Part shown: positions 1-43,679 of the stretch, piece after piece | Layout: each line of letters begins with the position of its first letter | Numbering within the stretch: position 1 is the stretch's first letter | Origin: a virus | Taxonomy: Duplodnaviria > Heunggongvirae > Uroviricota > Caudoviricetes | Length of the DNA: 43,679 nucleotides | IMG/VR virus record: IMGVR_UViG_2711768009_000009 | Reading direction: 5' to 3' (one strand) | Notes under the pieces: model-generated | The model's input: the letters and a program-made list of their open reading frames with translations, nothing else | What the model was told of the DNA's origin: nothing | Database searches by the model: none | Program-made: the position numbers and the translations under genes

Positions 1-8844: not shown

Positions 8845-9411
8845 TCACGGTACTTTTGGTGACGGAGCTGGTGAGGCAGGAAAATAACGATAAAGGGTGG
8901 AAAGGCCAATATCAAATATCAGTGCGATTTGTTTACGGGACTCGCCATTAGCCAGCAAACGGGCGATTTGCTCCCGCTCTTTCTCTGTCAGTTTCTGAGG
9001 TCTGCCGCCATGACGCCCCTGAGCACGGGCAGCAGCAAGACCCGCGCGTGTACGTTCAATAATGAGTTCCCGCTCCATTTCCGCCAGCGCGCCCATTATA
9101 TGGAAAAAGAAACGTCCCATGGGAGTGGATGTATCAATATTGTCCGTAATGCTGCGGAAGTTAACGCCGCGTTGCCGGAGTTCTTCTGTTAAAAGGACAA
9201 GGTGCTGCATACTGCGTCCAAGGCGATCCAGTTTCCAGACCAGCAGGGTATCCCCTGGCCGGAGTCGCTTTAATGCGCGTTTAAGTCCGGGACGCTCCCT
9301 TGTCTTACCGCTTATTCTGTCTTCGAAAAACAGCTCACATCCTGCACATTCCAGCGCATTTCTTTGTAGCGCCGTATTCTGGTCATTTGTTGACACCCTG
9401 ATATACCCAAT
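8845..9411 (-). CDS. gin: Gin/Hin/Pin-family serine DNA invertase (188 resolved codons; start codon lies in the adjacent N-run)
   Basis: IGYIRVSTNDQNTALQRNALECAGCE...VWKLDRLGRSMQHLV...MGRFFFHIMGALAEMERELIIERT... is a near-canonical Gin sequence with the catalytic Ser motif. Confidence 0.9.
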   Translation of the reverse strand: MGYIRVSTNDQNTALQRNALECAGCELFFEDRISGKTRERPGLKRALKRLRPGDTLLVWKLDRLGRSMQHLVLLTEELRQRGVNFRSITDNIDTSTPMGRFFFHIMGALAEMERELIIERTRAGLAAARAQGRHGGRPQKLTEKEREQIARLLANGESRKQIALIFDIGLSTLYRYFPASPAPSPKVP

Positions 9412-9668
9412 NNNNNNNNNNNNNNNNNNNNNNNNNNNNNNNNNNNNNNNNNNNNNNNNNNNNNNNNNNNNNNNNNNNNNNNNNNNNNNNNNNNNNNNNN
9501 NNNNNNNNNNNNNNNNNNNNNNNNNNNNNNNNNNNNNNNNNNNNNNNNNNNNNNNNNNNNNNNNNNNNNNNNNNNNNNNNNNNNNNNNNNNNNNNNNNNN
9601 NNNNNNNNNNNNNNNNNNNNNNNNNNNNNNNNNNNNNNNNNNNNNNNNNNNNNNNNNNNNNNNNNNNN
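9412..9668. other. Unresolved sequence (257 N) at the expected gin-proximal inversion crossover site
   Basis: N-run directly upstream of gin and adjacent to the alternative tail-fibre segment. Confidence 0.9.
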
Positions 9669-9871
9669 CCGCCATAAGACTGGGGTCGGTGACCGCACAT
9701 ATGCCCGGAACATGGGAAAGCTGGGATCTGAATCTGGGGGGCGGCAATGTTCTTACCGGAATTAAAGTACAGGATGTCGGTAAGAATACGGCAGATAACG
9801 TCGGCGGCGTGTATTACCGGCCGTTGCAGTATCTGTTAAATGGAGCATGGGTGACGGCTGCAAGTATATAA
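9669..9871 (+). CDS. Alternative tail-fibre C-terminal segment (S'v-like), 66 resolved codons on the opposite strand; silent in this orientation
   Basis: Post-gap part of ORF 9062..9871; ends ...NVGGVYYRPLQYLLNGAWVTAASI*; convergent with the S/U genes, as expected for the second variable cassette of an invertible segment. Confidence 0.4.
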
Positions 9872-9879
9872 TGATATTC

Positions 9880-9899
9880 AGAAGGCCTTCCGGCCTTCT
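9880..9899. terminator. Hairpin between convergent S'v fragment and tail fibre assembly gene (stem AGAAGGCC/GGCCTTCT, loop TTCC), T-rich on the plus side
   Basis: Perfect 8-bp stem with 4-nt loop, followed by TTATTACTG on the plus strand. Confidence 0.5.
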
Positions 9900-9902
9900 T
9901 TA

Positions 9903-10424
9903 TTACTGTGGCTGCTCAGGCCATTTAATGGCGTTAAATTCAGCTTCTGTTTTAATGGCGGGTAGTTCCATTTTCTTCACCTGACTGATGTATGCCATCC
10001 ATTGGGTAAGTGCTGCTCTGTCTTCATCGCTGATGGTGCCCAGTTGTAGCTCCGTTCTCCAGTCATTAATTTTTTCATATGCCTGATTAAGATATGACTG
10101 GCGCATTGCTTCCAGTTTTCTTGCGTAGTTAACCGGAATACGGGAGATTATGCCATTATCAAACTTCCAGTTTCCTGAAATATCCGTGCCTTCAGGGAGT
10201 TCATCGACCTCAACCACAGAAAACCCCGCAGGATACAGCGCCGAGGCGTCCTGTGATATTGAGCAGATAACGCCGCTGTCAGGTGTTATGCAAAGTTTAT
10301 ATTTTTTGGTGAATAATGGCAGGGATTCGTAGAAATCCTTACCATCTTCACTCTGGAAATACTGAACATTATTACCATATGGCATATTTTCAGGATAATA
10401 ACGGGTTATATTTTTTAGTTCCAT
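9903..10424 (-). CDS. Tail fibre assembly protein (Mu U-like), 173 aa
   Basis: ORF track; immediately downstream of the tail fibre gene; GGAGG RBS; size and position as for Mu U. Confidence 0.75.
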   Translation of the reverse strand: MELKNITRYYPENMPYGNNVQYFQSEDGKDFYESLPLFTKKYKLCITPDSGVICSISQDASALYPAGFSVVEVDELPEGTDISGNWKFDNGIISRIPVNYARKLEAMRQSYLNQAYEKINDWRTELQLGTISDEDRAALTQWMAYISQVKKMELPAIKTEAEFNAIKWPEQPQ

Positions 10425-10475
10425 AAAATCCTCCTGGAAATAAATCTGTTTTAAAATATATTATTTACTGACTAT

Positions 10476-11392
10476 TTATAACTGAGATACCGTAATCCAT
10501 GTACCTCCGACTAATTTTTGCAGGGGTCTGAATGCTATAAAATCGTTTGAAGCATCAACTTTACTGTCAATCTGCAGGCCTGCCATAACATTACCGTACG
10601 CAGAGTAATATGCCCCACCGTACATTACCTGCCTGTTCTCTGCTCCCAGCCTGATATCCTGGATATATCGGGAATCCGCATCCTGCTGTGTTATACCAGA
10701 AGTGATGTTTATGTCCTGCGTCCCGTCAAAGGGAACCCCATTAATATTTCTTGGGGTGGCGAGTCTATTCGCGGCAACGGCGGTGCCGTCCGATGGCAGN
10801 NNNNNNNNNNNNNNNNNNNNNNNNNNNNNNNNNNNNNNNNNNNNNNNNNNNNNNNNNNNNNNNNNNNNNNNNNNNNNNNNNNNNNNNNNNNNNNNNNNNN
10901 NNNNNNNNNNNNNNNNNNNNNNNNNNNNNNNNNNNNNNNNNNNNNNNNNNNNNNNNNNNNNNNNNNNNNNNNNNNNNNNNNNNNNNNNNNNNNNNNNNNN
11001 NNNNNNNNNNNNNNNNNNNNNNNNNNNNNNGCGGGACCAAGACTGTTTTTTGTGGCAAGCGTCCCCAGACCAAGATAACCACGGGCCAGACGCTGGGCCT
11101 CCGCACCGGCATCAGCAATTTCTTTCAGGTTATTTTTCCGGGAAAAGGCATTCGCAGCGATAATGGCTTTAATGGACAGCGTAAGCTGGTTTAACTGCGC
11201 CTTATCCGGCTGAATACTGGCTTCAGCCAGAATATTCAGCAGTTCGGCCTGGAGAATATTCAGCCAGTCCTGACCAATCCAGCTGATACCTTTTTGTCCG
11301 TCACCTTCGGTAAACCAGGTGGTGGTATTACTCTGCGCCGGTGCCAGCGCAGGCATATTCGCCACGCCGGAATTATTATCAACATGAAACAT
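10476..11392 (-). CDS. Tail fibre protein (Mu S-like), interrupted by an N-run; constant N-terminal part 11031-11392, variable C-terminal part 10476-10799 in a different apparent frame
   Basis: N-terminal part from ORF track 10709..11392; post-gap frame translates ...AVAANRLATPRNINGVPFDGTQDINITSG...GTWITVSQL*, a tail-fibre-like repeat region ending 50 bp before the U-like gene. Confidence 0.7.
10800..11030. other. Unresolved sequence (231 N) inside the tail fibre gene at the expected constant/variable junction
   Basis: N-run; reading frame before and after is not continuous for this length, so the gap length is probably arbitrary. Confidence 0.85.
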
Positions 11393-11952
11393 TAAATAGT
11401 CTCCTCTTCATGGCTGTTTGCATAAACGTAAATAAACGTCTGCCATGCAGGCTTATAACGGTTCAGAATACATTCCAGCGCACCGCCTTCATAAATACGC
11501 AGCGGCGTGAGAATATCATCCAGCACATTCATATTCCGGTAGCCGGTTTCACTGTTAATCGTGACAATACTGACCCACTGCGAATCCGGTGAGGGCTGAA
11601 TGTCAATCTGATAACCAAACTCCGCCGCAAACCGGATATAAAATTCACGGTTCAGCGAGGGCTTCATCCGGTATTTATTTCCGGCATAACGCTGTCGCTC
11701 CGTGAGGGTGGCTCCGGCCATATCACACTCGGGAAGCCCGAGATAACGCTCCCAGTCTTCCAGCAGCAGGCGCGACGTGTCAGGGAAACGCTCGGCAAGC
11801 AGCTGTTTACCCGTCCAGGATACACGCGCTGTCGAATGACTGAGGCCCAGACATAATGATGCCAGTACGGATGACGGACGCTTGTCCCATGCCAGCCCGT
11901 CAGGCAGTAACTGCAACAGGGCGCGCTGATGCGGGGTCAGGGTTACAGCCAT
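11392..11952 (-). CDS. Baseplate/tail protein, Mu gp48-like (186 aa)
   Basis: ORF track; position between baseplate J-like protein and tail fibre. Confidence 0.6.
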   Translation of the reverse strand: MAVTLTPHQRALLQLLPDGLAWDKRPSSVLASLCLGLSHSTARVSWTGKQLLAERFPDTSRLLLEDWERYLGLPECDMAGATLTERQRYAGNKYRMKPSLNREFYIRFAAEFGYQIDIQPSPDSQWVSIVTINSETGYRNMNVLDDILTPLRIYEGGALECILNRYKPAWQTFIYVYANSHEEETI

Positions 11953-13025
11953 GTGATTTCTCCTACCGTCAGCAGCTCACTGTCTCCCGCCTGAACTGAC
12001 GTCAGCGGACTGCGCACTTCAAAATCCTCCAGATTTTTCACCCCTGCCACCGCCCGCCAGAAAGACGACGGCAGAACCAGACCGCCGGGCCGGGATTCGT
12101 TATACAACAGGTCGGTCAGCGCCTGTTTTACGGCCGCCTGATTCTCCGGTGTTTTCGGGATGATCCTGATGCTGAAGGGCACCGGCTTATTGGTCAGTTT
12201 AAACACGGTCACCGTCGGCCCCAGAGGCTGTCCGACAGGCTGGCCGGTCGCCGGATCATCATGACTGCGGATATAATCCGCCACCCGCTGAACATCACCG
12301 TCACCGGGGAAAATATCCGGGTTATTATCCTGAACAAACGTTACCCCCACGCTGCCCGCCTGCGGCCATTCCGGGCGGCACCATGCCCGCGTCACGCCCG
12401 GCACTTCACGCGCCCAGCGTTCAAAATCATACTGCGTGCCGCCGGACGGTGGATTCTGCACCCGGAAAACCAGACGGGAAAGCAGCTCCGGCACGGTTTC
12501 CACATCCGCACCACCGGTGATCCCCGTTCCGGTCACCGTGGCCGTCTGGTTGATCCCCGCCTGCGGTGTGATAAATGTCAGTTTTGTCCCTGCCGGGGCA
12601 TTCCCCGCACGACCGGCACTTTCGGCTTCCACACTGACATTCAGCGTACCGGCCTTACCGGTCAGGGAGGTGGTGATACGGTAAACCACGCCATCACTTC
12701 GCTGGAGAAGCACACCTTCCTTGATCCCCGCATCCGTGGTCAGCATCAGCTGAACCGGCCCGTCCCCCCGAGAGGCAGGCTTACGCATGACGCCCCAGAA
12801 TGCACAGTGTTTCAGCAGTTCGGCTTCATCGGCTTCGGTCGGGATGATCTGACGCGCAATCCAGGCCAGATGCTCATGCTCCTGAGCAGATAACCCTGCC
12901 TGAGCGTAAGCAATGGCATTCAGGGTGGTTTCATTCACACCCGGCTGCGAGCCGGGCAGGCGCTGGCTGATATCCTGCTGTGTCTGCGTGATTAACTGTG
13001 CCAGCGGTAAAGGCTGATAAGGCAT
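11943..13025 (-). CDS. Baseplate J-like protein, Mu gp47-like (360 aa)
   Basis: ORF track; size and position in the Mu baseplate module. Confidence 0.7.
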   Translation of the reverse strand: MPYQPLPLAQLITQTQQDISQRLPGSQPGVNETTLNAIAYAQAGLSAQEHEHLAWIARQIIPTEADEAELLKHCAFWGVMRKPASRGDGPVQLMLTTDAGIKEGVLLQRSDGVVYRITTSLTGKAGTLNVSVEAESAGRAGNAPAGTKLTFITPQAGINQTATVTGTGITGGADVETVPELLSRLVFRVQNPPSGGTQYDFERWAREVPGVTRAWCRPEWPQAGSVGVTFVQDNNPDIFPGDGDVQRVADYIRSHDDPATGQPVGQPLGPTVTVFKLTNKPVPFSIRIIPKTPENQAAVKQALTDLLYNESRPGGLVLPSSFWRAVAGVKNLEDFEVRSPLTSVQAGDSELLTVGEITWL

Positions 13026-13462
13026 TACTCCCCCTTAAGATCAGCATAAAAAATCATGGGCCTCACTGAACCATCAGGCAGGGTTATGCGCACCGAAAGC
13101 GCCAGCCGCGCGTGTCCCACACGTTCTGCATGACAGACCACGGATGACGCCACGCCATCCTGACTGAGCCAGCCCAGCGCCTCATCCGCGTAAGCACGGG
13201 CACGGCTTATCACCGAGGCCAGCGTTTTTTCCCGGCTGAGAAGCCACAGACGGGAGCCAATGGGGCGCGGGCGAAAACTGTCTCCCCACCATCCCCGGCG
13301 GTCGCGCGTACCGTCAGGGATTTCATCCGATGCCAGCGCCCGGCGGTCAGTAAACAGCGAAATCAGAACGGCCGTCAGCAGACTGTCATCCGTCAGCAAG
13401 TCGGCACCGTTCAGTTGCAGCGAACCGCACCCCTGATCCCATACAATTGCAATATCAGCCAT
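13025..13462 (-). CDS. Baseplate protein, Mu gp46-like (145 aa from internal ATG MADIAIVWDQ)
   Basis: ORF track 13025..13606; internal start gives a 4-nt overlap with the upstream gene. Confidence 0.55.
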   Translation of the reverse strand: MADIAIVWDQGCGSLQLNGADLLTDDSLLTAVLISLFTDRRALASDEIPDGTRDRRGWWGDSFRPRPIGSRLWLLSREKTLASVISRARAYADEALGWLSQDGVASSVVCHAERVGHARLALSVRITLPDGSVRPMIFYADLKGE

Positions 13463-14069
13463 TCTCCGGCGCTCCTGTCTTACTGCCTTTGCCGTTATCC
13501 TGATGCACATGGCCGGAATAGGTGATCCCGGCAATAACGGCATCAGACATCGTGAACAGCCCGTCTGATTTACCTGTACCATCAAGCACGAAATTACCCT
13601 TAACATGCAGGTTTTTATCCACCGTCACATTGCCCGTAAAGGTGGCCTCCGGCGTATCCACCCGCATCCCCTCATCGGCGTAAATCTCCAGCATTTTGCA
13701 TGTCACAATAATGCGACCATCCTTTGTTAACCGTATCCGGTGCCCCTCATGGTGATACACCCCCGTATCTCCGGCTGTGAGTCCGGTCGGGCGGCTGCGC
13801 CGGTCTTCCACCACAAGCACCACAGTCTGATCCCGCTGTCCGCCCAGACAGGCAAAAAAGGTTTCCGCACCCGGCAGGGGAACGCTGATCTGCCCGTACT
13901 GCTGGGGACGCTCCACATCATCAAAGGTTTCGCCGTCCATGCCGGTGAGCTGCACATTCTGCATTTTCAGTTCGTCATGTGTGCCGGTCAGAACGCCCCG
14001 GCCAAACAACAGGCGAATACCGCGCGTTACCGGGGCAATCAGGCGGCTGAACACTTCATCATTCATCAA
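13455..14069 (-). CDS. Baseplate assembly/spike protein, Mu gp45-like (204 aa)
   Basis: ORF track; position after P-like gene. Confidence 0.6.
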   Translation of the reverse strand: MMNDEVFSRLIAPVTRGIRLLFGRGVLTGTHDELKMQNVQLTGMDGETFDDVERPQQYGQISVPLPGAETFFACLGGQRDQTVVLVVEDRRSRPTGLTAGDTGVYHHEGHRIRLTKDGRIIVTCKMLEIYADEGMRVDTPEATFTGNVTVDKNLHVKGNFVLDGTGKSDGLFTMSDAVIAGITYSGHVHQDNGKGSKTGAPENG

Positions 14070-15183
14070 AGCTGATCCCCTGTTTTTTCATCTGCTGGCG
14101 AATAAAGGCATCAACATCGTCACCGGAACCACCCCGGCCCTTACTGTCCGGCTCTGCCGGAACGATAAAGCCGTCACGCGGTGCCAGTACCAGCCGGGTG
14201 ACTTCCCCGTTATGTTCATCAAGTAAAAACTCCACCTGACAGACCAGCAGTTCAGTCTGTTCTATACCGAAACGCAGGGCTGAAACACCGGTCAGCAGAT
14301 TGACATCCCATAACCGGCCATCATCCCGGAACCAGCCACGCACGGTGGCAGAAAACCGTTCTGAACGGGCAATCGCACGGCGCATTTCACGCAGGGCACG
14401 CTGCCGTGCACCGGTGGTGTCTGTCTGTTGATCGGCGAGGATGATTTTCGACCGGTAGCGGCCGATCTGCTCATCACTGATGACGCCCACAGGTGCTGCC
14501 AGACGGGCGGCGGATTCGCTGTCTCCCCGTTTGCCACCACCGCGCCCGTGTCCCCGGACACGGTATTCGCTGTATCGTCCTCGCCAGTCCGTGTTGTAAT
14601 CGGCATCAAGCAGGTTATCTCCCAGCACCAGTCTGTCCGTCTGCTGGCTTCCTGCCTGGGTGAACACCAGATCGCCGTCAGCATTACTGGTCACCAGCAC
14701 CCCGCGATGCCGGGCAGCACGGGTCAGCGCATCCGCCACGGTTTCTGAGTTTTCCAGCGTAAAAGAGCTGAAGGGGCGTGCAGCCGTGTCGTCGTTAACC
14801 TGCCAGCGCACGGCTATCCCGAAGGGCGCACATAAATCTGCGGCAATCTGTGCCAGCGTCCGGTTGCGCCACTGGCTGCCGGGATGGATGGCGGCACAGT
14901 CCACCAGGTCGCCGGTTTTATCCCGACCGCTGATGCTGATCTGATGACGGGTTGCACTGATCCGCTGACTGACCTGATCCAGCCAGCCACTGATGACCGT
15001 CTGCCCGTTAATTCTGAGCGTCAGGGACTGACCGGTTCGCAGGGCTGAGGGGATGCGCTCACCGGGCAGCATCAGCCCCAGTTCAAACGACCCGGCCAGA
15101 TGCTCCAGCGAGCGACGGACGCTGACCGTCAGCCAGCCGGAAAAAATACTGCCACCGATATACAGTTCAATCCTGCTGCTCAC
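14059..15183 (-). CDS. Tail/baseplate hub protein, Mu P-like (374 aa)
   Basis: ORF track; size and position as for Mu P. Confidence 0.7.
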   Translation of the reverse strand: MSSRIELYIGGSIFSGWLTVSVRRSLEHLAGSFELGLMLPGERIPSALRTGQSLTLRINGQTVISGWLDQVSQRISATRHQISISGRDKTGDLVDCAAIHPGSQWRNRTLAQIAADLCAPFGIAVRWQVNDDTAARPFSSFTLENSETVADALTRAARHRGVLVTSNADGDLVFTQAGSQQTDRLVLGDNLLDADYNTDWRGRYSEYRVRGHGRGGGKRGDSESAARLAAPVGVISDEQIGRYRSKIILADQQTDTTGARQRALREMRRAIARSERFSATVRGWFRDDGRLWDVNLLTGVSALRFGIEQTELLVCQVEFLLDEHNGEVTRLVLAPRDGFIVPAEPDSKGRGGSGDDVDAFIRQQMKKQGISFDE

Positions 15184-16525
15184 TGATCACCTCCACGCTG
15201 CGGCCACCCGGAACAAAAACCGGATCGGGGATATTGTTTCTGCGGACAAAATACTGCCAGCGACTGCTGTTGCCGGTGGCACGGTACAGCGTGACCAGTG
15301 CCGGTTCGGTGGTGCGAACCATGACCTGAAAAGCACCGGGAAGATGCACGCTCCGTGTGGTTAAATCTTCTGTCAGCGCAAGCCCTGCATCACGTAATGC
15401 AAGGGCAGTCCCGGTATAGCCCTGTGCGGACAGATCCAGCACCTGTTGTTCCATGGCATCGCTCAAATCCCGGTTGATACGCTGCACATCAGCAGAACTT
15501 TCCAGCCAGGCCAGTCCGCCCGAACGGTCAGTATCCTGAACGTGCGTCGTATTCTGCCGGATGACCTGATCCAGCAGTTTTCCGAGCGTCTGTGCCTGCG
15601 ACACCAGGGTTGCACTCTGCATCACGCTCCGCAGCAGACGGATATTTTTCTGTGCCGCAGGCGTCAGGCCAATCAGGCGCTGTGGATCATCCTGTTCGCT
15701 GAGGGTGTAACGCAGGGAGGAAAGTGTGCGGTACAGCTGCGGCATGGCCTGCTCTGCCATGCTGTCACGGTTTGTGGTCAGGCTGCCGGACGGCGTTCCG
15801 GCTTTTCCGGTCAGAGACAGGGAAGGATCGCCGGGCAGCCCGGTCAGCACGGCAAACATTCCGGCCAGCGATTCAGCCATGCGACGGGGCGCATTAATCA
15901 GGGCGGCGGCATTGCCTTTCAGGGCAGTAAAACTGGCCGTAAAGGCACTGATATCCTGCACAATCCCCATCCCCGAAACGGCATTCTCCAGTGCATCAAT
16001 CTTATCGCTGATGGTGTCGGTCATGGCCTGTACATCATGCAGACCGTCTGAAATCACCGTCCAGCCGTCTGAAAGCGTGTTAAACAGCTGATTCATTGCT
16101 GAGCCGCTTTTCTGCTCCAGCGCAGCTGCCGTATCTTCTGCCACCGCAGGGGCGGTATCGTCACTGGCGGGGATCACGTTGATCGTGAACTCAACCGTTC
16201 CCTGCTCGCTGGCGTTATAACGGCTTTCAAAGCTGTTTATCAGCACGTTTAACGTGCCGTAATCCGGGTGCATCAGTTCACCGGCACCGGGTGCACGCAG
16301 CGCATCACGCAGGCGGCTTCGCTGTGTCTGAAGATCGTCTCCGGTCACCAGAACCGTGAATGTGAACTCCGGGAGTTTTGGCCCCAGATCATCCGCACCG
16401 CCGCTTTCACGCAGTGGGTATTCACGGCGCACAATGTTACGTCCGCCCCGTTCCCGCTGCTCCTGATAAACCAGGAACGGTACGCCACGAAAGGAGCCAC
16501 GCCCCGGCGTGTCAGTAGAGGCCAT
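15167..16525 (-). CDS. Mu N-like protein (DNA circularisation protein), 452 aa
   Basis: ORF track; follows the tape measure gene as in Mu. Confidence 0.65.
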   Translation of the reverse strand: MASTDTPGRGSFRGVPFLVYQEQRERGGRNIVRREYPLRESGGADDLGPKLPEFTFTVLVTGDDLQTQRSRLRDALRAPGAGELMHPDYGTLNVLINSFESRYNASEQGTVEFTINVIPASDDTAPAVAEDTAAALEQKSGSAMNQLFNTLSDGWTVISDGLHDVQAMTDTISDKIDALENAVSGMGIVQDISAFTASFTALKGNAAALINAPRRMAESLAGMFAVLTGLPGDPSLSLTGKAGTPSGSLTTNRDSMAEQAMPQLYRTLSSLRYTLSEQDDPQRLIGLTPAAQKNIRLLRSVMQSATLVSQAQTLGKLLDQVIRQNTTHVQDTDRSGGLAWLESSADVQRINRDLSDAMEQQVLDLSAQGYTGTALALRDAGLALTEDLTTRSVHLPGAFQVMVRTTEPALVTLYRATGNSSRWQYFVRRNNIPDPVFVPGGRSVEVISEQQD

Positions 16526-18569
16526 AGTTCCCTCCGTTCCAGACGTTCACATCCAGGCCATGCTGTGCGGTATCATCCACATCAATACTGCGCGCCCGCC
16601 AGCCTTCAGGGGCAACAAGCTCCACCCGTGCGGCGGTTTTCGCGGTGGCCTGTCCGCCGTTTTCGTCACTGCCGCCACGCAGTTTCTGCCAGGCCTGCGT
16701 CAGCCAGCCCCCCAGATAATCACCGAGATAGCTGCCCACCGTGGAACCAATGGCAACCCCGACCGGACCGGCAGCCGCCCCCAGCGCGCCACCGGCGATA
16801 CTTCCGGCAAGGGAACCCACGGCACCGGCTTTATCGGCTGCACTGGCGCTGCTGTCCAGCAGTACAGGAGCCGCCATGGCACCGGCCCACAGGGCACCAC
16901 CACCCAGCCGACCGGCACCACGGAACAGCCCGGCAAAACGCCCCAGCCCCATGCGGTTTCCGGCCGCCGTTAGCAGACCACCGGCACGGCTCATCATACG
17001 ACCGAAGAAGCCCTGTTTACCGGCACTCTCCGCCAGTTGCTCACCGGCAGTCACGACGGTCGTGACACCCCGTCCACGTCCGGGGCCGCGTTTTTTACGG
17101 CCGCGCACGGTTTTGCCGTCACCGCTGACCACCACATCCCCGCCACCTGAGGCCAGGCCACCCGCAGGCCAATTGGTGACCAGCACGGGCTGAACGGCAG
17201 CCGGATTTACCCCGGTAAGGAAATTCAGGAACCGGCCAGCGCGTCCGGGCTGCGTTCCCGGTACAGTGGTCTGCGGTTTGCGGAAGGGCGACGTCAGCAC
17301 GGAGGTCATCGCCATGCCATAGCGTAAGGGGGTTGCGCCGAGACGTAATGCCCCCGTCCCCGCAAACCTGAGCACCTTCAGCGCACGGGAGGCGAGATAC
17401 ATATACATCAGGTACTTTGCGGCGGTCTGCGCACCCTGACCAATGCGATCCAGCGCATCGCCATAACCGGCGTCGCGCAGTGCCTGAAGCGTTTCCCTGA
17501 CTTTCTGAATGACCCGGTAAAAGCCGGTCGCAGCGTCTCTGGCATACTCAAATCCCTGATTCAGGGCTGAGGCCGTCTGTGTGGCCAGCTTATCCTGTAA
17601 GCCGCTTTTCTGTGCCGCATCAGCATAATCCAGAAAGCCTTTCAGGCTCTTTTTCAGGCTGTCAAACGGTCCCTTTGCCATCACCTCGCGGGCAAATCCG
17701 TCCCAGACATCGCCCATCATGGACGTCATTCCCGTCCAGGAATTCATGGCGTTTTTCTGGGCACCTTTTGCCTGTTCGGCCATCACCTGAAATAACAGGC
17801 GAATGCTGTCCGGTCCCAGTTTTCCTTTCTCGCCTTTCTCACGGATGATCTTCTGGTTTACACCCAGCTTATCGGCCAGCAACTGGTAAACGTTAATCCC
17901 GTATCCGGTCAGAATATTGGCGTCCGCTGCCTGGATACTCTGGCGGGCAAACATCTGTTTGAGTTGCAGGGACGCACCCTGTGCATCTGACAGTGACCAG
18001 CCGTGATAGCCGCCCTGATCCTGAAGCATGGTAATAAAGCGACGGGCTTCCCTGTCACTCATACCGAACCCGCGACTGGAGGCGTATTCCTGCATAACCC
18101 CCGCCAGCCCCCAGGTGGTGTCTTTGGCGTTCTGTACCGCCCAGGCTTTCACTGCTTCCGTTTTTGCCGTATCGCCATGATTAATGGCGTTGAGACGCAG
18201 AATATAGTTCTCCATCTCTGCGGCCGGGCGGATAAAGGCTTTATTAAACCCGTAGACCGCAGCCCCTCCCGCCAGCATCCCGTAAAGGTTGCTTATCCGC
18301 CCGATGGTGCCGGTAATGCTGCCCTGAAGGCGGTCAAAATCTGACGTCACCGTGCGGATACTGCCACGAACACCGGCAAGCGTTCGCTGCATACGGGAGC
18401 CGACAAGTTCTGTCTCCTGACCGGCACGACGTGCTGCATTTCCAAGACCACCCAGCCCCGTCCTGCCGGAACGGGAGAATGCCCCCAGCTCCTGTGACCA
18501 CTGGCGGGATTTGGCAGAAATATTGCCGAGTAAATCGACAATCAGGGAGGCTTTCAGGTTTTTTGCCAT
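16512..18569 (-). CDS. Tail tape measure protein (685 aa)
   Basis: ORF track; long Ala/Gly-rich protein between tail chaperone and N-like gene. Confidence 0.8.
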   Translation of the reverse strand: MAKNLKASLIVDLLGNISAKSRQWSQELGAFSRSGRTGLGGLGNAARRAGQETELVGSRMQRTLAGVRGSIRTVTSDFDRLQGSITGTIGRISNLYGMLAGGAAVYGFNKAFIRPAAEMENYILRLNAINHGDTAKTEAVKAWAVQNAKDTTWGLAGVMQEYASSRGFGMSDREARRFITMLQDQGGYHGWSLSDAQGASLQLKQMFARQSIQAADANILTGYGINVYQLLADKLGVNQKIIREKGEKGKLGPDSIRLLFQVMAEQAKGAQKNAMNSWTGMTSMMGDVWDGFAREVMAKGPFDSLKKSLKGFLDYADAAQKSGLQDKLATQTASALNQGFEYARDAATGFYRVIQKVRETLQALRDAGYGDALDRIGQGAQTAAKYLMYMYLASRALKVLRFAGTGALRLGATPLRYGMAMTSVLTSPFRKPQTTVPGTQPGRAGRFLNFLTGVNPAAVQPVLVTNWPAGGLASGGGDVVVSGDGKTVRGRKKRGPGRGRGVTTVVTAGEQLAESAGKQGFFGRMMSRAGGLLTAAGNRMGLGRFAGLFRGAGRLGGGALWAGAMAAPVLLDSSASAADKAGAVGSLAGSIAGGALGAAAGPVGVAIGSTVGSYLGDYLGGWLTQAWQKLRGGSDENGGQATAKTAARVELVAPEGWRARSIDVDDTAQHGLDVNVWNGGNYGLY

Positions 18570-18572
18570 GGG

Positions 18573-18767
18573 TTACTGCTTCGTTCTGAGAATTTTTTCG
18601 GTCTGTCGGCAGTGCCGGTAAAGCTGCGATAAGGGGAGGTTAAGCGCCCACTCCGGGCCGCTTTTTGTCACCATCCCCAGCACAATTGCGGCTTCTTCAA
18701 TCTGATCCCGGCACTGCATCTGGTCGCCCCCGTTCAGCGACCAGCTTTCCGGCCATCGCGGAATCAA
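18573..18767 (-). CDS. Overlapping-frame ORF between tail chaperone and tape measure: possible frameshift extension of the chaperone or small independent gene (ATG MQCRDQ... about 48 aa)
   Basis: ORF track; shares 70 bp with the 3' end of 18697..19173 in the +1 frame; GGGGG RBS-like run before an internal ATG. Confidence 0.3.
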   Translation of the reverse strand: MIPRWPESWSLNGGDQMQCRDQIEEAAIVLGMVTKSGPEWALNLPLSQLYRHCRQTEKILRTKQ

Positions 18768-19173
18768 GCAGGCTTACTGCCGCCATCAGTCGGGAGAGAT
18801 CGCGCTCGCTGAGCTGTCCTATCTGACGCGGAGACAATGGCCCCTCAATCTGGCCGACAGCGGCAATCTGACGGCGCAGCAGCGCAATGCCGCGCAGTGC
18901 CGGTGAGGCCACAAGAACCGGACCGTTTCGGGTTTCCATAAGACGCTCGGCCTCGCTCTCCGCATCAATGCTGTCTTTTGCCGTCAGTTCGCGGAAGGTG
19001 ACGCGGTATTCACGGGATTCCCCGAACGGCAGACCGTCGAGCAGATCCACATAGCCGTTCGCCAGTTGTTCAGCCAGCCCGGCGGTGCGGGGATCGCCGT
19101 CTTCAAGTGCATCCCGGATAGCCTCCATCACGGCCTCGTCAGAAACCGCCGTTTTTTTCTTACGTGTGCTCAT
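18697..19173 (-). CDS. Tail assembly chaperone, Mu gp41-like (158 aa)
   Basis: ORF track; acidic protein between tail tube and tape measure genes. Confidence 0.6.
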   Translation of the reverse strand: MSTRKKKTAVSDEAVMEAIRDALEDGDPRTAGLAEQLANGYVDLLDGLPFGESREYRVTFRELTAKDSIDAESEAERLMETRNGPVLVASPALRGIALLRRQIAAVGQIEGPLSPRQIGQLSERDLSRLMAAVSLLDSAMAGKLVAERGRPDAVPGSD

Positions 19174-19187
19174 TACATTTTTCCTGA

Positions 19188-19553
19188 TTACTGGACACGG
19201 GTACTGGTGGCGCTGGCGAACTTCGCGGAGATATCACCACCACCGTCAAGCGAGGCCGGTTCACTGCTCCAGGCCTTCGTCATCATGTGGACTTCACCGG
19301 TATCGGCCACGAACTCAATCGTGACCGCAGTCCAGGTGTTGATTTCATCGGCAGCCGGTGAACCTTCTCCGCCCGCCGGGAATTTACAGTCCAGCGTCGC
19401 CTCACGGGGTTTCTCGCGATAGCCGTAAACTTTCGCGCCTTTCACCACTTCACGCTCAAAGCCGGACGGGGAGAACGTGGCCCCCTCAAGGGTGTCGTAC
19501 TCCTGCCCGTTCACACGGATGGTGGCCGTGCCCTGATACTGTTTTCCGCTCAT
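19188..19553 (-). CDS. Tail tube protein, Mu M-like (121 aa)
   Basis: ORF track; directly downstream of the sheath gene. Confidence 0.7.
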   Translation of the reverse strand: MSGKQYQGTATIRVNGQEYDTLEGATFSPSGFEREVVKGAKVYGYREKPREATLDCKFPAGGEGSPAADEINTWTAVTIEFVADTGEVHMMTKAWSSEPASLDGGGDISAKFASATSTRVQ

Positions 19554-19561
19554 GCCTTACC

Positions 19562-21064
19562 TCACAAAATGAAACGGATCTGCGCGGCCATGAAGCGGAA
19601 CTGGTTAACCAGATCCGGTGTACACATCACATCCAGACGGTTACGGTCTTTTGTGTTGCGCTCCACGAGCAGATTCTTTTTAAAGGTGTCCAGATTTTCG
19701 ACCAGTCCCAGATCCACCCATTCTTCCCCCAGCGAAATTAACTGAAGTTTCATGATCTCCGGTGTCACGATATTCTGACCGGCACGAACGGGCGTCCCGT
19801 CATCAGCCAGTTTATGGCGCGGAAAACGCTGCGTGATAAAGGTGCGCAGGGAATAACGCAGATATGACAGGGTGTAGATGGTTTCCACATCCAGATAGCT
19901 GGGATCGATTTCGCCGTATGCATTCTGACGGTACATCGTCACCTGACGTTCAATCTGCACCACATCCGCGGCCGCGACGGTCACCGTGGACATGCCGGTA
20001 TAAAGCAGGCTGTTTCGCTCTTCCCGCGTCAGACGATCCGGTGCTTCAGGTGCCATACGGGCAGGCAGCGCCAGTGTCTGTAATGGTCGGGCCGGATCCG
20101 TTGACAGGGAGGGCGCACAGACCGCACAAATGGAGGCAGCCCAGACATAATCCGGCTCTGGTGCTTTAGGAATAGAAGTGCAGGTAAACAGGAAGTCATT
20201 ACGGGATTCACCAAAACTGGTTGCCGTACCGAAGGTGCCGGTATGCGCCATCCAGACCATACCGTCCGACATTTTTACCGGTCCCCAGCGTTTCAGCAGT
20301 TCATCCGCCAGAATTTTGAGATTTGCCGCATCCTTATAGGGCATGACGATGTAGTTGTACTGACGATTCCCCATCCCTGAGACGCTACGGGTGATATCGG
20401 GGTTTGTTGCCTTCTGTGTTGGCGCGACGAGCTCCAGCGTAAGACCGGCCGGTGTAGTTTCACCGTCATAATAGTTCACCCGTAAATCATGAGCTGAGCA
20501 TTCACCGATAAAGCGGGCGTTAACCCCCATGCTGCCTTTAAGTCCTTCAGCATTATCACCACTGACTTCAGCTGCGATAGCAGTGAATGGCGCATCAGTG
20601 TCAGCGTTAATGACCTTAGCCAGCTCTTCCACAAGCTCTTTACCTTTTTTCCCCTTACTGACGGGCAGGAGGTAACGGCGACCGCCGATGTAAACACTTA
20701 ACACCCCGTCTGCCAATGCTGTTCCAATGATATTCATCACGCATGCCCTGGACTGACCTGTTCCAGCCCCCTGTGCAATGGCATATAACTCTGTGTCAGG
20801 GTTAATGGCGATAAATTCCTCTACCATCAGTGCAATCATGGAACCTCGCCCCCAGAGTTCTCTTGCTTGTGAAGCTCGGGTAATACGTACTGGTACATCA
20901 AGCTGACCGCGCCCCTGAATGGTAGTGTCTTTCATTGCAGCCTGACCAAACAACAGTACCGCCTGACGCTGTGGTGGAGTGCCGGTCACGGCCATTGAAT
21001 TATTGATTTCAATCTGTACCAGCGGAATGCGATTGTTATCGCCGATATAATCAAAGTTAATCAT
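19562..21064 (-). CDS. Contractile tail sheath protein, Mu L-like (500 aa)
   Basis: ORF track; size and position. Confidence 0.85.
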   Translation of the reverse strand: MINFDYIGDNNRIPLVQIEINNSMAVTGTPPQRQAVLLFGQAAMKDTTIQGRGQLDVPVRITRASQARELWGRGSMIALMVEEFIAINPDTELYAIAQGAGTGQSRACVMNIIGTALADGVLSVYIGGRRYLLPVSKGKKGKELVEELAKVINADTDAPFTAIAAEVSGDNAEGLKGSMGVNARFIGECSAHDLRVNYYDGETTPAGLTLELVAPTQKATNPDITRSVSGMGNRQYNYIVMPYKDAANLKILADELLKRWGPVKMSDGMVWMAHTGTFGTATSFGESRNDFLFTCTSIPKAPEPDYVWAASICAVCAPSLSTDPARPLQTLALPARMAPEAPDRLTREERNSLLYTGMSTVTVAAADVVQIERQVTMYRQNAYGEIDPSYLDVETIYTLSYLRYSLRTFITQRFPRHKLADDGTPVRAGQNIVTPEIMKLQLISLGEEWVDLGLVENLDTFKKNLLVERNTKDRNRLDVMCTPDLVNQFRFMAAQIRFIL

Positions 21065-21342
21065 CAGGACGTCCCCTTATCTGATGCTGCGGTTTTTTCA
21101 GCCACCGCCGCAGTTTTTTCTGCTACCGCTCCCGCTGGTTTTGCCGCCGCGCCGGTATTAGCAGTTGTGGCAGCCGGGGCAGGCTCCGCCGTTTTATCCA
21201 CCACAATGACGTCGCCATCATTAAGACGGCGGCACCAGAACGGAGTGAAGGGTTTCTCTTCCCCGTCCTGAGAGAGCGGAGTCATCGTGTCGGGATCGCG
21301 GATCAGGCATCCCGGCGCAGGTTTAATAAAAATGGTTGTCAT
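21064..21342 (-). CDS. Mu gp38-like small protein with Ala/Thr-rich tail (92 aa)
   Basis: ORF track; position only. Confidence 0.5.
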   Translation of the reverse strand: MTTIFIKPAPGCLIRDPDTMTPLSQDGEEKPFTPFWCRRLNDGDVIVVDKTAEPAPAATTANTGAAAKPAGAVAEKTAAVAEKTAASDKGTS

Positions 21343-21345
21343 CTG

Positions 21346-21909
21346 TTATTCCTCTGACAGTCCGGCGTTTTCACCGGCGGCAGTTGCACCAGGCAGACGG
21401 ATGTGTGCCTTAAATTCCGGCGTGCCTTCCGGTTCGGTAAAGGTTTCGTAATGGCGCAGGAAATCATCCAGCGAGCTGATATCCGTCAGCGGGTCGATCA
21501 TTTCCTCGCATGAGAAATACAGGGCGTACATCACGGCACCGCTGCCTGCCTGCGTTTCGGTGTAACCGTTGACCGCCTTTTCAAAGTAAAGCGGTGAGGT
21601 TTTTTCTGCTCTGAAGCCGTCCAGCACGGTAATCAGGCGGGCCACAATCTGATAAAGCCCGGGACGGCTGACCTCACGGCCATTGAGCATGTCGCCGATG
21701 ACGTAGAACACCCAGTGACTGACCAGACGCCCACGGGTACGCCCTTCACCGGCACCCAGCCAGGCAACATAGATAGCCGGGGCGTTAATCAGCATGGTGC
21801 GCAGTACGCTGTCGCTCCAGTCGCCGGGATGTGTGTCAACAGACACCAGTTCATTCCCGAAATACTCACGGATACGGGCGATGTACGCCTGCTCGGTTTC
21901 CGTAATCAT
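21346..21909 (-). CDS. Mu gp37-like head-tail joining protein (187 aa)
   Basis: ORF track; position only. Confidence 0.55.
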   Translation of the reverse strand: MITETEQAYIARIREYFGNELVSVDTHPGDWSDSVLRTMLINAPAIYVAWLGAGEGRTRGRLVSHWVFYVIGDMLNGREVSRPGLYQIVARLITVLDGFRAEKTSPLYFEKAVNGYTETQAGSGAVMYALYFSCEEMIDPLTDISSLDDFLRHYETFTEPEGTPEFKAHIRLPGATAAGENAGLSEE

Positions 21910-22325
21910 ATAAAGCCCTTCTGGTTGCGCCCGAACACCGCCGCATCAGACTGCACCTGCGGTAAATCCCCGGATTCAGGGGCCGCACCGTCTGTATCCA
22001 CGCCGACCGGCACGTTACCGTTCATGACATCTTTCAGCCAGGCCAGCGCCTCACGGTAACGGTCACGCGCCTGATCGGATGCCCGCTGATCGCACAGGTA
22101 ATAAAAGGCAATCGTGCAGCAATGCTGAACAAGGACCGCCGGAACCACCGCCAGCGGCAGCGTGTAACGGGAAGACAGATAGCTGTCGATAAGGGCAGAC
22201 GCGTCCGTCAGTGCCCGGTTCAGCTTGCGCGTGTCCGGTTCATCCGAACGGGGCACGGCCAGTAATGGCCTGAGCAAATCCTCGCGGTAACGTGCCCGCA
22301 TATCGGTTTCGGTGGCGTAATTCAT
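21906..22325 (-). CDS. Mu gp36-like protein (139 aa)
   Basis: ORF track; position after major head gene. Confidence 0.55.
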   Translation of the reverse strand: MNYATETDMRARYREDLLRPLLAVPRSDEPDTRKLNRALTDASALIDSYLSSRYTLPLAVVPAVLVQHCCTIAFYYLCDQRASDQARDRYREALAWLKDVMNGNVPVGVDTDGAAPESGDLPQVQSDAAVFGRNQKGFI

Positions 22326-22681
22326 GCGCGCGCCTTTTTCGCCTGTCTGGCGTTATTGCCGGTCTTTTTCCGGGGAGCATCCTGTACGGTTTCGGCTTCG
22401 GCTAAATCTGCACCGGTCTCTGCATGAACCACACCCGCCACGGCTCCCGCATCATCACCAGGCGTCTGTAGTATTCGTACAGTGAGGCATGGCTCCGCTT
22501 CCAGTCGGGCAAGCTGCTCCGGGGTGACGTCAACCTGCTGGCGTCCCCGCATGAACAGGAACCCCGCACGACGAAAATGCGTACGACTGCAACGCACTTC
22601 TGCCAGTACCGTGACAGGACTGTCACCACTGACCTGAAGGCCTGAATCATCTGTTGCTGCCACAGTGTGATGTTCATTCAT
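22322..22681 (-). CDS. Mu gp35-like protein (119 aa)
   Basis: ORF track; GGAGGG RBS; position only. Confidence 0.5.
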   Translation of the reverse strand: MNEHHTVAATDDSGLQVSGDSPVTVLAEVRCSRTHFRRAGFLFMRGRQQVDVTPEQLARLEAEPCLTVRILQTPGDDAGAVAGVVHAETGADLAEAETVQDAPRKKTGNNARQAKKARA

Positions 22682-22724
22682 ATTTGCCCTCCGCAGGGGC
22701 CGGGCCGTAAGCCCGGCTCACCGT

Positions 22725-23672
22725 TTACAGATAATCCGCGACAACCAGCTCCAGCTTGCCCTTCATCTCGTTAGAGACTGTGGCGTTACCGTCTGCGAAC
22801 AGCTCGCGCTCCAGCAGCTGCACCGCCTGTTTTTCCAGCGAGGTGGGGACAACAATATGGGTGGGTTTGATGCCGAGTTTGCGGCCACCGTCAGCCTTAA
22901 AGTCACGCATGGCTGACCAGCCGTGCCACAGCGCATCCAGCGTCAGCGGTGACTGCATCATGTAGGCCATCTGCCAGAAGCCGTAGCCCACATTGCGACG
23001 GGCGGAAGCACCGAACACAAACTCGTTATCAGTAAACGCACGGCCTTCATCGACTTTTGTCTGGGCAACCAGTTCGGCTTTGCGGCGATCCTGATAAATC
23101 AGCGGTTTTACCGCGCGGGAGCAGTCAAGCAGATACCAGGCCGGGCCGCTGTAATCCGCCTGTGCACCGACAGAGCCGGTTTTTGCCACAAACATATTGC
23201 TGACCATCTGTGCATCACCGGAGCCATCCACTTTGGGGTAAACAGGGTGTTCGGTATCAAAGAAGTTCTGGCCGTCATAGCAGGCCGCATTCAGACCATC
23301 ACGCAGTGCAGCAAAGACCAGTTCATCCGGTTGTGCCGCAGCGGCACGACCCATTTCCTGGAATAACGGGGAGTAGATGCCGAGATTGTCGTCTTCAAAG
23401 TCATCGCGGCTAATGGCAACGGTGCCTTCAAAGGTTTTGTTCACGATGGCGTAGCCATAGGCTTTCATCTTCTCGATGACGCGGGAGCCGATCCACTCAC
23501 GGAACTGCGGGAACTGCCCCAGCCAGCCGTAGGTGTTGGATTTCGAGGTGGACGGCACGGTCATCGCAATTTTCTGGTACTGCGACGGAGCCATGGACAT
23601 CCCGGCCTGAAAATCAGAACGGTAGCCCGTCATCAGGGCGGTGATCATCGCCGGTGTAATCGGGGTAGGCAT
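22725..23672 (-). CDS. Major head (capsid) protein, Mu T-like (315 aa)
   Basis: ORF track; size and position after the protease/scaffold gene. Confidence 0.8.
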   Translation of the reverse strand: MPTPITPAMITALMTGYRSDFQAGMSMAPSQYQKIAMTVPSTSKSNTYGWLGQFPQFREWIGSRVIEKMKAYGYAIVNKTFEGTVAISRDDFEDDNLGIYSPLFQEMGRAAAAQPDELVFAALRDGLNAACYDGQNFFDTEHPVYPKVDGSGDAQMVSNMFVAKTGSVGAQADYSGPAWYLLDCSRAVKPLIYQDRRKAELVAQTKVDEGRAFTDNEFVFGASARRNVGYGFWQMAYMMQSPLTLDALWHGWSAMRDFKADGGRKLGIKPTHIVVPTSLEKQAVQLLERELFADGNATVSNEMKGKLELVVADYL

Positions 23673-24805
23673 TATTGCATTTCCTCTTTCATTTTCAGGA
23701 ACTCGGCTTCGGTTTTACCCAACAGACGTGCGGCGGCGATATCTTCAGCCGACAGCACAGCGGTGGCGGTCTTTTTATCCGGCACGGTTACGGTGTCGGT
23801 CTGAAGAGTGGTCAGAGCCGCAACCGGCTGGCGGGCGTCAAGCTGTGCAGAAAGTGCCGCGACGCCAATCTGTTGTCCGAGTCCTTCCATGTATCCGCGT
23901 TCGCTTTTGAAAATGCGTCCTTCGGACTCGGCCTTATCCAGCAACTGCTCCAGCGTGGTGCTGCCGTGTTGTGCCGACAGCGCGGCATATTCGGTACGCA
24001 GGGCGTTATACGTCTCAACGGGCACATATTTCGTCAGATCAATAGTGCCGCCAGTTGGTGTGCCTTTTGCGGTTTCCAGTTCTGCCGACAGGCTGGCAAC
24101 CTGCGTTTTCAGGGTGTCGTGCGCATCCGCACGGGTTTTGATCCCGGTAAGGGCAGACAGCGCCGCCGTGCCCAGTTCCGGTGTAAATTCGTCACCGTCA
24201 GCCACGGTCAGACCGAGCGCCGTCAGCAACTGGCGTAATTGCTCATTCATGGGGGATTGCTCCTGAGAAGGGGAAACGACATAGAGATCATCAGCACTGA
24301 GTGCCGCGACAGGGTTCATACCCGTAATACCCGGATCATTCGTCAGGGAAGCCATGCGCAACAGGTAGGGTTCCCCGGTGTCAGCGAAATAATGCATATA
24401 TGCAGACAGATAGGCATATTCACGGTCATCAATATGTTTTTGTGCCTGTGGTGTCCATTCAGGTTTAATGAAAATCCCCTGACCCTCACGCCATTCGATG
24501 TTTTCCGGCTTAACCCATCCTGCAGCAATAGCCTTGAATCCGTTTTTCTGCGCATTCACGGAGTGATGGTCATAATCAATCAGTAACGGCTGATGCAGGG
24601 CGGAAAGCCCGGCTTTCATCCGGTTACAGGCGGATTCGTTAATCAGCCAGCCTTCAGTCGGTTTTTCCGGGCGACCGTCACGGGCCTTTACCCGACCGGC
24701 TGGCAGTAACTGACACCATCCGTCGCCGGATGCAGTCAGCGAAGCTGAAAGCACGGCTAAACCGGAGGGGCGATTTGCGTCTTTTGGGTGATTTTCTGTC
24801 TTCAT
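23672..24805 (-). CDS. Head protease/scaffold protein, Mu I-like (377 aa)
   Basis: ORF track; size and position. Confidence 0.8.
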   Translation of the reverse strand: MKTENHPKDANRPSGLAVLSASLTASGDGWCQLLPAGRVKARDGRPEKPTEGWLINESACNRMKAGLSALHQPLLIDYDHHSVNAQKNGFKAIAAGWVKPENIEWREGQGIFIKPEWTPQAQKHIDDREYAYLSAYMHYFADTGEPYLLRMASLTNDPGITGMNPVAALSADDLYVVSPSQEQSPMNEQLRQLLTALGLTVADGDEFTPELGTAALSALTGIKTRADAHDTLKTQVASLSAELETAKGTPTGGTIDLTKYVPVETYNALRTEYAALSAQHGSTTLEQLLDKAESEGRIFKSERGYMEGLGQQIGVAALSAQLDARQPVAALTTLQTDTVTVPDKKTATAVLSAEDIAAARLLGKTEAEFLKMKEEMQ

Positions 24806-24982
24806 ACCGGCAGCATAAGCCGGGTATTTTTGGGGCTGGTTTTGCGGGACTTCAGAAAGTGCTGACAGGGGGGGAATGAGAAAGGCGCTTCACGCAGATT
24901 TTAAAGCCCGTTAAATACAGGTTAGAAAATCACGACACGCGCCTGAAGGGGGTAAGGTAATACGTTTGCATACCTTAAACCA
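24806..24982. promoter_or_regulatory. 177-bp noncoding G-I intergenic region at the prophage centre: candidate late promoter P_I and strong-gyrase-site equivalent
   Basis: Only sizeable noncoding gap in the structural module, ~18.1 kb from the left end; Mu carries its central strong gyrase site between G and I; contains hairpins and G/C runs. Confidence 0.4.
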
Positions 24983-25456
24983 TTACGGCGTTTCTGTGGC
25001 CTTTTTAAAGCGTTTTCTGATTTCGTCCATGATCTCCTGTTCTGCCACCTGATCAAAGCCCATATACGGACGTGCGCCAATGGCCGCCGGTCCCGGTGGC
25101 ATACCAGGCAGGCCACCCCACTGATGAATGGCTGCATAAGGTTCATTTGATCCAATCAGCGCCCAGGTATCGCCATAATCCGTGGTCAGGCGGCGGGCCA
25201 GATCGCCGTTCAGCGTCAGGATTTTGCCGGGCGTGTATCCCTTACGGGTACGCCACTCACGGTAAGGATCTGACCAGTCATGCCAGCGTTCACCATCCGG
25301 CTCTTTTTCCTGCTCAAACGCCATTTCTGACGATGACAGAAGACTCGCCGCCACACTGCGGGCCAGGTCTTTTCCGCCGCCCACAAACTGAAGCCGGGCA
25401 AACACTCGCTGGAGACGCGTAACGTCAACAACGACAGCTGCATCAATGGATGACAT
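24983..25456 (-). CDS. Virion morphogenesis protein, Mu G-like (157 aa)
   Basis: ORF track; size and position. Confidence 0.75.
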   Translation of the reverse strand: MSSIDAAVVVDVTRLQRVFARLQFVGGGKDLARSVAASLLSSSEMAFEQEKEPDGERWHDWSDPYREWRTRKGYTPGKILTLNGDLARRLTTDYGDTWALIGSNEPYAAIHQWGGLPGMPPGPAAIGARPYMGFDQVAEQEIMDEIRKRFKKATETP

Positions 25457-25496
25457 ATTGCCTCCGCATAAAGGATGAATATAAAATAAACAGGCG

Positions 25497-25576
25497 GTCA
25501 GTGTACGCTTAACTGGTAAAGTCGGTGCCTGCCTCCGGGTGGATCATGTATGCGGGTTCGACCCCCGCCACTGACC
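25497..25576 (+). other. tRNA-like partial cloverleaf in the F-G intergenic region: 7-bp acceptor-type stem plus T-arm with GGGTTCGACCC loop; no anticodon arm
   Basis: GTCAGTG (25497-25503) pairs with CACTGAC (25569-25575); GCGGG-TTCGACC-CCCGC hairpin at 25552-25568. Confidence 0.3.
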
Positions 25577-25577
25577 G

Positions 25578-26909
25578 TTAATCAATTTGTCCTTCCAGCA
25601 CCTCAAGCATTCCGCCCCGGATATCCGATTTCAGCTTATCCATATTGATAACCCGGTAAGCATTCACAATCACATCCAGTTTGTCGGGCTGACGTTTCAG
25701 ACTGTACGGTGCATTAACGGCAATCTGCACACTGCCATCCTGATTTTCCACGATATACATCAGATTGTTGTGCCGTTTGTCCCACAGTACCGCTTTTGGC
25801 CTTGCCAGCATTGCCGGTAAGCGCCCGAAGTCCTCCGGCGTCAGAGCGATGCCGTCATTCTGATGTTTCACACTGTCCGCATGGAGCACATTTTTACCGC
25901 TCATCGCCAGCAGGCGGGCCGGTGGCGTTCCCGTCCGGCTTTCCACTGCCTGCGCAATGCTTTCAGTCATAAAGCCCAGCGTGCGGATATCGTTACCACC
26001 TCGCCGGGTCTGCATGATGTTTTTTGCCCAGATGCGGAACGCCAGCTGCCGCTCCGGGCTGTTGTTCATCTCCTGAACCACCATTTCCCGTAACGCCGGG
26101 CTTTTCACCTCGATCAGTTTGCGGATCAGCGCCTGGTCTGTGCCGAACGCTGCCGAGCCGGGGTTATATGACCAGCCCACATCCGGTGTCATGGTTCTGG
26201 CGCCATCTGAATATGTGGTCACCGGCATTTCTCTGACTTCTCCGGTCTGTTTATCCACGCCAGCCTCAACATTGCGGGTGGAGAGATGATCCTCACCGGA
26301 TGAAACGGATAACCCCATTGCATCCAGACGGGCCTGAGACAATGGCCGCACACGGCAGCGGCAGTTCCAGCCATTGGGCGGGTAGTGTGTTTTCCAGAAC
26401 GGATCGTCATAGCGGAATACCAGACCGTTAAGGGCGGAATGCGACGGGCGGGTACGGCTGTCCATGACCGCCACATACTGCCAGAACGGATGCGTGTCCG
26501 TGTTGTTCATCATCTGCGTGTAACGCCCGGCATTGTAAGCCACACGGGTGTTCACGTTGTAAATCAGCGCCAGACGACGGGGACTGCCCTGCTGCACTTC
26601 TTCCGCGTTACCGTCGCTGTCCACCACAATCTGCTTTCCCCACCATCCCAGCTTTTGCAGGCGTGGCGTCAGTGTGCGGATAAATTCTTTCTGTGAAATC
26701 CCCTCATCAATGGCCCGCTGCACTTCGGCCTGTAATGTGGTTACCACATCCAGCCGTGCCGTTTTTGCTGCCGTGAATGAGCGGGCATGAACATCCGCGT
26801 CTGTTTCGAACCAGTTCCAGCTGATATGCGCCCCTTTGGCGCGGAAGTATGCCACCGTCTCTTTTGAGGGAAGCGTGGCGGCATAACCTAAATCAATCCC
26901 CTGAGCCAT
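25578..26909 (-). CDS. Head morphogenesis protein, Mu F-like (443 aa)
   Basis: ORF track; size and position after portal. Confidence 0.8.
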   Translation of the reverse strand: MAQGIDLGYAATLPSKETVAYFRAKGAHISWNWFETDADVHARSFTAAKTARLDVVTTLQAEVQRAIDEGISQKEFIRTLTPRLQKLGWWGKQIVVDSDGNAEEVQQGSPRRLALIYNVNTRVAYNAGRYTQMMNNTDTHPFWQYVAVMDSRTRPSHSALNGLVFRYDDPFWKTHYPPNGWNCRCRVRPLSQARLDAMGLSVSSGEDHLSTRNVEAGVDKQTGEVREMPVTTYSDGARTMTPDVGWSYNPGSAAFGTDQALIRKLIEVKSPALREMVVQEMNNSPERQLAFRIWAKNIMQTRRGGNDIRTLGFMTESIAQAVESRTGTPPARLLAMSGKNVLHADSVKHQNDGIALTPEDFGRLPAMLARPKAVLWDKRHNNLMYIVENQDGSVQIAVNAPYSLKRQPDKLDVIVNAYRVINMDKLKSDIRGGMLEVLEGQID

Positions 26910-28482
26910 CCAGCATCCCCTTCATTTCCGCAGCAAACATGGCATCACTGAGCAGCGTCATCAGGCGGGAATCATCCATTTCACGGTAAAGGGCAGGCAG
27001 GTCTGCCAGTGCCTCCGCCAGCCCCCGCGTTCTGATGACATCAATGACCGGCTCCAGCACCGGATCGATGGCCTCCTGTAAGCGGCGGGCAGGCACCGCG
27101 TCCCCCATGTCGTCCAGTTCATCACGCGGCGTGTTTTTCGCTTCCGGCAGTCGGGCTGAAAGCGCCGTCTGTTCTGTCTTTTCCTGTTTTTCCGGTAGCG
27201 TTTCCCTGTCAGGCATGGCCGGTTCATTACTGCTCTGACGGACACGGAATATGGCTTCACCGGGCGTGGGCTGTGGAATACCGGTCTGATCCCGTACCCA
27301 GGGATCAGGAATATCCATCCCCGCACTGAGTTGCATCACCGCACTGGCTATTTTGGTGATATCCCCCGGTTCTTTGGTCTGGAAACAGATACGCGGCAGG
27401 CGACGGATATCAATGGCGTGGGCGGTGTTCAGGGCATACAGCGGATACACCAGATCGCGGTTCAGGGTTGCAGCCAGCTGGCGTAAATCAGAATCCCTGA
27501 TTTCCCGGCGCACCTCGTTATGCACCTCACCCAGCGAGCGCGCGCCTTTGTCTCCGGCTTCTGTGGTCAGCGTGCCGCCGAGTATTGCTTTGGAGATGGA
27601 ACGCTCACCCCACGAAATCATGGTTTCAAACGGATCGGCCTGACCGTTCGCTGCCGCCTGAAACTCCAGCGACATCCCGGCCGGGATGATCCCGCCTGTA
27701 CGTCGCCCGATATCCATCACCGCCCGCATCAGGGCACTTTTCTGCTCCGGTGTTGCCCCGGACGGGTATTTCCCGACCTTCATTGGCAGGCCGTACACCT
27801 CCAGAAATTCCGCCAGATCGCGCACGGAATAGTTTTTGAAAATGAACGGCCAGATAAGCGTTCTGACAAGCCCCGTCGCACCACCGTAGCCGGTGCGTGA
27901 ACGCGACTGATGCACTATCCAGCCAAAGGGCTGAAACGCCACCCCGGCATGGCTGCCGTCACGCAGCCGCAGTTCGCTCAAATCATCCGGGTTAAGGCAG
28001 AAATGCCCGCTGTCACGCCAGCGGATGGCGCGGATGATGTGCATTTTACCGAGCATCCCGTGCTCAATTTCCATGCAGGAATAGCCCTTCAGGATGGCAT
28101 CCGTGGCGTCAAACAGCATGGCATCAAACCAGTCTGCGGAATGCAGATATTCGTCGAGCATTTCCGCGTCCTTTTTCTCATTCGCGCTGGCGTTCGGTGG
28201 CGGCTCAATACTCCATGGCACCCCCTGAATGGCAAGACGTCGCTTGCCCAGCTCCGCAAAAAGGTGGGTGTCCTTTTCTTCAATATCAGCGGCCAGATCG
28301 GACTGGGCAATCAGATCGCCACGTTCAGCCCCGCGAAGGCACTGCGCCGCCCGGTTCGGGGTGATACCCGAAGCCGGATGTTCAATATAACGGCTGGCAA
28401 TCTGCGGAATATCCAGCGCGGCACTCTGCATCTCCGGGTCAAAGGAGAAAGGTTTTCCGTCAGTATCAATGATGCGTCCCAC
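26893..28482 (-). CDS. Portal protein, Mu gp29-like (529 aa)
   Basis: ORF track; size and position after terminase large subunit. Confidence 0.85.
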   Translation of the reverse strand: MGRIIDTDGKPFSFDPEMQSAALDIPQIASRYIEHPASGITPNRAAQCLRGAERGDLIAQSDLAADIEEKDTHLFAELGKRRLAIQGVPWSIEPPPNASANEKKDAEMLDEYLHSADWFDAMLFDATDAILKGYSCMEIEHGMLGKMHIIRAIRWRDSGHFCLNPDDLSELRLRDGSHAGVAFQPFGWIVHQSRSRTGYGGATGLVRTLIWPFIFKNYSVRDLAEFLEVYGLPMKVGKYPSGATPEQKSALMRAVMDIGRRTGGIIPAGMSLEFQAAANGQADPFETMISWGERSISKAILGGTLTTEAGDKGARSLGEVHNEVRREIRDSDLRQLAATLNRDLVYPLYALNTAHAIDIRRLPRICFQTKEPGDITKIASAVMQLSAGMDIPDPWVRDQTGIPQPTPGEAIFRVRQSSNEPAMPDRETLPEKQEKTEQTALSARLPEAKNTPRDELDDMGDAVPARRLQEAIDPVLEPVIDVIRTRGLAEALADLPALYREMDDSRLMTLLSDAMFAAEMKGMLDGSGD

Positions 28483-30149
28483 TACCAGCCCCCCCGATCA
28501 AATTCATGATATGCCTCATCGTCATCACGATAACCGCCCTCCATTGCCCGCGACCGCTCCTGTAGCGCCTGACAGGCTGATTCATCCAGGATGAAGCCCT
28601 CCATGTATGACGCCCGGTTTGCCATACAGAGCGCCACGGCAAAATCACCATGGCGGCGGGCGTTCGCAGCCGTTGCGTTCTGGTCCTTCGTGCGCCCCTT
28701 GTCGATTTGCGGGATACCATTCACTACCTTCACATGGCGCAAATCATCAAGCGTGGTCTGATGGCGGGCGACGAGGATATTCTGATCTTCAAACTCGGCT
28801 TTCAGTTTTGGCATCCACTCGCCGTACCACTTCGGCGACAACATCACGCAGTCGATGATGTCCGGGCCAAAGGCCAGCAGTGCGGCCTCTGCCAGATAGC
28901 CGCCGTTACCGGTGGCGTCGAACGCCGCACCGACCAGCGCCGGAACGCGGGTCAGGATGTACATCATCACCTGTTCCTGCTGGGCATACGGCAGGTTGCG
29001 CAGCTCCACGCGAAACACCTCGCGCTTTGCCAGGGATTCGGTGATTTCCAGCAGCACAAAGCAGGACAGGTCACCGGTGCGGGCAAAGTCTTCCCCGAAG
29101 CTGAAGCGGGAACGGGGATTTAATTTCTCTAAAAGCGGTTTTAAATGTTCTTCACACCAGGTTAAAACTTCCGATTCACGCAGCCATGCGGCACGGCTGA
29201 TGAAGTTGTCCGGGGCTTCAAACGTCAGAATCGGGATGTCGCGGATCATCGCCATTTCAATAAGCGCGTGGGGGATATAGGCACCGCCGGATTTTTTCGG
29301 GATACAGCCGTATTCCTCGTCGGCATCCTCACGGGTCGGGGCGTTTTTGTAGAGATCATCACGCCATTTCTGCTCGCTTTCCGGTGACCATTCCTGATCG
29401 GTGACGTAACAGATACGACGGTACAGCCCGTCCGCAATGGCATCATCCAGGGTTATGCGGTGGACGCTGTAATCCTTGCGCCCCTCGCGGGCTTCCTGAA
29501 TGTACTGATTAAACAGATTATCGACGCCGTTATGCGTGGAGATAATACGCACGCGCGCGCCCCACATAGTGAGCGCCATTGCCGCCTTGAGAAGCTCATC
29601 CAGTGACTCGTGGAACGCGGCTTCATCAATCACCACATCCCCCTGAAGGCCGCGCAGGTTTGACGGACGGGAAGACAATGCCTGAATTTTGAATCCACTG
29701 TTCGGAAAGCGGATCATGTAGGTCAAAATTTCTTCTTTTTTATCCCGATCCCAGAATGTCTGCTCATACACATCAGCATCTGCCAGCTGGTTAAAGGCAC
29801 GGGAGAACAGCGCGCAGGCAGAAATATATTCCAGCGCCATCTCCTGCTTTGATCCCACATAAAACACATTGCGGCCACCACGACGCTTCGGTTTTGCAGC
29901 AGTAATGACGTTACGCCCGGCTTCCGCCCAGGTAAGACCGGTGCGGCGGGATTTCTCCGCGATGCAGACCTGACTTTCATCTGCAAACCAGCGGGCCTGA
30001 TAATCCAGAAACACCGGCATATCACCGGGCAAATCAAGGCTGTCCGGCACATCCACGCCCAGCAGGGCTTTTTCACCTGACAGATCAATTTTGCGGGGAG
30101 GCGTCATTTGCATCAGTGAAGGCGACGTTTCTCTGGCTTTGTTCATCAT
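28482..30149 (-). CDS. Terminase large subunit, Mu gp28-like (555 aa)
   Basis: ORF track; ...GDVVIDEAAF... Walker-B-like motif; size and position. Confidence 0.85.
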   Translation of the reverse strand: MMNKARETSPSLMQMTPPRKIDLSGEKALLGVDVPDSLDLPGDMPVFLDYQARWFADESQVCIAEKSRRTGLTWAEAGRNVITAAKPKRRGGRNVFYVGSKQEMALEYISACALFSRAFNQLADADVYEQTFWDRDKKEEILTYMIRFPNSGFKIQALSSRPSNLRGLQGDVVIDEAAFHESLDELLKAAMALTMWGARVRIISTHNGVDNLFNQYIQEAREGRKDYSVHRITLDDAIADGLYRRICYVTDQEWSPESEQKWRDDLYKNAPTREDADEEYGCIPKKSGGAYIPHALIEMAMIRDIPILTFEAPDNFISRAAWLRESEVLTWCEEHLKPLLEKLNPRSRFSFGEDFARTGDLSCFVLLEITESLAKREVFRVELRNLPYAQQEQVMMYILTRVPALVGAAFDATGNGGYLAEAALLAFGPDIIDCVMLSPKWYGEWMPKLKAEFEDQNILVARHQTTLDDLRHVKVVNGIPQIDKGRTKDQNATAANARRHGDFAVALCMANRASYMEGFILDESACQALQERSRAMEGGYRDDDEAYHEFDRGGW

Positions 30150-30394
30150 GCTTTACCTGTCAGAATGCTTTTGATTCGGGACTCAAGCTCTTCAGTCATC
30201 ACGTCCACGCCGCTCAACTCATCAGTGGCAGCCTCTGCCAGCAGCGAATGCAGTTGTTCCAGGGATATTTCCCCGGCAATGCTGAGTTCAGTCAACTCAC
30301 GACATACCTTTATGGTTTCAGGAGGTAACTGTGTTGCAAGACTGAATGCTTTCTGATGGGCACTGCTCATCAGTGAGCGGTTATCTGTTGCCAT
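30146..30394 (-). CDS. Hypothetical 82-aa protein whose last ~28 residues duplicate the C-terminus of the upstream small-terminase-like protein
   Basis: ORF track; ...AATDELSGVDVMTEELESRIKSILTGKA vs ...AVTDELRGVDGMSEQIEFRIRQMLLGKA; DNA also ~85% identical over this stretch. Confidence 0.5.
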   Translation of the reverse strand: MATDNRSLMSSAHQKAFSLATQLPPETIKVCRELTELSIAGEISLEQLHSLLAEAATDELSGVDVMTEELESRIKSILTGKA

Positions 30395-30404
30395 GATTCA
30401 CCTC

Positions 30405-30986
30405 CTACGCCTTACCCAGCAGCATCTGCCTGATACGGAATTCGATCTGCTCGCTCATGCCATCCACGCCGCGCAACTCATCGGTGACCGCATTCGCCAT
30501 CTCTTCAGCAAATGCGGCCCGGATTTCTTTTTCACGCTTAATGCTGCGCTCGGCGGCACTTTCTGCACGCTGTGCCGACAGGAGGATGTCCTTAATAAGG
30601 CGCATATCCACATCGCTGTCGCTGTTCAGGGATTCGGTGGCGGCACGCAGACGGCGGTACATCAGGGCACGGGACATCTCCAGAATCAGTGCCGTGGTTT
30701 CACCGGTCGGCTTATCCCCCAGTTCGGCCATCATGGCTTTTGTCTGCTCGCGTAAATCACGCAGATTACGGGCAATCAGCTCATTACGGGAGGCTTCCCG
30801 GCTGATGGCCGCCGGTGAGAGCTGCTGCTCTTCCGGCAGACCTGCTTCACGGATCAGACGGTTGATTTCCTCGCGGATCTGGACCTGCGTCAGACGTTTT
30901 TCACGCAGCATTTCCAGCAGCGGCTTACGGATGCTGTCGGGGAGCAAATCCACCTTGCGTACACGGCCACGCGCTGGCTTATCCAT
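30405..30986 (-). CDS. Putative terminase small subunit, Mu gp27-like (193 aa)
   Basis: ORF track; basic N-terminal DNA-binding-like region; immediately upstream of the large terminase. Confidence 0.6.
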   Translation of the reverse strand: MDKPARGRVRKVDLLPDSIRKPLLEMLREKRLTQVQIREEINRLIREAGLPEEQQLSPAAISREASRNELIARNLRDLREQTKAMMAELGDKPTGETTALILEMSRALMYRRLRAATESLNSDSDVDMRLIKDILLSAQRAESAAERSIKREKEIRAAFAEEMANAVTDELRGVDGMSEQIEFRIRQMLLGKA

Positions 30987-30988
30987 CG

Positions 30989-31279
30989 TTACCCCCTTGC
31001 GCGTGGTTTCTTCACACCCGGAACGGTGGCGCGGCCTTCCGCCACATCCTGACCCCGGCCGGTCAGTTCAGCGATGAAATAACCGTTAACAAGCGTGCGC
31101 TTACGCACCAGTCCCTGCTCGGCAAGCCAGGCAATGTGGGTATGAACGGTGTCGCGGGACACGCGGTGACCGTAATCATCCAGGCAGTCCTGAAGCACGG
31201 ATTCGCCCAGTTCGCCGTTGTAATCCGCCAGCGACCGCAGAATGACAAGACGCTGATCTTCAGTAATGAAATCACTCAT
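30989..31279 (-). CDS. Mu gp26-like small protein (96 aa)
   Basis: ORF track; position only. Confidence 0.5.
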   Translation of the reverse strand: MSDFITEDQRLVILRSLADYNGELGESVLQDCLDDYGHRVSRDTVHTHIAWLAEQGLVRKRTLVNGYFIAELTGRGQDVAEGRATVPGVKKPRARG

Positions 31280-31583
31280 TGTGTTTTTTCCTTACAGCCT
31301 GCTCCAGCAGCAGTTCGTTCTGATGGGAGACGGATTTCAGGGTGGCATTGGTGGCCTTAAGCTCACCGCGCAGGGTGGTGATTTCGATATTGAGTCTGTT
31401 CACCTCCTGCTGCGTGGGCAGGCCGGAAATCCGGCTCTCCACCCGCTCAACCCGGTCGGAGAGTTTTTCAAAGGCCTCGCGGGGGACAAAGGTTTTGCGC
31501 ATCAGCGCCATGAAGATCCCCCCGGCTGTGGCCGTTGCCGACAGGATCGGCACGACATAATCTTTAACGATGCTGACCCACAT
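31272..31583 (-). CDS. Membrane protein with N-terminal TM helix and coiled coil, Mu gp25-like (candidate endolysin release factor), 103 aa
   Basis: ORF track; hydrophobic N-terminus VVPILSATATAGGIFMALM; position at the end of the lysis cassette. Confidence 0.5.
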   Translation of the reverse strand: MWVSIVKDYVVPILSATATAGGIFMALMRKTFVPREAFEKLSDRVERVESRISGLPTQQEVNRLNIEITTLRGELKATNATLKSVSHQNELLLEQAVRKKHNE

Positions 31584-31791
31584 GACCGGCCTCCATGATG
31601 TTCTGGCAGTTCACACAACGGATGGCATCCGGCACGGCAACCAGACGGGCAGCCGGAATGTCACCCCCGCAGTCCGCGCATACACGCCTGCCCGGTGTCT
31701 CCGCCACCCGGCGCTTACGTGTCAGCCGGTCACAAAGGGCGCGTTCTGTTGCACGCTCCATGACTGCCTGAGCACAATCTGAATCATCCAT
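31564..31791 (-). CDS. TraR/DksA-family C4 zinc-finger protein (75 aa from internal ATG MDDSDCAQ)
   Basis: ORF track 31564..31857; CxxC...CxxC pattern RVCADCGGDIP...IRCVNCQ typical of TraR/DksA. Confidence 0.65.
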   Translation of the reverse strand: MDDSDCAQAVMERATERALCDRLTRKRRVAETPGRRVCADCGGDIPAARLVAVPDAIRCVNCQNIMEAGHVGQHR

Positions 31792-31801
31792 ACCTTTTTC
31801 C

Positions 31802-32173
31802 TTACTTCGTCTTTCCTGCCGGAACAGCAGTCGTTCCGGCCATATCAGTAAATTCATGCTGTCGCTGTGTCTCCAGACGGCGGATGCTGGCCTTGTCCAC
31901 GTTGCAGTTTTTAATCACCGCCAGCAGTTGCAGGTTGTAAGTGACCGATGCACCAAACGTGAACGGCTGCGGCGCGGGAGGGACCAGGCAGTCAGCCAGC
32001 CATTCAGCGGGGATCGGCACCGGCTTCACCGGCACGTATTTCACAGACGGCCCGCCGCACCCGGTCAGCCACATCATCAGGCACAGGCACAGCGGCAGCA
32101 GGCACCGTTGCCAGTGACCGGCGGACAATGCTCTGCTGTTCCTCGCTGTGCTGCATGTTCTGCTGTTTTTCAT
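31802..32173 (-). CDS. o-spanin (Rz1-like outer-membrane lipoprotein), Pro-rich, starts inside the i-spanin gene in another frame; start uncertain
   Basis: ORF track 31802..32284; lipobox LTGC after hydrophobic stretch, followed by VKYVPVKPVPIPAEW...PPAPQPF. Confidence 0.6.
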   Translation of the reverse strand: MKNSRTCSTARNSRALSAGHWQRCLLPLCLCLMMWLTGCGGPSVKYVPVKPVPIPAEWLADCLVPPAPQPFTFGASVTYNLQLLAVIKNCNVDKASIRRLETQRQHEFTDMAGTTAVPAGKTK

Positions 32174-32354
32174 TCGTGGCCGCCTTGCTGATTTGTGAAA
32201 TGAGTTGCAGGGTGCGTTGCTGGTTTGCCAGCACCAGACGGGCTTCGTCCCGTTCACGCACAAGCACATGATTATTGTCCTCAAGGCGCTGCGTCTTCTG
32301 GTGCATTCCCCATACCACGGCAGCCAGCACGCTCATCACCCCCAGCGCCGCCAT
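32004..32354 (-). CDS. i-spanin (Rz-like), N-terminal TM helix plus coiled coil (116 aa from internal ATG with GGAGG RBS)
   Basis: ORF track 32004..32525; MAALGVMSVLAAVVWGM TM segment followed by charged helical region. Confidence 0.6.
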   Translation of the reverse strand: MAALGVMSVLAAVVWGMHQKTQRLEDNNHVLVRERDEARLVLANQQRTLQLISQISKAATNEKQQNMQHSEEQQSIVRRSLATVPAAAVPVPDDVADRVRRAVCEIRAGEAGADPR

Positions 32355-32466
32355 ACAGCCTCCGGCAATCAGGGCCGGTAAGGGATTGTTCACCGCAGAC
32401 ACAGCACACCCCGCAGCAGCACAACGGCACACAGCAGCGCAATCATGAGCGGTCGCCAGAAGCGGT

Positions 32467-32967
32467 TCAGACTTTCGGCAAATCGTAACGACATAACCAT
32501 TCATCCGCCGAACGGCGGGCCTCAAGACCGGGGAGTTTTACCCCCTTTGAATAAATCCAGCGGATATACTGCTTACAGGACGCGGGCATCTGCCCGGCAT
32601 TGATAAGGCGCAGGAGCGTGGAGTTGCGAAAGTTCGTTTCACCGGCCCAGAAAATCCAGGAGGCCAGCGCCACCGTCTGACCACGGGTAAGCGGCACCTG
32701 AACATGACGATCGATAGCCGCAAAGGCCCATTTCATGTCCTTTTCCAGCAGCTCCAGACACTCTTCATCAGTTTTTGTCATCCCCGGTTTCACATCCGGG
32801 CCGGTATGGCCGTAACAGATGGTGGGGGTGCCGGTGGGATCAATGTACGTGGTGTTTTCTTTCCCTTCCCAGTAGCCGGTGTAGTGCGTGGCAATGGTGA
32901 ACGTCCCGGCTCCGGCCAGAACAAGGGCAATCAGCTTTTTACGCAGGGGTGCGGGGAGTTTTGGCAT
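32467..32967 (-). CDS. SAR-type endolysin, GH24 (T4-lysozyme-like) with N-terminal signal-anchor (166 aa)
   Basis: ORF track; hydrophobic LIALVLAGAGTFTIA then catalytic motif YWEGKENTTYIDPTGTPTICYGHTG. Confidence 0.8.
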   Translation of the reverse strand: MPKLPAPLRKKLIALVLAGAGTFTIATHYTGYWEGKENTTYIDPTGTPTICYGHTGPDVKPGMTKTDEECLELLEKDMKWAFAAIDRHVQVPLTRGQTVALASWIFWAGETNFRNSTLLRLINAGQMPASCKQYIRWIYSKGVKLPGLEARRSADEWLCRYDLPKV

Positions 32968-33038
32968 TGTTACGCTGTCTCATGGTGTTCTCTGAGTCAG
33001 CGTAACCGTGAGGAAAAGGGGGCAGGATTTGCGGAATA

Positions 33039-33461
33039 TCAGAAAAGCCGTGGCTGCGTGCGTTCCTGATGCAGGCGACGCTGGTTGCGGATAACGGAGT
33101 AAATCTGCGTCTCTGACATCTGGTAGTGGCGGCGCAGGGTTTCAATTTTTTCGCCCTGGCTCCAGCGGGAAAAAATTTCATTATTGCGCAGTTCGGTGAA
33201 AAGGGATTCACCGACCGGGAGATAATAACCACGCCCGCCCATGTACCCGGCCTGTGCGGCTGCAACCTTACGGGCAAGCATTCCCGCCTGAGCAGGTTCA
33301 ATCCCCTGACGGTGCAGTTCAGCACTGATCACATCAACCAGGTCCCGCAGCGTGCCGGGCCAGTTCTTTTTCAGCTCATCATCAGGAATATCATCCAGAC
33401 GGTCAATCAGCGCGTGCAGCTGTTCGCTGTCACCAAACATGCTCATCTGTGTTTCAGCCAT
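33039..33461 (-). CDS. Mor/C-family transcriptional activator (140 aa); by position and size the late-gene activator C
   Basis: ORF track; C-terminal ...GGRGYYLPVGESLFTELRNNEIFSRWSQGEKIETLRRHYQMSETQIYSVIRNQRRL resembles the Mor/C HTH region. Confidence 0.75.
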   Translation of the reverse strand: MAETQMSMFGDSEQLHALIDRLDDIPDDELKKNWPGTLRDLVDVISAELHRQGIEPAQAGMLARKVAAAQAGYMGGRGYYLPVGESLFTELRNNEIFSRWSQGEKIETLRRHYQMSETQIYSVIRNQRRLHQERTQPRLF

Positions 33462-33503
33462 ACCCGCCTCCGGTCATCATTACACAGGGCAAGTTTAAAA
33501 TAA

Positions 33504-33527
33504 AAATCCCGCGCTGTGGCGGGATTT
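33504..33527 (-). terminator. Strong intrinsic terminator of the early operon (9-bp stem AAATCCCGC/GCGGGATTT, loop of 6, then U-tract on the minus strand)
   Basis: Minus-strand RNA reads hairpin followed by UUUUUAUUUUAAA; lies between the gemA-like stop and the Mor/C-family start. Confidence 0.6.
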
Positions 33528-33531
33528 GGGG

Positions 33532-34044
33532 TTAACGGGGGAATGATTTTTCATACAGCCTGCAAACACGCTCATAACTCATCACTGCACGTTCCGACAT
33601 ATCCAGGGCTGCCAGCATTTTGCGGCGGTGCCAGCGTTTGAGACGCTCCAGCACATCAGAGGCCAGCGCGGGTTGTTGCTCCAGCCACTGCCAGTTAGCC
33701 ACACCTTCGCCGTCGTTCTGCGCGGCCGTCTGCGATTTCACCCAGCGGTTAAGGGCCGTTTCCCCGCCATCAGAGATAAATCCCTGCCGGTGCATCACTT
33801 TCCAGATGGCGCGAATTTTGGCGGTCACCGTACCCGGTTTTAAGGCCCGGTTAACCGGCTTCTGACGCACTTTAAAACCGCGTTTTTTGAAAACATCCAG
33901 CACGCGGGATAACTCACCGGGTGACATATCACGGCAACTGGATTTGCCGGTGGCTGCCAGCAGCGCGGATGTATAGGTATCATGGTCAAGCTGTAGATCG
34001 CGTTTTGCGACATGTATTAAGGTAATCAGGGAAGCGCGATTCAT
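33532..34044 (-). CDS. GemA-like early protein (Mu gp16 family), 170 aa
   Basis: ORF track; N-terminus MNRASLITLIHVAKRDLQLDHDTY...GKSSCRDMSPGELSRVLDVFKKRGF fits the recalled GemA/DUF1018 pattern; last gene before the early terminator. Confidence 0.6.
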   Translation of the reverse strand: MNRASLITLIHVAKRDLQLDHDTYTSALLAATGKSSCRDMSPGELSRVLDVFKKRGFKVRQKPVNRALKPGTVTAKIRAIWKVMHRQGFISDGGETALNRWVKSQTAAQNDGEGVANWQWLEQQPALASDVLERLKRWHRRKMLAALDMSERAVMSYERVCRLYEKSFPR

Positions 34045-34066
34045 TATCGTGGCTCCATAAAAAATG

Positions 34067-34086
34067 GGCGGTGTTACCGCACCGCC
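34067..34086 (-). terminator. Intrinsic terminator-like hairpin (stem GGCGGTG/CACCGCC, loop 6) with U-tract on the minus strand, upstream of the gemA-like gene
   Basis: Minus-strand RNA reads GGCGGUG-CGGUAA-CACCGCC followed by CAUUUUUUAUGG. Confidence 0.5.
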
Positions 34087-34114
34087 ATGTCAATTAACAT
34101 AAAAGGAAAAATCT

Positions 34115-34354
34115 ATGTCAGATATAAAAAATGCACTTGATGTTGCCGCATTCACAATGGCTGGAAATCTTATGGTAACCCTGTTCGATAAGGGGCTGAT
34201 TTCCCGTGAGGAGGCAATACATATTATCAATCTCGCTCAAAAAAACTCTACCCCGGAAAATGCAGAAGATATCCAGGATGGCTCATATATTAATACCGAC
34301 TGGCATTTCGACAATCTCCGGGCCTGTATGGGGATTACCGCTGAAAAAGATTAA
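34115..34354 (+). CDS. Hypothetical protein (79 aa) on the opposite strand within the early operon; AT-rich moron
   Basis: ORF track; ATG with AAGGA RBS; ~41% GC versus ~55% in flanking prophage DNA; 3' end overlaps the convergent 95-aa gene by 20 nt. Confidence 0.45.
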   Translation: MSDIKNALDVAAFTMAGNLMVTLFDKGLISREEAIHIINLAQKNSTPENAEDIQDGSYINTDWHFDNLRACMGITAEKD

Positions 34355-34622
34355 AAATTTTTGCATAATGTTCAGATGTAAGAATTGCTGAACCATCAAC
34401 ACCGAGCCTACGGCGAACGTATTCCTCGCGGGCTATTTTATTATCCAGAGATACAGCATCCTTAATCAGGTTAATCTCCCGCTCCATTATCAAAAGGGCT
34501 TCTCTGGCTGCAAGATTTTCTTTTATCGCATATTCGATAATGTCCCGCATACGTTCAAGCATGCCGATTTTAGCCAGTTCTTCGTCGATAGATTTAGGCG
34601 CAAATTTGATTTCTTTTTCCAT
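34335..34622 (-). CDS. Hypothetical protein (95 aa from ATG MEKEIKF...), AT-rich island
   Basis: ORF track 34335..34637; GAGGA RBS; start codon 1 nt after the stop of the zinc-ribbon ORF. Confidence 0.5.
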   Translation of the reverse strand: MEKEIKFAPKSIDEELAKIGMLERMRDIIEYAIKENLAAREALLIMEREINLIKDAVSLDNKIAREEYVRRRLGVDGSAILTSEHYAKIFNLFQR

Positions 34623-34623
34623 A

Positions 34624-34767
34624 TTATTCATCCTCACAATTTATACATGCAGTGTCGTCGCCCATATCGCAGTGGTTACATTTTATCTCACCACAATGTG
34701 GGCACTCTTTCAGATACTCCGGGTCCTCATTTCCACAGGTGGGACATTCAACAATTTGCTCATCCAT
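34624..34767 (-). CDS. Small zinc-ribbon protein, 47 aa with four CxxC pairs (MDEQIVECPTCGNEDPEYLKECPHCGEIKCNHCDMGDDTACINCEDE); below the ORF-track length cutoff
   Basis: Hand translation of the minus strand; ATG overlaps the stop of the upstream 110-aa gene (ATGGATGA) and its stop sits 1 nt before the next ATG. Confidence 0.55.
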   Translation of the reverse strand: MDEQIVECPTCGNEDPEYLKECPHCGEIKCNHCDMGDDTACINCEDE

Positions 34768-35092
34768 TATGTATCCCCTGTAATTCCGGCAAGGCCGAAA
34801 GATGGCACCAGTGCGTCACCTGTCCGTCCTCATCTTCAAGGCAGGCTCCGGTTTCTTCATCAATAAAAAAGCCTTCATACCCCATATGGCCGATGCGCAG
34901 TTCCTGTTGGTCACCATACTGAACAATCAGCACGACAGCCTCCATATCAGGCGGAAATGCGTCATCCAGTGAATGCCAGGGATAACCGCGCAAATCCCCG
35001 AAATAAACGCCGGTCAGCGTTCCGCCACAGAGCGGCATTCCGGCGGCACACACAAGAGGTTCATCTGATTCAACAAATAAGGTCGTTATCAT
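34760..35092 (-). CDS. Hypothetical acidic early protein (110 aa)
   Basis: ORF track; translationally coupled to neighbours. Confidence 0.5.
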   Translation of the reverse strand: MITTLFVESDEPLVCAAGMPLCGGTLTGVYFGDLRGYPWHSLDDAFPPDMEAVVLIVQYGDQQELRIGHMGYEGFFIDEETGACLEDEDGQVTHWCHLSALPELQGIHNG

Positions 35093-35640
35093 GGCGTTAA
35101 CTCCCGTAATACAGCGTCCTCGGCAGTCCGGCGACGGTAATAAACTGCGTGAGCAGAATGTTCAGATATTCCAAACTTTTCGCCAATTTCCCGGAATGAC
35201 AGACGGCGTGGGTAATCGGAATCACGCAGCTCACGTATAAGACGTACATCATCATCAGATATGCGCGTGCCGGGGCGTAACTCTCCGCACTTTGTTAATC
35301 CAGCACCAATCATTCCTGCCCGACATCTGACAGAATCTTTATTACGTCCGAGATATTCTCCCATTTGCTGGCAGGTCATTGTTCTGGCATTTTTTCGAAT
35401 AAACTTATCTTCATCAGGTGTAAATCTTGGGTGTTTATATTTCAGTAACTCCGGGTATGAACTGCGCAATACACCAGTCCGGTTATATACAGCCCAGACA
35501 GTTCTTTTTATTCTGGCAGCAATATCCTTAACCGGGGTGGATGAATAAAGCGCAATCAGCAGCGCATCTTCTTCAGGTGTCCACGGACGGACATGAGCGG
35601 GGGCGCGACCTTTTAGTCCCATGGGTTGTAATTTCATCAT
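35089..35640 (-). CDS. Putative DNA-binding early protein (183 aa): two Myb/SANT-like repeats plus C-terminal Mor/C-like HTH
   Basis: ORF track; WTPEEDALLIALY...IAARIKRTVWAVYNR and FTPDEDKFIRKNARTMTCQQMGEYLGRNKDSVRCRA repeats; C-terminal LSFREIGEKFGISEHSAHAVYYRRR. Confidence 0.5.
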   Translation of the reverse strand: MMKLQPMGLKGRAPAHVRPWTPEEDALLIALYSSTPVKDIAARIKRTVWAVYNRTGVLRSSYPELLKYKHPRFTPDEDKFIRKNARTMTCQQMGEYLGRNKDSVRCRAGMIGAGLTKCGELRPGTRISDDDVRLIRELRDSDYPRRLSFREIGEKFGISEHSAHAVYYRRRTAEDAVLRELTP

Positions 35641-35643
35641 GCA

Positions 35644-36159
35644 TCACCCCCTGACTCGCTTTTCAGCAGCATAAAACTCATCAGACAGTATTTCGGTCAT
35701 TTTCTGTTTTGCGGGTTTTACGCCGCACTGAAGGTAAATCACATCGTCAACGCAGAACCACTTCACAGGGCCAAACAGGATTGCCGAGAAATCAATACCC
35801 AACCAGAACAACAGCGCATCGGTTCTGGCATACGTGACGGGCGAATATTCACGCCACAGACTGTTCAGTTCATCAGAGGCAACACGCAGGGTTTTAGGGA
35901 TACGTGATGTGCGCGGTGTGCAGCTCCAGCCATTCGACGCAGTCGGTTTTCGCCATAAGTCGCGATGAAAAGGATATTTGTCCTCCGTAAAACGCAGTCC
36001 CTTAAAGTAAAATCCACTGATACCGGATACAAATACCGACCGGCACGCAACATTCAGCACGGCCTCAAGGCGTTTTGCCTCATCCTTAACTTTCTGGCAG
36101 TCCTGCTGGTATTTTTGCCACGCAGCCAGCGCGGAAGGGTTTGATGTTTTAAAGAACAT
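35644..36159 (-). CDS. Hypothetical early protein (171 aa)
   Basis: ORF track; no recognisable motif. Confidence 0.5.
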   Translation of the reverse strand: MFFKTSNPSALAAWQKYQQDCQKVKDEAKRLEAVLNVACRSVFVSGISGFYFKGLRFTEDKYPFHRDLWRKPTASNGWSCTPRTSRIPKTLRVASDELNSLWREYSPVTYARTDALLFWLGIDFSAILFGPVKWFCVDDVIYLQCGVKPAKQKMTEILSDEFYAAEKRVRG

Positions 36160-36692
36160 TACGCCACCTCCGCAGATATCCCGGCAGGCGCTGCTGTCCG
36201 GTCAACAATCAGGTAGCGCAGAACATGTTCAGTGATATTCCAGCCGCTTAAACCGCAGATAATGACGCCCAGGCGTATGTCGATATACGCCATCACAAAC
36301 TGGGGCACGCCTTCTTTCATGGCCTGCTCATCAACTTCAGCCACCACATAAACGGTTTCACAGGTCAGAACGCCCTGAGCAAATTCCCACGCCATCGACG
36401 GAATATCATGCCCCTCAATCCATGGCAGGGATTTTCTGAAGCCGCACCACTGAACATCATCAGCCGCAGATTCCTGGCTGCATTTGCGACGAACCGGCTG
36501 CACCGGGCGGGGACGCGGAATATCATAAAAACCGTTACATTCCGTCAGCACGCCTGCATCAACCGCATCACGCAGAAAATAAACCATGGAGGATGGCGGC
36601 ATATTCATTTTTTCAGCCAGTACACCGCAGGTCAGGCGGCCATAAATACACAGCCAGTTTTTAACCCCTTCAAGCACTTTTGCATCAATCAT
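36159..36692 (-). CDS. Hypothetical early protein with N-terminal winged-helix-like region (177 aa); preceded by a 14-codon upstream ORF
   Basis: ORF track; GVLAEKMNMPPSSMVYFLRDAVDAGVL HTH-like segment. Confidence 0.5.
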   Translation of the reverse strand: MIDAKVLEGVKNWLCIYGRLTCGVLAEKMNMPPSSMVYFLRDAVDAGVLTECNGFYDIPRPRPVQPVRRKCSQESAADDVQWCGFRKSLPWIEGHDIPSMAWEFAQGVLTCETVYVVAEVDEQAMKEGVPQFVMAYIDIRLGVIICGLSGWNITEHVLRYLIVDRTAAPAGISAEVA

Positions 36693-36837
36693 GATTTATT
36701 TCCCCACCACATTATTAATGACGATATAAACGTATTTCATATTTCTTAACCCTTATTTTCTGTTTTCAGGCGCAAGCAGTCCCCTGACGCGAGCGCCATA
36801 ATTAAAATGAAGTGATATTTAATTGATTAATGCGGTG

Positions 36838-37368
36838 TTATTTATTCAGTCCGGCGTCCTGTTCAAAAGGCTCGACATAAAAACTTTCAGCGCCTTTATT
36901 CACCTTGATACCGGCAATGCCTTTCACAGCATCCGGCTCCGCCAGGACGGCTTCCTTGTTCACTTCCTCTTTCGTGCGGATGAAACGCTCAAGCCCCATA
37001 CGGCGCAGCATTTCAATCACACCTTCCACATCACGGCTGACGCTGCATGATGGCGTTCCCAGCCGCCATGACACCGTTCCGGTGGTCAGATTGGCTGTTT
37101 TGGTTTTGCCGCCGTTCGTCAGCTCATCACGGTTGGTTTTGCACCAGTCCTGAATCCCTTTAAAAAGCACTTTGATTTGCTTTTTAAGATTTTCAATCTG
37201 CGGCGTATAACGGGCGGTGATTTCTGCCACTTCGTCATTCATCGCCGTTTCCAGGCGCAGCGCCTCTCGCTGAATATCTCCCAGGGTGCGGATATCACGG
37301 CTGACTTCTTCCCGGGTCTGCGGTGCCGCCTCGGCTGCGGCCTTTAATTTTGTAACGCGTTTAGCCAT
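36838..37368 (-). CDS. gam: Gam-like host-nuclease inhibitor (Ku-like DNA-end binding protein), 176 aa
   Basis: ORF track; ...IRTLGDIQREALRLETAMNDEVAEITARY...CKTNRDELTNGGKTKTANLTTGTVSWR...RFIRTKEEVNKEA... fits the Mu Gam family as recalled. Confidence 0.85.
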   Translation of the reverse strand: MAKRVTKLKAAAEAAPQTREEVSRDIRTLGDIQREALRLETAMNDEVAEITARYTPQIENLKKQIKVLFKGIQDWCKTNRDELTNGGKTKTANLTTGTVSWRLGTPSCSVSRDVEGVIEMLRRMGLERFIRTKEEVNKEAVLAEPDAVKGIAGIKVNKGAESFYVEPFEQDAGLNK

Positions 37369-37379
37369 TTTGTTTTTCC

Positions 37380-37673
37380 TTATTGCAGTGTGCCTGATGC
37401 TTTATGCACGCGGTGGCGTTTAATGATGGCATCCGCTCCAAAAGACTGTGCAGATGCCTGAAATTCCGCTGAGAGAAACTGAATAATTGCAGGACTGTGA
37501 TACTGGAGAATACTTGCATAAACGTCACAGAGTGACGTCGGCCTGTTATCCGTATCACGTTCTGTTTTCACATCCACTCCAATCTTTTCATGCACTTCAA
37601 CACAGTCATTGCCTGCCAACTTTTCGTCATGCGAAACATGATTAAATTCAAAAATAACGCGTACTTTGCTCAT
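37380..37673 (-). CDS. Small early protein, paralog 2 of a tandem pair (97 aa from ATG MSKVRVIFEF)
   Basis: ORF track 37380..37700; N-terminus nearly identical to the upstream gene product. Confidence 0.5.
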   Translation of the reverse strand: MSKVRVIFEFNHVSHDEKLAGNDCVEVHEKIGVDVKTERDTDNRPTSLCDVYASILQYHSPAIIQFLSAEFQASAQSFGADAIIKRHRVHKASGTLQ

Positions 37674-37677
37674 GGAA

Positions 37678-37950
37678 TTACCCCTGTTGATTAAATTCAT
37701 TACCGTTAATAACCCCGGAAGCCATGCCTCTGTCTTTCATGAATGCACTGGCTTTCATTGCCACAAACTCTGCGAAGTTTCTGCTTTCTGCCAGCATAAC
37801 CACCCCAAAAATCATGGCGGGTCCATTATCTTTCTTCTTTATTCCGGTTGAACGTATATCCAGACTTACCCCTCTGTGCGTGCTGCCATCAGAGTTTTTG
37901 CAGATAACATCTTCCTTGTATTCGAAAATAATGCGTACGACTTTACTCAT
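37678..37950 (-). CDS. Small early protein, paralog 1 of a tandem pair (90 aa, MSKVVRIIFEY...)
   Basis: ORF track. Confidence 0.5.
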   Translation of the reverse strand: MSKVVRIIFEYKEDVICKNSDGSTHRGVSLDIRSTGIKKKDNGPAMIFGVVMLAESRNFAEFVAMKASAFMKDRGMASGVINGNEFNQQG

Positions 37951-38228
37951 CCTCTGGTCCTCGTTCTGTTTGGATAACTGACCCGGCGTCTAACCTCACG
38001 GCAGAACCGAATCATGGCATTAAAGGCTTCTTCCTCCGTCACCGCTTCCGGTATCCCCGGAACCAGTAACTGCTCCTGTTCATCACGTCCATGACGCGCC
38101 ATAACCTCAATCACATGCCGTACCGTGGCAGGCTTTCCGGCAACTATCGGCAATGCACCTTCCGGCAGGACGTAACCAAACTCAATAAGACCACTCGACC
38201 ACGCCCATGCAATGAGATTTTTTTTCAC
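37947..38228 (-). CDS. Hypothetical early protein (93 aa)
   Basis: ORF track. Confidence 0.45.
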   Translation of the reverse strand: MKKNLIAWAWSSGLIEFGYVLPEGALPIVAGKPATVRHVIEVMARHGRDEQEQLLVPGIPEAVTEEEAFNAMIRFCREVRRRVSYPNRTRTRG

Positions 38229-38229
38229 C

Positions 38230-38496
38230 TCACACCTCCCAGTAAACCGTGCAGCCGCTGATGCGGGTGGCCTTCACACGGCGGCGCAGGCCGTTGGTCT
38301 GTATGGTGATTTCAATTTCACCGGTTCCCTGCACGTTGCCTACCGGCGGCGTGGTTTTCAGTGCAAAACGTTGCGGATAGCGCTTACTGCGTTCCAGTAC
38401 CGCACCGGCAAGTTCGGTCAGACGGCGCGCGCTGTTCAGGGAGTCGAATAAATTCATTTTGTTACCGCAGGATTGCATATTCATATAACACCTCAT
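38230..38496 (-). CDS. Hypothetical early protein (88 aa; start uncertain)
   Basis: ORF track. Confidence 0.4.
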   Translation of the reverse strand: MRCYMNMQSCGNKMNLFDSLNSARRLTELAGAVLERSKRYPQRFALKTTPPVGNVQGTGEIEITIQTNGLRRRVKATRISGCTVYWEV

Positions 38497-38724
38497 TTAG
38501 CTGACTTGTTTCGCACCAACAGAACGGCATATTCCGCTGTAAACTTCTGTCGCACCTTCGCGATCAAGTCCGGCAGATATCACCATTCGTGTGCGGTCAT
38601 TAAATTCAAAAAGTAAATCGCCACATTCTTTATTTTCGGCCAGTGAAATCACCTTCACGTTATCGAAATTAACCAGGTAAAAGCGTCCGTAAATATCAGG
38701 AATATTAAATACCGCCATAATCAC
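38497..38724 (-). CDS. Small early protein directly after B (75 aa); possibly Kil-like by position and size
   Basis: ORF track; overlaps the B stop by 4 nt; Mu kil occupies this position. Confidence 0.4.
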   Translation of the reverse strand: MIMAVFNIPDIYGRFYLVNFDNVKVISLAENKECGDLLFEFNDRTRMVISAGLDREGATEVYSGICRSVGAKQVS

Positions 38725-39662
38725 ACCTGTGAGAGTAATTCAGGGTTGGTATAAACCTCTTTAAAGGCCGCATTAATATGTTTTTCTGTCAGCGCCGCGC
38801 CTTCACCGCTGGCGGTGAGCCACGCCTGGTTAAGCGTATGTGTCAGAACGCGTAACGCTCCCGGCTTTTCAGCGATAGCCTGCATGACGGCCAGCTCGGC
38901 CTCACCACTGATCCCCCACGCCATGGCAATGGCCAGCACATCCGCCTTTTTGGCCTTGCGAAGTTGTTTTGTACGGGCAAGACGGCTGAACAGGCGCGAT
39001 AAATCATCAAAGGCGCGGCGTCCACCTTTAAACAATCCGCGCGGGTTACCAATAAGCACCATCCCGATCCCCGTGGCGTCCTGAATTGCCCGGAGTTGCT
39101 CCAGACCGTCAATACCAAGATGATCCGCCTCATCCACAATCACCAGTCCACGCGTTCCCATCAGGCGACGGCGGATGGCGCGGGATAATGCCCCTTTGTT
39201 CGCGCGGGTGTAATCAATCCCCAGCGCATCGGCCAGCTCCAGCAGACACTCCGTGACGCTGGAGTGCGCGGGTGACAGGGTGATCATCCAGGTGTTTGGT
39301 TGCTCCTGGCAGTAATTACGGGCAGTGGCCGTTTTACCCACACCCGGTACGCCCACAATAACGTTAATACAGCCCATCAGGCGAACCGCCTGAAACAGTG
39401 CGCGCAGCTCCTGGACTGTCTGAGTTTCCACAAACTGCGGCGGTTCCGGCAGTGCGCTTTGTTTATTCCAGTTCTCATACCAGGAGCGCAGGGAAGCAGC
39501 CACAGCAGCGTTATCGCCTTTATATTTTCCCTTACGGAAAGCCGATAATGTGCCGTCGGAAATTCCCGCCTCTCTGGCGATGGCATACTGCGTCAGTACG
39601 CCGCCATCAATAAGTTCATCAATGGTCTTGATTACATCGTTAATATCGGTCATATTATTCAC
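38721..39662 (-). CDS. Mu B-like transposition ATPase (AAA+), 313 aa, GTG start
   Basis: ORF track; Walker A VGVPGVGKTAT; N-terminal HTH-like region; follows transposase A. Confidence 0.9.
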   Translation of the reverse strand: MNNMTDINDVIKTIDELIDGGVLTQYAIAREAGISDGTLSAFRKGKYKGDNAAVAASLRSWYENWNKQSALPEPPQFVETQTVQELRALFQAVRLMGCINVIVGVPGVGKTATARNYCQEQPNTWMITLSPAHSSVTECLLELADALGIDYTRANKGALSRAIRRRLMGTRGLVIVDEADHLGIDGLEQLRAIQDATGIGMVLIGNPRGLFKGGRRAFDDLSRLFSRLARTKQLRKAKKADVLAIAMAWGISGEAELAVMQAIAEKPGALRVLTHTLNQAWLTASGEGAALTEKHINAAFKEVYTNPELLSQV

Positions 39663-39698
39663 CTCGCTTGAGACAGCATTCTCCGAGACTGAAACCTC

Positions 39699-39728
39699 AA
39701 ATAACCTGAGTCACCCCTCGGGTTATTT
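39699..39728. other. Stable stem-loop in the A-B intergenic region (12-bp stem with one mismatch, 6-nt loop), T-run on the plus side
   Basis: AAATAACCTGAG-TCACCC-CTCGGGTTATTT followed by TTTTATTT on the plus strand, immediately after the A stop. Confidence 0.45.
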
Positions 39729-39735
39729 TTTTATT

Positions 39736-41823
39736 TCAGGCCAGCGGATCACTTTCTTTTAATTTCGCTTCGAGCAGTTGCAATCCCCGCTGGAAATTAC
39801 GCTCGTATTCTTCATCAGGTTCATCGTCAGCGACCGGTTGCTGAACGGTCACCGTATTACCCACAGGGCGGTATATGTTTTCCAGCCAGGGCTCCTGCGG
39901 CTTGTGCTCCAGCACGTTGACAACCTCATCCTCGGCATCACGGATTTTTTCCTCTGCGCGTTTACGCATGCCTTTAAGGCGCTGCTGCTGTTTGTAGTAT
40001 TCCGCGCTGACAGGGAAGGCTTCGCGTTTATTGCCGTCCCATACCGCCTCGCAAATCACGCTGCCATCCGGGCGGCGCACGGTAATTCGTTCGGCATCAT
40101 GAATGTCATAGCTGATAAGTACCTTACGGCCATGCTCGTCACGCAGCTCGGGCGCGTAGTAAATATTATTCAGCCAGCGTATTTCACAGCGTCTTACAGG
40201 GCGCTCCACCATCGGCCGGAACATATCCCGCAGTTCAACATCGGACAGCCATTCAATTTCCGTGTCCTCTTCCGCCAGGCGTTTTTTTCTGAACTCCGCC
40301 GGGCTGTAATGTTTACCGTTCGGCTTCATGGGTAATTCATCGTGCGGCCGGTTGTTGTACCACTCAACACCGTCACGAATGGCATCAATCAGTTCAGACC
40401 AGGACGGTAAATCACGCATCGCTGACTGCTGCCGGGCGTTCAGCCGTTTGCCCTGTTGCAGGGCACTGAATGCCGAGCGTAAATCGCGGTTGGTTTTACG
40501 TAACGTCTCGCGATCTGCTCCTTTCCCGAAATAGGTGCGGTATTTACGGGCTATGCGCATCGGTAATGTGCGGTTAAGCCGTTCGATAATGCCCCGTCCC
40601 TGCGGATTACCGGCAATCCCTGTCGGGTGATTAATCCCCAGTCGTGGCAGTATCCCCACAATCTCCTTATCCAGGACGTCGGCGGTTTCCCCGGAGCCAT
40701 TATCCGAGTAATACAGAAACGGTTTGCCATGATGGCGAATACCGTGCTGTATGGCACCGGCTACGGCGAAAACATTTTCAGCCAGGTCAAGGCTCCAGCC
40801 CACCACAAAGCGCGTGCCACCGTCGATAACAAAGGTCACTTCCGGTGCGAATGGCCGCCCGTGAACCGGGTGCGCGCATTTCAGCTTCATGCCGTGACCG
40901 TCACCAATCCAGACATAATTCACCGGCATTCTGGACCAGTCGCGGCGCGTGAATCCCTCAAGCTGACGGTATTCACTGCCAGTTACCCGGCCTTTTTGTT
41001 TCACCACTTCCGGCAGTTTCTTCATTGCGCGGCGAATGGTGTCATAAGAGGGCATGATATCGAGCATATAAGGCTCATCAGCGTGCCGGTGCTGCCATTC
41101 AGCAACAAAATCCTCGTAAGCCTCGGTCATTGGTCGGCCGTTTGACTGGCGATACTGCGCCAGAAATTCGGGCAGCCAGTTAATATCTTCGGCTTTTATT
41201 TCCTGGCGTTTACCCGGTGCCAGTAAAAGCAGGCGTTCAGCGGCGTTCTGTGCCTTGTTAAAGGCCGCAATCCAGCGTTTCAGCGTGATTTCACTCAACG
41301 CGCGGCTGTTTCCCTTTTTGGCGTTCGCCGTCTCAACCATTGCCACAATGCGCTCGTCCAGTTGTGATCGTGCCAGGCTGTTAACGAGGAACCGGATAGC
41401 TTTAGCGCAGCTGAAACCGGGTTGTTGCGTGAATTTCAGCACCTCACTGACGATCGCAATGCGTGCGTCTGCCACCTGGCGCTGGTTTTCAGTCAGGGCA
41501 TTGAGGCGTTCGACCATCAGTTGTGGTGATCCGCGATATGCCTCCACCGCATCAACCACGGCAGACGAGCGTCTGGCCTTTGTCACCACCGGAGCCGGTG
41601 ATTCATCGGCTTTTTGCGTCATCAGTTGCAGGGCATAACGTTCGCGTAATGCCTGCTGTGTCACTTCAGGTAAACAGTCAATGCTGTATTCAAAACCTTT
41701 AGCGCCTTTCTTGCGGCGTCTGCTGGTTTCGCTGGTTGCATACTTCCTGATTGAATAGCGAACGCCTTGCTCCGTTCCCGGCATCCCCGGTAATCCAACC
41801 AGTTCTTTAACTGAAGCAAACAT
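39736..41823 (-). CDS. Mu A-like DDE transposase (695 aa)
   Basis: ORF track; size, position after ner, DDE-core-like region ...YVWIGDGHGMK... Confidence 0.9.
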   Translation of the reverse strand: MFASVKELVGLPGMPGTEQGVRYSIRKYATSETSRRRKKGAKGFEYSIDCLPEVTQQALRERYALQLMTQKADESPAPVVTKARRSSAVVDAVEAYRGSPQLMVERLNALTENQRQVADARIAIVSEVLKFTQQPGFSCAKAIRFLVNSLARSQLDERIVAMVETANAKKGNSRALSEITLKRWIAAFNKAQNAAERLLLLAPGKRQEIKAEDINWLPEFLAQYRQSNGRPMTEAYEDFVAEWQHRHADEPYMLDIMPSYDTIRRAMKKLPEVVKQKGRVTGSEYRQLEGFTRRDWSRMPVNYVWIGDGHGMKLKCAHPVHGRPFAPEVTFVIDGGTRFVVGWSLDLAENVFAVAGAIQHGIRHHGKPFLYYSDNGSGETADVLDKEIVGILPRLGINHPTGIAGNPQGRGIIERLNRTLPMRIARKYRTYFGKGADRETLRKTNRDLRSAFSALQQGKRLNARQQSAMRDLPSWSELIDAIRDGVEWYNNRPHDELPMKPNGKHYSPAEFRKKRLAEEDTEIEWLSDVELRDMFRPMVERPVRRCEIRWLNNIYYAPELRDEHGRKVLISYDIHDAERITVRRPDGSVICEAVWDGNKREAFPVSAEYYKQQQRLKGMRKRAEEKIRDAEDEVVNVLEHKPQEPWLENIYRPVGNTVTVQQPVADDEPDEEYERNFQRGLQLLEAKLKESDPLA

Positions 41824-41825
41824 AA

Positions 41826-42056
41826 TTACGCGACCTTACGAATGTAGCGGCTGGGCCAAATCTCCTCGGGCGGCACCCCCAGGCATTCCGCGATAATCCC
41901 CTCATACTTGGGAACATGGCGGTATACCGCGTTGTACAGATTGTTCTGACCCACGCCAGCTTTACGGGCCAGCGCCCTCATGCTTCCTTCTCTGGCTCTG
42001 ACTTCCCCCAAAATTCTTTGAGGATGCCAATCAGGCTTAACTTCATTTCTCGCCAT
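41826..42056 (-). CDS. ner: Ner-like DNA-binding regulator (76 aa)
   Basis: ORF track; WHP...SMRALARKAG...NNLYNAV...PKYEGIIAECLGVPPEEIWPSRY matches the Ner/Nlp family pattern. Confidence 0.85.
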   Translation of the reverse strand: MARNEVKPDWHPQRILGEVRAREGSMRALARKAGVGQNNLYNAVYRHVPKYEGIIAECLGVPPEEIWPSRYIRKVA

Positions 42057-42086
42057 GATTCATCTATCCTAAAAAGTTACGAAATT

Positions 42087-42187
42087 TGATAACTAAACTT
42101 AGTTATCAAGTTTGATATAAGTATTGATCCACTTCTGCTTCATGTAAAGCAAAAAAAACATCTTTCTTTTGTCTATTGTGGATCAAT
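42087..42187. promoter_or_regulatory. c-ner operator/promoter region: palindrome TGATAACT-N6-AGTTATCA (42087-42108) and 10-bp inverted repeat ATTGATCCAC/GTGGATCAAT (42123-42132 and 42178-42187) flanking an A-tract
   Basis: Divergent c and ner genes flank this 185-bp region; symmetric sites visible; two GATC sites inside the long inverted repeat. Confidence 0.5.
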
Positions 42188-42241
42188 GGTTGCTGACAAC
42201 ACTAAAAGTTAATAATTTCAAATTGATAGGAAGAAAAGAAA

Positions 42242-42787
42242 ATGAACAAGCAAACAACAACATCTCTTTCTTTTCCTGGTGGTAGAAAAGAAAGCATTGC
42301 TGAGCGTCTGAAAAGGCTGATTGGCTCCCGCAGCGTCAGAGCTGCAGCAAGAGATTGGGGGCTTTCATTTTCAACACTAAACAATTATCTGTCTCGTGGC
42401 ACTGAGCCATCCTTAAGTGTCGCCCTTCAGATTGCGTCTATCGAAGGAGTAAGTGTTGAGTGGCTATGTGGATTCAGTGATGCATCACAAGTGAATCGGT
42501 GTGAGATCAAGGAAAATCAAGATGAAAGCAAGAAGATAATTATGACGATTATCAGCGCACTTGATGAAAAAGACTTAGAGCAGCTATCGAAAAATTTGGT
42601 TCTGAATGGAGCCAAGTACTTAGCTCGGTTGTTAGAGCCTGAAAATCAAGATCTAATCCGCTTAGAAGGAAGGAAAAGAATAGCTGCATTACAGCTTGAA
42701 GGTATGTCTGACGAACGCGTCAGAGAGATTTTGGAAGAAACTGAGAGAAGTCGCAAATCTAACGCGGTAGAACCAAAAGCGGGTTAA
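42242..42787 (+). CDS. Mu c-like lysogeny repressor (181 aa)
   Basis: ORF track; divergent from ner, adjacent to the left end; N-terminal DNA-binding region ...AERLKRLIGSRSVRAAARDWGLSFSTLNNYLSRG... Confidence 0.75.
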   Translation: MNKQTTTSLSFPGGRKESIAERLKRLIGSRSVRAAARDWGLSFSTLNNYLSRGTEPSLSVALQIASIEGVSVEWLCGFSDASQVNRCEIKENQDESKKIIMTIISALDEKDLEQLSKNLVLNGAKYLARLLEPENQDLIRLEGRKRIAALQLEGMSDERVREILEETERSRKSNAVEPKAG

Positions 42788-42861
42788 TAGCATTAGCCCG
42801 CATTTTGCACTATATCGAGTATTTCGCATTGTTTGGAACGCCTTAAAAGACTAAAACCACA

Positions 42862-43016
42862 GTATCAAATGAGTTGCCGATTTTATAATAAATGACTAAT
42901 TATTGCACAATCGGTATCAAATAGACCTTATCCGCACATCTAGCCATCACCTGTTTTATTTCAGTATCTTACAGGTGATTTCACCTCCTTTCACTAAACC
43001 CCTTGTCGGTATCAAA
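42862..43016. repeat. Left-end (attL-like) set of three spaced TTTGATAC(CG) repeats (reverse complement on the plus strand), putative transposase binding sites L1-L3
   Basis: GTATCAAA at 42862-42869, CGGTATCAAA at 42912-42921 and 43007-43016; wider spacing than at the right end, as for Mu attL versus attR. Confidence 0.6.
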
Positions 43017-43020
43017 TGAT

Positions 43021-43344
43021 TCACCTGGTTATATGTCGCCAGTCGATACCTTCCAGCAGCATCGCCAGCTGCGCCTGTGTAAGGAACACTTTGCCATCAC
43101 GGGCTGACGGCCAGGCGAAGCGCCCACGCTCCAGCCGTTTGGTCAGGAGGCACAGTCCGTCACTGGTGGACCACAGCAGTTTAACCTGACTGCCGCTGCG
43201 GCCCCGGAAAATGAAAACATGGCCGGACATGGGATCGTCTTTCAGCGCCGTCTGTACTTTCGCAGCCAGGCCGTTGAAGCCATTTCTCATATCGGTGATA
43301 CCGGCAACCAGCCAAATTTTGATCCCGGAAGGTAACGGGATCAT
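43021..43344 (-). CDS. tnpB: IS66-family TnpB (orf2), 107 aa, C-terminus probably altered by the prophage junction
   Basis: ORF track; MIPLPSGIKIWLVAGITDMRNGFNGLAAKVQ...HVFIFRGRSGSQVKLLW...GLCLLTKRLERGRF is a canonical IS66 Orf2 sequence. Confidence 0.85.
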   Translation of the reverse strand: MIPLPSGIKIWLVAGITDMRNGFNGLAAKVQTALKDDPMSGHVFIFRGRSGSQVKLLWSTSDGLCLLTKRLERGRFAWPSARDGKVFLTQAQLAMLLEGIDWRHITR

Positions 43345-43540
43345 CGCTTCAGTTCCTGTATCAGCAGAGTCAGGAGCTTTTCGCTGACATTGCCATTGAA
43401 GCGGAGCGTCCCGTGCCGGAACGTTACCTCACAGCTGATACTGAGGGTTTTCGGGTCCTCTGCGAGCGATTCTGGCTGTTCGGCAGCTGCATCGAGAGTC
43501 ACAGGAAGTAGCTGGGGGCTCTCTGAAGAAGGTAATAGCT
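43024..43540 (-). mobile_element. IS66-family element remnant (tnpA 3' part plus tnpB); 5' end replaced by the IS3-family end, 3' side interrupted by the Mu-like prophage
   Basis: Same element and orientation as the tnpC fragment at 3765-4265. Confidence 0.6.
43341..43540 (-). CDS. tnpA: IS66-family TnpA (orf1), C-terminal part only
   Basis: ORF track 43341..43571; the first ~10 codons of the listed ORF lie in the IS3-family terminal repeat. Confidence 0.55.

Positions 43541-43679: not shown

What the first reader, a model, noticed from the sequence alone, without database searches (positions are those of the whole stretch)
37380..37950. Tandem pair of divergent paralogous small early genes next to gam
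Two adjacent genes encode 90- and 97-aa proteins that both start MSKV(V)R(I)IFE(Y/F), with similar start-codon DNA, then diverge. Tandem duplication and divergence of small early genes is typical of host-takeover or counter-defence loci.
Basis: seen in the sequence. Interest (0 to 1): 0.45.

Follow-up and report, generated by a model that had tools for sequence, protein, structure and literature searches.

The report
Two Gnarl2-like early genes beside gam
Two neighbouring small early genes of an E. coli Mu-like prophage are real, very distant relatives of each other and of phage Mu gene E6 (Gnarl2), a small protein reported to alter the host O-antigen, so the pair is a modest extension of a known kind.

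Summary
On the minus strand, 37678-37950 encodes a 90-aa protein (w90) and 37380-37673 a 97-aa protein (w97). Both start MSKV(V)R(I/V)IFE(Y/F) and lie between a 93-aa gene and gam in the early operon of a Mu-like prophage.

Similarity extends past the N-terminus. Pairwise BLASTP gives 22% identity (E 6e-4). Family profiles align over 64-75 columns (hhalign E 1e-5 to 1e-6). With the first 12-13 residues removed they still align in register (P 0.005; 2 of 300 shuffles). Unrelated neighbour families and reversed profiles give E 0.02-0.66.

The two belong to separate PHROG families of unknown function (4107 and 2230). They are as far from each other (16-18% identity) as from Mu gp7/E6. Mu gp7-type proteins hit phrog_2230 over their full length (library-wide E 5.6e-5 to 0.035). 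Mu gp7 is Gnarl2 (Silas et al.), which shifts O-antigen bands and sensitises wild E. coli to T5.

Related prophages carry one copy of this superfamily. The two-copy arrangement is fixed in one E. coli lineage (232 of 5,426 complete genomes). Both genes are under purifying selection (pN/pS 0.35 and 0.41).

Verdict: ancient paralogues and new members of the Gnarl2 kind. Function is inferred, not shown. Interest is modest.

The parts
37678..37950 (-). w90: 90-aa CDS, phrog_4107, the Gnarl2-superfamily paralogue found only in the E. coli lineage
   Evidence: ORF. phrog_4107 at E 1.7e-54. RefSeq CDS WP_000049428.1. Homologues occur almost only in E. coli, the most distant at 57% identity. pN/pS 0.35. 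GAGGA Shine-Dalgarno 7 nt upstream of the ATG.
37380..37673 (-). w97: 97-aa CDS, phrog_2230, the conserved member immediately upstream of gam
   Evidence: ORF with internal MSKV start. phrog_2230 at E 1.8e-38. RefSeq CDS WP_000049310.1. Distant relatives at 25-30% identity all start MSN(K/E)xQV(I/L)FTFE or a close variant. pN/pS 0.41.
37947..37950 (-). ATGA overlap: the stop codon of the upstream 93-aa gene overlaps the start codon of w90 (translational coupling)
   Evidence: Read directly from the sequence and ORF coordinates.
37674..37677 (-). 4-nt spacer between the w90 stop and the w97 start, showing tight operon packing
   Evidence: No promoter-like or terminator-like site on the minus strand between 36800 and 39000; the only minus-strand site in the scan is promoter-like, at 36740-36711, downstream of gam.
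37947..38228 (-). Context: 93-aa gene (phrog_1518), the usual upstream neighbour of w97-type genes
36838..37368 (-). Context: gam (Mu Gam, host-nuclease inhibitor), starting 11 nt downstream of w97
   Evidence: PF07352 at E 5.5e-42.
38230..38496 (-). Context: kil-like gene, the upstream edge of the variable kil-to-gam module
   Evidence: phrog_2679 at E 7.8e-46.

Best explanation
w90 and w97 are two anciently diverged paralogues of one superfamily of small, non-enzymatic early proteins of Mu-like transposable phages. The characterised member of that superfamily is Mu E6/gp7, also called Gnarl2.

Both genes are co-transcribed and translationally coupled within the early operon (A, B, kil ... 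gam), so both would be made immediately on induction or infection. Each is predicted to fold as a long two-stranded beta-hairpin followed by a long alpha-helix.

By analogy with Gnarl2, they most likely act stoichiometrically by binding host proteins. The most likely consequence is disturbed O-antigen/LPS assembly, which would mask receptors or exclude superinfecting phages. The two diverged copies would recognise different host targets or variants.

Shown here: the genes are real and under purifying selection; they are homologous to each other; the w97 family is remotely homologous to the Gnarl2 family; the pair is fixed in one E. coli prophage lineage.

Inferred: early expression, binding of a host protein, and the O-antigen target. 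I put the O-antigen sub-claim alone at about 0.35.
For: Homology of w90 and w97: BLASTP E 6e-4. hhalign E 1.2e-5 to 1.1e-6 over 64-75 columns. Still in register after trimming the N-terminus (P 0.005; 2 of 300 shuffles). Controls were clean.

Shared predicted topology: w90 has strands at 3-18 and 24-38 and a helix at 54-73. w97 has strands at 4-19 and 25-39 and helices at 48-57 and 61-77.

Link to Gnarl2: Mu gp7 hits phrog_2230, the w97 family, as its only family besides its own among 38,880 at E <= 0.1. The hit is E 0.009 and covers residues 1-78 against profile positions 1-80 of 89. Two gp7-family members hit the same profile at E 5.6e-5 (1-81 against 1-83) and E 0.035 (1-61 against 1-65). 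A merged w90+w97 profile aligns with the gp7 family at E 6e-4 over 73 collinear columns, and 0 of 150 shuffles reached that score. The w90 profile against the gp7 family gives E 0.004.

The authors' own AlphaFold model of Gnarl2 (pLDDT 67-97 over residues 1-67) has a hairpin at 1-15/20-32 followed by a helix from 38 to at least 67.

Gnarl2 is NP_050611.1, Mu 4784..5047. Expressing it downshifts O-antigen bands in ECOR1 and ECOR22 and raises T5 infection 1e5- to 1e6-fold (PMC12373910; doi 10.1101/2023.04.06.535777).

Same genomic slot: the kil-to-gam module of the early region in Mu, in the window and in relatives.

Real genes: pN/pS 0.35 and 0.41; Shine-Dalgarno sequences and an ATGA overlap; identical or near-identical pair in 232 of 5,426 complete E. 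coli genomes.
Against: Identity to Gnarl2 is only 19-20% for the window's two proteins, and BLASTP finds no alignment. hhalign of the gp7 family against the w97 family alone is not significant (E 0.22).

My AlphaFold models have low confidence (pLDDT 54 and 57). Foldseek against viral models found nothing with E <= 0.001, and Mu gp7 was not among the 50 best matches shown for either model.

The molecular target of Gnarl2 itself is unknown; affinity-purification mass spectrometry showed no clear pattern. Function often changes at this level of divergence.

w90 and w97 were not in the published screen library.

The two proteins differ in charge (pI 9.2 against 6.3), which is compatible with quite different partners.
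Confidence: 0.5

Rival explanations
1. The two are true paralogues of the Gnarl2 superfamily but have a different job. They might inhibit an intracellular defence system, or act as an accessory factor for transposition, replication or DNA-end handling alongside Gam. In this reading the O-antigen phenotype is specific to Mu gp7.
For: A w97-type gene always sits directly upstream of gam or, in relatives, of a DUF3164 gene that occupies the gam slot. Its upstream partner belongs to phrog_1518, labelled 'host nuclease inhibitor'. In one relative, a Lar-like restriction-alleviation ORF sits in the neighbouring slot, though it scores below the Pfam threshold. Divergence from gp7 is extreme.
Against: No sequence or fold match to any known anti-defence, DNA-binding or nuclease-inhibitor family in Pfam, NCBIfam or PDB sequences. 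The only characterised relative has an envelope phenotype.
Confidence: 0.3
2. The pair is a recent in-situ tandem duplication that diverged fast under an arms race. This is the strict version of the first reader's interpretation.
For: The genes are adjacent, in the same orientation and of similar length, with near-identical N-terminal codons. Within w90, the hairpin tip (codons 16-30) and the C-terminus have pN/pS of about 1. w90 is only about 80% identical between prophages whose neighbouring genes are 99-100% identical.
Against: The two are no closer to each other (16-18% identity) than either is to Mu gp7 (19-20%). Overall pN/pS is 0.35-0.41, which is purifying. Codon identity at the N-terminus is explained by amino-acid conservation (P 0.09). 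No DNA similarity is detectable outside the first 31 nt. Single-copy relatives have the w97 type only, and no intermediate forms were found.
Confidence: 0.12
3. The resemblance is a chance or convergent N-terminal motif, for example a favoured translation-initiation region or a generic first beta-strand, and the genes are unrelated.
For: Most of the pairwise score comes from the first 11 residues. After removing them the pairwise test is only P of about 0.04. PHROGs keeps the two in separate families.
Against: Profile comparisons align 64-75 columns collinearly at E 1e-5 to 1e-6. The trimmed profiles still align in register (2 of 300 shuffles). Unrelated neighbour families and reversed profiles give E >= 0.024. 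The predicted secondary-structure order is the same. Synonymous variation at the w90 N-terminus is high (pS 0.28), which argues against a nucleotide-level constraint.
Confidence: 0.06
4. One or both ORFs are non-functional remnants.
For: Frameshifted or fused variants exist in some genomes. P0052, P0061 and P0063 are w97 N-termini that continue in another reading frame. In locus L033 w97 is disrupted. P0030 is a w90-w97 deletion fusion.
Against: The intact pair is present in all 30 complete loci of this type examined (31 in all, one of them cut by a contig end) and in 226 complete genomes at 80% coverage or more. pN/pS is well below 1. Ribosome-binding sites and coupled starts are intact.
Confidence: 0.02

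Closest known systems
Gnarl2 = phage Mu E6 / gp7 / Mup07 (NP_050611.1; phrog_10252); Silas et al., bioRxiv 10.1101/2023.04.06.535777 and Nat Commun 2025 (PMC12373910)
   Same: Small size (87 aa against 90 and 97). Encoded in the kil-to-gam module of the early region of a Mu-type transposable phage. N-terminus M-[AS]-K-V-x-[IV]-I. Predicted long beta-hairpin followed by a long helix. Remote but significant profile-level homology. No enzymatic domain.
   Different: Only 19-20% identity to the window's two proteins, with no BLASTP alignment. Mu has one copy, separated from gam by gp8 and gp9; here there are two copies directly upstream of gam. The O-antigen and T5-sensitisation phenotype has been shown only for Mu gp7.
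phrog_2230 (unknown function): w97-type proteins of enterobacterial Mu-like prophages, for example in Citrobacter braakii ATCC 51113
   Same: w97 is a clear member (E 1.8e-38). The slot is the same: after the phrog_1518 gene and before gam or DUF3164. Length (93-98 aa) and N-terminal motif also match.
   Different: The relatives are single-copy and only 25-30% identical. They end in a conserved C-terminal His, as Mu gp7 does, whereas E. coli w97 ends in TLQ.
phrog_4107 (unknown function)
   Same: w90 is a near-consensus member (E 1.7e-54).
   Different: The family is very narrow: E. coli Mu-like prophages only, with the most distant member at 57% identity. It had not been linked to phrog_2230 or to Gnarl2.
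Gnarl1 and Gnarl3 (small accessory proteins of lytic phages; Gnarl3 binds GalU)
   Same: Same functional label in the literature: small, stand-alone phage proteins that alter O-antigen.
   Different: I found no statement or evidence that they are related in sequence. I did not compare their sequences with w90 or w97. The grouping is by phenotype, not by family.
Iap of Pseudomonas phage D3 (small inhibitor of the O-antigen polymerase)
   Same: A precedent for a small phage protein that blocks an O-antigen assembly enzyme. It is mentioned in PMC12373910.
   Different: Not compared here. According to that paper, it works together with phage-encoded seroconverting enzymes.

Membership tests
Gnarl2 / Mu E6 (gp7) superfamily | Detectable sequence homology to Mu gp7 (NP_050611.1): w97 | tested here: met
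   Mu gp7 and two family members hit phrog_2230, the w97 family, at library-wide E 0.009, 5.6e-5 and 0.035, the first two over nearly full length. Direct BLASTP finds nothing. hhalign of the two small alignments alone gives E 0.22. Homology is therefore remote and rests on the broader PHROG profile.
Gnarl2 / Mu E6 (gp7) superfamily | Detectable sequence homology to Mu gp7: w90 | tested here: inconclusive
   The gp7 family against the w90 family gives hhalign E 0.004 over 46 columns. A merged w90+w97 profile against gp7 gives E 6e-4 over 73 columns, with 0 of 150 shuffles reaching that score. BLASTP finds nothing. Membership rests mainly on transitivity through w97.
Gnarl2 / Mu E6 (gp7) superfamily | Fold: long beta-hairpin followed by a long alpha-helix | tested here: inconclusive
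   My models of w90 and w97 show the same order of elements but have pLDDT of 54 and 57. The published Gnarl2 model shows a hairpin at 1-15/20-32 and a helix from 38 to at least 67. No superposition was possible. Foldseek found nothing with E <= 0.001, and Mu gp7 was not among the 50 best matches shown.
Gnarl2 / Mu E6 (gp7) superfamily | Small (40-90 aa) stand-alone protein with no enzymatic domain | tested here: met
   90 and 97 aa. No Pfam, NCBIfam or meaningful PDB-sequence match.
Gnarl2 / Mu E6 (gp7) superfamily | Encoded in the accessory (semi-essential) early region of a Mu-type phage, between kil and gam | tested here: met
   Gene order A, B, 75-aa ORF, kil, 93-aa ORF, w90, w97, gam. 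In Mu the order is kil, gp6, gp7, gp8, gp9, gam.
Gnarl2 / Mu E6 (gp7) superfamily | Phenotype: O-antigen band shift and sensitisation of wild E. coli to non-kin phages such as T5 | not testable with these tools
   Reported for Mu gp7 only. w90 and w97 were not in the screened library.
phrog_4107 / phrog_2230 | Full-length match to the family profile | tested here: met
   w90 matches phrog_4107 at E 1.7e-54 (1-90 of 90). w97 matches phrog_2230 at E 1.8e-38 (3-97 against 1-88 of 89).
Recent tandem duplicate | The two copies are closer to each other than to single-copy relatives elsewhere | tested here: not met
   w90 to w97 is 16-18% identity. w90 to gp7-type is 19-23%. w97 to single-copy Citrobacter-type relatives is 24-30%.

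The most novel reading that the evidence does not exclude
The two diverged Gnarl2-like proteins work as a pair. Either they form a heterodimer through their beta-hairpins, or they are two specificities aimed at different host envelope-biosynthesis targets. In the second case this E. coli prophage lineage would carry a two-component, enzyme-free seroconversion or receptor-masking module tuned to the diversity of E. coli O-antigens. The hairpin tip of w90, which varies most between otherwise identical prophages, would be the specificity determinant.
Probability: 0.12. Interest if true: 0.55.

Novelty: new member of a known kind. Interest (0 to 1): 0.3.

Why it matters
The result ties two PHROG families of unknown function (4107 and 2230) to Gnarl2. 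These families cover hypothetical proteins in about 4% of complete E. coli genomes and in Citrobacter and other enterobacterial Mu-like prophages. Gnarl2 is one of very few small phage proteins known to remodel the O-antigen without an enzyme.

If the function is shared, enzyme-free seroconversion would be a general property of the Mu-like early region, not a peculiarity of Mu. The naturally diverged trio (gp7, w90, w97) would then be a useful comparative set for finding the still-unknown host target of Gnarl2 and the residues that determine its specificity.

If the function is not shared, the pair is simply one more set of uncharacterised accessory genes.

Tried and rejected
1. Pfam, NCBIfam and PDB-sequence searches with sequences and profiles gave nothing. 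The only hit below 0.001, an AI-designed TIM barrel, is a spurious helical match.

2. AlphaFold2 on the shallow family alignments gave low confidence (pLDDT 54 and 57). Foldseek of both models against BFVD found no match with E <= 0.001, and Mu gp7 was not among the 50 best matches shown for either model. I drew no fold-based conclusion beyond the order of secondary-structure elements.

3. tblastn of both proteins against 50,697 phage records found only two Stx-phage records that carry an inserted Mu-like element.

4. An exhaustive HMMER search of 1.84 billion representatives with the w97 profile found only 11 proteins, so the family is small.

5. Direct BLASTP, and hhalign of single sequences against Mu gp7, found nothing. 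The link appears only with broader profiles.

6. I tested whether the similar 5' DNA reflects gene conversion or a nucleotide-level signal. It does not: P = 0.09 for codon identity, and pS is high at the w90 N-terminus.

7. Rfam found no RNA family in the window. There is no promoter-like or terminator-like site on the minus strand between 36800 and 39000.

8. I tried to find the prophage ends using Mu attL and attR sequences recalled from memory. There were no matches, so the ends were not mapped.

9. A literature search by protein accession or PHROG number returned no papers.

Full report
**What is there.** The window holds a Mu-like prophage on the minus strand. Its early region reads: transposase A (39736-41823), B (38721-39662), a 75-aa ORF, a kil-like gene (38230-38496), a 93-aa gene (37947-38228, phrog_1518), the two genes of the finding, gam (36838-37368, PF07352 at E 5.5e-42), then gp11-like and gp12-like genes and a SANT/Myb protein. 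The finding's genes are w90 (37678-37950, 90 aa) and w97 (37380-37673, 97 aa).

RefSeq annotates exactly these CDSs as hypothetical proteins in identical DNA of E. coli JE86-ST05. The w90 ATG overlaps the stop codon of the 93-aa gene (ATGA). Four nucleotides separate w90 from w97, and 11 separate w97 from gam. Both genes have Shine-Dalgarno sequences. No promoter-like or terminator-like site lies on that strand between 36800 and 39000. They are therefore part of one tightly packed operon. By analogy with Mu this is the early transcript; that step is inferred.

**Is the resemblance real?** The N-termini are MSKVVRIIFEY and MSKV-RVIFEF. BLASTP gives 22% identity over 76 residues (E 6e-4). In shuffling tests, 1 of 5000 shuffles reached the observed full-length score. 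Without the first 11-12 residues, 203 of 5000 did, with the alignment in the same register.

I built family alignments. A1 (w90) holds 23 sequences, all from E. coli, the most distant at 57% identity. A2 and A3 (w97) include five distant members at 25-30% identity, found by an exhaustive HMMER search of 1.84 billion representatives. All five begin MSN(K/E)xQV(I/L)FTFE or a close variant.

Profile-profile comparison gives E 1.2e-5 to 1.1e-6 over 64-75 collinear columns. After deleting the first 12-13 residues from both profiles, they still align in the same register (P 0.005). Column shuffling reached the observed score in 0 of 300 trials for the full profiles and 2 of 300 for the trimmed ones.

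Twenty control comparisons with unrelated neighbouring families (the 75-aa ORF, kil, the 93-aa gene, gam, gp11) gave E 0.024-0.66. Reversed profiles gave E 0.4-0.65.

The conserved features beyond the N-terminus are the second strand (GVSLDIRSTGI against GISVRVRSQGL), a G-P turn, an [FY]-[GA]-x-[IV]-[LM] helix start, and a Gly near position 75-80.

The similar start-region DNA (28 of 31 nt) needs no separate explanation. Codon identity at conserved residues is 5 of 7 (P 0.09), and synonymous variation at the w90 N-terminus is high.

**Are they functional genes?** Among 31 IMG/VR loci of this prophage type, all 30 that are complete at that point show the order 93-aa gene, w90, w97, gam; the remaining one (L003) starts inside w90. 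The 571-bp region occurs in 232 of 5,426 complete E. coli genomes, and in 226 of them at 80% coverage or more.

Pooled pN/pS is 0.35 for w90 and 0.41 for w97. For comparison, B is 0.05, gam 0.11, and the other small neighbours 0.15-0.28. Selection is therefore purifying but relaxed. Local values near 1 occur at the w90 hairpin tip (codons 16-30) and C-terminus.

w90 is also the local hot spot of divergence. It is about 80% identical between prophages whose kil, 93-aa and gam genes are 99-100% identical.

Occasional frameshifted w97 variants exist, as does one w90-w97 deletion fusion at a shared FG dipeptide. Loss is therefore tolerated.

**What are they related to?** Pfam, NCBIfam and PDB sequences give nothing. 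PHROGs places w90 in phrog_4107 and w97 in phrog_2230, both of unknown function.

Mu gp7 (E6, 87 aa, MAKVIIEIKN...) caught my eye, and direct BLASTP to it failed. However, gp7 hits phrog_2230 as its only family besides its own among 38,880 at E <= 0.1 (E 0.009, residues 1-78 against profile 1-80 of 89). Two other gp7-family proteins hit the same profile: one at E 5.6e-5 over its full length (1-81 against 1-83), the other at E 0.035 over residues 1-61.

A merged w90+w97 profile aligns with the gp7 family at E 6e-4 over 73 collinear columns, and 0 of 150 shuffles reached that score. w90 alone against gp7 gives E 0.004. w97 alone against gp7 is not significant.

The three clades are roughly equidistant, at 9-23% identity between clades.

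**Structure.** My AlphaFold2 models are poor (pLDDT 54 and 57), but they agree on a long beta-hairpin followed by a helix: w90 has strands at 3-18 and 24-38 and a helix at 54-73; w97 has strands at 4-19 and 25-39 and helices at 48-57 and 61-77. The published AlphaFold model of Mu gp7 is supplementary file 7 of doi 10.1101/2023.04.06.535777. I read the C-alpha atoms of residues 1-67 (pLDDT 67-97). It shows an antiparallel hairpin at 1-15/20-32 and a helix from 38 to at least 67. This agreement is supporting evidence only, because no superposition was possible.

**What the known relative does.** Mu gp7 (NP_050611.1, Mu 4784..5047) is orf63, or gnarl2, of Silas et al.. Expressing it in wild E. 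coli ECOR1 and ECOR22 downshifts the O-antigen ladder and raises T5 infection 1e5- to 1e6-fold. The authors propose that Gnarl proteins, being too small to be enzymes, perturb host O-antigen enzymes. This could serve superinfection exclusion or stop progeny from binding cell debris. Its direct target is unknown (PMC12373910). No other paper in the library mentions gnarl2, and w90 and w97 were not in the screened library.

**Copy number in relatives.** True Mu-type prophages have one copy, in the order kil, gp6, gp7, gp8, gp9, gam. Citrobacter braakii and eight IMG/VR relatives have one w97-type copy, usually after the 93-aa gene. It is followed by a DUF3164 gene plus a DUF5420 gene in place of gam in the locus checked (L034), by similar 211-214-aa ORFs in seven others, and by gam in one. 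Only the E. coli lineage of the window has two copies, and the extra one is w90.

Because w90 is no closer to w97 than to gp7, the pair is not a recent tandem duplicate. It is either an old duplication or the product of recombination between Mu-like phages that carried different members.

**Mechanism and confidence.** My best explanation (confidence 0.5) is as follows. The pair are two ancient paralogues of the Gnarl2 superfamily, made early, acting by binding host proteins. The most likely effect is on O-antigen/LPS assembly (about 0.35 for that step alone), with the two copies covering different targets or variants.

The main rival (0.3) keeps the paralogy but assigns another host-takeover or anti-defence target.

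Smaller rivals are recent duplication under an arms race (0.12), chance resemblance (0.06), and dead genes (0.02).

**Verdict.** The pair are new members of a known kind. Interest is modest (0.3). The useful outcome is the link from two unknown-function PHROG families to Gnarl2, together with a natural two-copy arrangement that could help find Gnarl2's target.

Noticed in passing
window 3802-4260 (-) and 43021-43344 (-): The Mu-like prophage is flanked by pieces of an IS66-family element. On one side is a C-terminal fragment of the DDE transposase (profile positions 195-283 plus the C-terminal element). On the other is an intact TnpB/Orf2. Most of the transposase N-terminus seems to be missing, so the insertion may have been accompanied by a deletion or rearrangement. 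Repeated TTTGATACCG-like motifs sit near both junctions (about 4366-4430 and 42862-43018).
   Followed up: partly
window 299-2014 (+): A 571-aa protein with a type III secretion LRR domain and a C-terminal NEL E3 ubiquitin ligase domain (IpaH/SspH-type effector) lies just outside the prophage. Next to it are tail-fibre fragments of another phage (2194-3748).
   Followed up: no
window 6705-8759 (-): The 684-aa tail-fibre-region protein of this Mu-like prophage carries a SASA/SGNH carbohydrate acetylesterase domain and DUF6645. This suggests the phage recognises or deacetylates a surface polysaccharide (O-antigen or capsule). That would fit a prophage that also carries Gnarl2-like genes.
   Followed up: no
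window 4479-5411 (-): The Mom-family protein is 310 aa as the ORF is called. The Pfam Mom domain starts only at residue 96. Either the true start is internal or there is an N-terminal extension.
   Followed up: no
window 8845-9747 (-) and 9903-10424 (-): A Gin-type serine invertase lies next to a tail-fibre assembly gene, in a layout like the Mu G segment. The ORF as called is 300 aa, but the resolvase domain starts at residue 113, so the real start is probably internal.
   Followed up: no
window 37678-37950; loci L012, L013, L016-L027, L029, L033: w90 exists in two main allele types, about 80% identical in protein sequence. They are embedded in prophages whose kil, 93-aa and gam genes are 99-100% identical. 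This is a local mosaic or hot spot. The differences cluster at the hairpin tip (residues 14-26) and at residues 58-83.
   Followed up: partly
proteins P0030, P0052, P0061, P0063; locus L033 about 2997-3290: Natural disruptions of the pair occur. One is a w90(1-49)-w97(C-terminal 18 aa) deletion fusion at a shared FG dipeptide. Several are w97 frameshift variants that read into the alternative frame 37361-37558 (-). The genes are therefore dispensable in some lysogens.
   Followed up: partly
loci L034-L039, L041, L042 (about 4300-5610): In Citrobacter-type relatives the gam slot appears to be taken by other genes. In L034 these are a DUF3164 gene (212 aa) and a DUF5420 gene (about 210 aa), confirmed by Pfam. 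The other seven loci have no gam match and carry similar 211-214-aa ORFs in the same place, which I did not scan. L038 also carries an extra 182-aa ORF in the same slot. Gam and DUF3164 look like alternative cassettes downstream of the w97-type gene.
   Followed up: partly
window 37947-38228 (-): The 93-aa upstream neighbour belongs to phrog_1518, labelled 'host nuclease inhibitor'. It has no Pfam or NCBIfam match. It is replaced or truncated in some E. coli variants, where only its last 22 residues match (for example L011, L023, L024). The label looks unverified.
   Followed up: no
locus L040 3645-4004 (+): In one distant relative, the slot upstream of the w97-type gene holds a 119-aa ORF with a weak Lar (restriction alleviation) zinc-ribbon match (E 4.6e-4, below the Pfam threshold).
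   Followed up: no
alignment (P0066, P0068-P0071, Mu gp7, P0079): The distant w97-type proteins and the Mu gp7 family both end in a conserved C-terminal histidine (...IH and ...CH). E. coli w97 (...TLQ) and w90 (...QQG) do not.
   Followed up: no

Follow-up and report, generated by a model that had tools for sequence, protein, structure and literature searches.

A candidate two-regulator early switch in the c–ner control region of a Mu-like Escherichia coli prophage

The segment at positions 42,087 to 42,187 lies in the divergent c–ner control region, where a Mu-like E. coli prophage has its early switch, within a 43.7-kb stretch of viral DNA (43,679 nucleotides; hereafter the window). We favor, with somewhat better than even confidence, an arrangement in which one promoter answers to two regulators at separate sites. 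A palindromic half-site array beside ner would be the operator of Ner, and the arms of a 10-bp inverted repeat further towards c would be half-sites for the c repressor. The region is otherwise an ordinary phage control region, an uncharacterised switch of a known sort.

By gene content, the right end of the window corresponds to the left end of the Mu-like prophage, in reversed orientation. The genes that surround the control region are:

38721-39662, minus strand: B, with Pfam matches to Phage-MuB_C and AAA
39736-41823, minus strand: transposase A, with matches to Mu-transpos_C, HTH_Tnp_Mu_1 and rve
41826-42056, minus strand: ner, 76 aa, Ner/HTH_35 family (Pfam HTH_35, E=1e-21), heading the early operon ner-A-B
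42242-42787, plus strand: c repressor, 181 aa, XRE-type HTH with recognition helix STLNNY (PHROG 3037 transcriptional repressor, E=4.5e-60)

The ner–c intergenic region (42057-42241) measures 185 bp and has 28% G+C. The window Ner is 45% identical to Mu Ner, matches the NMR structure of Mu Ner (PDB 1NEQ, E=3.7e-13), and is homologous to EnrR (PDB 7F9H/7F9I, E=2.9e-11). Transposase A has likewise retained the Mu-type, enhancer-binding N-terminal domain, with HTH_Tnp_Mu_1 recognised at residues 6-141 (E=1.3e-8). The c repressor matches only HTH_3 and Phage_CI_repr in Pfam, the HTH_3 match falling under the curated cut-off (E=2e-4, 21.8 bits against a cut-off of 23). It shows no similarity to Mu c (BLASTP E>2), and no S24 peptidase (autocleavage) domain was found in it. 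An Rfam search returned nothing relevant, and our search of the literature found no operator study and no binding or transcript data for this Mu-like prophage family.

Positions 41800-43050 are carried by 12 complete E. coli genomes at 94-99.8% identity, each time at a different chromosomal site. Homology among these 12 prophage copies ends at about 43033, and the prophage of the window is inserted within an IS66-family TnpB gene (43021-43344). Among characterised phages, DNA-level matches were confined to Mu-like inserts borne by Stx phages and to the Yersinia vB_YpM phages, and these matches did not cover the operator. Single-protein searches found almost no relatives, and alignment-based searches were needed. 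In this way 121 loci were collected from GTDB genomes, IMG/VR and metagenomes, all with a divergent ner, a gap of 180-215 bp, and c. Unique intergenic regions were present in 86 of the 121, and these served for the comparison of site class with recognition helix. The search patterns required the c helix STLNNY, so that its invariance in all loci partly reflects ascertainment.

The relatives share a common layout. From the ner side it consists of the ner ATG, four alternating half-sites, AGTATTGATCC (which holds the -10 of the putative early promoter Pe on the other strand, plus a GATC), and a variable spacer. Towards c it continues with CATGTAAAG (the putative Pe -35), an A-rich run, CTTTCTTTTGT, a variable stretch, and a -10-like element ~23 nt before the c ATG. 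On the ner side of the window, the elements are:

42075-42120: four alternating half-sites, AGTTACGAA (reverse), TTTGATAAC (forward), GTTATCAAG (reverse) and TTTGATATA (forward); proposed Ner operator
42082-42096 and 42099-42113: 32-bp near-palindrome AAATTTGATAACTAA-ac-TTAGTTATCAAGTTT, with 15-nt arms, 14/15 complementary, and a 2-nt gap
42120-42125, minus strand: putative Pe -10 hexamer AATACT, 17 bp from the -35
42143-42148, minus strand: putative Pe -35 hexamer TTTACA, with hexamer and GCTTTACA context as in Mu Pe

The original prediction had described a perfect palindrome between the divergent c and ner genes. Direct reading and a repeat finder both bear this out: TGATAACT (42087-42094) and AGTTATCA (42101-42108) form a perfect inverted repeat with a 6-nt spacer, and TGATAACT-N6-AGTTATCA is the core of the larger near-palindrome at 42082-42113. 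When the 185-bp intergenic region was shuffled 2000 times with dinucleotides preserved, no palindrome of 14/15 quality with a spacer of at most 10 arose (0/2000). Nothing else of this quality exists in the 43.7-kb window, where the 32-bp palindrome is the best overall. The four-site array in which it sits was delineated from the repeat-finder elements D1, I1 and I2, and the gap between the palindrome and the ner ATG is 25 nt.

A promoter scan of 41950-42350 returned TTTACA-17-AATACT on the minus strand as the only sigma-70-type match. Because this is the sole match, and because its hexamers (AGTATT being the -10 read on the other strand) and their 17-bp spacing are kept in relatives from five genera, it is very probably the early promoter Pe, with a predicted start near 42113. 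The palindrome would then span about +1 to +32 of the Pe transcript.

The geometry is that of Mu. The palindrome center lies 50.5 bp from where the -35 begins, in the window and in Mu alike. Mu carries TTTACA (993-998) followed by AGCTAGCTAAGT-ttttac-ACTTAGTTAAAT (1029-1058), and the Mu record annotates 991-1028 and 1063-1101, which flank this repeat, as part of the Ner binding region. D108 carries a perfect CCGTGAGCTAC-N8-GTAGCTCACGG 24 nt before its ner ATG, and in the window GATAAC-N8-GTTATC stands 25 nt before ner. In a three-way MAFFT alignment, the window promoter and palindrome fall in register with those of Mu. The inverted repeats of Mu and D108 are the Ner operators reported from footprinting by Tolias and DuBow and by Kukolj et al. 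A position as in Mu and D108, together with the fact that the element travels with the ner allele and not with c, makes the 32-bp palindrome most likely a Ner operator rather than a repressor operator.

The linkage to ner emerges from the comparison of loci. In most relatives the half-sites read GTTAnCC / GGATAAy-N8-GTTATCC / GGAATA; in the lineage of the window they read AGTTACGAA / TTTGATAAC-N8-GTTATCAAG / TTTGATATA. The four-site architecture itself is present in Klebsiella, Serratia, Xenorhabdus, Yersinia and Sodalis relatives. Sites of the class CGGATAA..TTATCCG (22 unique loci) always occur with Ner helices of the xPDTLKNAL type, although the transposase N-terminal helices beside them are of 13 kinds and c has 15 HTH variants. 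Among the 86 unique loci, TTGATAA..TTATCAA sites are confined to the Ner helix GQNNLYNAV. Two loci, L032 and L052, combine a transposase helix close to that of the window (GVRYSIRKLA vs GVRYSIRKYA) with a different Ner and sites of the CGGATAAC class, and the window and a Klebsiella locus, L021, have an identical c HTH and different half-site flanks. In E. coli relatives with an identical Ner (WP_001575658.1) and a c that is just 41% identical, the outer arms TTTGATAAC...GTTATCAAGTTT are exact and similarity breaks off immediately past the palindrome; the outer parts of the arms are invariant in E. coli relatives and the center is variable. By this comparison of site class with helix, the half-site array follows Ner, not A and not c.

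The correlation between Ner helix and flank amounts to essentially one independent change, in the E. coli lineage, and physical linkage alone could account for which module each element travels with. Since STLNNY is invariant, the shared GATAAC core could also still be a c site. The pattern also shows a mosaic switch, in which ner with its proposed operator and c with the Pe core have been exchanged as separate modules, with the joint beside the -10.

The candidate c sites lie on the other side of this joint. The original prediction had also pointed to a 10-bp inverted repeat with its arms 45 bp apart around an 8-A tract, and to two GATC sites within the repeat. This description holds: ATTGATCCAC and GTGGATCAAT pair at 100% of positions across a gap of 45 nt, the A8 run is centered between the two arms, and there is one GATC per arm.

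42123-42132: left arm ATTGATCCAC, in the Pe spacer beside the -10, containing GATC at 42126-29
42125-42142: 18-bp pseudo-dyad TGATCCA-cttc-TGCTTCA, occupying the Pe spacer; proposed main c operator
42151-42158: A8 run (T8 on the Pe sense strand), midway between the repeat arms and abutting the Pe -35 upstream, in an UP-element-like position
42178-42187: right arm GTGGATCAAT, a lone TGGATCA half-site containing GATC at 42181-84; proposed auxiliary c site
42190-42218, plus strand: putative weak c promoter Pc, TTGCTG-17-TAATTT

As a repeat, this element is not exceptional. Of 2000 dinucleotide shuffles of the intergenic region, 98 contained a perfect inverted repeat of at least 10 bp with a loop of at most 100, and the repeat taken alone is thus only marginal (about 5% unlikely). 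The A-rich run is 1-8 long in relatives and is A6 or A7 in relatives that are >99% identical; with A6-A8 among close relatives, the spacing of the arms is 43-45 bp and not fixed.

TTGATC beside the Pe -10 is kept in 47 of 56 distinct relatives, which makes the left arm part of the conserved promoter core. Its CAC-extended form, TTGATCCAC, is found in 11/11 distinct relatives of the window's c clade, defined by the motif PSL[SN]VA following the HTH, and in 0/39 others. These 11 relatives span eight Ner helix types. The Pe spacer of this clade tends towards a dyad, TGATCCA-N4-TGGATCA, which is 6/7 complementary in L069 and L067 and a poor 5/7 in the window. A chromosomal sub-family whose c HTH is nearly identical carries a perfect TGATCTC-tttt-GAGATCA at the homologous place. 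In the Pe-spacer dyad, 11 bp separate the half-site centers, the distance typical of classical HTH dimers.

The right arm has a partner half-site matching at only 2/7 positions, effectively none, and its center lies at about -42 from the putative Pc start. In three diverged lineages, L001, L032 and L033, GTG(G/A)ATCA recurs 44-45 bp away from the left arm, at a distance of 55-56 bp to the c ATG. These three loci carry three different Ner types, and the c proteins of L032 and L033 are 66-70% identical to that of the window. Right-arm-type sites occur in 6/11 relatives of the window's c clade vs 1/39 others (Fisher p=1.8e-4, for a pattern chosen post hoc). A generic test for inverted repeats that flank the Pe -35 and are specific to each locus was modestly positive (self 5.86 vs cross 5.30, p=0.017). 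Taken together, the clade-specific CAC, the spacer dyad in relatives, and the recurrent spacing of the right arm suggest that the arms of the 10-bp repeat are likely c-repressor half-sites. By analogy, a main operator over the Pe spacer would correspond to Mu O2, and an upstream auxiliary site to O1.

The c promoter is less sharply drawn. In many relatives a -10-like hexamer is found ~23-26 nt ahead of the c ATG. Pc failed the stricter promoter scan of 41950-42350, and among the relatives no sharp, conserved Pc could be defined, its position being poorly conserved.

Several other readings of these elements have to be weighed. The original prediction came close to an account in which the palindrome and the long repeat are both c operators, O1-O3-like with a bend between them, and in which the same sites form the transposition enhancer. 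This account gains from the conservation of the c helix STLNNY wherever the GATAAC core is conserved, from the ability of a site at +1 to +32 to repress Pe as well, and from the resemblance of two sites and an A-tract ~0.9 kb from the prophage end to Mu O1-O2. We nevertheless consider it unlikely, as the palindrome tracks the ner allele rather than the c allele and the sequence specific to c clades lies elsewhere, in the Pe spacer and the right arm. Of the predicted repressor operators, then, the 10-bp arms stand as likely c sites through their linkage to the c clade, and the palindrome is better read as a Ner operator. The predicted bend site survives in part: an A-tract does lie between the arms, but no match to the IHF consensus WATCAANNNNTTR (with at most 1 mismatch) was found in 42057-42241, and the length of the A-run is variable. 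In Mu, c and the transposase share a DNA-binding domain, and the operators hence double as the enhancer. Here that sharing is absent, c being XRE-type and unrelated both to Mu c and to the transposase N-terminus, and A keeping the Mu-type domain; the logic is therefore not transferable, and the proposal that the operator doubles as an enhancer as in Mu is unsupported. A different placement, in which the transposase binds the ner-proximal half-site array through its Mu-type N-terminal domain and the array itself is the transposition enhancer, would fit the linkage of the array to the ner-A module, and A, with its HTH_Tnp_Mu_1 domain, should bind some internal site. We regard it as very unlikely, given that CGGATAA..TTATCCG stays constant over 13 transposase recognition helices, that L032 and L052 pair a near-window transposase helix with another site class, that the Mu enhancer lies upstream of Pe and not in the leader, and that chromosomal relatives without a transposase keep GGATAAYCC-like sites. 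The palindrome might instead act as RNA: a stem-loop in the 5' leader of the early transcript could alter its stability or the translation of ner. For the leader (42115-42040) a fold of -15.9 kcal/mol (z=-2.6) is indeed predicted, comprising a 10-bp hairpin at the 5' end and another stem across the ner start region, but any DNA palindrome yields such a hairpin. In L032 and L046, moreover, one half-site is flipped to direct orientation, which keeps the protein half-sites and destroys the hairpin, and the palindromes at the same place in Mu and D108 are known protein sites, in line with the annotation of the Mu record. An RNA role is accordingly very unlikely.

The right arm invites a simpler explanation, namely that only the left arm functions, as part of the conserved Pe core, and that the right arm and the 10-bp repeat are a chance or lineage-specific echo without a role. 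A repeat of this length in 98 of 2000 shuffles, a right arm that is missing in 5/11 relatives of the window's c clade and has no partner half-site, and an arm spacing that varies over 43-45 with the length of the A-run all fit such an echo. Against it stand the constant spacing of GTG(G/A)ATCA in L001, L032 and L033 despite c divergence and differing Ner, and the distribution of right-arm-type sites (6/11 vs 1/39). We find this explanation doubtful. Methylation could be added to any of these readings without excluding them: Dam acting on the Pe GATC and the right-arm GATC would tune early transcription or c binding. The left GATC lies at -13 to -16 of Pe, within the proposed c half-site TGATC and abutting the -10, and it is kept in 47/56 relatives, all of them Dam-positive Enterobacterales. 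It is conserved, however, only as part of the larger invariant block AGTATTGATCC, the right GATC is kept in just 14/56 distinct relatives, and Mu Pe has no GATC. With 124 GATC in 43.7 kb, two in 185 bp are not an excess. We read the conservation of GATC as a hint toward Dam control and not as evidence, since it is not specific, and we consider such tuning improbable.

In our preferred reading, with Ner at the palindromic array and c at the repeat arms, a transposition enhancer may exist, and nothing points to these candidate operators as that enhancer. The most interesting loose end of the region is a conserved element, CTTTCTTTT, present in four copies:

42162-42170, plus strand: first copy
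42233-41, minus strand: second copy
42266-74, plus strand: third copy
42286-94, minus strand: fourth copy

This CTTTCTTTT/AAAAGAAAG quartet brackets the putative c promoter and overlaps the opening 50 nt of the c reading frame. Its nucleotide sequence is conserved in 47/48 relatives linked to a transposase, and chromosomal c/ner pairs without a transposase lack it. One could imagine that a Mu-type repressor was replaced by an XRE-type repressor in this widespread enterobacterial family, that operator and enhancer thereby came to lie on separate DNA, and that the quartet is the enhancer or another cis element linked to transposition. We hold this to be quite unlikely as a whole.

Three further candidates were tried and rejected. 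RNAalifold gave no consensus structure for the CTTTCTTTT repeats as RNA, and the pairing named for them, although 90% kept, involves almost invariant sequence and is thus uninformative. Co-variation of the transposase N-terminal helix with the ner-proximal sites or with CTTTCTTTT was set aside, the helix being highly variable and both DNA elements constant. Nor was the idea kept that the ner-proximal half-sites are copies of the transposase end-binding sites, as the end-site classes (GTATCAAAT vs AGTGCAGAAT) are uncorrelated with half-site class.

From the features, their positions, their conservation and their linkage to alleles, we propose the following promoters, protein–site assignments and regulatory consequences. 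Pe, starting near 42113, would drive ner-A-B. Ner monomers would bind the alternating TTGATAAC-type half-sites (42075-42120) and limit early transcription, as happens in Mu and D108, and Ner may also block a rightward promoter-like site inside the palindrome. The TGATCCA(C)-type arms would serve as half-sites for the XRE-type c, with the left arm and its degenerate partner forming the 18-bp pseudo-dyad in the Pe spacer. Bound there, c would exclude RNA polymerase and lysogeny would be maintained. The right arm, 55 bp away center to center, across the A-tract and beside the weak Pc, would act as an auxiliary site for cooperative c binding and possibly for autoregulation.

This arrangement provides a testable map of the lysis-lysogeny switch for Mu-like prophages that are common in E. 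coli (including O157), Klebsiella, Serratia, Yersinia and their relatives. The Mu paradigm of repressor operators that are also the transposition enhancer cannot simply be transferred to them, given a repressor of another family. The mosaic pattern of the switch is also the type of natural experiment that assigns sites to proteins.

Comparison with known systems places each element in context. As in IS10 and IS50, a GATC lies at the edge of the -10 of a promoter that drives a transposase. In those elements the GATC is inside the -10 and dependence on methylation has been demonstrated, whereas in the window it occupies -13 to -16 of the putative Pe. The resemblance to the lambda, 434 and P22 CI (XRE) systems lies in an HTH repressor divergent from a small Cro-like regulator, a proposed 18-bp dyad on the lytic promoter with centers 11 bp apart, and an auxiliary site near -42 of the repressor promoter. 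The window differs in having one reasonable dyad and a lone half-site rather than three tandem operators, in a c without S24, and in a second regulator that is of the Ner family and has its own proposed operator, with no competition for sites.

With Mu O1-O3/IAS the window shares a place between the c and ner genes, ~0.9 kb in from the left end, with one proposed repressor site on the Pe core, another upstream, and bendable DNA between them. Its XRE-type repressor has no homology with either Mu c or the transposase N-terminus, and the IHF consensus is lacking; with such a repressor, sharing of sites between repressor and transposase is not expected.

The likeness of the palindrome is to Ner-family operators. 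Crystal structures of EnrR, a Ner-family protein, show monomers paired on an AT-rich palindrome (PMC9023278). Edwardsiella EnrR differs in being a global nucleoid-associated regulator. Its consensus, AATAAATNATTTATT, is short, it carries an extension at the N-terminus, and it is not a phage switch protein. The D108 Ner operator has in common with the window an inverted repeat with an 8-bp spacer at nearly the same distance from ner (24 nt vs 25 nt); its half-site CCGTGAGCTAC is GC-rich and unrelated, and the D108 repressor is Mu-type.

In Mu, the Ner operator consists of inverted 12-bp repeats with a 6-bp spacer, just downstream of the Pe start. Mu and the window agree in the gene order c, Pe, ner-A-B, in a -35 of TTTACA with a 17-bp spacer, and in a palindrome of 30-32 bp that starts at +1/+2 with its center 50.5 bp from the -35. 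They differ in the half-site, which is TTTGATAAC in the window and TAGCTAAGT in Mu, with a common TAACTAA/TARCTAA core at other spacing, and in the four alternating half-sites of the window, which make up three overlapping dyads. The window half-sites thus do not resemble the Mu/D108 consensus, a mismatch that is expected with a Ner only 45% identical, as Mu and D108 also differ mutually. What the window does share with these operators is an inverted repeat of ~30 bp that lies beside the ner gene, sits downstream of the putative Pe start, and changes with the Ner allele.

The start of c, the XRE-type repressor gene (42242-42787, plus strand) that lies divergent to ner, is surrounded by a short repeat present in four copies:

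42162-42170, plus strand, CTTTCTTTT/AAAAGAAAG copy
42233-42241, minus strand, CTTTCTTTT/AAAAGAAAG copy
42266-42274, plus strand, CTTTCTTTT/AAAAGAAAG copy
42286-42294, minus strand, CTTTCTTTT/AAAAGAAAG copy

The quartet spans 133 bp: the first copy precedes Pc, the weak putative c promoter, the second overlies the c ribosome-binding site, and the remaining two fall within the first 50 nt of the c ORF. None of 5000 shuffles reached a count of four in 244 bp. Nearly all distinct transposase-linked relatives (47 of 48) carry at least three copies; six chromosomal relatives lacking a transposase carry 0-1. In the conserved KES, serine is always encoded by AGY (21 of 21), which suggests a constraint at the nucleotide level. 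RNAalifold yielded no RNA structure for the repeats; the pairs are invariant. The quartet might be an enhancer, serve translational control or form a further protein-binding site.

Comparison with relatives L002, L003 and L013 placed the joint of two mosaic modules at or adjoining the -10 of the inferred early promoter Pe (window 42114-42130), with ner and its leader palindrome (42082-42113) forming one module and the Pe core and c the other. In L003-type relatives this place is taken by another Pe core that looks stronger, TTGAAA-17-AATAAT. A further promoter-like site overlaps the palindrome:

42094-42121, plus strand, promoter-like site TAAACT-16-TATAAG

Its -35 is central in the palindrome and its -10 stands back to back with that of Pe. 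In Mu, a second, Ner-controlled c promoter has been described; by analogy, TAAACT-16-TATAAG could be a second c promoter under Ner control. Between the arms of the 10-bp inverted repeat (42123-42132 and 42178-42187), the A-run at 42151-42158 reads A8, A7 or A6 across prophages more than 99% identical (window; L001, L004, L006, L063), a length polymorphism as expected from slippage, which changes the spacing of the two arms.

Divergent c-like/ner-like pairs without a downstream transposase were found in seven metagenome contigs of up to 2 Mb (L075, L078, L088, L089, L091, L095, L097). In these loci, the gene after the pair encodes an amino-acid permease (AA_permease_2, PotE/CadB-like), and clear TGATCTC-N4-GAGATCA dyads accompany GGATAAYCC-like sites. 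The permease-linked pair looks like a phage switch domesticated in the bacterial chromosome. One further locus, L028 (NZ_JBHSON010000307.1, a 574-bp contig labelled Actinomadura rugatobispora), is 98-100% identical at the protein level to a Klebsiella-type prophage c/ner region and is probably contamination of that assembly.

The window itself contains N runs, masked or unresolved, at 2371, 9412-9668 and 10800-11030. The prophage, which ends at ~43033, is inserted in an IS66-family element (window 43021-43679). Features near this end are:

42862-42870, 42914-42922 and 43009-43017, three GTATCAAAT direct repeats
43021-43344, minus strand, TnpB_IS66 ORF, whose last codons extend into the prophage end
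43341-43571, small ORF upstream of the TnpB_IS66 ORF

Among relatives, the end repeats are of either the GTATCAAAT or the AGTGCAGAAT class, independent of the class of the ner-proximal half-sites (four in the window, 42075-42120). Measured from the prophage end, the GTATCAAAT repeats lie at ~16, 111 and 163 bp, a spacing similar to that of Mu L1-L3; they are probably the sites at which the transposase binds the end.
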